Of a stretch of 39,203 nt of DNA, positions 1-39,203 are shown in pieces. Both the position numbers and the translations under genes were made by a program. The stretch spans positions 1-39,203 of the forward strand of contig CAYIHW010000001.1 of the NCBI GenBank assembly GCA_964363335.1, in the 5' to 3' direction. How positions within the stretch are numbered: the stretch's first letter is position 1; every line of letters starts with the position of its first letter. The notes under the pieces are model-generated. The model saw only the letters and a list, made by a program, of their open reading frames with translations, ran no database searches and was not told where the DNA came from. Source of the DNA: an uncultured Candidatus Saccharibacteria bacterium (GTDB lineage: Bacteria; Patescibacteriota; Doudnabacteria; UBA920).

Positions 1-65
1 TCTCGTCGACCCCTTATTGTCATATATTTAAAAGGCTTCGTATAACATTAGATAAAAAAGAACTT

Positions 66-95
66 GGATTTTTTGTCCATGCTCTTATTTTTTTG
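66..95. repeat. Left copy of a perfect 30-bp inverted repeat flanking the LD-carboxypeptidase gene
   Basis: GGATTTTTTGTCCATGCTCTTATTTTTTTG is the exact reverse complement of 1158-1187. It sits in a stem-loop plus T-run context. Confidence 0.9.
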
Positions 96-109
96 CTTGA
101 ATGGTGACT

Positions 110-1105
110 TTAGTGTTTGGCTATGTTTATTTGGGAATTCTGAAAATCCCCTTTAATCTGAATTTCTCCGCCAATTGGAAGGGTGATTTTGGGATCGGTG
201 TGACCAAAATCCACATTGGCAATTATGGGCATATTAGCCAGTTCTTTTTTTGATTTTATGATTTGTTTTATCTTTTCGTTCGTAATTTGGCTGGCTTTTT
301 GAAACCTCCCAATGACCAAGCCTTGGACTTTTTCAAAATTTGGTTGCTGAATTAAGGATTGAAGATTGCGGTCAAATTCCATAGCGGAATTTTCTTTTGG
401 CAAGTCATCGTCTTCCAAAAATAAAATACTGTCGTTCAAGTCTGGAAAAAATTCCGTCCCTTGCAGTAGGCTAAAAGTGCAAAGGTTGCCACCCAAGATT
501 ATTCCGTCAGCTTCGCCTTCGTTTACTACCATCCAGCCTTCATTAGGGATGAGGGTACGATTGTTTTGATCTTTAAACCACAAATCATCACTCCAGCTTT
601 TGCTGGGTTTAATTTCAAACGATTCGTCAGAAAATAGACATTTCTTACAGAAATCCGAAGTATAGTCAAAGTGCTTTTCTTGTCCAAAAGTAGAATAATG
701 CGGGCCGTAGTAGCTTATTAACCCTGTCTTGACGTAAACAGCATTATTCAAGATTGTAATATCCGAATAGCCGCAAAGTATTTTTGGGTTATTTTTAACC
801 AGTTGCCAATCAATATATTTTAATAGTTGGTTGGAATTATACCCGCCAATTACCGTAAAGATTGCCTTAACGTTTTTGTCCGCAAACGCTTCATGCAAGT
901 CCTCAATGCGTGATTCTATGCTGGAAGAATTAAACTCGTCTTTTTCTTCAACATGTTTGCCAAAGCTTATCTTTAGCCCCAATTCTTTTAATCGGCGGTT
1001 GGCAGTTTCCCTCAAATTGTTGGAAATAATCCCCAGTGACCTTGCCGGGGCAATAATCCTGACTTCATCCCCAGCCTTAAGTTTTTCCGGATATATTTTA
1101 CTCAT
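110..1105 (-). CDS. LD-carboxypeptidase / MccF-like serine peptidase (S66 family)
   Basis: 331-aa ORF with GDEVRIIAPA near the N-terminus, a GYSDIT nucleophile-type motif and a C-terminal DFGHT motif, all typical of the S66 family. Confidence 0.8.
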   Translation of the reverse strand: MSKIYPEKLKAGDEVRIIAPARSLGIISNNLRETANRRLKELGLKISFGKHVEEKDEFNSSSIESRIEDLHEAFADKNVKAIFTVIGGYNSNQLLKYIDWQLVKNNPKILCGYSDITILNNAVYVKTGLISYYGPHYSTFGQEKHFDYTSDFCKKCLFSDESFEIKPSKSWSDDLWFKDQNNRTLIPNEGWMVVNEGEADGIILGGNLCTFSLLQGTEFFPDLNDSILFLEDDDLPKENSAMEFDRNLQSLIQQPNFEKVQGLVIGRFQKASQITNEKIKQIIKSKKELANMPIIANVDFGHTDPKITLPIGGEIQIKGDFQNSQINIAKH

Positions 1106-1157
1106 GAGATTCTTTTAAAATTACAATCTTATTTTAGCATGTTTTTACTGAACACAA

Positions 1158-1187
1158 CAAAAAAATAAGAGCATGGACAAAAAATCC
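1158..1187. repeat. Right copy of the perfect 30-bp inverted repeat
   Basis: CAAAAAAATAAGAGCATGGACAAAAAATCC is the reverse complement of 66-95. It is embedded in the hairpin AATAAGAGC...GCTCTTATTTT, downstream of tRNA-Gln on the minus strand. Confidence 0.9.
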
Positions 1188-1276
1188 GCGCTCTTATTTT
1201 CTATAGTAGTCCTTTTCTTTTTACCTGATTAGAAACTTTGGTTCAGGGTTGGTAGGTCTGTAGGAACCAAAATTGA

Positions 1277-1350
1277 TGGCTGGGGCGGTAGGGATCGAAC
1301 CTACGATGGAGGATTCAGAGTCCTCTGCCTTACCGCTTGGCTACGCCCCA
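1277..1350 (-). tRNA. tRNA-Gln (anticodon CUG), CCA encoded
   Basis: The reverse complement folds as a cloverleaf: acceptor TGGGGCG/CGCCCCA, anticodon stem GAGGA/TCCTC with loop CTCTGAA, T arm GTAGG-TTCGATC-CCTAC, discriminator G plus CCA. Confidence 0.9.
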
Positions 1351-1419
1351 ATAATGTAATCCCGATTAGTTTATCAGTTTTTAAGGGTCTTTTCAAGTTT
1401 GATGGTATAATTACGTAGT

Positions 1420-1995
1420 ATGAAAAGAATCTGGAAAATTTATAAAGGGATTGCTATTGCGGCTTTTAGTCTAATTTTGTTGGATTTGGTCGTGGTGCTA
1501 TTTTTTGGTTTTTACCGCCCGCAAATAAAACCGGCAGACGCGATTGTAGTACTTGGCGCGGCAATTAACACACCGGCTCTATATAACAGAAGTTTGCAGG
1601 GTTTAAAATTGTATCAGGAAGGGGATGCAAAAATTATGGTACTATCCGGCGGACGAATTTCCGACAAAGATATTTCCGAGGCCGGCTATATGCGCAAAGT
1701 TATAGAGAGCAACAGCAAACAACCGGTGCCCTTAATTTTGGAAGAAGAATCTCATTCCACTTATGAAAATTTAAAAAATACTAAAGCCAAAATCGGTTCC
1801 GAAAAAAGTTTGGTAATCGTTAGCGACCAATACCATTTGGCCAGAGCGGTAATAATGGCTAAACGGGAAGGGTTTGGGCCCGTGTATTGGAGTTCGCCAG
1901 AGGCAAAATATTACAAAAATTCCGAATTGGCTTTTTACTATTTGCGCGAATTAGTAGCAATGTTTGCTTATTTGCCTAAGTTTGTGTTTGGTTAA
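1420..1995 (+). CDS. DUF218 / YdcF-SanA family protein with an N-terminal TM helix
   Basis: 191 aa. Motifs VVLGAA, VLSGG, ESHSTYEN and VSDQYHLARA are typical of DUF218 proteins. Confidence 0.75.
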   Translation: MKRIWKIYKGIAIAAFSLILLDLVVVLFFGFYRPQIKPADAIVVLGAAINTPALYNRSLQGLKLYQEGDAKIMVLSGGRISDKDISEAGYMRKVIESNSKQPVPLILEEESHSTYENLKNTKAKIGSEKSLVIVSDQYHLARAVIMAKREGFGPVYWSSPEAKYYKNSELAFYYLRELVAMFAYLPKFVFG

Positions 1996-2004
1996 CACGG
2001 ATAT

Positions 2005-2100
2005 ACAGATTTGATGCTGATCTACAGATATCTACCGATCCAAAGCAGTTGGTATCCGTAGACATCCAATGATCCGTGTTCTCATCCGTAAATCCGTGTT
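2005..2100. repeat. Imperfect palindromic repeat cluster downstream of the DUF218 gene
   Basis: AACACGGAT at 2005 pairs with ATCCGTGTT at 2070 and 2092. A central palindrome is CTACCGATCCAAAGCAGTTGGTATCCGTAG. Confidence 0.6.
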
Positions 2101-2125
2101 AATTTTATCAATTAATTTTATCAAT

Positions 2126-2154
2126 TTGACGAATTTGTAGGGGTTTGGTATAAT
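2126..2154 (+). promoter_or_regulatory. Sigma70-type promoter of the rplJL operon
   Basis: TTGACG at 2126-2131, a 17-nt spacer, and TATAAT at 2149-2154. Confidence 0.65.
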
Positions 2155-2278
2155 ATCAGAAGTTATATATCCAAAGACAGTTGGCGATCGAAAGATCTTA
2201 AATCCGCGTTACGCGGAAAAGCCCACCGAGGAACACTTACTAGCTTATAGTTATTTGCTATTAGCTTATAGGAGACCA

Positions 2279-2304
2279 CTCGGGAAGACCCGAGTTTTTG
2301 TTTT
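2279..2304 (+). terminator. Intrinsic terminator/attenuator inside the rplJ leader
   Basis: CTCGGG-AAGA-CCCGAG followed by TTTTTGTTTT. Confidence 0.6.
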
Positions 2305-2338
2305 ATAAGAGGATATTTTAACGACAATTAAAGGTCGG

Positions 2339-2367
2339 CACTATAATACTATATCGTAATATAGTTA
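2339..2367 (+). promoter_or_regulatory. Copy 1 of a 29-nt TATAAT-plus-palindrome motif, 18 nt before the rplJ ATG
   Basis: CACTATAATACTATATCGTAATATAGTTA. It contains ACTATA-N6-TATAGT. Copy 2 is at 16969 and copy 3 at 17495. Confidence 0.6.
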
Positions 2368-2384
2368 AGAAAGATTGTTATATT

Positions 2385-2906
2385 ATGGCTAAATCAAAAT
2401 CACAAAAAGAGAAAGACTTAACCGAGTTAACGGAAAAGTTTAAAGGCGCCAAGTCGATTGTGGTTACCGCTTACAGAGGCACAACCGTAAAAGATATGGA
2501 CACCTTTAGAAATACTTTGCGCAAAGAACAAGTCTTTTCCAAAGTTTACAAAATTCCTTTGGTGAAAAAAGCTATGGAAGCCAGCGGTATTGTTGCTGAA
2601 ACCGTAGACTACAAAGAACCGGTAATTTTGTCTATCTCTAATGAAGACGAAACTGTCGCCGCTAGAGTTATTAAAGCTTTGGGCAACAGTATAAAAACTT
2701 TTGTCATTTTGGAAGGCGTTGTTGAAGGCAAAATGCTGACTAAGGCGGAAATTATCGCTCTGGCCGACCTACCAAGCAAAGACCAGTTGCGTGCTCAGTT
2801 TATGTCAGTGTTGAACGGCCCGGTATCCGCTTTTGCCAGAGTGTTAAAAGCTCGCGCAGAAAAAATCGGGGAAGCAGTCAGCGAACCAGTTGTGGTCGCT
2901 GCTTAA
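2385..2906 (+). CDS. rplJ: 50S ribosomal protein L10
   Basis: 173 aa, sitting immediately upstream of rplL. The L10-like N-terminus (LTEKFKGAKSIVVTAYRGTTV) and C-terminal helix region fit the family. Confidence 0.9.
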   Translation: MAKSKSQKEKDLTELTEKFKGAKSIVVTAYRGTTVKDMDTFRNTLRKEQVFSKVYKIPLVKKAMEASGIVAETVDYKEPVILSISNEDETVAARVIKALGNSIKTFVILEGVVEGKMLTKAEIIALADLPSKDQLRAQFMSVLNGPVSAFARVLKARAEKIGEAVSEPVVVAA

Positions 2907-2974
2907 AATTTATATTTAATAAGAATTAAGCCCGCCAAAGGCGGGTCCGCCTCTGGCGGAAAAGGTAATATTTT

Positions 2975-3376
2975 ATGTCAGAAGAGACAAAGACTACCGT
3001 AGTTCCCGAAAAGTTTAAAGCTATCGTGGAAGCGGTTGAAAAACTTACAGCCATTGAGCTGTCTGAGCTTGTAAAAGTTTTAGAAGAAAAATTTGGAGTT
3101 AGTGCCGCCGCTCCTATGATGATGGGAGCTGCCGCCGGAGCCGGTGTCGCCGCTGCGGAAGAAAAGACTGAATTCACCGTAGAATTAGCCGAAGCCGGCC
3201 CAAACAAAATCAATGTCATTAAAGTTGTCCGTGAAGTCACTGGCTTGGGCTTGAAAGAAGCCAAAGACATTGTGGATGCCGCGCCGAAAGCTGTAAAAGA
3301 AAACTTGCCAAAAGCCGACGCCGAAGCTTTAAAAAAGAAGCTAGAAGAGGCTGGCGCGAAAGTGAATTTGAAATAA
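2975..3376 (+). CDS. rplL: 50S ribosomal protein L7/L12
   Basis: 133 aa. Ala-rich hinge ([20 protein letters not shown]) and conserved C-terminal domain ([24 protein letters not shown]...LEEAGAKV). Confidence 0.95.
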
Positions 3377-3388
3377 TTTTTTAGTTTA

Positions 3389-3421
3389 AAAAACCGCCCC
3401 CGTTGCATGGGGGCGGTTTTT
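3389..3421 (+). terminator. Intrinsic terminator after rplL
   Basis: AAAAACCGCCCCC-GTTGCAT-GGGGGCGGTTTTT. Confidence 0.85.
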
Positions 3422-3438
3422 GATTTAAACTACTTAGG

Positions 3439-4596
3439 ATGTCTAATTTTTGGAAAAAACTGAACAAGCCCATCTTTGCCCTCGCGCCCATGGAAGAGGT
3501 GACGGACGTGGCTTTTAGGGAAATGTTCGCGAGGTATAGCAAAAGTCGGAGTATCGGAAAGTCGGAGTATCGGAACAGTCAGGCTTCCGAATTTTCCGAC
3601 ACATCCGATTCTCCGAACTCTGACTTCGTTATGTACACCGAGTTTGTTAACGTGGACGGTTTGACGCACCCTGAGGGTCGGAAAAAACTGGAAATAGATT
3701 TAAAGTTTACTCCGGAACAAAAACCAATAGTGGCGCAAATTTGGGGCACAAATCCGGAAAAATTTTACGAGGCAGCCAAAATTTGCGTTGAGCTTGGTTT
3801 TGACGGGATAGATATAAACATGGGTTGCCCGCAGGACAAAGAAATCGGTCTTGGCGCTTGCGCCGCGCTTATTCGCGAGCCACGCTTAGCAAAACAAATA
3901 ATTGATGCGGTAAAAAAAGCAGTCGGAAAATTACCAGTGTCGGTAAAAACCAGAATTGGCTACAGCAAAAAAGAAGAACTGGAAGAGTGGGTAAAACATT
4001 TGCTAAGCACAGAGGTTGCGGTAATTGCCGTGCACGGCAGAACCAAGCAGGAAAAATCCAAAGTACCGGCAGATTGGACTGCGATTGCCCGGGCGGTTAG
4101 AATTAGAGACGAAATGTATCCGATAAGCCCTCACCCTTCACCCTCTCCCGAACCTCATCCGGCCTCTGTCCACCTTCCCCCAGAGGGGGAAGGTAAAATA
4201 GAATTGGCTATGGGGAGAGGGAAGAATGTTGGCCTGCGGCCGCTAATTCTTGGCAATGGCGACATAAAATCCTACGCGGAAGGCTTAGACAGAGCCGCTC
4301 AAACAAATGTGGATGGTGTTATGGTTGGGCGGGGAGCTTTTGGCAACCCGTGGTTTTTTAGAGGCGATGGGTATCAACCCGCATTAAAAGAGCGCTTAGC
4401 CGTAATGTTAGAACACGCAAGATTATTTAGCGAGTGGTTACCGCAAAAAAGTTTTGTCATTATGCGCAAACATTTTAAAGCTTATGTTTCCGGTTTCCCC
4501 GGCTCGCATGAATTGCGGACAAAATTAATGGAAGCTAAAAGTCTGGAAGAAACGGAAAAAATTATAAACGAATTTTTACAAAATCAATCATTTTAA
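3439..4596 (+). CDS. dus: tRNA-dihydrouridine synthase with two in-frame insertions
   Basis: 385 aa. Dus motifs FALAPMEEVTD, DINMGCP, VHGRT and NGDI are present. Two low-complexity segments interrupt conserved blocks. Confidence 0.85.
   Translation: MSNFWKKLNKPIFALAPMEEVTDVAFREMFARYSKSRSIGKSEYRNSQASEFSDTSDSPNSDFVMYTEFVNVDGLTHPEGRKKLEIDLKFTPEQKPIVAQIWGTNPEKFYEAAKICVELGFDGIDINMGCPQDKEIGLGACAALIREPRLAKQIIDAVKKAVGKLPVSVKTRIGYSKKEELEEWVKHLLSTEVAVIAVHGRTKQEKSKVPADWTAIARAVRIRDEMYPISPHPSPSPEPHPASVHLPPEGEGKIELAMGRGKNVGLRPLILGNGDIKSYAEGLDRAAQTNVDGVMVGRGAFGNPWFFRGDGYQPALKERLAVMLEHARLFSEWLPQKSFVIMRKHFKAYVSGFPGSHELRTKLMEAKSLEETEKIINEFLQNQSF
3544..3625. repeat. Palindromic/tandem element inside dus (insertion 1)
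   Basis: AGTCGGAGTATCGGAA occurs twice in tandem (3544-3575). An inverted, degenerate copy (TTCCGATTCTCCGAACTCTGACT) ends at 3625. Translated as SRSIGKSEYRNSQASEFSDTSDSPNSDF. Confidence 0.7.
4126..4235. repeat. Nested palindromic element inside dus (insertion 2)
   Basis: CCTTCCCCC-AGA-GGGGGAAGG (4173-4193) is nested inside CCCTCTCCC (4141-4149) / GGGAGAGGG (4213-4221). Translated as SPHPSPSPEPHPASVHLPPEGEGK...GRGK. Confidence 0.75.
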
Positions 4597-4634
4597 AAAA
4601 TTCGCTTTTTGTAAAAAAGGACGAGGGATAAAAA

Positions 4635-5204
4635 TTATTCAATTTTTTTAAAAGTGTAAATTTTAAGGCTGGTTAGGGGGATTTGGTAGATTTTTTCTAT
4701 AAAGTCGCGGGAAGATTCAAAGTGCGCATTTTTCCAGTCCAGCTCAATGGCTCTGGCCGCGTCTTTAATTAAAGTTTCCGAAGGCCCTTCAATTTCCAGG
4801 TATGGAGGGACCATTGGATGTTCGTCTATGGCAAACTCCACACCGTCCCATAAAAATACCCGGCGTTTTTTTTCCTGAACGCGGAAAGCTACCAGCCCCA
4901 AAGCCTCCAGTAATGACTTAGTTTTGGCCAAATCGTCAACGGTCATTTCAATTTCTTCGGTGCCATTGGGGAAGTCGGAGGTGGTATGCTTATAGGTTAA
5001 TAATTGTTTGGTAGGAGTTTTGCGCAGGCGAACCACTTTTTTTTCGCCCAGCCATTTTTTGTCGGCATCATAAAAAATAGTTTCTTCCAGGAGTTCTTCA
5101 CCTAAATCTTTCGCGCCCATCAACAATAATTTTTTTACGGTTTCCGTTACATCTATCTCCAAAAAACGCACTTCAATTTCTCGGTTATTTATTCCCGCGT
5201 TCAT
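4635..5204 (-). CDS. CYTH-domain protein (CyaB-type class IV adenylate cyclase / triphosphate tunnel metalloenzyme family)
   Basis: 189 aa. N-terminal EIEVRF (ExExK-like) motif, basic residues on alternating strands, and C-terminal YLEIEG, as in CYTH proteins. Confidence 0.65.
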   Translation of the reverse strand: MNAGINNREIEVRFLEIDVTETVKKLLLMGAKDLGEELLEETIFYDADKKWLGEKKVVRLRKTPTKQLLTYKHTTSDFPNGTEEIEMTVDDLAKTKSLLEALGLVAFRVQEKKRRVFLWDGVEFAIDEHPMVPPYLEIEGPSETLIKDAARAIELDWKNAHFESSRDFIEKIYQIPLTSLKIYTFKKIE

Positions 5205-5206
5205 TT

Positions 5207-7258
5207 TTAAGGTAATTTAATTTTTAATAGGCTGGCGTCGTTTAGTAAAAATAGTTCTTTGTTTTTCTCATTAACATAGAAATCAACGGGTTTGGTAAAA
5301 GCAGAAGATCGCAGAGTTTGGATAAGGCTGGCTTTTTTGTCGTAAATTAATATTCGTTTGCTGCCGGAATCTAAAATATAAATGTACTTAAAGTCTTTTT
5401 CCGAATAAATTTTACCGCTTCCCGAAAGGGGCGTGGTAAGTGGGGGAAACGCAAAGTTGGCGAGTTTGCCGTTCTGAAACTTAGTGACGCCGGTTTTGCT
5501 TAATACATAAATCGCGCCATCTATGGAAATATCCACGGCCTCGCTTAACGATTGGTCGCGTACCGCCACTACGGGCTTGCTAAAAGACTGCCCGCCGGAA
5601 AGAAAGCTAATTATGCTGGCGGATTTTTTATCGACTAAATACACTCTTTTATTGGTTGGGTAATAAGCCAGACCGCCGAAAGAACTTTTATCCGGAACGT
5701 TTTGGGAAAAAATATTGCCGGTTTTGCCGGAACTGTAATCCCATAATAAAATTGAGCCGCCTTCGTAAATTGCGGCCGTGGTCTTGTCGGTAAAAATTGA
5801 AGAAACGGCTGTTGGTTCGAGTTTTAAAAAGCTATCTTCAATTTTTCCATTTTGCCGGTTGTAACTAATGATTTGACCATTGACTTGCACGGCAAAGTAG
5901 CCGGGAAGTTTTATTAACGCGTTTGCCTGGCCCAATGACCCCAAATTTTCTGTTTCGGTTTGGGTGATTTTTTCCATTTGCTGTTGGGTTTCCGCCAGCT
6001 GGGCGGCGACGGTTTGGTATAGCCCTTTATTGGAGGAATCTACTTTGTCTTCCGCCGGCATTTTAGCTACGGCTTGTTTTAAGAAGTTTGCGGCTTTAGC
6101 ATCGTCTTTATAAAGCAGCGACGATTGGGAACTGGACAGTAGAGACTGAGTATCTTTTAGTGCGGCGGAAATTTGAGCGGCTATCGCGCGGGTTTTTTTA
6201 ACGCGCAAGGCAATGCTAATGTTGGCAATTACCGCGATGAGTAAAATAATAATAGATGCCAAGAGGAATTTTTTTACCGGGCTAAAAGCTTTAATGTTTT
6301 CCATTTTTACGGATGAACCGGCTTTTTTAATAGATGAACCGGCTTTTTGCGCGGATTGGCCGGCGGTTTTTAACCAGTCTTTGCTATTTTGGAAGAAATT
6401 TTTAGTTCCATTGGGCAAATTTTGCAGCCGTTGTTTAAAGGAAATTTTTGGCAAATTAATTTTTGGCGTTCGGTTAACCGATTTATCCAGAGCAAAAATG
6501 CTTTTTATGTACGCCAGGGTTTTGCCAAAAAAACTTACGCCGCCCGGAGTTTCCACAATATAATTTTCCAAATCCACTTCTTCTTCCGTGGCTTGGCCGG
6601 GCTCGACTTGCAAATTTAACAGGACGCCAAAACTGGTTTGGGGGTCGGCATTGTCTTTTAATAGCGCGATTATGGTTTGGGTAGCGGTTAAAAATGGGGC
6701 ATTGCTGACAATAGTTTGCAGTCGATCCATGGACAAATGGTTAAACAGCTGGGTGGTGGAAAGAATAACTAAATCGCCCAAGCGAATTTTTCCTGCGGCA
6801 AAAGTTTCAAAGGTCTTTAAGGGATGGCTTTGTTCGGGAGAACAGGAAATGTCCGTGTATTCTTTATTGCGCAATAAAAACGCGGAGACTTTGCCACAAC
6901 TGGCAATGCTAAAATTCCGGCCATCTTTTACTCCCAACACGCAATTAAGTTTGTCTATCCATTGAGTCTGGCCTAACGAGGCCAGTTTGCCCAACTCCTC
7001 GTTTATTTGGCTAATGGCAGTTTCAAAGTTGTCCCCGCCGGTGGGTTTTCTATATGCCCTTTTTAGCGTGGAGGAAATTGCCAGACAAATTCTTTCGCAG
7101 GCTTCTACGGCCGCGGGGTTAAAAAGCGGCAGTTCGACAACAACATAGAGCTCCGATTGGCCAAAATCGGCTTTTTCGGCCATAGTATAAACGTAAGTGC
7201 TGGAGGCCTTGGTGTTTCCAAGTAAAATTTTCGCAATTTGTGATTCTGTTTCTTCCAT
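5207..7258 (-). CDS. Membrane-anchored protein: PP2C-like (probably inactive) N-terminal domain, one TM helix, repeat-rich C-terminal domain
   Basis: 683 aa with a TM segment FLLASIIILLIAVIANISIAL. The N-terminal pattern resembles the PP2C/SpoIIE fold but lacks the GDS-type Asp (ASCGKVSAFLL). The C-terminal half has beta-propeller-like repeats. A stop-to-start gap of 2 nt separates it from the CYTH gene. Confidence 0.5.
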   Translation of the reverse strand: MEETESQIAKILLGNTKASSTYVYTMAEKADFGQSELYVVVELPLFNPAAVEACERICLAISSTLKRAYRKPTGGDNFETAISQINEELGKLASLGQTQWIDKLNCVLGVKDGRNFSIASCGKVSAFLLRNKEYTDISCSPEQSHPLKTFETFAAGKIRLGDLVILSTTQLFNHLSMDRLQTIVSNAPFLTATQTIIALLKDNADPQTSFGVLLNLQVEPGQATEEEVDLENYIVETPGGVSFFGKTLAYIKSIFALDKSVNRTPKINLPKISFKQRLQNLPNGTKNFFQNSKDWLKTAGQSAQKAGSSIKKAGSSVKMENIKAFSPVKKFLLASIIILLIAVIANISIALRVKKTRAIAAQISAALKDTQSLLSSSQSSLLYKDDAKAANFLKQAVAKMPAEDKVDSSNKGLYQTVAAQLAETQQQMEKITQTETENLGSLGQANALIKLPGYFAVQVNGQIISYNRQNGKIEDSFLKLEPTAVSSIFTDKTTAAIYEGGSILLWDYSSGKTGNIFSQNVPDKSSFGGLAYYPTNKRVYLVDKKSASIISFLSGGQSFSKPVVAVRDQSLSEAVDISIDGAIYVLSKTGVTKFQNGKLANFAFPPLTTPLSGSGKIYSEKDFKYIYILDSGSKRILIYDKKASLIQTLRSSAFTKPVDFYVNEKNKELFLLNDASLLKIKLP

Positions 7259-7386
7259 AAGTATTCGCAGAATAAATTAAAAATCCAGACCCGATTTGGT
7301 TTCAGAAATGTTTAATCTTTATCTTATATATTATACAACATTTAACCGAAAATGAAAATATGCTATAATTATAGGGAAATAAATAT

Positions 7387-7548
7387 TAGACTTGTTGCTT
7401 AATAATTTTCCGCCCAAAATATGCTCTTTCGCCAAAACCTTGTTAAAAATTTCTCCGCTTAACTACGGTTAAACATCAAAATTTATAAACTGCGGTTTTG
7501 TCTGAAATATCATATTTTGCTTCGAAAAATTATTAAGCAGCAAGTCTA
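7387..7548 (+). repeat. E1: 162-bp hairpin element (long imperfect palindrome with a conserved apical core)
   Basis: Termini TAGACTTGTTGCTTAATAATTTT / AAAATTATTAAGCAGCAAGTCTA. Core AAAAATTTCTCCGCTTAAC-TACG-GTTAAACATCAAAATTT at 7445-7484. Preceded by TATAATTATAGG at 7364. Confidence 0.9.
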
Positions 7549-7636
7549 TTATAAATATAAAGACTTAATTTGGCTGGTTAAATTGTGGAAATTTAATTAG
7601 GCGCCTTAGCGCGGGATTTAATCATAATATTCATTT

Positions 7637-8215
7637 ATGCTAGAAGACATTGTAGATTCAAAAATTGACTCCGGCACCTTAAGCTTTTTTTTAAGCGCGC
7701 CGGAACGCAGTTTTTCGGTGCTGGAAATTTCTAAACGGTTAGGGATTCCATATTTGAAAGCCGCCCACAGTTTGAGCAAGCTTGCCGCTTTGGGGCCCAT
7801 AAAAATGTTTGCCAAAAAGAGCAAAAAGTATTACATGTTGAATGATAAATATAAATTACTGGAACAAATGCGGGCCTTTTGGCAAAAGTCCCCGGTAAAA
7901 TATCAGGATGAGTTATTTTTGGCTATTAGGAGGCTGGGCGATGTTAAGGCGGCATTTTTGAGCGGCCTGTTTTGCGGCCAGCCAAGCTTGCCGGTGGACT
8001 TGTTAATTGTTGGTCGGGTGAATTTAGAAAAAATGTCTGGGTTTTTAAAATCCGTAGAACAGTTAATGGGTCAGGAAATAAATTATAGTATAATGACCGC
8101 GAATGAATTTTTATTGCGCCGCGATACTTTCGATAAATTTATTAAAGATATTTTCGACTACCCGCATTTAACCGTGGTAGACGAGTTAAACGCGAAGAAA
8201 AAAATTAAGAAGTAA
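7637..8215 (+). CDS. Hypothetical protein; possible wHTH N-terminus plus a nucleotidyltransferase-fold-like C-terminus
   Basis: 192-aa ORF. An HTH-like segment (SVLEISKRLGIPYLKAAHSLSKL) and a DLLIVG motif. The assignment rests on pattern only. Confidence 0.4.
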   Translation: MLEDIVDSKIDSGTLSFFLSAPERSFSVLEISKRLGIPYLKAAHSLSKLAALGPIKMFAKKSKKYYMLNDKYKLLEQMRAFWQKSPVKYQDELFLAIRRLGDVKAAFLSGLFCGQPSLPVDLLIVGRVNLEKMSGFLKSVEQLMGQEINYSIMTANEFLLRRDTFDKFIKDIFDYPHLTVVDELNAKKKIKK

Positions 8216-8226
8216 TTTTAAACTTT

Positions 8227-8466
8227 ATGATAGATCAAATCCAAAAATTGTACTTGGAGTTTTTAAAAAACTTTCCCAGTAGCACTCAGCCGGTCATTTC
8301 CATTTTGTTGGCGATTTTGATAGTCTATTCCATTTTTAAAGTCATAAAAAAAGATTGGATTTTTTTAATCGCCCTGGTAATATTGTTGCCCGGCAGTAAG
8401 ACCATTCTGCAAAGCATTTGGCAGGGAATAGTGGTGTTTATAAAATTTTTATTGAATACTAAGTAG
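8227..8466 (+). CDS. Small membrane protein (2 predicted TM helices)
   Basis: 79-aa ORF starting 11 nt after the upstream gene, with two hydrophobic segments. Confidence 0.5.
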   Translation: MIDQIQKLYLEFLKNFPSSTQPVISILLAILIVYSIFKVIKKDWIFLIALVILLPGSKTILQSIWQGIVVFIKFLLNTK

Positions 8467-8488
8467 GGTATTATTAAATTAGTTTTTT

Positions 8489-9217
8489 ATGAATAGAATG
8501 CCAAAATATTATCCGGAAAGCGATTCTCATTCTCCGGAAACTCCTGAGAATGCCAAAAGATTTCATCCATTATTAGAGGAGGTTCTTACTGAATTGGAAA
8601 ATGAAGAAAGAGAATATTTTGCGGTGAAAAAGAATTTTAGAGAGCTTTATAATAGAGAACTGGAAATTTTATCAACCAATATCGAGATACTTTTAGGCGA
8701 ATATGGCAAATCAAGGATGAAGTATTTTGAAGGTCAGGAAGGAAAACAAGCCGGAAGCAAACAGGCCCTGCAGGATTATCTTAAACTAGGCATTCGCCGA
8801 ACAATTGAGGTAGATAAAAGTTATAAAAATTTAAATGGCGACTATTCTACTTTTCCCGAATTTATAAGAACAAAAACCATTCAACTTGTAAGGCAGGGCT
8901 ATTTTGCTTTTTTAGAACGAGCGGTTGTTGAAAAAAATATGGATAAAGGGATTAAAGAGGCTTATGATCAAGATTTTTTTCCTGATAATTGGGAATGTAG
9001 GATTTTTGTTTCAAAAGATTTTGGAATTGAAAAAGCGGCAAGCTTGTTGCAACAGCCCGATTTCCCTTCAGATACGGCTCGGCTTGAATATGCAAGATTA
9101 GACGCAGGGCGAATAACTTATTTTCCTTTAAATAGTAACGACTTAAAAGAGTTTAATAAAGTTAAATTTTCTCCAAGAATTAGGGATATGTCGATACATG
9201 AGGTTGCTGACACTTAG
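8489..9217 (+). CDS. Hypothetical protein, no family recognised
   Basis: 242-aa ORF in an operon-like series with 7637 and 8227. No motif that I can name. Confidence 0.5.
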   Translation: MNRMPKYYPESDSHSPETPENAKRFHPLLEEVLTELENEEREYFAVKKNFRELYNRELEILSTNIEILLGEYGKSRMKYFEGQEGKQAGSKQALQDYLKLGIRRTIEVDKSYKNLNGDYSTFPEFIRTKTIQLVRQGYFAFLERAVVEKNMDKGIKEAYDQDFFPDNWECRIFVSKDFGIEKAASLLQQPDFPSDTARLEYARLDAGRITYFPLNSNDLKEFNKVKFSPRIRDMSIHEVADT

Positions 9218-9289
9218 GATGGGCGCGCAGAACTTTTAGAAAAAAATAAACTACCCCGCAGCAAGCTGACGGGGTATTGGCTACAGGCT

Positions 9290-9366
9290 GTCATTGCGAG
9301 GGAGTGCATCCGACCGAAGCAATCTCTTTCTTTGATAAGATCGCTTCGGATGCTACTGCCAATGAC
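9290..9366. repeat. GTCATTGCGAG-type palindromic element, intergenic copy
   Basis: GTCATTGCGAG...TGCATCCGA...GCAATCT...CTGCCAATGAC. It is flanked by the GC hairpins CCCCG..CGGGG (9254-9274) and CGCGG-CAAG-CCGCG (9369-9385). Same family as 20054-20130. Confidence 0.8.
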
Positions 9367-9483
9367 AACGCGGCAAGCCGCGGGGCATTAACCCTAAAAA
9401 AGAATAAATAAGGGTTATTAAATCTGTGGATAACTTTAAGGTAAACGCTTGTTTACCTTATTTTTATTGGATTTTTAATTTGC

Positions 9484-9512
9484 TTGACCGTGGGTGAACG
9501 ATAGTATACTAT
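9484..9512 (+). promoter_or_regulatory. Candidate lexA promoter overlapped by palindromes
   Basis: TTGACC (9484-9489), then 17 nt, then TACTAT (9507-9512). GAAC-GATA-GTAT (9496-9507) and the perfect palindrome ATAGTATACTAT (9501-9512) overlap the spacer and -10. Confidence 0.4.
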
Positions 9513-9546
9513 TAATTTACAGAAACAAGTATTAAAAAATAAGTAT

Positions 9547-10164
9547 ATGTCCAAAGATATTACAAATAGACAAAAAGAATTATTACAATTTATTATCAAA
9601 CAAATCCGCGAACATAATCTGCCTCCCAGTATTTCCGAAATGGCGGAATACCTAAAAGTGAAATCCAAAAACGGCGTGGCTAAATTATTGGATGCGCTGA
9701 AAGACCAGGGGTTTGTAAAAACCAGCGGCAAAGCCAGAGGGATTAAAGTTTTGCAAACCTTAGGCGAAAGTTTGCAGAAAGGTTTAATCGCCGTGCCGAT
9801 TATGGGTAATATTCAAGCCGGCAGCCCTCATTTGGCCGAAGAGCAAATTGAAGACTGGATTAATTTACCCCAAAGTATGGTTAAAGGCAGACGGGACGTA
9901 TTCTTACTTCGGGTACGAGGCGATAGTATGATCAATGCCGGAATTTTTGAAGAAGACTTGGTAATTGTCCGGCCGACCAAAGAAGTAAAAAATAATGACA
10001 TTGTAGTGGCACTGCTACACGACGAAGCCACGGTTAAGCGGTTTATCCAAATTAAAAATCGCAGTTACTTAAAAGCCGAGAACCCGGATTATAAAAATAT
10101 TTACCCAAAAGAAGAATGGATGGTGCAAGGAAAAGTGGTGGGAGTAATTAGGAATTTGGAATAG
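9547..10164 (+). CDS. lexA: LexA repressor
   Basis: 205 aa with an N-terminal wHTH, an Ala-Gly cleavage site (NIQAGSP), and the S24 peptidase Ser (RGDSM) and Lys (ATVKRF). Confidence 0.9.
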   Translation: MSKDITNRQKELLQFIIKQIREHNLPPSISEMAEYLKVKSKNGVAKLLDALKDQGFVKTSGKARGIKVLQTLGESLQKGLIAVPIMGNIQAGSPHLAEEQIEDWINLPQSMVKGRRDVFLLRVRGDSMINAGIFEEDLVIVRPTKEVKNNDIVVALLHDEATVKRFIQIKNRSYLKAENPDYKNIYPKEEWMVQGKVVGVIRNLE

Positions 10165-10199
10165 CAGGTAGTAAGTAGCATGTATTAAGTAGTAAGTAT

Positions 10200-10592
10200 A
10201 TGGATACAAGAGAAACCAAGAAAATTAAATCGTTCACTGACTTGATTACTTGGCAGGAAGGGCATAAATTAGTGCTTAAGGTCTACGAAGTTTCAAAATT
10301 TTGGCCAAAAGAAGAACAATTCGGATTAACATCGCAGATTCGTAGAGCAGTTGTTTCTATTACTTCAAATATAGCAGAAGGTTTTAGTCGGTACACATGG
10401 AAGGATAAAATGCATTTTTATTCAATCGCATTGGGTTCTGTAACGGAAACGCAAAATCAGTTGCTTGTCGCAAAAGATCTTGTATATTTAAACAAAGAAG
10501 ATTTTGGAAAAGCAGCAGAACAAACAATTACAGTTAATAAATTAATAAATGGGCTAATTAAAAGCCTGAGGGATAGCAATCTTAATACATAA
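10200..10592 (+). CDS. Four-helix-bundle protein (23S rRNA intervening-sequence protein family)
   Basis: 130 aa. Family-typical segments WQEGHKLVLKVY, QIRRAVVSITSNIAEG and GSVTETQNQL. The gene is flanked by imperfect inverted repeats at 10167-10189 and 10581-10610. Confidence 0.85.
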   Translation: MDTRETKKIKSFTDLITWQEGHKLVLKVYEVSKFWPKEEQFGLTSQIRRAVVSITSNIAEGFSRYTWKDKMHFYSIALGSVTETQNQLLVAKDLVYLNKEDFGKAAEQTITVNKLINGLIKSLRDSNLNT

Positions 10593-10621
10593 TACTTGCT
10601 ACATGCTACCAAGGAGTTGAT

Positions 10622-10810
10622 ATGCCCGAACATGAAATCAAAAAAAACTTTATTATATCTCAGTTAAGGACTTTGTGTGCTCATTGTGTTTCTAAAAGCA
10701 CCTTGCCACACCGCTGTCCGGTGAAAGAATTATCGCTCAGAGTGGAATCTTTAAAAGGCGTGCCGTTAATTGTAAACAGCGAGTTTAAAGGTTTGCTCTG
10801 GAGTCACTAG
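10622..10810 (+). CDS. Small Cys-containing hypothetical protein
   Basis: 62-aa ORF with AAGGAG 5 nt upstream of the ATG. It contains CxxC plus a third Cys, and is the last gene of the lexA-led series. Confidence 0.5.
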   Translation: MPEHEIKKNFIISQLRTLCAHCVSKSTLPHRCPVKELSLRVESLKGVPLIVNSEFKGLLWSH

Positions 10811-10811
10811 C

Positions 10812-10855
10812 ATACAAGGGGAATCTTTGGCTCAGGCCAAGGATTCCCCTTGTAT
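10812..10855. terminator. Long hairpin between convergent genes
   Basis: ATACAAGGGGAATCTTTGGC-TCAG-GCCAAGGATTCCCCTTGTAT is a 44-bp near-perfect palindrome. Its right arm encodes the last residues of the GIY-YIG protein. Confidence 0.6.
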
Positions 10856-11092
10856 TAATTTGATTAGCTCCAGTTTCTTCAGTTTAGAAAGTTTTTTTAC
10901 TTGGATTTCTCTTTTAAGTGCTTTGCTTAGTGTTCTAAATTTTTCGTGGTAAATAATCTTACCTCCGCCTCGGCTTCTAACGTAAGCAGAACCTTTCCCG
11001 GAATTATGTTCCGCTTCCCGTCGCTTTAAATCTTTAGTCATTCCACTATATAACGTTTTATCTTTGCAACGAAAAATGTAGAAATAGTACAT
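10832..11092 (-). CDS. GIY-YIG nuclease-domain protein (UPF0213/YhbQ-like)
   Basis: 86 aa. YYFYIFRCKDKTLYSGMT (GIY...YSG) and REAEHN motifs. Confidence 0.85.
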   Translation of the reverse strand: MYYFYIFRCKDKTLYSGMTKDLKRREAEHNSGKGSAYVRSRGGGKIIYHEKFRTLSKALKREIQVKKLSKLKKLELIKLIQGESLA

Positions 11093-11102
11093 ATAGGTAT
11101 TA

Positions 11103-12091
11103 TGGATTAGTTGAATTAACTTAGTATCTCCTTAATTGACAATAGGTTCCGATGATTCTTTTTGTTAAAATAAGTTGCCATAAGGTAGCTGAAAATAATA
11201 TTTCTGATTCTGGCCTTAACCCCTTCCGCGCTCTTGGCTCTCAGTTTCTCCAGGTTAAAATGATCTTTTAACTGTTGATTAATAACTTCAATCAGTATTC
11301 GGTGTTTCAGCTTGCGCTTCTCCCACTTGGTGTTCCTGATTTTCTGGTTCTTTCGTTTAGGAATGATTACCTTGATGCGCTGTTCTAGTTTTAACTCCTA
11401 ATGGATTTTCTTGCCAGCATAACCTTTGTCCCCGATTAACCATATGCCCTGTAAATCTTTAACCGCTGGTTGTAACGCTTTAACATCGTGGCGGCGGGCA
11501 GACATCAGGTGGTAAGTTACCGGAATACCCTCTCTGTTAACAATTAATGTCAGTTTTACACCATAATACCGCTCTTTCTTGGCATGGCAGTAGCCGACTC
11601 CAAAGAATTTATTATCGTTAAAGGCTTTGGTTTTCCATCTGCGGTAGAACTTAGTTACCGGCACTCCGGTAGCGTCAATAATTCGGATTTTAGACTTGTG
11701 GGTCTTTAGTTTCTTTAACACCGTTGCCGTTAACCGCTCAATGACTGGTTCCAACTCCTTGCTCCGATGATTGTAGCGGGACTGGGTGGGAAGCTTGGGA
11801 AAAGCTTTGCAGGGATGGTTCTTTAAAAATCTTAGAAACTCCGATTCATTGCTGTAGCCTTTGAGGTTCTGGACGACCACCATTTGGCAAACGTAGAGAT
11901 CTGAAAACTCCCGTTTACCTGGCCGTCTAGGCTCTTTAAAGCCAGACTGCTTGTAAATCTCCCTCACAAGATTTACAATCTTAGTGAGATTTGGCATATT
12001 TGTTTTTGTGTTTGTTTTAGGCTCTTACACAAAAAGTATGCCAAATTTCGCTTTTAAACGCTATGTAAAGGTGCTTAATTCAACTAACTCA
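11103..12091 (-). mobile_element. IS982-family-like insertion sequence (989 bp) with a 9-bp target duplication
   Basis: Terminal inverted repeats TGGATTAGTTGAATTAA (11103-11119) and TTAATTCAACTAACTCA (12075-12091). The direct repeat TAGGTATTA lies at 11094-11102 and 12092-12100. The element encodes a DDE transposase. Confidence 0.8.
11116..11997 (-). pseudogene. IS982-like DDE transposase, interrupted by an in-frame TAG and a frameshift
   Basis: A 199-aa N-terminal ORF ends at TAG (11398-11400). The same frame continues as ELKLEQRIKVIIPKRKNQK. The C-terminal segment (KIRNTKWEKRKLKHRILIEVINQQLKDHFNLEKLRAKS...) is in another frame after an A5 run near 11339-11343. Confidence 0.75.
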
Positions 12092-12104
12092 TAGGTATTA
12101 TACC

Positions 12105-12138
12105 AGAAAAAATCCTCAACAAAAGTTGAGGAGTTTTT
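12105..12138. terminator. Bidirectional intrinsic terminator
   Basis: An A-run, then TCCTCAAC-AAAA-GTTGAGGA, then a T-run. Confidence 0.75.
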
Positions 12139-12263
12139 CTTGGTAGACCAAGTCGAGACAGGCGGAAAACTTTTTTGGCTTTGGTAAGGGAAATTTATTT
12201 AAACTTAATTATTCAAAAAGATTTTCTAAGCGCTCCTTCTTAAAAAGATTATAATTTAAATTA

Positions 12264-12587
12264 TCATCCTGAGAATCCTGGCCGATCTTTATATTTTTTT
12301 ACTTTATAGGCTTGAATAATTATATTGAGAATGATGACTGCAATAACTAATATGATATTTACCAGAGTTCGATTATCCTTGGAATAAAAAGGTATTGTTA
12401 ATACTAAAACACCAATAATAAATCCTAAAAGTCCATTCACTCTGGCTGACACGCCAGTTATAAATCGTGTACCAAAAACAGGAATATTTATTGTGAACCC
12501 TTCTCCCCTAAGCAAAGGGTATAAAGCGTGTCCTATAAAATAACTCCCGATCACAATTAAAAAATATATAGCTGAGGTATTTTCCAT
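12264..12587 (-). CDS. Small integral membrane protein
   Basis: 107-aa ORF with three hydrophobic helices. Confidence 0.55.
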   Translation of the reverse strand: MENTSAIYFLIVIGSYFIGHALYPLLRGEGFTINIPVFGTRFITGVSARVNGLLGFIIGVLVLTIPFYSKDNRTLVNIILVIAVIILNIIIQAYKVKKYKDRPGFSG

Positions 12588-12766
12588 GGTTTTAGATTAT
12601 TTCTTAAATAGTCATCCAATTAGATTGGAAAACCTTAATTTTATTCTACACTAAACCAAATAATTTTAAAAGGCTTCCCAAAAGTGGCGAAATCGCCAAA
12701 TGTGGAAAACCTTTTAAAATCAATGTTTGTCTGTACGAAATTGATGTTTGGAAAACTGTTTACAAT

Positions 12767-12841
12767 TGGTAGCGCTACCGGGAATCGAACCCGGATTTAG
12801 TGGATGAGAACCACTTATCCTAACCGTTAGATGATAGCGCC
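12767..12841 (-). tRNA. tRNA-Glu (anticodon CUC), CCA encoded
   Basis: Reverse-complement cloverleaf: acceptor GGCGCTA/TAGCGCT (G1-U72 wobble), anticodon stem AGTGG/CCACT with loop TTCTCAT, a 4-nt variable loop, and T arm CCGGG-TTCGATT-CCCGG. Confidence 0.8.
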
Positions 12842-12999
12842 TTGTGTGGAATCATGAATCGAGTTTGAAATCAGTCTTATTTAGACTTATATAGTCCTAT
12901 AGACTTATCGAGTTTATCAAATTTTGTGGTTTTTGCCAAGATGTGGCATAATAATTAGGCAAAGAGTACACGAAATTAAGTATCAAAGCTGAAACAAAA

Positions 13000-14226
13000 A
13001 TGCAAAAAGTGAAATTAAAATTTCCCGAGCATTTTCTTTGGGGCACGGCCAGTAGCGCTTATCAAACTGAAGGGAATAATATCAACGCGGATTGGTGGGC
13101 TTGGGAAAACAGTGAGAAACGGAAAAATTTTGTAAAAAACCGTCGTCCGAACCCGGAGCAATACATAAGCGGAGAAGCCACTGACTTTTTTAGCCGTTTT
13201 GAAGAAGATTTTTCCATTGCCCGGCATTTAAACCATAATGCTATCCGTTTTGGCCTGGAATGGTCCAGGATTGAACCTGAAGAAGGAAGGTTTGATCAAT
13301 CGGCAATAAATATTTATGAAAAAATGCTGCAATCAGCAAAGGCCAACGGTCTACAAATCTTTTTAACCTTGCATCATTTTACATTGCCTCTGTGGCTGGC
13401 AAAAAAAGGCGGTTTTTCGAAAAAAGAAAATATTATTTATTTTTTGAGGTATTCGGAAATGGTTGCGCGGCGCTTTAGCGACTATGTTGATTTTTGGCTG
13501 ACCTTTAACGAACCCGAGGTTTATGCCACACATTCTTATTTGCTAGGAATTTTTCCACCCCAAAACAAGAGCTTTATTAAGGCCCTGCGAGTGGTAAATA
13601 ATATAATTACCGCCCATAATTTAACCGCGCCGCAGATAAAGGCACAAACCGGCAAGCCGGTGAGTGTGGCTTTTCATCTTTCCGATCTCCAACCATCCGG
13701 ACCGCTTGGTGGCCTGGTTCGTTCCTTGTCGCATTACCTGGCCAATGAATATATTTTACGGCGGACGGTTAAGACTTGCGATTTTATCGGCATAAATTAC
13801 TATGAACATTTCCATATTGGCGTGTTTGGTAAACGGATAACTAGCCGCACGGGGCATGAATTTACCGATCTTAACTGGAGTATCCATCCGGAAGGTTTGG
13901 AACGCGTGTTGCTGAATTTGAAAAAATACAATAAGCCGATTTACATAACGGAAAACGGGCTGGCGGACGAGCAAGACCTAAAGCGGGAAAAATTTATTAA
14001 AGACCATTTATTTTTTATTCACCGGGCAATTAAACAAGGCGTAGATGTGCGCGGGTATTTGTATTGGTCGCTTACCGATAACTTTGAATGGCAACACGGT
14101 TTTTGGCCGCGCTTTGGTTTGGTAGAAATTGACCGGGAAAATTCGCTAAAGCGGAAAGTCCGTTATAGTGCTTTAAAATACGCGGAAATATGTAAAGAAA
14201 ATTTATTGGAGTACGAAATTAAATGA
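13000..14226 (+). CDS. Glycoside hydrolase family 1 (beta-glucosidase/beta-galactosidase type)
   Basis: 408 aa. The acid/base motif TFNEPE and the nucleophile motif YITENG are present, with a GH1-type N-terminus (FLWGTASSAYQTEG). Confidence 0.9.
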   Translation: MQKVKLKFPEHFLWGTASSAYQTEGNNINADWWAWENSEKRKNFVKNRRPNPEQYISGEATDFFSRFEEDFSIARHLNHNAIRFGLEWSRIEPEEGRFDQSAINIYEKMLQSAKANGLQIFLTLHHFTLPLWLAKKGGFSKKENIIYFLRYSEMVARRFSDYVDFWLTFNEPEVYATHSYLLGIFPPQNKSFIKALRVVNNIITAHNLTAPQIKAQTGKPVSVAFHLSDLQPSGPLGGLVRSLSHYLANEYILRRTVKTCDFIGINYYEHFHIGVFGKRITSRTGHEFTDLNWSIHPEGLERVLLNLKKYNKPIYITENGLADEQDLKREKFIKDHLFFIHRAIKQGVDVRGYLYWSLTDNFEWQHGFWPRFGLVEIDRENSLKRKVRYSALKYAEICKENLLEYEIK

Positions 14227-15107
14227 TTATTCTCTTAACCATATTTCAATATCTTATCCAAGCCACAGTGGATTTAATGGATAAGTTTTTGATTACCGCC
14301 AGAAAAATTGAGCCTGTGGCATATACTTTTTACACCGTGGCCATGGGGTTGTTGCTGGTTTTGTTTTGGCCATGGAGTTATTTTGCATTGCCTGTAAAAT
14401 TTATTTTACTAAATTTGTTTTCCGGAGCTGTTTTTTCTTTGGCTATGTATGTATTTTTTAAAGCGTTATCTCAGGGCGAAGCTTCCCGGGTTGTGCCATA
14501 TGTGTTTGCTTTAGTGCCGGTTTTTGACGTAGTATTGTCGCTGGTTACCGGCAGAGGCCGTCCGACTATAAGCGAGGTGTCGGGAATTTTCCTGCTCGTC
14601 CCCGGAGCGCTGTTGATTTCTCACCAAAAAGGACGTGTTTGGGGAAAGTACGTTATAATTAAAACTGTTAGCGCGTTGCTATTTAGTTTGTATTATTTGT
14701 TGTGGCAATATGGCGCCCAAAATGGGCCGGTGTTGAATAATTTAATTTGGAATCGGATAGGGGCGGCGGCGGTTTTGCTTAGCCTGCTGGTGTATGCGCC
14801 GTACCGAAAAAAGATTTTTGCCATAAAAAAAGATCCTCGGAAAAAAAGCACATCAGCCATTTTTTTGTTCAAGCAGGTTTTGGGCGGAGCGAACTTTATT
14901 TTTTTGAGCTTTTTATTTGTCTTAGGAAAAATTTCTGTTATTAACGCGTTGCAAGGTTTTCGCTATGTGTTCCTGTTGTTATTTAGCTTAGTGCTGTCAA
15001 AAACCCGCAAACATTTAATTGCCGAAGAAGAAGGAGTTGGAATTTTAAGCCAAAAAAGTTTTGGGGTAATTTTGGTGTTTGCCGGCACGCTTTTACTCTT
15101 CATTTAA
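14223..15107 (+). CDS. Polytopic membrane protein, EamA/DMT-like permease
   Basis: 294 aa with about 9-10 hydrophobic helices. An ATGA start/stop overlap links it to the GH1 gene. Confidence 0.5.
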   Translation: MIILLTIFQYLIQATVDLMDKFLITARKIEPVAYTFYTVAMGLLLVLFWPWSYFALPVKFILLNLFSGAVFSLAMYVFFKALSQGEASRVVPYVFALVPVFDVVLSLVTGRGRPTISEVSGIFLLVPGALLISHQKGRVWGKYVIIKTVSALLFSLYYLLWQYGAQNGPVLNNLIWNRIGAAAVLLSLLVYAPYRKKIFAIKKDPRKKSTSAIFLFKQVLGGANFIFLSFLFVLGKISVINALQGFRYVFLLLFSLVLSKTRKHLIAEEEGVGILSQKSFGVILVFAGTLLLFI

Positions 15108-15113
15108 AAAAAG

Positions 15114-16121
15114 ATGCGGAAATTTTTAAAAAGTTTAATTTGGGCAATAGTAATTTTAGGAGTTACTGTTTGGATTGTTTCTTTGTTTGCTCCCAGAAGC
15201 TCAAAAATTGAGTATGGCTTTACCTTTAGCGCGCCTTACGCCCAAAGCCTGGGCCTTAACTGGAAAGAGGCATATTTAGCCTCCTTAGATGAGCTAAAAC
15301 CCCAGTATGTCCGGGTGTCAGCCTATTGGAATAAGGAAGAGCCGGAACCTGGAAAATTAATGTTTGAAACCGGGCAAGATAGCGATTTAGATTTCCAAAT
15401 AAATGAAGCCTCTAAGCGAAATGTAAAAATTGTAGTCGCGGTAGGCAGAAGACTGCCGCGCTGGCCGGAATGTCATGACCCTTCTTGGATAAATGGCATG
15501 CCACAAAATGTTTTGCAAAACGCGCAACTGTCCTATATTGAAGCGGTGGTTAGGAAGTATCAAAATATCCGCCAAATAACTGCTTGGCAGGTGGAAAACG
15601 AACCGTTCTTGTCCACGTTCGGAATTTGTCCGCCTTTGAACAAGGAATTTTTAGACAGTGAAATTGCCCTGGTAAAAAAGTTGGATGTTTCCCGGCCGAT
15701 AATTATTACCGATAGCGGCGAGCTGTCGTTTTGGATTTATTCCGGCGCGCGCGGGGATATTTTCGGTACCACTCTTTATCGATATGTGTTTTCCGATGTA
15801 TTCAAAAGATACTGGACTAACCATATTCCGCCAGTGTATTATCGATTTAAAGGCGGGTTGTTGCGCCTCTTGCACCCGGACAAACAAATTGCCATAATGG
15901 AGCTTGAAACCGAACCATGGACCACGGCTGGAATTCCTAATACCCCAATTGAAGAACAGTTTAAAACCATGAGTTTGGGCAATTTTCATACCATTCTGAA
16001 AGTTGCCAAAGACACGGGTTTTTCTCCCCAGTATTTGTGGGGGGTAGAATGGTGGTATTGGATGAAGCAAAAAAACCACCCGGAGTTTTGGGAGGCGGCA
16101 AAAGAATTATTCAATAATTAA
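15114..16121 (+). CDS. Membrane-anchored TIM-barrel glycoside hydrolase (clan GH-A-like)
   Basis: 335 aa with an N-terminal TM helix, a WQVENEP (NEP acid/base) motif and a later ELETEPW motif as candidate nucleophile. Confidence 0.5.
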   Translation: MRKFLKSLIWAIVILGVTVWIVSLFAPRSSKIEYGFTFSAPYAQSLGLNWKEAYLASLDELKPQYVRVSAYWNKEEPEPGKLMFETGQDSDLDFQINEASKRNVKIVVAVGRRLPRWPECHDPSWINGMPQNVLQNAQLSYIEAVVRKYQNIRQITAWQVENEPFLSTFGICPPLNKEFLDSEIALVKKLDVSRPIIITDSGELSFWIYSGARGDIFGTTLYRYVFSDVFKRYWTNHIPPVYYRFKGGLLRLLHPDKQIAIMELETEPWTTAGIPNTPIEEQFKTMSLGNFHTILKVAKDTGFSPQYLWGVEWWYWMKQKNHPEFWEAAKELFNN

Positions 16122-16178
16122 CAGAACCGAAGATAAATTTTATTTAATTTTAATTATTTTTGGTCAATTTTATTTAAT

Positions 16179-16949
16179 ATGAATTACGTTATTGGTTTGG
16201 ATATTGGCGGGACAAAAATTAGCGGCGTGCTGTTTGACGGCAAAAAAATTGTTAAAGAATTAACAATTAAAACGCCGGATAATCTGTTTGAATTTGAAAG
16301 AAATTTGCTAAAATTGACCGATTTTTTATCGGTTGGCAATAAAGTTTCCAGTATTGGTGTGGGCATGGCCGGGTTAGTTGATAGTAAAAAAGGTGTTGTG
16401 AAGCATTCGCCGAATATAAAATTTATCAAAAATTTTTATTTGGCAAAACTTTTTTTGCTCAATGGGTTTAAAAAAGTCCAAATTGAAAATGACGCTCGGT
16501 GTTTTGCCCATGCGGTGAATTTGGTTGGCGAAGGCAAAAGGTTAAAAAATATTGTGTGTATGACTTTGGGCACGGGAATTGGCGGGGGCTTTATTTGCGA
16601 CGGCCAGCCGTACCGTGGGGCGAATTTCGGCGCCGGGGAAGTGGGGCACATGATTTATAACGGAGATAATACGTTTGAAAAAGTTTTTCAAAAAGCCCGT
16701 GAAAAGCAGGACGATAAGGCGCTGGCAAAAATTATTGGCGCCCTGCTAACCAATATTTACCGACTGGTAGATCCGGAATTAATCGTTTTAGGCGGGGGAG
16801 TTGTTTTAGCCAAACAACGGAATTTTATTAATTCCGCTAAGCAAATTTGTGCAAAAAATTTAGCCTCCTATAATATTAAACCCTCAAACATTGTCGTTTC
16901 AAAATTAAAAAATACCGGCGCCCTAGGTGCCGCCCTCTTGGTTAGTTAA
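16179..16949 (+). CDS. ROK-family sugar kinase
   Basis: 256 aa. The LDIGGTKI phosphate-binding motif, GMAGLVD and GAGEVGH motifs are present. Confidence 0.8.
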   Translation: MNYVIGLDIGGTKISGVLFDGKKIVKELTIKTPDNLFEFERNLLKLTDFLSVGNKVSSIGVGMAGLVDSKKGVVKHSPNIKFIKNFYLAKLFLLNGFKKVQIENDARCFAHAVNLVGEGKRLKNIVCMTLGTGIGGGFICDGQPYRGANFGAGEVGHMIYNGDNTFEKVFQKAREKQDDKALAKIIGALLTNIYRLVDPELIVLGGGVVLAKQRNFINSAKQICAKNLASYNIKPSNIVVSKLKNTGALGAALLVS

Positions 16950-16968
16950 TAGGTTGTAATATTTAAGT

Positions 16969-16997
16969 CACTATAATACTATATCGTATCATAGTAA
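16969..16997 (+). promoter_or_regulatory. Copy 2 of the 29-nt TATAAT-plus-palindrome motif, directly upstream of the TrpR/YerC-like gene
   Basis: CACTATAATACTATATCGTATCATAGTAA. The first 20 nt are identical to copy 1 at 2339. Confidence 0.6.
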
Positions 16998-17003
16998 GAA
17001 TAT

Positions 17004-17495
17004 ATGACGAAATTATCTAAAAAACTTGTAGACCCAAAAGAAATGGGTAACTATATAAATAATTTTTGGTCTGCGTTAACTTTAATGGATACCAAAGAAG
17101 ATGTTAAGCAATTGGTCAAAGATCTCTTTACGCATACCGAATATAAAATGTTAGCAAAAAGATTAGAGATTGGCAGGTTGTTGCTGGCTGGCTCTGACTA
17201 TAACACAATTGAAAAAAAGCTCAGGGTTACTCCAGTTACCATATCACGGATAAGCAATGTTTTAGCTGAGAAGGGGGCAGGTTTAAGAAAAGCAAATAAT
17301 AAATTAAATTTAATTGAAGAAAAACACCTTTCGAGACAGATAGAAAGAACTAAAAATTTAGAAAATCCATTTAGGCAAAAGATAAATAGGAAAACTCTGG
17401 GCGGGTCTTTAATTAAAGCCGGTTTGTCGGCGCTTGATAAAAAAATAACTAAATCAATAAAGCAAAATTCAGCGAAAAAATTATTAGAAATTTAA
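17004..17495 (+). CDS. TrpR/YerC-YecD-like DNA-binding protein
   Basis: 163 aa. The segment FTHTEYKMLAKRLEIGRLLLAGSDYNTIEKKLRVTPVTISRISNVL matches the Trp-repressor-like HTH pattern. Confidence 0.65.
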   Translation: MTKLSKKLVDPKEMGNYINNFWSALTLMDTKEDVKQLVKDLFTHTEYKMLAKRLEIGRLLLAGSDYNTIEKKLRVTPVTISRISNVLAEKGAGLRKANNKLNLIEEKHLSRQIERTKNLENPFRQKINRKTLGGSLIKAGLSALDKKITKSIKQNSAKKLLEI

Positions 17496-17523
17496 ACTAT
17501 ATTACTATATCGTATTATAGTCA
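17495..17523 (+). promoter_or_regulatory. Copy 3 of the 29-nt motif, overlapping the stop codon of the TrpR-like gene and preceding a small lipoprotein ORF
   Basis: AACTATATTACTATATCGTATTATAGTCA, with perfect ACTATA-N6-TATAGT arms. Confidence 0.6.
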
Positions 17524-17541
17524 TTATTTCAGGAAGGATTT

Positions 17542-17664
17542 ATGAAAAAAAGTATTTTAATTATTGCATTTTTAAGTTTACTGGCGGCGGGGTGTGGAAA
17601 GGTGGTTTTAAAACAAGAAATTCCATCTAGTCCGAAAGAATCATATCAAGAGTTGCCGAAGTAA
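17542..17664 (+). CDS. Small putative lipoprotein (40 aa), absent from the ORF track
   Basis: MKKSILIIAFLSLLAAGCGKVV... A signal peptide with a lipobox-like LAAGC, and AGGAAGG 5 nt upstream of the ATG. lgt is present in this window. Confidence 0.5.
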   Translation: MKKSILIIAFLSLLAAGCGKVVLKQEIPSSPKESYQELPK

Positions 17665-17684
17665 TGCAGGAATAGGGAATTAAG

Positions 17685-17857
17685 AGACTGTTAAATAAAC
17701 CTGTTGGTCATAAAATACAATTAAGCCTTGAATAAAGGCTTAATTGTTTGTATTTAATTAACCAATTTCGTTTATGAAATCAGTACTATATATTGTAGCA
17801 AGGGTTAACTTTAGGAAGAAAACTTGATTAATTACCAACGGGATTACTTAACAGTCT
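17685..17857. repeat. E5: 173-bp element with 24-bp imperfect terminal inverted repeats related to E1-E4
   Basis: AGACTGTTAAATAAACCTGTTGGT (17685-17708) versus ACCAACGGGATTACTTAACAGTCT (17834-17857), matching at 20/24 positions by hand. It lacks the E1-E4 apical core. Confidence 0.7.
17718..17755. terminator. Intrinsic terminator between convergent genes, inside E5
   Basis: CAATTAAGCC-TTGAATAAA-GGCTTAATTG followed by TTTGTATTT. Confidence 0.7.
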
Positions 17858-17909
17858 ATGAATTAGAAAAAAGATGTTCCAGAATGTTGGAACATCTTTT
17901 TAAATTTAA

Positions 17910-18707
17910 TTATTTTTCTTCATCGTCTTCGTCCTCACCATCCAGTCCAACATCTTCATCTTTTTGAACGTCCGGAGTGTCATTTTCTGCAACTATAATG
18001 GCTTCAACCGGGCCTTCTGATATTATTGTTTCTTGGATTTCAATGATCGGTTCAGTTTGGGTTATCTCCAGTTGATCAGTTATTGCATGGCTTTCCGGTT
18101 GGATTTCCCGCGCTATAATCGGCTCAGGGATTTTTTGTTCTTGACCTTCAGAAGCCTCTGTACTGTTTGTGATTGCCGGGGTGTCTGGGAGTTTAATTTG
18201 GGTGACTAATTTTTCAAATTCCGGCAATTCTTTTACGTTGCTTAGGCCTAAGTGCATTAAGAATTCGGTGGTGGTCTGGTATAAGAAGCTTCTGGCATCA
18301 TACGGATTACTAACTTTTTCTATTAGTCCGCGCATAAGCAAGTTGCGCAAAGAATATTGGGAATTGACTCCCCGAATGGCTTCAATTTCCGCTTTGGAAA
18401 TCGGCTGACGATAGGCGATTATGGCCAAGACTTCCACAGTGGCATCGGTAAGTTTTTCCCGGAGCTCCGTGTTAAGGAAGTTTTTTACTTGCGTGGAATA
18501 CACACTGTTGGTCGCCAATTGATATTCCCCATTGTTATTTAAAACCACAATTCCGGATTCTTTCCTTTGCTGGCAAAGGGAATCAAGCGCGATTTGAATT
18601 TCTTTAACGTCCATTTCTAAAATTTTTGCCAATTCTTTGGCTTTAAAAGGTTTAGCCGCCACAAATAGCAGGGCTTCTAAAGTTTTTATTAATTGTTCCT
18701 GTTCCAT
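17910..18707 (-). CDS. scpB: Segregation and condensation protein B with an acidic C-terminal extension
   Basis: 265 aa. LEALLFVAAKPF and AYRQPISKAEIEAIRGV motifs. The C-terminal 80 aa are Glu/Asp-rich. Confidence 0.85.
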   Translation of the reverse strand: MEQEQLIKTLEALLFVAAKPFKAKELAKILEMDVKEIQIALDSLCQQRKESGIVVLNNNGEYQLATNSVYSTQVKNFLNTELREKLTDATVEVLAIIAYRQPISKAEIEAIRGVNSQYSLRNLLMRGLIEKVSNPYDARSFLYQTTTEFLMHLGLSNVKELPEFEKLVTQIKLPDTPAITNSTEASEGQEQKIPEPIIAREIQPESHAITDQLEITQTEPIIEIQETIISEGPVEAIIVAENDTPDVQKDEDVGLDGEDEDDEEK

Positions 18708-18928
18708 ATAATAAATAAACCAATAATTATTAATCCAAAACTATAAAGTAAAATTGTGGGCTTGCGGCCAAGAATATTGGTAATATCTTTTTTGCCCGGA
18801 ATTGGCGGTTTGACCCATTTGTTTTCCACAAGCCAACCCAAGGTTCTATTATAGATATCGTCTATGGCCAGGGATCCGTATATTACGCCGGCTAGAATAA
18901 ATAGTAATCCAAGTAAAGTTTTGCTCAT
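18689..18928 (-). CDS. Small membrane protein inserted between scpA and scpB
   Basis: 79 aa with two hydrophobic helices. It overlaps the scpB start by 19 nt. Confidence 0.5.
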   Translation of the reverse strand: MSKTLLGLLFILAGVIYGSLAIDDIYNRTLGWLVENKWVKPPIPGKKDITNILGRKPTILLYSFGLIIIGLFIIWNRNN

Positions 18929-18933
18929 AAAAT

Positions 18934-19680
18934 TTAAGATGCTAAATTGGTGTTATTATTTGCGGTTATTGATGTGTTAGGAGTATATTTTTTTATAACC
19001 ACTTCTGTAAATAGCGCGTCCTGGTCAGCCACAAAAATTCTTTGCTTAATAAGTTCCAAAAGCGCTAAAAAGGTAATAATTATTTCCTCTTTATTTTTTG
19101 CCGTCTTAAGCAGATCGCTTAACTTGGTTTCTATTTTGTTGCTTAAGGAGTTTCTTAGGTGGTCAATTTTTTCTTGAATTGAAACTGCTTCCTTAAGTTT
19201 GGCTTTGGGCAGGGCATCCAGTTCTTTTAGCCCGTTTAAGACAATTAAAATATTTTTATGTAGGACTTGGGTGGAAATATTGGGGTCCGGATAAAAGCTA
19301 ATTTTTTGTTCAAATGAAATCGAACGTGTAAAACTTTGTCTGCGCTTGTTGTCTAAATGTTTTAAATATTTTGCCACCTCTTTAAATTGCTTATATAAAA
19401 GTAATTTACCCTCCAAATCAAACCCCGCATCTTCTTCTTCCTGTTCCAGTTCTAGGGTCGGCAAAATAGCTTTGGATTTAATAACCAACAGCTTAGCGGC
19501 AATGGATAAAAAGTCCGCCAGCACTGTCGGGTCAATTGAGCGCAACTGCTTTATGTATTGCAAAAACTGCTCGGTCACTTCCGCCAAAGCGATGGTGGTA
19601 ATATCTAACTGGCGCTGCTCAATAAGCGAAAGCAATAAATCCAGCGGGCCTTCAAATTGGGCAATTTTAACTTTATCCAT
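18934..19680 (-). CDS. scpA: Segregation and condensation protein A
   Basis: 248 aa. FEGPLDLLLSLIEQRQLDI N-terminus typical of the ScpA kleisin. Confidence 0.85.
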   Translation of the reverse strand: MDKVKIAQFEGPLDLLLSLIEQRQLDITTIALAEVTEQFLQYIKQLRSIDPTVLADFLSIAAKLLVIKSKAILPTLELEQEEEDAGFDLEGKLLLYKQFKEVAKYLKHLDNKRRQSFTRSISFEQKISFYPDPNISTQVLHKNILIVLNGLKELDALPKAKLKEAVSIQEKIDHLRNSLSNKIETKLSDLLKTAKNKEEIIITFLALLELIKQRIFVADQDALFTEVVIKKYTPNTSITANNNTNLAS

Positions 19681-19683
19681 TTT

Positions 19684-20343
19684 TTATCTTTTGGCTTTAG
19701 CGAAGGCACCTTTAATTGGTTTGACAAGTTTTTCAAAATCTTTTAATGACAGTTCAATGCTGTGAGTGTAGGTGCCGGCTGACGCTATCATTTTTTTTGC
19801 TCGAGATAAATTTTTGTCTAACAACGTTTGTAAATTATATTCCGAACCAAATGGATGCAGGAGTCCAACCTTAGTTTTTAAATATTTAGTAATGTCTTTT
19901 TCACTGGCCATAGAAACCTTTTTTCCGCCAAAGGTGCCCGCCTGCCCGGCCGGTAGGGATCCGCCTTTGGCGGATGATAGAGCTTTTTGGACTGCTTTTA
20001 AGTCTACGTATTTGCCGGCAGGGAGGACTATAAGCACAAAATAATCCTTATTTGTCATTGCGAGTGCATCCGATGCAATCTTTTTTTTAGATTGCCGCGC
20101 CCCTCGCAAAGCCTCGGGGCTCGCAATGACGGTCTGTGTGCCGGTCACCTTAACCAAAACCACCTTGGCAATTTCGCTAAGTTTCTTTTTAGTGGTCGCG
20201 CTCACATCATGCGCAGTAAAAACCACCTTATGCTCAAGGGTTTTATATTTTACTTTGGCCGCGTCAAGGAGCTTGGTTACAGAATTGGAAAGTTTTTTGA
20301 TTTCTTTTTTGATTTTAGATTTTGATGTTTTTTTCTTTGGCAT
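19684..20343 (-). CDS. YbaK/ProX/EbsC-type aminoacyl-tRNA deacylase-like protein with two in-frame palindromic insertions
   Basis: 219 aa. The pattern is YbaK-like (LEHKVVFTAHDV, VLPAGKYVDLKAV, LLHPFG). There is a Lys-rich N-terminus, and two G/A/P-rich segments map onto palindromes. Confidence 0.6.
   Translation of the reverse strand: MPKKKTSKSKIKKEIKKLSNSVTKLLDAAKVKYKTLEHKVVFTAHDVSATTKKKLSEIAKVVLVKVTGTQTVIASPEALRGARQSKKKIASDALAMTNKDYFVLIVLPAGKYVDLKAVQKALSSAKGGSLPAGQAGTFGGKKVSMASEKDITKYLKTKVGLLHPFGSEYNLQTLLDKNLSRAKKMIASAGTYTHSIELSLKDFEKLVKPIKGAFAKAKR
19925..19973. repeat. 49-bp palindromic element inside the YbaK-like CDS
   Basis: CCGCCAAAGG (19925-19934) and CCTTTGGCGG (19964-19973) are perfect 10-bp arms. 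Translated on the minus strand as SAKGGSLPAGQAGTFGG. Confidence 0.8.
20054..20130. repeat. GTCATTGCGAG-type palindromic element inside the YbaK-like CDS
   Basis: Arms GTCATTGCGAG (20054-20064) / CTCGCAATGAC (20120-20130) with the inner hairpin GCAATCT-T6-AGATTGC. Translated as ...VIASPEALRGARQSKKKIASDALAMT... Confidence 0.85.
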
Positions 20344-20365
20344 TTGAGATCTCGTTTAATTTTCT

Positions 20366-20506
20366 TTAAAGTATATTAGTTACAAGAATAAATATATTAA
20401 GCCACTCCTGCTCACCGTATATGTATGAAAGAATTACCAATATACAAATAATAATTACTGCTGTCAGTATGGTGGGTACCCAATAGTTTAACATCTTTTT
20501 GATCAT
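20366..20506 (-). CDS. Possible 46-aa membrane peptide between aspS and the YbaK-like gene (not in the ORF track)
   Basis: MIKKMLNYWVPTILTAVIIICILVILSYIYGEQEWLNIFILVTNIL. One TM helix, filling the only gap in a tightly packed operon. No clear SD. Confidence 0.3.
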   Translation of the reverse strand: MIKKMLNYWVPTILTAVIIICILVILSYIYGEQEWLNIFILVTNIL

Positions 20507-20513
20507 AATAGCG

Positions 20514-22292
20514 CTATTGCTTTCTCGATAAGTCAAGTTTAATATGCAATTCTTTCAGCTGTTTTTCTTCTACGGTGCCGGGGGCGCCCATCATAACGTC
20601 TTCGGCTGAGCCGTTTTTCGGGAAGGCAATGACTTCGCGGATGTTGGGTTCGTTTTCAAACAGCATTAACATTCTGTCTATCCCCGGAGCAAAGCCGCCG
20701 TGCGGCGGCGCGCCAAATTCAAAGGCGCGAATCATAGCGCCAAATTTTTCATCTACAGTTTCTTTGCTGTAGCCCACCAGTTCAAAAGCTTTGTACATTA
20801 TTTCCGGGTTGTAGTTGCGAATAGCGCCACTGGAAAGTTCTAAGCCATTGGCAATAATATCGTATTGGTATGCGCGAATGGTAAGCGGGTCCTGTTCGTT
20901 TAGAGCCTTTAACCCGCCTTGTGGCATAGAGAAAGGATTGTGCATAAAATCCAATTTGCCTTCTTTGTTTAACTCGTACATTGGGAAATCGGTAATCCAC
21001 GCCCAGGCAACAATGGATGGATCTTTAAGTCCAAACACATCGCCTAGTTTGTCACGGAGTTTGCCTAAGACTTTATTGACCACGTCTTTATGGTCAGCGC
21101 CAAAGAAAATTATGTCGCCGGTTTGGGCTTTGGTTTTGGCAACGATGGCTTGTTTTTCTTCTTCCGAAAGGAATTTTAAAATAGGAGATTTAATTCCATC
21201 CTCAGCCATAATAATATAAGCCAATCCACCCGCACCTTCTTTTTTTACCATTTCTGTTAATTCATCTATCTGCGAGCGGGTAAGTTTCGCTCCATCTTGG
21301 CAACAGATGGCTTTTATGACGCCACCGTTTTTTATAGCGTTACCAAATACGGAAAACTGCGTGGCACGCAAGTCCTCGGTAAGTTCAACCATCTTCATAT
21401 CAAAGCGCAAATCTGGCCTGTCAGAGCCATAAGTTTCCATAGCTTCCAAGTAGGGGAGGCGGGGAAAAGGTTTTTGCAAACATTTTTTTTCGGCAAATTT
21501 TTCCGTGAGTTCTACAAACAACGGTTCCATTTCCTGGAACACCATTTCATCAATATCCGCAAACGCAATTTCCAAGTCCAACTGATAAAATTCTCCCGGG
21601 CTTCGGTCCGCGCGCGGGTCTTCATCGCGAAAACACGGAGCGATTTGAAAATATTTCGGCACGCCGCCGGTCATAAGTAATTGCTTAAATTGCTGGGGAG
21701 CTTGGGGCAGGGCGTAGAATTTTCCCGGATGCAAACGGGAGGGGACAAGGAAATCGCGCGCGCCTTCCGGGGAAGAAGAGGTCAGAATTGGTGTGGAAAT
21801 TTCTATAAATCCTTTACTGTCCATCCAGTCGCGAATATTTTTTATCATTTTATGACGGCGAATCAGCATGCGTTGCATTTTTTCGCGGCGCAAATCCAAA
21901 AAGCGGTATTTGAGTCTCAAATCCTCGTTAGATAAGGTTTCTTCACCATGCCCGTGAGCCACCTGAAAAGGTAAGGCTTTGGCTGTGTTTAAAACCGTAA
22001 GTTTGGAAACAATTATTTCAATTGTGCCGGTCGGGATATTTTTATTTACTAAATCAGTGGCACGTTCAATTACTTTGCCGACGGCTGTAATTACAAATTC
22101 ATCCCGGCAAATGTTCGCTGTTTCAAAAGCCTCTTTGGTCTCCGGGTGGACAGTTAGTTGTACCAGTCCGGTGTGGTCCCTTAAGTCAATAAAAATAACG
22201 CCTCCGTGGTCACGGCGGGAATTCACCCAGCCGGAAACAGAAACGTCGCTTCCCACCAGTTTGGTGGCGTGTAAAGATAATGTTCGTTGCAT
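20514..22292 (-). CDS. aspS: Aspartyl-tRNA synthetase
   Basis: Class II aaRS with an OB-fold N-terminus (VSVSGWVNSRRDHGGVIFIDLRD), CFRDEDPRADR and GGFAPGIDRMLM motifs. I prefer the ATG at 22292 (MQRTLS...) over the TTG at 22328 used by the ORF track. Confidence 0.93.
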   Translation of the reverse strand: MQRTLSLHATKLVGSDVSVSGWVNSRRDHGGVIFIDLRDHTGLVQLTVHPETKEAFETANICRDEFVITAVGKVIERATDLVNKNIPTGTIEIIVSKLTVLNTAKALPFQVAHGHGEETLSNEDLRLKYRFLDLRREKMQRMLIRRHKMIKNIRDWMDSKGFIEISTPILTSSSPEGARDFLVPSRLHPGKFYALPQAPQQFKQLLMTGGVPKYFQIAPCFRDEDPRADRSPGEFYQLDLEIAFADIDEMVFQEMEPLFVELTEKFAEKKCLQKPFPRLPYLEAMETYGSDRPDLRFDMKMVELTEDLRATQFSVFGNAIKNGGVIKAICCQDGAKLTRSQIDELTEMVKKEGAGGLAYIIMAEDGIKSPILKFLSEEEKQAIVAKTKAQTGDIIFFGADHKDVVNKVLGKLRDKLGDVFGLKDPSIVAWAWITDFPMYELNKEGKLDFMHNPFSMPQGGLKALNEQDPLTIRAYQYDIIANGLELSSGAIRNYNPEIMYKAFELVGYSKETVDEKFGAMIRAFEFGAPPHGGFAPGIDRMLMLFENEPNIREVIAFPKNGSAEDVMMGAPGTVEEKQLKELHIKLDLSRKQ

Positions 22293-22460
22293 ATATGTTT
22301 GGCCGCCCCCCGGTTGAATATTAATCAACTGGAGTTAGCTCTGTTGGATATTAATAGAAATATTCAACGGGGCAAGTCCGATAGACAGTCGGCGCGGTAA
22401 ATTAAGATATTAACTGTTAAACTATATGAAAATTATACCAAAAAAGTTGGATTTTGCCAA
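22293..22460 (-). promoter_or_regulatory. aspS promoter and structured leader
   Basis: On the minus strand: TTGGCA (22460-22455), 17 nt, then TATAAT (22437-22432). A long hairpin (22372-22307) pairs CCCCGUUGAAUAUU with AAUAUUCAACCGGGG and covers most of the G6 run preceding the ATG. Confidence 0.5.
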
Positions 22461-22556
22461 GTCTTTTAGGTTCTCGCCGGCTAATTTAAAGCTGGTAGTA
22501 AATAAAAATTTGATAACCGGATTTTTGTATATTTATTAAAAATAGGATATTCTTAA

Positions 22557-22791
22557 TATGGTAAGTATGCGGCATGGAAATGCCGTAAATTTTACTAACC
22601 TGCCATATGGCAGGTTATCTCAACACAAAAGGAGACCAGGGGACCCGGGCGGACAGCCGTCCGGGTGCAATCATAACTTATCATCTGCCTTCCACCATCA
22701 AATACCGGGCAACGGGCGCTCATTATGCGCCAAGTGGCTTTTCTGTCCTCCTTAAAGTCGCGGCTCACCTAAGTGGATATGGTGAGCTTTT
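22557..22791 (+). ncRNA. Structured ncRNA or riboswitch-like candidate, class not identified
   Basis: The region looks GC-rich relative to its flanks, and the only ORFs are two overlapping G/R/P-rich ones. Stems: 22569-75/22580-86 (GGAA loop), 22597-604/22609-16, 22643-52/22657-66 and 22715-19/22727-31. A closing helix pairs AAGGAG (22629-34) with CTCCTT (22748-53). The terminator is GCTCACC...GGTGAGC plus T4 (22763-22791). Confidence 0.4.
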
Positions 22792-22865
22792 AATTTAGAA
22801 TTTGTGCAATCGTTAAATATTTTTTATAATGCCTTAGTAATTTGATATTTAGAAATAAAACTTAA

Positions 22866-23444
22866 ATGCTAAAAAAAATCGTATTAGATTTAGAGACCCA
22901 GAAGTCATTTCAAGAAGTTGGCGGGCGGGGGAAAAACCATTTGCTTAAAATTTCGGTTTGCGGAATTTACGATTATTCCACGGATAAATATTCAACCTAT
23001 GAAGAGCATGAGTTACCCAAACTGGCGCCCATTTTGCAAACTGCTGACCAGATTATTGGGTTTAACATAAAAGATTTTGACTTTGAAGTTTTGCGCCCGT
23101 ATTTAAATTTTGACATTTTTCAAATTCCGTATTTGGACATTTTGGAAGAAATTGAAAAAGTTATTGGCCACCGAATCAAATTGGAATTAGTGGCGCAAGG
23201 TACATTGGGCACCGGCAAATCCGGCAATGGCCTGGAAGCGATTTTGTATTATAAAAACGGCCGGTTTGATTTGTTAAAAAAATACTGTTTGGATGACGTA
23301 AAAATTACCAAACAGGTTTACGATTATGCCTTAAGTAACGGCAAATTATTGTATAAAGATTTTTTCAAAACCAAAGAAATAGTCCTGAAGTTTGTCGAAG
23401 CCGTGCCCCGCAGTGGGGTAATGCATCAGGCGCCGTTGTTCTAG
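22866..23444 (+). CDS. DEDD-type 3'-5' exonuclease-like protein (RNase H-like fold)
   Basis: 192 aa. Acidic motifs LDLET, GFNIKDFDF and YCLDDV are spaced as in DEDD exonucleases. Confidence 0.55.
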   Translation: MLKKIVLDLETQKSFQEVGGRGKNHLLKISVCGIYDYSTDKYSTYEEHELPKLAPILQTADQIIGFNIKDFDFEVLRPYLNFDIFQIPYLDILEEIEKVIGHRIKLELVAQGTLGTGKSGNGLEAILYYKNGRFDLLKKYCLDDVKITKQVYDYALSNGKLLYKDFFKTKEIVLKFVEAVPRSGVMHQAPLF

Positions 23445-23467
23445 GTTAATAATAGGAGTCAAGAATT

Positions 23468-24400
23468 ATGAATTATGGAAAAGTAAAATATTTGATATTT
23501 TTGTTATTGCTTATATTCCTTGGATATTTTTTAAGCCAGGTTTTTTCTGGTAATGTAATTTTGTCGCAAGCGTTTTTTGTCGGGCCTCTAGCGATCCACT
23601 ATTATGGCTTAATAATGGCTTTGGCCGTGGGGGCAGGATTTTATTTAGCAATAAAAAGAGCAACTGGATTTGGGATTAGCAAATCTTCAGCGGAAGATTT
23701 TTTATTTTGGGTAATTATTGGGGGCTTCATTGGGGCTCGTTTGTACCATATAATGTCATCACTTGAATACTATATACAAAACCCGATTAATATTATTAAA
23801 GTCTGGAACGGCGGTCTGTCTATCTACGGCGCCCTAATCGGAGGAGTTATTATAATTCTGTATTTATCTAAAAGCTATAAGCCCCGCCTGCAATCGCCTG
23901 AGGCTCAAGCCGATGGCGGGCAGGTAAAAGCTATAAGCTTGCTAGACTGGCTTGCGCCATCTCTCATCCTCGGCCAAATCATTGGCCGGTTTGGCAACCT
24001 ATTTAATTACGAAGCCTACGGTTATCCGACAAGCGTGCCTTGGAAAATGTTTGTGCCTCAGCAATTTAGGCCAGAGACTTACATAGCCCAGAACTATTTC
24101 CACCCATTTTTTCTTTACGAGGTTTTAGGGAGCCTTTTCATCTTAGGCATAATTTATTATATTTCCCGATTTCGGACACAGCAAACCGGTAAATACCGTA
24201 TTTTTGCCAATGATGGTACGCTTTTCTTTTCCTACGTTTTATTGTATAATAGTTTAAGGTTTTGCTTAGAGTTTTTAAGAATTGACAGCACTTTCATTGG
24301 GGTTTTTAGACTAAATGCCATAATTAGTTTGGTGTTGGTTTTATTGGCCGTCGGTGGATTTTTTGCCTTAAACTATAAATGCTCCAGAGACACAAATTAA
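23468..24400 (+). CDS. lgt: Prolipoprotein diacylglyceryl transferase with an in-frame insertion
   Basis: 310 aa, polytopic. Lgt motifs HYYGLIMA, GARLYH and GRFGNLFNYEAYG are present. Confidence 0.9.
   Translation: MNYGKVKYLIFLLLLIFLGYFLSQVFSGNVILSQAFFVGPLAIHYYGLIMALAVGAGFYLAIKRATGFGISKSSAEDFLFWVIIGGFIGARLYHIMSSLEYYIQNPINIIKVWNGGLSIYGALIGGVIIILYLSKSYKPRLQSPEAQADGGQVKAISLLDWLAPSLILGQIIGRFGNLFNYEAYGYPTSVPWKMFVPQQFRPETYIAQNYFHPFFLYEVLGSLFILGIIYYISRFRTQQTGKYRIFANDGTLFFSYVLLYNSLRFCLEFLRIDSTFIGVFRLNAIISLVLVLLAVGGFFALNYKCSRDTN
23869..23938. repeat. 42-bp GC-rich palindrome flanked by 14-bp direct repeats, inside lgt
   Basis: TAAAAGCTATAAGC at 23869-23882 and 23925-23938 flanks CCCGCCTGCAATCGCCTGAGGCTCAAGCCGATGGCGGGCAGG. 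The reverse complement closely matches the element at 38069-38116. Confidence 0.85.
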
Positions 24401-25122
24401 TTTCATTTTGCATCGGGTTGGTCTTTTTAATTGTTCTGCAGAAATTTGCCACTCCACAGCCGATTTTTCGGTTTTTACTGCCGGCTTTTTTGCTTTATGC
24501 CCTAGCGGTATTTTTTTATAACCGCTGGTATTTAAAGCAAATTCAAAAATATAGCATCTGGGCTAGCTTAAGGGTAATGTTGCTTTTGGCGGCGGCTTTT
24601 GGCCTTTTTTTGATAATCCCCACGGAAGGTTTTAGGGGACTATATTTAGTAATTACGGTGGGGTTAATATCGGTTGGAGAAATAATGCTGGGAAAAGAAG
24701 GGGAAAATATTTTATTGAACGAAACTTTAATTATTGCTTTCGGTTTATTTTTATCATTCTCCGCATTTTATCAGTATATGCCAGCTTTTGGGGTGGTGTA
24801 CGCTGTTGGGATATTTGTCAGCGCCACTCTGCTTGCTAGGTCTTTTTATGAGTTAATTCCTCAGACGGGGTATTACAAATTGGTCGGTTCAGTCGCCCTA
24901 GGGCTTTTTTCCAGCGAAATATTTTGGGCGTTGAATTTTTTGCCGTTTCACTTTAGTGTTCAGGGAGTTTTTTTGTTTAACATTTTTTATCTTAGTTTAA
25001 TTTTAAATTATTACCACCAGTTTCATAATTTAAATCTTAAAAAAATTCAGTTCCATCTGTTACTCATTACGGTTTGCAGTTTTGTCGTGCTGCTGTTTAC
25101 ACCATGGAATATAATTCAGTAA
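24379..25122 (+). CDS. Polytopic membrane protein, unknown function
   Basis: 247-aa ORF that overlaps the lgt end, with 6-7 hydrophobic helices. Confidence 0.55.
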   Translation: MLQRHKLISFCIGLVFLIVLQKFATPQPIFRFLLPAFLLYALAVFFYNRWYLKQIQKYSIWASLRVMLLLAAAFGLFLIIPTEGFRGLYLVITVGLISVGEIMLGKEGENILLNETLIIAFGLFLSFSAFYQYMPAFGVVYAVGIFVSATLLARSFYELIPQTGYYKLVGSVALGLFSSEIFWALNFLPFHFSVQGVFLFNIFYLSLILNYYHQFHNLNLKKIQFHLLLITVCSFVVLLFTPWNIIQ

Positions 25123-25156
25123 TTTTAACTAGAATAATAACGATAATTATAATCAA

Positions 25157-26218
25157 ATGAACAAAAAACAGTCCTCTTTATTAATTATTGTTTGTGTGTT
25201 GGCTGGCTGGCTGTTTAATCTGCTTGCCGGAAGATTCCTTACCGCCAAGCTTTCCACTTGGCCTGCCCTTAATCGTATGCAATTTTTAAGCCCGCAGGCG
25301 CCGATAGTTATAAACAACAAAGAAACTATTAGGGTGAGCGATAGCGGCGATGTGGCATTGGCAGTGGCGGGTATTAAATCTAAAACCAGTACCGTAGTCT
25401 TGGTCACTCCAGGCCAGACTCAAGTGTTAGGTAGCGCCATTAATTTAACCAGCAATGGAGACTTTCTTACCGGTAGCGCAACTTTTTCTAAATCCGTTGG
25501 TGATTTTTATGTAGTATTAAACGACGGCAGGTCGGCAAAAATAATTTCTCAACAAAAAGATTTGGCCGCTGCTTTGGTTTATTTTAAAGCCTCGCTGGAT
25601 AATGTCCCGACAGCAAATTTTGGCAATTCAAGCGATTTAGCGCCGGGTGATAAGGTGGTGTTGGTGCAAAAATCCCTGCAAAATTTTTATAATAAAGCGT
25701 ATCTAACCGCAGTTGTCTCGGCGCAAAAAGACACTGCCGGAATTGTTTTTAACAGCGATTCTCTAAAGCGTGGGTTTTTAGCGGATCTGGGCACAGCCCG
25801 CATTAGCGGGGAAGTGGCAGTGAATGCGAATGGGGAAGTTGTGGGAATATTTAATGGTTTGTGGCTGGTTTCTTCCGATGCCTTAAAACAGTCTTTGTCG
25901 TTGTATTTGAGTAGTCCAAATAAAATCTCCCGGCCGGCCTTTGGATTTAGTTATTTAATTATTACCCCGGTGGAAAATAAACTCGTTGGAATAACTCAGG
26001 GGATGAAGGTTTCGGAAGTTTTAAATCCTTCCGCTACTCATAGCGCCGGACTTTTGGCGGGGGATGTGATTGTACAAATTGACAATCGACAAACTAACGG
26101 AGATATGTTGCCGGAAGAAATTTTACAGCAGTATAAACCGGGAGATAAAATAGTTTTTAAAATTTCTAGAAAAAATCAAATTATTAATTTAACCTTAACT
26201 CCAACCGAACTAAAATAG
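25157..26218 (+). CDS. HtrA/DegP-like trypsin-fold protein with a C-terminal PDZ domain; the catalytic His appears to be missing
   Basis: 353 aa with an N-terminal TM helix. S1C-like blocks (GSAINLTSNGDFLTGSATF, DLAAALVYFK, ISGEVAVNANGEVVGIFNG) and a PDZ-like segment (GLLAGDVIVQIDN). Confidence 0.55.
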   Translation: MNKKQSSLLIIVCVLAGWLFNLLAGRFLTAKLSTWPALNRMQFLSPQAPIVINNKETIRVSDSGDVALAVAGIKSKTSTVVLVTPGQTQVLGSAINLTSNGDFLTGSATFSKSVGDFYVVLNDGRSAKIISQQKDLAAALVYFKASLDNVPTANFGNSSDLAPGDKVVLVQKSLQNFYNKAYLTAVVSAQKDTAGIVFNSDSLKRGFLADLGTARISGEVAVNANGEVVGIFNGLWLVSSDALKQSLSLYLSSPNKISRPAFGFSYLIITPVENKLVGITQGMKVSEVLNPSATHSAGLLAGDVIVQIDNRQTNGDMLPEEILQQYKPGDKIVFKISRKNQIINLTLTPTELK

Positions 26219-26219
26219 T

Positions 26220-26669
26220 ATGGATATTGCAAATATTGAAACACAAGACGCGAAAAAAATTACCACCTATGACGCCGCGGGCAAAGAAAATGGCTGGTTA
26301 ATGGAGCTGTATAAAGACAAAGAAACCGGGCAAAAAACAGAAGGCTACCTAACTGCCGCTTTGCCCGGAGCCTTTAAGGGTTATCATTTGCATCGTGTCC
26401 GCGCGGCCAGATATGTGGCCATTAAAGGGAAAATGAAAATTACTACTTACGCGCAACAGGATGGCAAGTGGGTGAAAAGTGAAACTGTGTTGGAAGCCGG
26501 CGTGGCCAAACGGATGTTAATTCCAAAAAATGTTGCTACGGGCCTGGAAAATATCGGCAGTGAAGAAGCTTGGCTAATTAATTATCCAGACCCGGCATAC
26601 GACCCAAGCCTTAAAGATGAACAAGTGGAATACTCTAAAGAAGAATTGGAAGCCGGGATAGTAAAGTAA
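26220..26669 (+). CDS. RmlC-like cupin (dTDP-4-dehydrorhamnose 3,5-epimerase-like)
   Basis: 149 aa. The cupin pattern (KGYHLHRVRAARYVAIKGKMKI ... IPKNVATGLENIGSEEAWLINY) and the position next to rfbB/D/A support the call. Confidence 0.55.
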   Translation: MDIANIETQDAKKITTYDAAGKENGWLMELYKDKETGQKTEGYLTAALPGAFKGYHLHRVRAARYVAIKGKMKITTYAQQDGKWVKSETVLEAGVAKRMLIPKNVATGLENIGSEEAWLINYPDPAYDPSLKDEQVEYSKEELEAGIVK

Positions 26670-26836
26670 TTGACAAAATTGGCCATAATTAATTTTAACG
26701 CAGAATAAATATGGAAAGTTCGGGGCGGCAGCAATTCATCAAAAAGAGCATCGTGAGTGTTTTATTTATTAGCGACGTAGAGCGAGATCCAGCCCTTTGC
26801 ATCAAAGAAATGGACGAGCCCAAGGAGTCTTAATAC

Positions 26837-26885
26837 AGGTTTTAATACCTCGGTAAGCTTATGCTGCGAGGAACCTTTATTTCAA
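26837..26885 (+). promoter_or_regulatory. Terminator-like hairpin in the 245-nt leader upstream of rfbB
   Basis: AGGTT..CCTCG (26837-26852) pairs with CGAGG-AACCT (26867-26876), followed by TTTATTTCA. TTGACA lies at 26670-26675. Confidence 0.35.
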
Positions 26886-26914
26886 TTCGTGGTTACTAAA
26901 AAAATTGTAAAATT

Positions 26915-27907
26915 ATGAAATTACTTATTACCGGTGGAGCGGGCTTTATTGGCTCCAACTTTGTGCATTATTGGGCTTTTAACCATCCAAACGATGAAAT
27001 TATTGTTTTGGATAATTTAACTTATGCCGGGAATTTGGGAAATCTGGAAAGCGTAAAAGACAAAACAACTTTTGTTAAAGGCGACATTTGTGACGAAACA
27101 GTTGTTGAACAAACAATGTCCAGCGTTAATACTGTGGTGCATTTTGCCGCCGAGTCCCACGTGGACCGCTCCATTTTAGGGCCTGATGAATTTGTTCGGA
27201 CAAACGTGCTGGGCACGCATCAACTTTTAAAAGCAGCCTGCAAGCATCAAATAAAAAGATTCCACCACGTCTCCACCGACGAAGTTTTTGGCCAAATCGC
27301 GCTGGAGTCAAAAGAAAAATGGACGGAAAGTAGCCCTTACAACCCACGAAGTCCGTATTCGGCATCTAAAGCCTCTAGCGACCATCTGGTGCGAGCTTAT
27401 TACCATACTTATAATTTGCCGGTGACTATTTCTAATTGTGCCAACAATATCGGTCCTTTTATGTTCCCGGAAAAATTAATTCCTTTGGCCATTACCAATT
27501 TGCTGGAAGGGAAAAAGGTGCCGATTTACACGCCCGGCAACCAGGTGCGTGAATGGCTTTATGTGGAAGATCACTGTAGCGGTATTGAAGCGATTTTGGA
27601 AAAAGGGAAAATCGGCGAGACTTATTTTATTGGACCGAACAACGAGGAGCTGTCCAATTTGGAAGTAATAAAAAAACTTTTAAAGCTGATGAATTTGGGC
27701 GAGGAAAATTTGGAGTTTGTGGCTGATCGCCCCGGGCATGACCAAAAGTATGCTCTTGATCATTCTAAAATTACAAAAGAGTTGGGGTGGAGGCCGAAAT
27801 ACGGCTTAGATGAAGCGCTACACAAAACAATTGATTGGTACGAACAAAATCAGGCCTGGTGGAAAAATGTGAAATCCGGCGAGTACCAAAATTATCTGAA
27901 CAAGTAA
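26915..27907 (+). CDS. rfbB: dTDP-glucose 4,6-dehydratase
   Basis: 330 aa. TGGAGFIGSN Rossmann motif, the YSASKASSDH (YxxxK) motif and a characteristic C-terminus. Confidence 0.93.
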   Translation: MKLLITGGAGFIGSNFVHYWAFNHPNDEIIVLDNLTYAGNLGNLESVKDKTTFVKGDICDETVVEQTMSSVNTVVHFAAESHVDRSILGPDEFVRTNVLGTHQLLKAACKHQIKRFHHVSTDEVFGQIALESKEKWTESSPYNPRSPYSASKASSDHLVRAYYHTYNLPVTISNCANNIGPFMFPEKLIPLAITNLLEGKKVPIYTPGNQVREWLYVEDHCSGIEAILEKGKIGETYFIGPNNEELSNLEVIKKLLKLMNLGEENLEFVADRPGHDQKYALDHSKITKELGWRPKYGLDEALHKTIDWYEQNQAWWKNVKSGEYQNYLNK

Positions 27908-27920
27908 CAGTAAATATCAA

Positions 27921-27956
27921 TTGACATAAAATGAGCGGCCGCTCATTTTATGTCAA
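27921..27956. repeat. Perfect 36-bp palindrome between rfbB and rfbD
   Basis: TTGACATAAAATGAGCGGCCGCTCATTTTATGTCAA is exactly self-complementary and centred on GCGGCCGC. Confidence 0.95.
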
Positions 27957-27970
27957 GAAAGTAGAAAATA

Positions 27971-28816
27971 ATGGAAGATAAGGTTTTAATTTTAGGCCAT
28001 AAGGGAATGCTTGGCGGGCAATTGATGAAGGTTTTTGGCGTCCGGGCAATTGGTTGGGACCGTGAAGATGTTGATGTAACAGATAACGCTCAATTGATCG
28101 GCAAGCTAAAAGCTATAAGCCATCAGCTAAAAGCTATCATTAACTGCGTAGCTTATAACGATGTTGACGGGGCAGAAACACATCAGTCAATTGCTCTTAA
28201 ATTAAACCAACAAGTCCCTGGTGGTTTGGCCTTAATTTGTAAAGATTTAGATATTCCGCTGGTACATTTTTCTTCCAATTATATTTTTGACGGCAAAAAA
28301 GGGGAGTATATGGAGAATGATTTGCCTCAGCCCCAATCGGTTTATGGGCAAACTAAATATAATGGGGAATTAGAAATTATTAAAAATACTAACCAGTATT
28401 ATATTATCCGCACCTCGGTATTATTTGGCCCCAAAGGGGAAAGCGCGCTTGCAAAAAAAAGCTTTGTGGAGTTAATGTTGGATTTAAGCAAGAGGCAAAG
28501 CAGCATTAAAGCAGTGGTTGATGAAATAAATAGTTTAACTTATGCCCCGGATTTGGCGGCAGCGGTGAAAAAACTATTGGATGACAAAAAAACCTTTGGG
28601 GTATATCATATAACTAACAGTGGTTCTGCTAGCTGGTTTGATTTTGCCCAGGAAATATTCCGCATAATAAATAAGCAAATAATCTTAGAACCAGTTGGAT
28701 CCACTGAATTTAAAAGGCTAGCCAAGCGGCCAAAAAAGGCGGTTCTGTTGAATACCAAACTGGAGAGTTTAAGAAGCTGGCAGGGCGCGTTAAAAGAATT
28801 TTTGTTATTACAATAA
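27971..28816 (+). CDS. rfbD: dTDP-4-dehydrorhamnose reductase
   Basis: 281 aa. The GMLG Rossmann region, the YGQTKYNGE (YxxxK) motif and an RmlD-like length. Confidence 0.88.
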   Translation: MEDKVLILGHKGMLGGQLMKVFGVRAIGWDREDVDVTDNAQLIGKLKAISHQLKAIINCVAYNDVDGAETHQSIALKLNQQVPGGLALICKDLDIPLVHFSSNYIFDGKKGEYMENDLPQPQSVYGQTKYNGELEIIKNTNQYYIIRTSVLFGPKGESALAKKSFVELMLDLSKRQSSIKAVVDEINSLTYAPDLAAAVKKLLDDKKTFGVYHITNSGSASWFDFAQEIFRIINKQIILEPVGSTEFKRLAKRPKKAVLLNTKLESLRSWQGALKEFLLLQ

Positions 28817-28978
28817 TAGACTTGTTGCTTAATAATTTTTTGAAGCAAAATATGATATTTCAGACAAAACCGCAGTTTATAAATTTTGATGTTTAACCAT
28901 AGTTAAGCGGAGAAATTTTTAACAAGGTTTTGGCGAAAGAGCATATTTTGGGCGAAAAATTATTAAGCAACAAGTCTA
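28817..28978 (-). repeat. E2: inverted, near-identical copy of E1
   Basis: It starts on the nucleotide after the rfbD TAA. The reverse complement of E1 differs at 4 of 162 positions with no indels, by manual alignment. Confidence 0.9.
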
Positions 28979-29007
28979 AATAGGACAAAAGGACTCATTG
29001 GACATAT

Positions 29008-29727
29008 ATGAAAGGCATTATTCTCTCCGGCGGTAATGGGACCAGGCTCTACCCGCTGACAAAAATTACCTCCAAACAGTTATTGCCGGTTTATAATAAA
29101 CCGATGGTTTTTTACCCGCTTAATACATTGCTTAAAGCCGGAATTATGGAAATTTTGATTATCGTCGCGCCGGATTACGCTGATGATTATAAAAAATTAC
29201 TGGGTGACGGCAGTGAGTTTGGGGCGAAGTTTTCTTTTATTATCCAAAATAAACCGGAAGGCCTGGCGCAAGCATTTATTTTGGGGCAAGAGTTTATCGG
29301 TACCGATAGCGTGTGCATGATATTGGGCGACAATATTTTTGAAGACGATTTTTCGGTAAAAATTAAAAATTTTACAAACGGCGGACAGGTGTTTGCTAAA
29401 AAAGTCTCGGATCCTGAACGTTTTGGCGTAGTGAAATTTGACGAAAAAATGAACGCCGTACAAATTGAAGAAAAGCCAAAAAACTATCTTTCCGATTATG
29501 CCATTACCGGCCTATATGTTTATGATAATCGGGTTTGTGAAATTGCCAAAGCGGTAAAACCTTCGGCCAGAGGTGAGTTGGAAATTACGGAATTACATAT
29601 CTGGTATCTGCGTCATAATGAATTAAAAGTGGATGTGGTAGAGGGGCAGTGGTTTGACGCTGGGACTTTTGAGTCTTTGCACCAAGCCTCGGTTATGGAA
29701 TATAAAAAATCATTAGCCGGTAAATAA
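29008..29727 (+). CDS. rfbA: Glucose-1-phosphate thymidylyltransferase (short form)
   Basis: 239 aa. SGGNGTRLYPLTK motif and an RmlA-like core. Confidence 0.88.
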   Translation: MKGIILSGGNGTRLYPLTKITSKQLLPVYNKPMVFYPLNTLLKAGIMEILIIVAPDYADDYKKLLGDGSEFGAKFSFIIQNKPEGLAQAFILGQEFIGTDSVCMILGDNIFEDDFSVKIKNFTNGGQVFAKKVSDPERFGVVKFDEKMNAVQIEEKPKNYLSDYAITGLYVYDNRVCEIAKAVKPSARGELEITELHIWYLRHNELKVDVVEGQWFDAGTFESLHQASVMEYKKSLAGK

Positions 29728-29728
29728 T

Positions 29729-30685
29729 ATGCACGCAAAAACGCAAAAAATTATTTCCTCATTCCTGCTTAGTCTAGTGGTAATTTTAGGTTTTCAAGCT
29801 TTAATTTATATTCTTAACCTAAATCAACATGGCCTGTTCTTTAGGATAGCCGCGTATATTTGGTTTTATTTGATGTTACACATCGCCCTGATTTATGATT
29901 TGCATTTTAGGGATAGGGGCGGTTGGCAAAGAGCGGTAAAAAAACATGAAAATGTAGTTAGTGTTGCCAGTCGTAATTCTAAAATATTTTTTTCCGCTCT
30001 TACTGACCGAATTGCCCATTTACGAAAGATTGCTTTTTTACGTCATTGGATTAATTATTTAATTTTGCCGACCGTGGTATTTTGGGGCACGGCTGGCGTC
30101 TTGTATGTAAATTTTGGGTTTTTAAAAATTCAAGAGATAACAGCGGTGCTTTCTTCGGTGGCGATAATTTTAAATTTTTGGTTTTTAAGAGAAGTGGTTG
30201 TTCGGGAAGAAGAGGTGGTGGGGTCTGACGTCTTTATTACTCTTTCGGTGGTAAAAATTTACGCCGTGACTTTAGCTTTTGCCTCCAGCTTGGCGCTGGT
30301 TAGGCATTATTGCTTAAGCCCAAAATATTTTGCGGTCGGAATCTTTACGCTGACCTTCTTACTAATTTACCAAGCGCTGTTTCAGCATAAGTTAATCAGT
30401 ACAAAAAACCTAAGCCTTAGCTTAGGGATAGGTTTTGTTTTAGGATTGGCTGGTTATTTTTTGGTTATTTTTTGGGGGTACAATTATTTTACCGGAGCGG
30501 TGTTTTTAGCCGTATTTTATAATTTACTTTGGGGTTTGTTTCATTACAGCTTAGACAAAGCCTTAAATTTTAAAGTCTTCCTGGAAATCGCGGTCATTAG
30601 TTTGCTGCTCGCGTCAATGGTCTTTAGCGTGACAAATTTTAAAGCTAGGTTACTCGACGGCTGTCAGTATAGAATTAGCCAATAG
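29729..30685 (+). CDS. Polytopic membrane protein, unknown function
   Basis: 318-aa ORF starting 1 nt after the rfbA stop, with about 8 hydrophobic helices. Confidence 0.55.
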   Translation: MHAKTQKIISSFLLSLVVILGFQALIYILNLNQHGLFFRIAAYIWFYLMLHIALIYDLHFRDRGGWQRAVKKHENVVSVASRNSKIFFSALTDRIAHLRKIAFLRHWINYLILPTVVFWGTAGVLYVNFGFLKIQEITAVLSSVAIILNFWFLREVVVREEEVVGSDVFITLSVVKIYAVTLAFASSLALVRHYCLSPKYFAVGIFTLTFLLIYQALFQHKLISTKNLSLSLGIGFVLGLAGYFLVIFWGYNYFTGAVFLAVFYNLLWGLFHYSLDKALNFKVFLEIAVISLLLASMVFSVTNFKARLLDGCQYRISQ

Positions 30686-30696
30686 ACTTTAGATAT

Positions 30697-31791
30697 TTAT
30701 AACCAGTACATAAAGGCAATAACAATAATCGAAATCAACAATACTGCCAAGTTGTTGACCTTTTTATCTAATGAGCCAAGTTTTTTTTCTACGGCTGATT
30801 TTAAATCTGAAAGCATTAACAATAACAAAGCCGCGCCGCAAATCAAAATTAAGTAGCGGTTAATATTGTAGCTGTTGGTTGTGGATTCCGGACTTTGTCC
30901 AACCAGTGCGGAAAAGTTTTCTTTAAGCGAAGAAATTGGTGTTTGGGTGGAAGCGGAAGAGCTGGCTGCCATTTCCGGTGTTTGATGCAAAATAAAGTTA
31001 GGCTCGCTTTTTTGATTTGCGGCCAAAGTTTCTTCTTGCCTTGGGGCGATAGGAGGAAAATTATTGGTTACTGCCACAGGACTCGGGGTGGCAATTGGAA
31101 TAGGTTGCGGCGCGGGTGGCTCTGCTTTAGGAATTACAGGAGTTAATTTTGGTTTAATCGGAGTTTTCGGTTTTGTTACAATAGGGGAGGGGGTTGTTAT
31201 AGTTTTTGGCGGCGTGACTACCTTTGGTTTCGTCGCGGCTAAAGCTTGCGCGCCAAAAGTATTTGTAATTGCGGAGTGATATTGACCGTTTCGCGAGTCG
31301 CCAAAGGCTAGCCCCATCCCTTGGTCTCTGAACCCTTCTTGAGTAATATTGGCACGATGCGTCGGGCTATTCATCCATGCTGACATTAAGCTGTCGGTAT
31401 CATAAAATTCAATAGCCAAATTTTCCCCTAATTGCAAATAAGGGGAGTAGCCCGCGGCCACAATTTTATCCCAAATATAGCGGCCATCCGGATCTATATG
31501 AGCGAAATAGTGCCTAGCCTGCATGTCGTCAGATTTGCTTTGGGCGGCGCTTCCAAGCTTGTTGTTTGTGGATAAGGTAACTAAATTTCGCAACGACCGC
31601 TCTTTATTTACGGCATTTAAAATATTTTCCGGACTTAAATCCGAAGCCATGGGTATTTCTTTTGATGGCCAAAAAAGAGATATTAACAGCTTGAGGGTAA
31701 GAAAAATAACCACAAGCGCAAGAAACACAGGCCTTCTTAAAAGGCTATTATGATTATTGAAATTGCTCTTATTTATGTCAATATTTGGCAT
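30697..31791 (-). CDS. CAP/SCP (YkwD-like) domain protein with a Pro-rich linker and TM segments at both ends
   Basis: 364 aa. CAP motifs HYFAHIDPDG, GENLA and WMNSPTHRANI. The linker is rich in P/T/K. Confidence 0.7.
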   Translation of the reverse strand: MPNIDINKSNFNNHNSLLRRPVFLALVVIFLTLKLLISLFWPSKEIPMASDLSPENILNAVNKERSLRNLVTLSTNNKLGSAAQSKSDDMQARHYFAHIDPDGRYIWDKIVAAGYSPYLQLGENLAIEFYDTDSLMSAWMNSPTHRANITQEGFRDQGMGLAFGDSRNGQYHSAITNTFGAQALAATKPKVVTPPKTITTPSPIVTKPKTPIKPKLTPVIPKAEPPAPQPIPIATPSPVAVTNNFPPIAPRQEETLAANQKSEPNFILHQTPEMAASSSASTQTPISSLKENFSALVGQSPESTTNSYNINRYLILICGAALLLLMLSDLKSAVEKKLGSLDKKVNNLAVLLISIIVIAFMYWL

Positions 31792-31883
31792 TGGGAAGTT
31801 TCTTTCAATTTCAGTTTAACACTATTTATTTAACTTGACAAATATTTAACTTTATGTTAATATACTAAGTTAATGCAATATTT

Positions 31884-33224
31884 ATGACCCAAGACAATTC
31901 TACAAAAAAATATCCGGTTACTACCGCCGAAGTTGCCAAGATGCTGGGCATCGGACATGTTTCTGATAATTTACCCCTTGGTAGTGGCCTTAAAGTATCC
32001 GATTTACCGGTTGCTGATTTGTCAGTGGTTGAGGCGGATACTGGAGCCGCGGCATCCGCGCGCATTGAAAGACCCACGCAACCTACAGAAAATTTCGCTG
32101 ATGATTTATTAGCCAAAGAAACTAATCAACCGGTTTTAATTAAAGCCGGCAAAGCGGTTTTGCCGTACGCCGCTGTGTTTACAGTGGGCTTATTTTTATA
32201 TTTCTTTTTCTTTTCTTCGATAAATTTTTCCACGCTTTTTAAAACAAAACAAACTTCTCCGGCAACACCTAAAGAAACCGCCATAGAGCAGTTGGAAAAA
32301 CAGAACCTCACCGCGTACAACGCCTGGATTAGCACTTATTATTATGACATTTCCGACTTAAAAATTCTTGATCCGGAATATGACAATTCGGGCAATGGGC
32401 TGACCAACTTTCAAAAATATTTGTTAAAATTAAACCCAAAATCTTACGATACCTTGGGTTTAGGTATGGCTGACAGCCAAGCCTTGTCTTTAGGGATTGA
32501 CCCTGCTACCGGAAAGCCGCTTAATGAAGAGAAAAAAAACTTAATTGCCAAATATGTTGATATGGAAGTTGTTAGCAATCGGTTGACTTTGTCTAATATG
32601 CAAAATCCTCAGCGGGTAGCCGGAGCGGAAATTGGTATTCGTGGTGATAATTTAAACCCAGGTAATTATATAATTCCCACGGCTTCTGCAAATACCTCAA
32701 CCAACAATAATAATATAGCCCCAACTACTGGCTCGGATATTTTAACTCCCGGCAGTGAAACCGAAGTTCAGGTTAATACCGCGGTTGCCGGACGGCTGGA
32801 AATTCCTTCGTTAAAAATTAATGTGCCGATTATTTGGACAAGCGAGCCGAAAAATTTTGATAAAGATTTGCAAGCCGGAGTGGTCCACTATCCGGGGACA
32901 GCACTGCCGGGGCAAATTGGCACGACTTATATTTCGGGGCACTCCAGTAATTATATTTGGGCAAAAGGGAACTATAATAAAATATTTTCTAAGCTTGGTG
33001 ATTTAGCGGACAACACTTCATTTAAAATTACCGTAGTCCAAAAAAATGGCCGCGACGCGGTATTCCATTATGTGGTAACCGGACGCAAGGAATATTCCGC
33101 CACTGATCAGGAGCAATTTAAAAATTCCGGTAAATCTACTGTGGCTTTATCTACCTGTTGGCCAGTTGGAACCACTGCCAAAAGATTAGTGGTATTTGGC
33201 GTGGCAACTCAGGTGGAAAAGTAA
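31884..33224 (+). CDS. Sortase-family transpeptidase with a long N-terminal region and a TM anchor
   Basis: 446 aa. The C-terminal domain has LEIPSLKINVPI, the His motif YISGHSS and the catalytic Cys motif ALSTCWP. Confidence 0.8.
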   Translation: MTQDNSTKKYPVTTAEVAKMLGIGHVSDNLPLGSGLKVSDLPVADLSVVEADTGAAASARIERPTQPTENFADDLLAKETNQPVLIKAGKAVLPYAAVFTVGLFLYFFFFSSINFSTLFKTKQTSPATPKETAIEQLEKQNLTAYNAWISTYYYDISDLKILDPEYDNSGNGLTNFQKYLLKLNPKSYDTLGLGMADSQALSLGIDPATGKPLNEEKKNLIAKYVDMEVVSNRLTLSNMQNPQRVAGAEIGIRGDNLNPGNYIIPTASANTSTNNNNIAPTTGSDILTPGSETEVQVNTAVAGRLEIPSLKINVPIIWTSEPKNFDKDLQAGVVHYPGTALPGQIGTTYISGHSSNYIWAKGNYNKIFSKLGDLADNTSFKITVVQKNGRDAVFHYVVTGRKEYSATDQEQFKNSGKSTVALSTCWPVGTTAKRLVVFGVATQVEK

Positions 33225-33266
33225 ATTATGGCTTAATTAAAGCAAAGAACAAGGACATCCTAGATA

Positions 33267-33295
33267 TTGACAAAAGTACTAAAAAGTATTATAAT
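33267..33295 (+). promoter_or_regulatory. Consensus sigma70-type promoter of the giant surface-protein gene
   Basis: TTGACA (33267-33272), a 17-nt spacer, then TATAAT (33290-33295). The downstream TATAATTATAGG...GAAATAAAT string is shared with the region upstream of E1. Confidence 0.65.
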
Positions 33296-33341
33296 TATAG
33301 GTTGAGAAATAAATGAGTTTAAAACTCTCAATTCCAGTGTA

Positions 33342-33510
33342 TTAAGGGACTGTTGCCGAATGTCATTTTTGCCCAAAAAGAGCTTGTTTGGTAAAATTCC
33401 CAAAAAAATTTATCCGCTTACCTTTCAGGTAAACATCAAAATTTGTTTTGAAAATTTTCCTCAAACCCGTCTCTTGCATCAAAAAGCCCATTCGGCAACA
33501 GCCCCATTAA
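33342..33510 (+). repeat. E3: 169-bp hairpin element in the 5' UTR of the giant gene
   Basis: TTAAGGGACTGTTGCCGAATG ... CATTCGGCAACAGCCCCATTAA. Core AAAAATTTATCCGCTTACC-TTTCA-GGTAAACATCAAAATTT. Confidence 0.9.
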
Positions 33511-33560
33511 ATAAGCAACAGCTACTTGATTAATTAAATAGCTTAAGGAGTAACAAATTT

Positions 33561-36500
33561 ATGAATAATCTTATGAGCATAATTAAAAGGTTAGCAAAAC
33601 CAGGATCCTTAGCGTCTTTTTTGACTTTGGTTTTGGTTACCGCTGTTTTAATAGTCTCGCCGCAAAAAATCAACGTGGCTAAATCGGAAAGCTGTTCTAA
33701 TGCTCCGGCCATAGCGACTTTGAATTTTTTTCCGGTAACATGGGATAGTACCGCTGGCTACGGCTGTACCGATTTTGCCCCGATCGCCGTGCGTAATTTG
33801 GAAGAGACCGGATATGTTTCAAATGACTATGGCTTGCCTGGTGATGAGTTGTACGTGAGGATTTACGTTCACAACGGAGCCCAGCAAGGCCTGGACTCCA
33901 GCCAAACTACGGCTTTTGGTGTTAATGGAAGCTTTTCAATTTCCGGTAATACTGTCAGCACATCATTTTCCGGCACTCGAGGAGATGGCAGTGTAACTAA
34001 TACTGTAAATGGCAGTGTGACGATAGATTTACCGGAGGGTGGTAATCTGGAAATAGTTCCTAACAGCGGACAATTTTTTGACTATCAAGCAAATCAGATT
34101 TCCGGTAATGACAATTTAGCCGGCAACTCCGGCAGTTTTGATATGGGCGAAATGCAAGCCTGCTTTGAATTTTCTAAATTTTATCGGTTTAAAGTTAAAG
34201 TAGTTGGTGGAACTATTACTCCTCCGGCTGGCCAAACTATTACCGGGCAAATTTCCAGCGCTATTGGAATTTGTAAGGCCAATGGTTTGTATAACGCCAA
34301 CGTAAACTGGAATACCAATGCCAGCCAGCCGCTGGTTACTGTTAGCGACCCTGCTTTAAACTCCGACAATTATTACGATAACGATAAAATTTTTAGCTAT
34401 AGCCCGCAGAGTAACGAAACCGTGGATTGGATTAGCCCAAATAGCGGCTATCGTTTTTCTCTGTGGTCCATTGATCCAAGCGGCGAAAGCCATTCTTTCC
34501 GCGATATAAATAACAACCGCGTGACTGTTAAAGCAGTAAAGCTTTATGAGACTTGGGTTTCATCCGGCGCTTCTTGTGGCCAGACCGTCCCTCCGGTGGA
34601 AAAAGTTCCTTCTGGCAATATCACCGCCACTACGCCGACTAAATTATCTGGCCAGTGTTTATTCCAAAACACCGTTTCTTGGACTACCCAGAATGTTACT
34701 TCTGCCAGAGTTGATGTTACTGACTTAAAAGATAACGTTACTAACGTAGTTGGTTATAATTTGAATGACACCACTACCGACACTGCTTGGCTACAACCGG
34801 ATAGATCCTATCGTTTTACTTTATATAATACTGCTAACGGCCAAGATAAATTGGATTCAGCGGACGTTACCATTGGTTCTTGTGGCACCACTCCGCCTCC
34901 AGTGCAAGCTCCTTCCGGTCGAATTTCCGCTTCTCCAGCAGTAAAAATTAGCGGTATGTGTTTCTTTAGAACCACTGTCATTTGGGCAACTCAAAATGTT
35001 ACCTCTGCTGTGGTAGAAGTTACCGATATGGCAGAAAATGTTACCAATGTGGTTGGTTATAATTTAAACGATACTACTTCCGATACCTCCTGGATGCAGG
35101 CGGATAGAACCTATCGGTTTACTCTATACAATACTGCCAATGGTAAAAATCAATTGGCTTACGCCGATGTTACTACTGCTGGTTGCGGAACAACTCCGCC
35201 TCCGGTTTGCGTTGTTAATACCAACTACTTCTTAAATGCCGCCGCTCCGGTAAAGCAAGATTCTAACTATTCGGTAAAATTGACTTGGGGTTCTGACGGT
35301 AATAACCAGATTAAATTAACTCAAGTTAATTCCAATAATTCGGAAACTGCTTTAACCACAGGCGCTAACAACGGCACTTTTACCACCTCTGCTAATTTGC
35401 AGGCTGGTAACACCTATACTTTTAAGATTTACGACGCCAACCCGGAATGCGGAAAATTCTTAACTTCCACTCAGGTCGTTATCCAATCCTCTCCATCTCA
35501 GTTAGTCTGTTCTGCCGACAGTTCTGTTTATAATGTTGGTCAACCGGCCACTTTTAGAGCGACTGGCGGGACATCTCCGTATACTTGGACTGGCAATGGA
35601 CAATCTTTTACCGGTAGTGTCTTTACCACGGTTTATACTACCAGCGGCAATAAAAATGTGATTGTGTTTAGCAATGACGGACAGACTGCCAATTGTAGTA
35701 CTTCTATTAACCAGCCGGTAACGGAAAAAGGGATTGTGAATTTGACCAAAGAAGTCAGAAATGGCGAAGGTTCTTTTGCCCACGCCGCATCCGCCAAGCA
35801 AAATGACATTGTGGAATATCGAATTAAAGTTTGGGCGGGCAGTTCCGTTGCCCTAACTAATGTTGTGGTAACCGATACTTTTGCTTCCGGACTGTCATAC
35901 GTAGAAGGTTCCTTAAAAGTTGACGGACAGTCTCACGCAAGCGGTTTAACTTCCGGCGGCTTAAACTTTAGCTCTATCTCTCAAACTCCAAAAGTTATAA
36001 CTTATAAAGCGAAAGTTACGGCAACGATGGGCAGTATTGTTAATACCGCCCAAGGCTTTGCGCAAAATGCCAATAACGCGGCAAATGATCAAGCCATAGT
36101 TAACGTTTCCTTTGTTAACCCCGGCCAGCCTTCTTTGAGCATTACCAAACAGGTAAAAAATGTTACCCAAAATACCGATTACGACACTGCCGTTTTAGCC
36201 AAGAAGAACGATGTTGTTAAGTACCAGGTAGTTATTAAAAATGTCGGTCAAGCCACTGCGAAAAATGTCTATTTCAACGACAGTAATCCGGCGCAAGTTC
36301 AGCCCCTTTCTAACCTAAGCGTATCGGCTAGCTTTACCGGTGGAATCCCCCAAGGTGTTTCTTTGGGAGATTTAGCGGCCGGTGCCAGCGTGGTTATTAC
36401 TTATCAAGGAACAGTAAAAGTTGATAGCGGTACAATTTTAAACATGGCTACTGTTTCCGCGGACAATGCTACCAGCCAAAATGCTTCCGCTACGGTCACT

Positions 36501-37592
36501 ATTACCACCCAGCCAAATAACAACGGCGGTGTAACCAACAATTATTGTGTAAACTATTCTTGCAACACCATAATCAATACTACTAATACAACAAACACCA
36601 CCAACACAAATACGAACAACTACAACAACTACAGTTACGTTTATATCAATAGCACCGGCAATACAGTCCCGGCCAGCCAATACAGCCAGCTTGGAGTGTC
36701 CAAGTCCGTCCGGTTATCGGGTAGTGGCGCATTCCAAAACAGCGTTACAGTAAACAATAACGACACAGTGGAATTTGAAATTGTGGTTACAAATACAGGC
36801 AACCAGAACATTAATAATGTCCGGTTGATCGATAATTTAACCAATGGTTTAAGCATAGTTTCCGGTACGGTACGCGTGGATGGCTCCTATGTTTCCGACA
36901 GCAATTTATACAGCGGAATATATTTGGGCAGTCTATCTGCCGGCGCGCAAAAGCGTGTTAACTTTCAAGCCAGAATTAATAACAATAATAACTCCAGCAT
37001 TCAGAATATTGCCGTGGCTTCCGGCGACAACACTTCTTCCGTCCAAGATGACGCTTGGGTGTTCATTAACACCGGTTCTGTCCAGGGCGGCAATGTGAGC
37101 TTAACTTACAGCAAGAAAGCTTTCAATGAAACTAAGAATCAAGATGCGACAGCTATCACCGCTTCCAAAGAAAATTATATTGTCTATACTTTAACTGCCG
37201 CCAATAACGGAAACACTCCGGCCAATAACTTTGTTATAACCGATGATTTGTCACAGGTTTTACCTTACGCTGACATTGCGGATAACGGCGGCGGCACAGT
37301 AAGCGGAAATGTAATTTCTTTCCCCGGGCTGACCGTACCGGCATACGGCGCGGTTTCCCGAAGTTTTAAAGTCAGAGTAAAGTATTCCTTGGCCGATAAC
37401 TTATCTTATGTTATGACCAACACTTATGGCAATAGCATTTCAGTTAGAATTAATACGCCTCAGGTATTAGGAGTATTTGTTGCTCCAAAAACCGGTGCTG
37501 AAACCGGAGCCTTTGCTTTTGCTGGCTTGCTGACCGCGGCAACAGCCTTGATTAAACGCAGAAAGCAATTATTAAAGCTAATATTCACTTAA
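33561..37592 (+). CDS. Giant cell-surface protein (DUF11-type repeats) with a sortase sorting signal
   Basis: 1343 aa. AAGGAG lies 10 nt upstream. Features: an N-terminal signal/TM, four ~100-aa Cys-bounded modules, a PKD-like module, several DUF11-like repeats (NDxVxYxIxVxNxG pattern), and the C-terminal APKTG plus a hydrophobic helix plus KRRK. Confidence 0.85.
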   Translation: MNNLMSIIKRLAKPGSLASFLTLVLVTAVLIVSPQKINVAKSESCSNAPAIATLNFFPVTWDSTAGYGCTDFAPIAVRNLEETGYVSNDYGLPGDELYVRIYVHNGAQQGLDSSQTTAFGVNGSFSISGNTVSTSFSGTRGDGSVTNTVNGSVTIDLPEGGNLEIVPNSGQFFDYQANQISGNDNLAGNSGSFDMGEMQACFEFSKFYRFKVKVVGGTITPPAGQTITGQISSAIGICKANGLYNANVNWNTNASQPLVTVSDPALNSDNYYDNDKIFSYSPQSNETVDWISPNSGYRFSLWSIDPSGESHSFRDINNNRVTVKAVKLYETWVSSGASCGQTVPPVEKVPSGNITATTPTKLSGQCLFQNTVSWTTQNVTSARVDVTDLKDNVTNVVGYNLNDTTTDTAWLQPDRSYRFTLYNTANGQDKLDSADVTIGSCGTTPPPVQAPSGRISASPAVKISGMCFFRTTVIWATQNVTSAVVEVTDMAENVTNVVGYNLNDTTSDTSWMQADRTYRFTLYNTANGKNQLAYADVTTAGCGTTPPPVCVVNTNYFLNAAAPVKQDSNYSVKLTWGSDGNNQIKLTQVNSNNSETALTTGANNGTFTTSANLQAGNTYTFKIYDANPECGKFLTSTQVVIQSSPSQLVCSADSSVYNVGQPATFRATGGTSPYTWTGNGQSFTGSVFTTVYTTSGNKNVIVFSNDGQTANCSTSINQPVTEKGIVNLTKEVRNGEGSFAHAASAKQNDIVEYRIKVWAGSSVALTNVVVTDTFASGLSYVEGSLKVDGQSHASGLTSGGLNFSSISQTPKVITYKAKVTATMGSIVNTAQGFAQNANNAANDQAIVNVSFVNPGQPSLSITKQVKNVTQNTDYDTAVLAKKNDVVKYQVVIKNVGQATAKNVYFNDSNPAQVQPLSNLSVSASFTGGIPQGVSLGDLAAGASVVITYQGTVKVDSGTILNMATVSADNATSQNASATVTITTQPNNNGGVTNNYCVNYSCNTIINTTNTTNTTNTNTNNYNNYSYVYINSTGNTVPASQYSQLGVSKSVRLSGSGAFQNSVTVNNNDTVEFEIVVTNTGNQNINNVRLIDNLTNGLSIVSGTVRVDGSYVSDSNLYSGIYLGSLSAGAQKRVNFQARINNNNNSSIQNIAVASGDNTSSVQDDAWVFINTGSVQGGNVSLTYSKKAFNETKNQDATAITASKENYIVYTLTAANNGNTPANNFVITDDLSQVLPYADIADNGGGTVSGNVISFPGLTVPAYGAVSRSFKVRVKYSLADNLSYVMTNTYGNSISVRINTPQVLGVFVAPKTGAETGAFAFAGLLTAATALIKRRKQLLKLIFT
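34575..35183 (+). repeat. Tandem duplication of a ~102-aa module inside the giant gene
   Basis: Units 34575-34880 and 34881-35183 both run from CG(Q/T)T-PPPV... to ...YRFTLYNTANG...DVT. Long identical stretches include NVTNVVGYNLNDTT. Confidence 0.85.
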
Positions 37593-37759
37593 AGGGTCTG
37601 TTGCCGAATGTCATTTTGACTGCAATTTCAGAATTTCGGCCATTCGACCCAAAAAATTTATCCGCTTAACTAAAAGTTAAACATCAAAATTTGTTTGTGT
37701 CGACTGTCTCGAAATTCTGAAATTTCGTTACAAAAGCACATTCGGCAACAGACCCTTAA
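37589..37759 (+). repeat. E4: 171-bp hairpin element in the 3' UTR of the giant gene
   Basis: Its terminal TTAA supplies the TAA stop at 37590-37592. TTAAAGGGTCTGTTGCCGAATG ... CATTCGGCAACAGACCCTTAA. Core AAAAATTTATCCGCTTAAC-TAAAA-GTTAAACATCAAAATTT. Confidence 0.9.
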
Positions 37760-37768
37760 ATTAGAGGG

Positions 37769-37812
37769 AAAATGGAGCCTTGCCCATGTTGGGCTCAAGG
37801 CTCCATTTTTTG
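37769..37812 (+). terminator. Intrinsic terminator of the giant gene
   Basis: ATGGAGCCTTGCCCA-TGT-TGGGCTCAAGGCTCCAT followed by a T6 run. Confidence 0.85.
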
Positions 37813-37909
37813 TTCCCGGCAACAGAGTTTGCATTATTTTTTTTAAGTGGTATTATATTAGTATCAAACAAAAATAAAAACAGCGGCTTTTAAGGAGCAG
37901 GGCTGTTTT

Positions 37910-39100
37910 TTGTTAAATTATTATACAGTTATGAACAATTTTTATCTTCAAGAGCTAATAGAAGAAGCTCAGAATCGCGGCGGCGGAATGATTTTGAATT
38001 ACGAAGAAAAACCGGCGGTGGTGGTTTTAACGGTGGAAAAATATAACACGTTACTTCAAAATCAAGAATCTCCTGCCCGCCAGATGTCTGAGCCTCAGGC
38101 GATGGCAGGCGGGAGAATTAATGATGTCAAAGCAACAAGAGTTTTGGTAACAGGCGGGGCGGGTTATATTGGCGGACACTTAGTCAGAGAATTAATAAAG
38201 CAAAACTACGAAGTTGTGGTCTTGGACAATTTGTCCACCGGCCGGAGGGAAAACATCGACCCGCGTGCAATTTTTGTGGAAGGGGATTTGGCGGATCAAA
38301 ATTTACTTCGCGATTTATTTGCCGCCAATAAATTTTCAGCGGTGTTTCATTTGGCTGCCAGTTTGGAAGTTGAAGAATCCGTGAGAGAACCTGAAAAGTA
38401 TTATCGCAACAACGTTTTAAATACGGCGCGTTTGCTGGGTGTTATGAATGAGGCTGGGATGAAAAAAATAATTTTTTCATCTACCGCTGCCATTTACGGC
38501 GAAGCCGCGCAAGTACCGATTTCAGAAACCGCGCCGCTGCACCCGAATAATCCGTATGGATACAGCAAGCTTCTCGCCGAAAGGACAATAAAATATTATT
38601 GCGAATTTTTGGGCTTCTCCGCGGTGGTCTTTCGCTACTTTAATGCTTGTGGGTTTGATGTGGAGGCAAAAATTTTGCCCACTCACCAGTCTCACTTAAT
38701 TTTCAATGTCATGCAGGTTGCCAAAGGCGAAAAGCCCGTTTTAACTGTTTTTGGCAACGATTATTCCACTTTTGACGGCACCGGCGTACGGGATTATGTT
38801 CATGTGTTGGATATTGCCTTGCCGCATATTGAAGCCTTAAAGCAGATGGAGAGTAATTCTAAATACGAAGTGTATAACATTGGCACCGGCGTTGGCTTAA
38901 GTGTGGCGCAAATTGTTAACACTGCTTCGGAAATTTTAAATAAAATTATTCCTATGGAAGTATCACCCCGGCGTCCTGGGGATTCCGCTGTTACCATTGC
39001 CGACAACACTAAATTGTTAAACGGCTTGGGCTACCGCCCCCGCCATAGCGATTTGCAAAACATTATAACTACCAGCTGGGAAGTTTTGAAAAACATTTGA
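37910..39100 (+). CDS. galE: UDP-glucose 4-epimerase-like SDR, read as one ORF with an N-terminal Phd/YefM-like segment
   Basis: 396 aa. The GalE core runs from about residue 77 (RVLVTGGAGYIGGH, YGYSKLLAE). Residues 8-52 resemble a Phd/YefM antitoxin N-domain. The track start is a TTG; ATGs lie at 37931, 38084 and 38102. Confidence 0.8.
   Translation: MLNYYTVMNNFYLQELIEEAQNRGGGMILNYEEKPAVVVLTVEKYNTLLQNQESPARQMSEPQAMAGGRINDVKATRVLVTGGAGYIGGHLVRELIKQNYEVVVLDNLSTGRRENIDPRAIFVEGDLADQNLLRDLFAANKFSAVFHLAASLEVEESVREPEKYYRNNVLNTARLLGVMNEAGMKKIIFSSTAAIYGEAAQVPISETAPLHPNNPYGYSKLLAERTIKYYCEFLGFSAVVFRYFNACGFDVEAKILPTHQSHLIFNVMQVAKGEKPVLTVFGNDYSTFDGTGVRDYVHVLDIALPHIEALKQMESNSKYEVYNIGTGVGLSVAQIVNTASEILNKIIPMEVSPRRPGDSAVTIADNTKLLNGLGYRPRHSDLQNIITTSWEVLKNI
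38069..38116. repeat. 48-bp GC-rich palindrome inside the galE-like ORF, same family as the lgt insert
   Basis: The core CCTGCCCGCCAGATGTCTGAGCCTCAGGCGATGGCAGGCGGG (38072-38113, flanked by TCT and AGA) compares with the reverse complement of the lgt element (23882-23924), CCTGCCCGCCATCGGCTTGAGCCTCAGGCGATTGCAGGCGGGG. Confidence 0.85.
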
Positions 39101-39123
39101 TTGCCTCCTCACAAAAAACATTT

Positions 39124-39158
39124 AACGCTTCCGCCGTGGCGGAAGCGTTTTAATTTTT
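39124..39158 (+). terminator. Intrinsic terminator after the galE-like gene
   Basis: AACGCTTCCGCC-GT-GGCGGAAGCGTT followed by TTAATTTTT. Confidence 0.85.
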
Positions 39159-39203
39159 ATAGAAACAAATTGTTATAAATAACGTCTTAATTAGTATGAG
39201 TAT

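Follow-up and report, generated by a model that had tools for sequence, protein, structure and literature searches.

A stretch of 39,203 nucleotides from an uncultured Candidatus Saccharibacteria bacterium (Doudnabacteria in GTDB; contig CAYIHW010000001.1), hereafter the window, contains several hairpin repeats of roughly 160 bp, and the question that they raise is whether these repeats are mobile DNA or folded molecules maintained by selection. The original prediction had listed five such elements (E1 to E5) and had considered them not MITE-like and a member of no described class. The current analysis leads to a different view. With a probability of about 85%, E1 to E4 are non-autonomous hairpin MITEs that borrow the transposase of an IS5-family element and belong to a family widespread in the Patescibacteria. 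Terminal repeats, target-site duplications, empty and filled insertion sites and, for the E3/E4 type, an IS5-family partner all contradict the earlier exclusion of a MITE origin.

The feature common to E1–E4 is a 37-nt apex located within a full-length hairpin of ~160 bp (Table 1). The apex pattern AATTTNTCCGC-N11-18-AACATCAAAATTT has exactly four matches in the window and none in 100 shuffles, which bears out the common apex originally proposed. The terminal inverted repeats of E1–E4 match at 13–14 of 14 terminal nucleotides, and E2 is 98% identical to the reverse complement of E1. None of the listed window ORFs of at least 80 aa lies inside E1–E4, and no transposase gene is carried by them. 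A profile of the E1–E4 family run on the window matches these four elements only and does not match E5 (nhmmer, E>10), which is therefore separate from the family; E5 lacks the apex as well, and its interior is unrelated to that of E1–E4. Four of the five elements first listed are real members of one family, although the spans first given for them had taken in the target-site duplications.

Table 1. Positions of the repeat elements and of the features around them in the window.
Feature	Position	Strand	Description
E1 MITE	7388-7547	- (folding)	160 bp, AGAC-ended subfamily
E1 target-site duplication	7385-7387 left, 7548-7550 right		ATT, 3 bp
E1 apex	7448-7484	-	motif AAATTTTGATGTTTAAC-CGTA-GTTAAGCGGAGAAATT, folding-strand spelling
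E2 MITE	28818-28977	+ (folding)	160 bp, AGAC-type ends
E2 flanking triplets			AAT/AAA, imperfect duplication
E3 MITE	33346-33505	- (folding)	160 bp, GGGNCTGTTGCCGAATG-ended subfamily
E3 target-site duplication	33341-33345 left, 33506-33510 right		ATTAA, 5 bp
E4 MITE	37594-37755	- (folding)	162 bp, 17-nt ends equal to those of E3
E4 target-site duplication	37589-37593 left, 37756-37760 right		TTAAA, 5 bp; left copy contains the TAA stop of the ORF
Apex pattern match	7448-7484	+
Apex pattern match	28881-28917	-
Apex pattern match	33407-33444	+
Apex pattern match	37655-37692	+
E5	17685-17857		173-bp MITE-like element; ~30-nt inverted ends starting AGACTGTT; internal terminator-like hairpin; no apex
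Promoter-like site before E1	7342-7369	+
ORF after E1	7637 (start)
rmlD stop codon	28814-28816
rmlA start	29008
Promoter-like site before E3	33267-33295		perfect TTGACA-17-TATAAT
ORF with its stop codon at the E4 insertion point	33561-37592
Hairpin after E4	~37774-37810		terminator-like
42-nt hairpin in Lgt ORF	23883-23924		between 14-nt direct repeats TAAAAGCTATAAGC (23869-23882, 23925-23938)
42-nt hairpin, second copy	38072-38113		inverted (86% complementary)
~27-nt motif	2339-2386		just before L10 gene start
~27-nt motif	16969-17016		before TrpR-like ORF
~27-nt motif	17495-17542		just after TrpR-like ORF
42-nt inverted repeats	54-95, 1158-1199		90% complementary
LD-carboxypeptidase ORF	110-1105	-	flanked by the preceding pair

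Several other repeats are found in the window. An unrelated, GC-rich palindromic hairpin of 42 nt, CCCGCCTGCAATCGCCTGAGGCTCAAGCCGATGGCGGGCAGG, occurs twice: the copy in the Lgt ORF looks inserted, possibly in frame, while the other lies immediately before the probable true start of an epimerase gene. A motif of ~27 nt, ACTATAATACTATATCGTA(A/T)(T/C)ATAGT, which has an inverted repeat, occurs at three sites and may be a shared promoter or operator. Lastly, a pair of 42-nt inverted repeats flanks the LD-carboxypeptidase ORF.

Evidence that the E1–E4 family is mobile comes from its insertion sites. Direct repeats of 5 bp flank eight GGG-ended copies, including E3 and E4 (TTAAA, ATTAA, ATTAT, TTATA, TGAAT, CTTAA, ATCGC and GTTAT), and direct repeats of 3 bp flank nine AGAC-ended copies, E1 among them, as well as eight GAGG-ended copies; the 3-bp pattern AAT/ATT/TAT recurs among other AGAC-type copies. 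Since these repeats are fixed in length and variable in sequence, they are target-site duplications. Orthologous empty sites were absent from the loci initially collected and were later found via RmlD homologues. At locus L225, which encodes an RmlD 79% identical to that of the window, the rmlD-rmlA spacer is 53 nt long, homologous to the window flanks and without an element, and it is therefore the empty site for E2. At locus L223 (RmlD 75% identical), a GAAC-ended family copy lies between rmlA and the next gene; these two genes are 1 nt apart in the window, which thus provides an empty site relative to L223.

A scan of metagenomes using the E3/E4 end as query recovered three classes of sequence: 160-bp hairpins, several other short elements of 64–175 bp, and elements of ~1.23–1.27 kb that have the end on both sides and encode a single ORF of ~335 aa. 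The ISs of ~1.25 kb are surrounded by the 5-bp duplications TTGGC, TTAAC and ATTTG, the last of these around a copy of 1,275 bp, and a further copy of 1,266 bp with both ends reading GGGACTGTTGCCGAATA is present in a Candidatus Vogelbacteria MAG. The ORF contains the Pfam domains DUF772 (6.6e-22) and DDE_Tnp_1 (2.8e-10), and over 2,500 of its homologues are annotated as IS5 family transposase. On the NCBIfam IS5 model NF033581, one representative (P0031) scores 146.9 bits against a cut-off of 140 and another (P0090) falls just below it at 139.0. Tn3-like and IS6-like elements were considered in view of GGGG / GGnnCTGTTGCAAA ends, and both candidates were set aside when the IS5-family partner came to light. 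The usual duplication of the IS5 subgroup is 4 bp, making the 5 bp observed here atypical. The original prediction would have accepted a MITE if an autonomous partner had the same ends and the same core; the partner shares the ends, but not the core. As only the 17-nt ends are common to both, a derivation of the core from the observed IS copies by simple deletion was rejected.

Based upon these features, a likely course of events can be outlined. An IS5-family DDE transposase, encoded elsewhere, would bind the ~17-nt terminal inverted repeats and mobilise the unit in trans, inserting it in AT-rich intergenic DNA and frequently directly at a stop or start codon. Staggered cuts in the target would then be repaired to give the 5-bp duplication of the E3/E4 type or the 3-bp duplication of the E1/E2 type, and for the latter we infer an IS5-like partner as well. 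The interior is a hairpin of ~75 bp with a conserved apex, its pairing kept by compensatory changes between lineages. Certain observations do weigh against a MITE origin. Beyond the 17-nt ends, nothing is shared between IS and MITE, and a transposase or IS5-like gene was found neither in the window nor in the 8-kb loci surrounding the MAG copies. Likewise, a combined search for inverted-end pairs and a transposase profile in 1.48 Mb of loci found no partner IS for the AGAC (E1/E2), GAGG or other end types. Transposase biology also leaves the strand asymmetry described below unaccounted for.

When examining the distribution of the family, it is evident that it extends well beyond the window. 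An apex-pattern scan with the stem left free, which sampled one genome per species, found at least 89 stretches, nearly all in Patescibacteria MAGs; the host labels among the matches listed are Doudnabacteria, Uhrbacteria, Magasanikbacteria, unclassified and bins labelled Saccharibacteria, and the apex was absent from viral contigs. The closest relatives of the window's RmlD are those of Doudnabacteria, and the organism is also present in Hainich groundwater metagenomes. Among the matches listed, many copies lie 40–80 nt from contig ends, as expected of an assembly-breaking repeat. Length hardly varies among the 74 distinct full copies (~160 nt) and their alignment is almost gapless; their arms are therefore diverged homologues. 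The arms had earlier been described as self-complementary and as unrelated between elements. They are indeed self-complementary, but the near-gapless alignment and common motifs are at odds with the second description, and the arms of E1 and E3 are visibly homologous.

The core is common to at least eight end types, namely GGGNCTGTTGCC (E3 and E4), AGAC(T/C)TGTTGC (E1 and E2), AGCCTTGTAGC, GAGGCTGTC, GAACCTAT, GTAACCTCTG, (T)AGTTTCTGTCG and AGACCGCTTGC. One core on ends with differing duplication lengths is unusual for MITEs. It is conceivable, albeit unlikely, that the core of ~125 nt with its near-invariant apex constitutes a functional module in single-stranded form, as RNA or DNA, which the ends of several different IS5-type transposons have carried, or taken up more than once, across Patescibacteria. 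If this were true, the core would not be a passive palindrome but a “cargo” fold of use to the element or its host, for instance as a processing or stability signal or by helping transposition.

Individual copies exhibit further peculiarities. Five (L002, L030, L033, L038 and L089) have AGAC-type right ends and the duplication TAT exactly at TATG start codons; their right ends read ...AAGAGGTCT / ...AAAGGTCT, and judging from these letters the gene downstream may receive a Shine-Dalgarno-like sequence from the end of the element. An entire intergenic spacer is taken up by several copies, 0–3 nt from both ORFs. In five others (L027, at 5200-5410 on the minus strand of its locus, L072, L079, L067 and L086), insertions of ~30–45 nt, composed of small GC-rich hairpins, lie in the apex or an arm, which suggests the nested insertion of another tiny palindromic element.

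One of the key properties of the family is its fold. With z-scores of -10.4 for E1, -7.2 for E3 and -13.0 for E4, each of these elements forms a single long hairpin. Covariation was assessed in 67 distinct aligned copies against a 72-pair hairpin on the complement of the strand originally read. On the alignment in the original orientation RNAalifold gave only 14 pairs, due to register shifts, and the majority structure of the individual folds of the other strand was used instead. Standard pairs occupy 87.0% of cells, compared to 68.9% in shuffles and 36–57% with partners slid, both sides have changed in 50 of the 72 pairs, and none of 500 shuffles attains any of the observed values, although these counts are inflated by shared ancestry and also confounded by the DNA-palindrome nature of the sequence. 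In the apical stem, the originally described compensatory change from TTAAC/GTTAA to TTACC/GGTAA is genuine, and the position concerned exhibits all four Watson-Crick pairs (A-T, G-C, C-G and T-A) across 90+ copies in other genomes. The expectation of a hairpin under compensatory change has thus held up.

Compensated pairs could also arise if template switching in quasi-palindromes during replication copied one arm onto the other, in which case no folded form would be under selection, with the core as a passenger. One published account describes this mechanism as able to create and maintain hairpins and to mimic compensatory substitution (PMC8794818). In agreement with it, many of the pair changes are transversion flips (A-U to U-A, G-C to C-G), which have no possible wobble intermediate. 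Furthermore, MITEs of 98, 108 and 174 bp have the same ends and are not full hairpins; therefore, the transposase probably does not need a hairpin, which would make this structure dispensable for recognition. We nonetheless consider template switching an unlikely explanation. It should yield no strand preference, whereas all 17 subfamilies favour the same strand, with differing wobble positions. The constant length and near-invariant apex over deep divergence suggest purifying selection, and the one young burst of copies examined lacks compensated changes altogether. This burst (11 copies in one MAG) exhibits uncompensated decay only, as opposed to 85 compensated changes in older clusters. The constraint therefore seems to fall on “master” lineages that keep transposing, and not on every copy once inserted. 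Non-hairpin elements of 98 bp with IS5-type ends were seen many times (L095, L105, L160, L181 and L184).

The strand preference itself is pronounced. The complement of the originally read strand is more stable in 67/67 copies, with a mean of -68.0 vs -52.1 kcal/mol, and forms 307 G·U pairs against 91 on the other strand. The apex alone gives the same result in 67/67 copies, and the arms alone do so in 60/67 copies and, after clustering at 80% identity, in 17/17 clusters. DNA energy parameters, applied to E3 only, point in the same direction more weakly (-39.5 vs -34.1 kcal/mol). Counting G·U against A·C in fixed columns reveals only a modest bias, 170 vs 120, and the asymmetry stands out more in the energies of folding. 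Of the remaining mismatches on the folding strand, many are purine-purine, and two of the four differences between E1 and E2 are toggles from Watson-Crick to G·U on that strand.

The apex flanks are particularly instructive. These (ATCCGC/ACATCA on the strand originally read) had been regarded as unable to pair and as a recognition surface. The inability to pair applies only to that strand, and the view of a recognition surface comes from its being the less structured of the two. On the folding strand, the flanks TGATGT/GCGGAN pair as U·G, G-C and U·G (columns 83/105, 84/104 and 85/103) in all 67 aligned copies, an invariance that was forced by the search pattern in the first copy set. By our own reading, a tandem G·A/A·G would adjoin these pairs, and the variant copy L171 has U-A pairs in place of the G·A pairs. 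In a set selected by ends, three elements (L112, L126 and L121) are 160-bp hairpins with the same arms and a different apex. Four elements (L112, L126, L177 and L186) are hairpins of 160 bp that combine IS5-type ends and E4-like arms with another apex, which indicates a modular exchange of the apex. We would guess that the constraint acts on the element in single-stranded form, either RNA or single-stranded DNA. The original proposal of selection on a folded nucleic acid therefore survives in part: compensatory changes and strand asymmetry do point to a single-stranded form, but not to something other than a MITE.

The genomic positions of the copies in the window bear upon whether such a strand might be an RNA that serves the host. 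The window contains one hairpin MITE per ~10 kb, all at gene boundaries, and their positions fit 5' UTRs, 3' UTRs and an operon spacer. E1 is located between a promoter-like site and the start of an ORF, and E2 between rmlD and rmlA. E3 follows a promoter-like site and precedes a 1343-aa ORF, probably within its 5' UTR, whereas E4 was inserted at a stop codon and is followed by a terminator-like hairpin. Given the promoter-like site before E3 and the hairpin after E4, these two elements bracket the gene for the 1343-aa DUF11 surface protein and apparently lie inside its transcript. Two other roles for the apex were examined and discarded: as a promoter (TTGATG...TAAATT), its spacing of 19–21 nt is too long as read from the sequence, and a small ORF within it is, by the same kind of reading, not conserved.

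According to a further explanation, the repeats are primarily structured RNAs, either small RNA genes or cis-regulatory elements, with the apex as a binding site for protein or RNA and with mobility being incidental. The strong covariation, the positions fitting UTRs or operon spacers, the retention of one apex across many end types, and the strand-specific stability, with its G·U pairs and, by reading, tandem G·A, are all compatible with such RNAs. Even so, this explanation appears highly improbable. Orientation relative to neighbouring genes is mixed (in the frame of the folding strand, both antisense in 25 cases, both sense in 10, divergent in 17 and convergent in 9), and the predicted mRNA at E1, E3 and E4 carries the weaker-folding strand. 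Additionally, no conserved sigma-70-like promoter was seen inside E1, E3 or E4, recent copies decay at random, and insertion sites differ between close relatives. Searches of Rfam found no family match at the elements at the gathering threshold and, in E-value mode, only sub-threshold generic miRNA-precursor hairpins. That the elements are single-stranded DNA substrates of a tyrosine or HUH enzyme (like integron attC sites, RAYT-moved REPINs or IS200/IS605 derivatives) is scarcely credible: their conserved ends, variable self-complementary arms and preferred strand are reminiscent of attC and REPINs, and the asymmetry persists for E3 under DNA energy parameters, but this origin is largely refuted by duplications of fixed length and variable sequence, the signature of DDE-type staggered cuts, and by ends matching a DDE IS5-family element, while copies are scattered rather than arranged in cassette arrays and no integrase, RAYT or TnpA gene was detected among the 15 window ORFs scanned against Pfam.

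As non-autonomous MITEs, E1–E4 can be compared with several known elements. MITEs classically fold into long RNA stem-loops (PMC3184786, PMC10969869), and bcr1 of the Bacillus cereus group, an element of ~155 bp, is similar in its size, its 5-bp direct repeats, its non-conserved positions and a long fold kept through compensatory changes (PMC3184786). Long stem-loop MITEs with compensatory changes have therefore already been described, and the E1–E4 family is a new example. It differs from bcr1 in belonging to another phylum, in the lack of any sequence relation, in having an IS5-family partner for one subfamily, and in a core that occurs on at least eight end types, whose duplications measure 3 or 5 bp. 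The ISs of the metagenomes and the Vogelbacteria MAG are identical to E3 and E4 in their ends and 5-bp duplication, but encode the transposase that E1–E4 lack and have nothing in common with them past 17 nt. The ERIC/IRU, Correia (NEMIS) and RUP elements resemble the family in being inverted-repeat elements that are short and intergenic. Those families either duplicate TA or have different partners, and we know of none reported from Patescibacteria. Such elements are co-transcribed with neighbouring genes and form RNA stem-loops (PMC3184786, PMC10969869). A search of the literature on MITEs in Patescibacteria found nothing relevant. The integron attC sites and REPINs share conserved ends, variable self-complementary arms and a preferred folding strand with E1–E4, which differ from them by their target duplications and DDE-type ends; attC sites and REPINs move as single-stranded hairpins via tyrosine or HUH enzymes, without target duplications. 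The distinctive feature of the E1–E4 family is one well-conserved folded core on many end types, together with a strand-biased fold.

The genomes of Patescibacteria are tiny and generally considered poor in mobile elements. The E1–E4 family breaks metagenome assemblies, with many contigs ending inside copies, and its recognition aids both annotation and assembly. Since the same ends occur on hairpin and non-hairpin elements, the family is also a natural test of why some MITEs retain a full-length fold.

Follow-up and report, generated by a model that had tools for sequence, protein, structure and literature searches.

The two long hairpins that flank an adhesin gene in the 39,203-nt stretch of DNA analysed here (the window) are very probably independent insertions of ~160-bp MITEs into the ancestral 5' leader and 3' UTR of a conserved sortase-substrate gene of Candidatus Doudnabacteria, most plausibly mobilised by an IS5-type transposase acting in trans. 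The upstream element, E3, is 160 bp long (33346–33505, + strand, apex at 33405–33444) and is bounded by A-type ends (GGGACTGTTGCCGAATG ... CATTCGGCAACAGCCCC); the downstream element, E4, is 162 bp long (37594–37755, + strand, apex at 37653–37692) and carries A-type ends as well. E3 is located between promoter and start codon, E4 between stop codon and terminator. The first-pass annotation had described two related hairpins in direct orientation at these places, and indeed both are on the + strand and span ~160 nt each. They form near-perfect hairpins with a predicted RNA folding energy of -53.2 kcal/mol (z-score -8.0) for E3 and -74.0 kcal/mol (z-score -13.5) for E4. The complementarity of their termini, which had also been pointed out, is real and simply reflects the inverted repeats in which MITEs of a single class end: GGGWCTGTTGCCGAATG and its complement occur at both ends of E3 and of E4, and four exact matches to CTGTTGCCGAATG and its complement were found in the two elements, whereas 0.73 matches were expected by chance with up to 2 mismatches. 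Both elements are short and lack coding capacity, and both can be accounted for without invoking an ORF of 20 aa or more. E3 and E4 are 72% identical overall, with 92–96% identity at the ends and 88% in the 40-nt apex, but only about 50% in the mid-arms. For each of them, copies from other genomes are closer relatives than its counterpart across the gene: the nearest copies of E3 show 88–90% identity, and a copy in L041, another Doudnabacteria MAG, matches E4 at 93.8% identity.

The gene between the elements (33561–37592, + strand; ATG at 33561, TAA at 37590–37592) encodes a secreted sortase substrate of 1343 aa. This protein has a signal peptide and contains four DUF11 domains; in its C-terminal part, an APKTG motif precedes a hydrophobic stretch and KRRK. 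The adhesin gene is directly preceded by a sortase gene (31884–33224, + strand; Pfam Sortase, E = 1.3e-19) that lies outside the elements. The consensus promoter, the start codon with its AAGGAG and the intrinsic terminator downstream of E4 that the first-pass annotation had assigned to the adhesin gene all proved sound. The sigma-70-type promoter (33267–33295, + strand) consists of TTGACA (33267–33272) and TATAAT (33290–33295) separated by 17 nt, scores 12/12 and is the sole perfect consensus site within 31.5–39.2 kb of the window; it is native to the locus, and three relatives without the elements have both hexamers unchanged. The Shine-Dalgarno sequence AAGGAG (33545–33550, + strand) is conserved in relatives, and the native terminator (37775–37812, + strand) is formed by a hairpin at 37775–37803 (GGAGCCTTG...CAAGGCTCC) followed by a T-run; this terminator is retained in one element-free relative (L104), and another (L102) has an equivalent hairpin. 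The earlier placement of the elements in the UTRs gains support from the promoter and terminator, which occupy the same places in element-free relatives, and judging from these signals both elements are probably co-transcribed within the adhesin mRNA.

The comparison with syntenic loci, in which the same gene is present without flanking elements, provides evidence for insertion. These relatives have the same gene order, with sortases that are 80–84% identical, and retain promoter, Shine-Dalgarno sequence, stop codon and terminator, while E3 is missing from L102, L104 and L106 and E4 from L102, L103 and L104. E3 is flanked by two copies of ATTAA (33341–33345 and 33506–33510, + strand), a pentamer that is single in the relatives, which read GTGTATTAAATAAGCAA, and E4 by two copies of TTAAA (37589–37593 and 37756–37760, + strand), where L104 reads ...TTTACCTAAAATC. 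The difference between filled and empty sites is exactly the element plus 5 bp. The native TAA stop lies in the left TTAAA copy and the reading frame of L104 ends in LKLIFT*, identical to that of the window, so the earlier suggestion that E4 supplies the stop codon did not hold. Similarly, a supposed third partial end behind the terminator is ancestral sequence and no element remnant, since positions 37816–37828 align gap-free to an element-free relative. Among the matches listed, perfect 5-bp duplications at the exact boundaries were present in 13 of 21 A-type copies in other genomes, compared to none of the 21 at shifted boundaries, and ~25 further MITEs of 73–204 bp with the same ends are bordered by perfect 5-bp duplications.

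The same ~17-bp ends (GGGNCTGTTGCCGAATG) are shared by elements of 1.23–1.28 kb that encode a 333-aa protein, for instance at L240:3594–4595, with the Pfam domains DUF772 and DDE_Tnp_1. This protein scored 150.5 bits against the curated IS5 model NCBIfam NF033581, which has a cut-off of 140, and the elements are flanked by 5-bp duplications (CTGAT in L217, ATTTG in L232, TTGTC in L240 and L243) instead of the 4 bp typical of the IS5 subgroup. Classical members of the IS5 group produce 4-bp duplications (ISfinder), with YTAR for IS5 itself, but duplication length varies between IS5 subgroups and thus bears on the subgroup and not on family membership. E3 and E4 differ from the partner elements in having no ORF and share only ~25 nt per end with them. 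Close homologues of the transposase were found in the same Hainich aquifer samples, one homologue is named by NCBI as originating from Candidatus Vogelbacteria, and the nearest plasmid-borne relatives are at most 42% identical. No long elements were found among the 92 genome loci, an all-against-all comparison of 463 ORFs brought out no cluster of transposases, and no partner IS with A-type ends was found in the window. The only IS in the window was considered as partner and rejected: it is IS4-like and unrelated, with other ends and an 11-bp duplication. We infer that a partner transposase was present in this lineage.

In the most plausible scenario, an IS5-family DDE transposase supplied in trans would recognise the terminal inverted repeats and introduce a 5-bp staggered cut at AT-rich pentamers, by which ATTAA would be duplicated at E3 and TTAAA at E4. 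AT-rich pentamers containing TAA are frequent at gene ends, which would explain why copies often lie right at stop codons; the duplication of the target leaves the stop codon intact. E3 and E4 would then probably share one transcript that starts at the native promoter and stops at the native terminator, each folding locally into a long hairpin. We infer that both are neutral or mildly regulatory passengers. The insertion of a small mobile element into the untranslated ends of a gene is an ordinary kind of event.

E3 and E4 belong to a multi-copy family. The window holds four copies (E1–E4), and our family scan yielded more than 92 loci as a lower bound, nearly all of them in MAGs of Patescibacteria among the matches listed. 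Contigs often end inside family copies. Among the matches listed, no copy was located within an ORF, and in 12 of 50 flanks facing a stop codon, this codon was at most 5 nt away. E1 (7388–7547, + strand) and E2 (28818–28977, - strand) have the same chassis but B-type ends (AGACTTGTTGCTTAATAA), and they are 97.5% identical to each other, a similarity that would point to an active B-type partner. E2 abuts the stop codon of RmlD; the corresponding spacer of L102, L104 and L106 lacks it. Depending on the placement of the ends, the duplication of B-type copies is either TA (13/13 copies) or AWT (8/13), and no partner IS with B-type or other-type ends was found. No enrichment of TIR-like 9-mers was found beside A-type copies in general. 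Intact copies were also seen at three loci (L038, L043 and L053) from a MAG labelled Gammaproteobacteria. Matches in Methanobacterium and WWE3 lack flanks and stem, look like chance and were discarded. In Rfam 15, no element matched a covariance model at the gathering score, and an E-value threshold yielded only chance-level matches to miRNA-type hairpins (E ≥ 0.4). Searches of the literature on MITEs in Patescibacteria, the candidate phyla radiation or Saccharibacteria returned nothing relevant, and the family seems to be undescribed in Patescibacteria.

A strongly conserved part of the family is the asymmetric 40-nt apex, in which AAAATTTnTCCGC and ACATCAAAATTT enclose a stem-loop-stem structure. 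It is kept on at least 10 types of ends and with mid-arms from two or more unrelated lineages, but neither the partner IS copies nor other MITEs that share their ends carry it, and therefore recognition by the transposase does not explain its conservation. The apex motif had no match in viral contigs. In the arms, which were compared by per-copy alignments, structure is conserved above sequence, while RNAalifold on a MAFFT alignment of whole elements recovered the outer stem only, because indels misalign the arms. The apex may represent a functional single-stranded module, of either RNA or ssDNA, that travels on an end-swapping mobile chassis using different transposases, but we consider this a speculative and rather improbable interpretation. 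Its occurrence on a chassis with interchangeable ends is nevertheless the one feature that goes beyond standard MITE biology.

Compatible with a MITE origin, and possible though unlikely, is that E3 and E4 have been exapted as RNA regulators and are kept for that reason: by analogy with known elements, RNase III might cut or bind the hairpins, or the hairpins might block exonucleases, and thereby set the level of the adhesin mRNA. Consistent with such a function, very stable stems of ~70 bp lie inside the predicted mRNA, both elements are present in all population contigs, and copies between co-directional genes are more often in sense than in antisense orientation (26 versus 12, p = 0.034, among the matches listed). 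Likewise, covariation in the 6-bp stem of the apex includes all four Watson-Crick pairs, and at the closing position five G-T but no A-C intermediates occur in copies that are related by descent; Correia elements offer a precedent (PMC2649163). However, relatives have the same locus architecture without the elements, the predicted accessibility of the Shine-Dalgarno sequence is practically the same with E3 (0.24) and without it (0.23), and E2 is antisense to its flanking genes. Furthermore, the wobble asymmetry in the arms favours the opposite strand (25 for + versus 55 for -), although this count is confounded by shared descent and conflicts with the closing pair of the apex, and the apex is decaying in the few copies that were found independently of an apex reference.

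The first-pass annotation had put forward E3 and E4 as direct repeats that could delete or mobilise the adhesin gene between them. Such a cassette, whether moved as a composite transposon or by recombination of one repeat with the other, is now very improbable. The direct orientation of E3 and E4, the distance of 4.25 kb and identical runs of 18–20 nt would fit it, but a separate matching 5-bp duplication borders each element, and the gene resides in conserved synteny in element-free relatives, where the order sortase-adhesin-epimerase is ancestral. Neither the single outer duplication of a composite transposon nor an ancestral locus lacking the cassette was found. Since the mid-arms are only ~50% identical, homology between E3 and E4 is confined to runs of at most 20 nt. 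A search of the population contigs for a recombinant E3/E4 junction yielded none; contig breaks coincide exactly with the shared end, which is what assembly would be expected to produce.

Equally improbable is a circularisation of the mRNA by pairing of the left end of E3 with the right end of E4; long-range pairing of the 5' and 3' ends had been listed as another potential role. The complementary termini would form a duplex of -26.6 kcal/mol, but the same ends pair inside each element within stems of -53 and -74 kcal/mol, and in silico cofolding did not favour the long-range interaction: the local hairpins were kept, only four trivial pairs formed between the two molecules, and the complex was just 1.7 kcal/mol more stable than the monomers. 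That the hairpins serve a different system as recombination or structure-specific sites, for instance as integron attC sites or REPIN/RAYT doublets, is hardly credible: imperfect palindromes with arm structure conserved above sequence do flank the gene in direct orientation, and an IS200-like (RAYT-like) ORF, recognised by sequence motif only, occurs in 2 of 92 loci, but the window holds no integrase, the ends match a DDE IS, and target-site duplications with matching empty sites are present, in contrast to attC sites and to the insertion without duplication of REPIN/RAYT; neither integron integrases nor HUH transposases are known to make such duplications.

Among known systems, the Correia elements (CREE/NEMIS) of Neisseria resemble the insertions described here in being non-coding MITEs of ~100–160 bp with inverted-repeat ends and a conserved core, with very many intergenic copies that often lie within transcription units. 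RNase III can cut or protect their hairpins in mRNA (PMC2649163), but they differ by a TA duplication, an IHF-bound core and their restriction to Neisseria (PMC2649163). E3 and E4 have neither this duplication nor Correia consensus ends, but a 5-bp duplication, an unrelated sequence and a partner class of the IS5 family. By analogy, they may work like a Correia element without being a member of that family. ERIC/IRU and YPAL elements of enterobacteria and Yersinia, which are 127–170 bp long, are transcribed within UTRs and are reported to alter mRNA decay, are likewise imperfect palindromes over their whole length, but are unrelated in sequence and host range, and no partner transposase is defined for them. 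Tourist-type MITEs (PIF/Harbinger) also depend on an IS5-related DDE transposase that acts in trans and recognises short terminal inverted repeats, and they have AT-rich targets, but they are eukaryotic and produce a 3-bp TWA duplication.

Taken as a family, the four hairpins of the window represent a multi-copy MITE of ultra-small Patescibacteria with a partner class and an insertion signature. This matters for assembly, in which family copies act as contig break points, for the annotation of these genomes, in which copies are to be expected at stop codons and in leaders, and for the dating and typing of strains, as insertions are lineage-specific. If the interpretation of the apex as a functional module were correct, E3 and E4 would furnish the adhesin mRNA at either end with a hairpin that binds a protein or an RNase. 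If the hairpins change the fate of this mRNA, MITEs would control a surface adhesin of an episymbiotic bacterium, in the manner of Correia elements in Neisseria.

The adhesin (sortase-substrate) gene comprises an ORF of 1343 aa (ATG 33561 to TAA 37590-37592), and its immediate upstream neighbour is a sortase gene. The adhesin carries a signal peptide and four DUF11 domains; at its C terminus, an APKTG motif precedes a hydrophobic stretch and then KRRK. Re-reading of the coordinates from the sequence placed the promoter (TTGACA-17-TATAAT, 33267-33295), the Shine-Dalgarno sequence AAGGAG (33545-33550) upstream of the ATG, the TAA and the terminator (GC-rich hairpin followed by a T-run, 37775-37812) as described in the first-pass annotation. 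The promoter has a 12/12 consensus match and is the sole perfect site within 31.5-39.2 kb. Some of the population (contigs L093, L095 and L101) has five extra nucleotides, ACGAT, directly 5' of the -35 box (window 33255-33266).

The elements flanking this gene, E3 (33346-33505) and E4 (37594-37755), are indeed near-perfect hairpins in direct orientation, with predicted RNA folding energies of -53.2 kcal/mol (E3, z -8.0) and -74.0 kcal/mol (E4, z -13.5). They have in common the A-type ends, CTGTTGCCGAATG and its complement. Two further copies in the window, E1 (7388-7547, + strand) and E2 (28818-28977, - strand), carry B-type ends and are 97.5% identical to each other. The 40-nt apex at the hairpin tip (AAAATTTnTCCGCTTA-stem/loop-TAAACATCAAAATTT) is near-identical in all four copies, and the arms diverge in sequence with retention of self-complementarity. 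E3 and E4 compare as mosaics, with ends 92-96%, apex 88% and mid-arms (the stem between ends and apex) about 50% identical and no identical run longer than 20 nt; the nearest kin of each is a copy in another genome, not the other element. A fifth copy with B-type ends (TAGACTTGTTGCTTAATAATTTT) starts about 130 nt past the stop codon of the epimerase gene, beyond window position 39203 (L094:10300-10330 and L109).

Three relatives, with sortases 80-84% identical to that of the window, share the gene order RmlD, nucleotidyltransferase, CAP-domain protein, sortase and adhesin; the epimerase gene follows in L104, the sole relative locus reaching that far. The sortase-adhesin spacer measures 337 nt in the window versus 170-192 nt in the relatives, and the promoter hexamers, leader and Shine-Dalgarno sequence are all conserved in the alignment of the E3 site. 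There the relatives read GTGTATTAAATAAGCAA and the window GTGT-ATTAA-[E3]-ATTAA-ATAAGCAA; at the E4 site, L104 reads ...ATATTTACCTAAAATCAAAGAG and the window ...ATATTCAC-TTAAA-[E4]-TTAAA-TTAGAGG. By this comparison, E3 and E4 are clean insertions, each with a 5-bp target duplication. E2 is likewise absent from the relatives' RmlD-nucleotidyltransferase spacer. It had been proposed that E4 supplies the adhesin TAA, but the ORF ends in LKLIFT* in the window and in element-free L104 alike, so that, judged from the alignment, the stop codon is target DNA and the terminator native. Nor is there a third partial element end after the terminator, since CCCGGCAACAGAG aligns gap-free to TCCGGTAGCACGA in L104. 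The 9-mer CGGCAACAG, which forms the inner part of the right end, does recur at 37537-37545 and 37817-37825, flanking E4 within about 60 nt, which is unexpected given 0.26 expected copies in the whole window. Both extra copies arose by point changes at positions alignable to element-free relatives, the one at 37537-37545 inside the CDS through two synonymous changes. No enrichment of CGGCAACAG was found in the flanks of other A-type copies.

Deletion or mobilization of the adhesin cassette between direct repeats, as initially suggested, is contradicted by the separate duplication of each element and the ancestral synteny of the gene; all locus-spanning population contigs carry both elements, no E3/E4 hybrid junction was seen among population contigs, and those that stop at the locus end exactly in the shared element end, which is an assembly effect. 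Long-range pairing between the two mRNA ends is not favoured in silico: when leader and 3' UTR are cofolded, both local hairpins are kept and only four trivial intermolecular pairs are added, with a gain of 1.7 kcal/mol. With E3 present the Shine-Dalgarno sequence has a predicted accessibility of 0.24, and without E3 of 0.23. By analogy with Correia elements (PMC2649163), putative effects on RNase III processing or mRNA stability are possible.

Perfect 5-bp duplications occur at the exact boundary in 13 of 21 A-type copies of other genomes and at none of the shifted boundaries. A scan of metagenome contigs targeted the A-type end, two 'not-A' positions in the pattern serving to leave out all 56 intact A-type MITE ends of the sequences collected before. 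It yielded numerous further MITEs (73-204 bp, perfect 5-bp duplications) as well as elements of 1.23-1.28 kb, both with A-type ends. The 333-aa protein encoded by the longer elements has DUF772 and DDE_Tnp_1 domains and passes the NCBIfam IS5-family model NF033581 (150.5 bits, cut-off 140), and full-length copies are flanked by the duplications CTGAT (L217), ATTTG (L232) and TTGTC (L240/L243). Close homologues of this transposase number in the thousands, mostly on contigs of about 1.3 kb, as is characteristic of an IS present in many copies; one is assigned by name to Candidatus Vogelbacteria, and one variant has copies in Hainich wells H41 and H51. Plasmid-borne relatives reach at most 42% identity. 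No IS with A-type ends was found in the window. Its IS4-like element (11108-12092, - strand) was considered as kin of this partner IS and ruled unrelated: it has the ends TTAGTTGAATTAA and is bracketed by an 11-bp direct repeat, ATAATACCTAT, representing its duplication. Its DDE_Tnp_1 ORF (11398-11997) stops at an in-frame TAG, with the frame running on to about 11117, and a small GIY-YIG-like ORF lies downstream. In one sample only, the region following the epimerase gene, past the right end of the window, diverges into TTCTAATTCAACTA (L111:1383-1509), which resembles the IS4-like element end and points to an insertion that is polymorphic within the population.

The chassis of the E elements is about 160-162 bp long with a fixed apex-to-end distance, and carries at least 10 different end types. 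A-type ends are associated with 5-bp duplications, C-type ends apparently with 3 bp, and B-type ends ambiguously with TA or AWT. At least two unrelated mid-arm lineages carry A-type ends, those of E3 ('GCCCAAAA...') and E4 ('CTGCAATT...'). Neither the partner IS nor other MITEs with A-type ends contain the apex, indicating that the transposase should not need it. Short A-type derivatives point the same way: families of 98 and 108 bp (L115, L125, L162 and others) lack the apex and have perfect 5-bp duplications, so it is not needed for mobilization. A 73-bp internal-deletion copy with A-type ends and no apex (L028:4744-4816) is flanked by TTAAT/TTGAT, matching at 4/5 positions. The internal loop of the apex is asymmetric (TCCGC opposite ACATC); the closing pair of its stem occurs in all four Watson-Crick forms, with G-T and no A-C intermediates. 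Strand-asymmetry tests gave mutually conflicting results.

An apex-motif scan of one genome per species returned at least 92 loci, with many copies in some genomes, frequently at contig ends; apex invariance among these is partly built in by the retrieval, and the few copies retrieved independently of the apex have 1-3 substitutions or insertions within it. Among the matches listed, nearly all lie in Patescibacteria MAGs (Doudnabacteria, Saccharibacteria-labelled, Uhrbacteria and unclassified). Hainich groundwater is the source of the Candidatus Doudnabacteria population to which the window belongs. Two Methanobacterium matches and one from WWE3, without flanks and stem, look like chance. In 2 of the 92 listed loci (L047:3651-4419 and one other) there is an ORF of IS200-like (RAYT-like) type that bears the motif YHLYNRGNGRQDVFLDDE; it is not next to the copies. 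No copy lies inside an ORF, and between co-directional genes 26 copies are in sense and 12 in antisense orientation (p = 0.034). E4 is not exceptional in lying at a stop codon: of 50 flanks facing a stop, 12 come within 5 nt of it. E2 adjoins the TAA of the RmlD gene (28814-28818).

Other repeats were observed in the window. The motif CACTATAATACTATATCGTAATATAGT, in which a palindrome follows a -10-like box, occurs at 2339-2386, 16969-17016 and 17495-17542. It is found upstream of rplJ as well as around a Trp-repressor-like ORF and is a candidate for a shared promoter/operator. In the epimerase ORF, about 75 aa (37910-38140) precede the Pfam match. This N-terminal extension, present in L104 too, contains one arm (38072-38113) of a 42-nt inverted repeat; the other lies in the LGT gene (23883-23924). 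Further 42-nt inverted repeats, 90% complementary, are found on both sides of the LD-carboxypeptidase ORF (54-95 and 1158-1199).

Literature searches on the family in Patescibacteria found nothing, and Rfam had no match to the elements. The E elements are MITEs of a familiar kind, combining IS5-family ends with 5-bp target duplications, and as a family are apparently undescribed for Patescibacteria. Any regulatory effect of E3 and E4 is putative; their placement around the adhesin gene reflects two separate insertions into permissive AT-rich UTR sites and not a designed pair.
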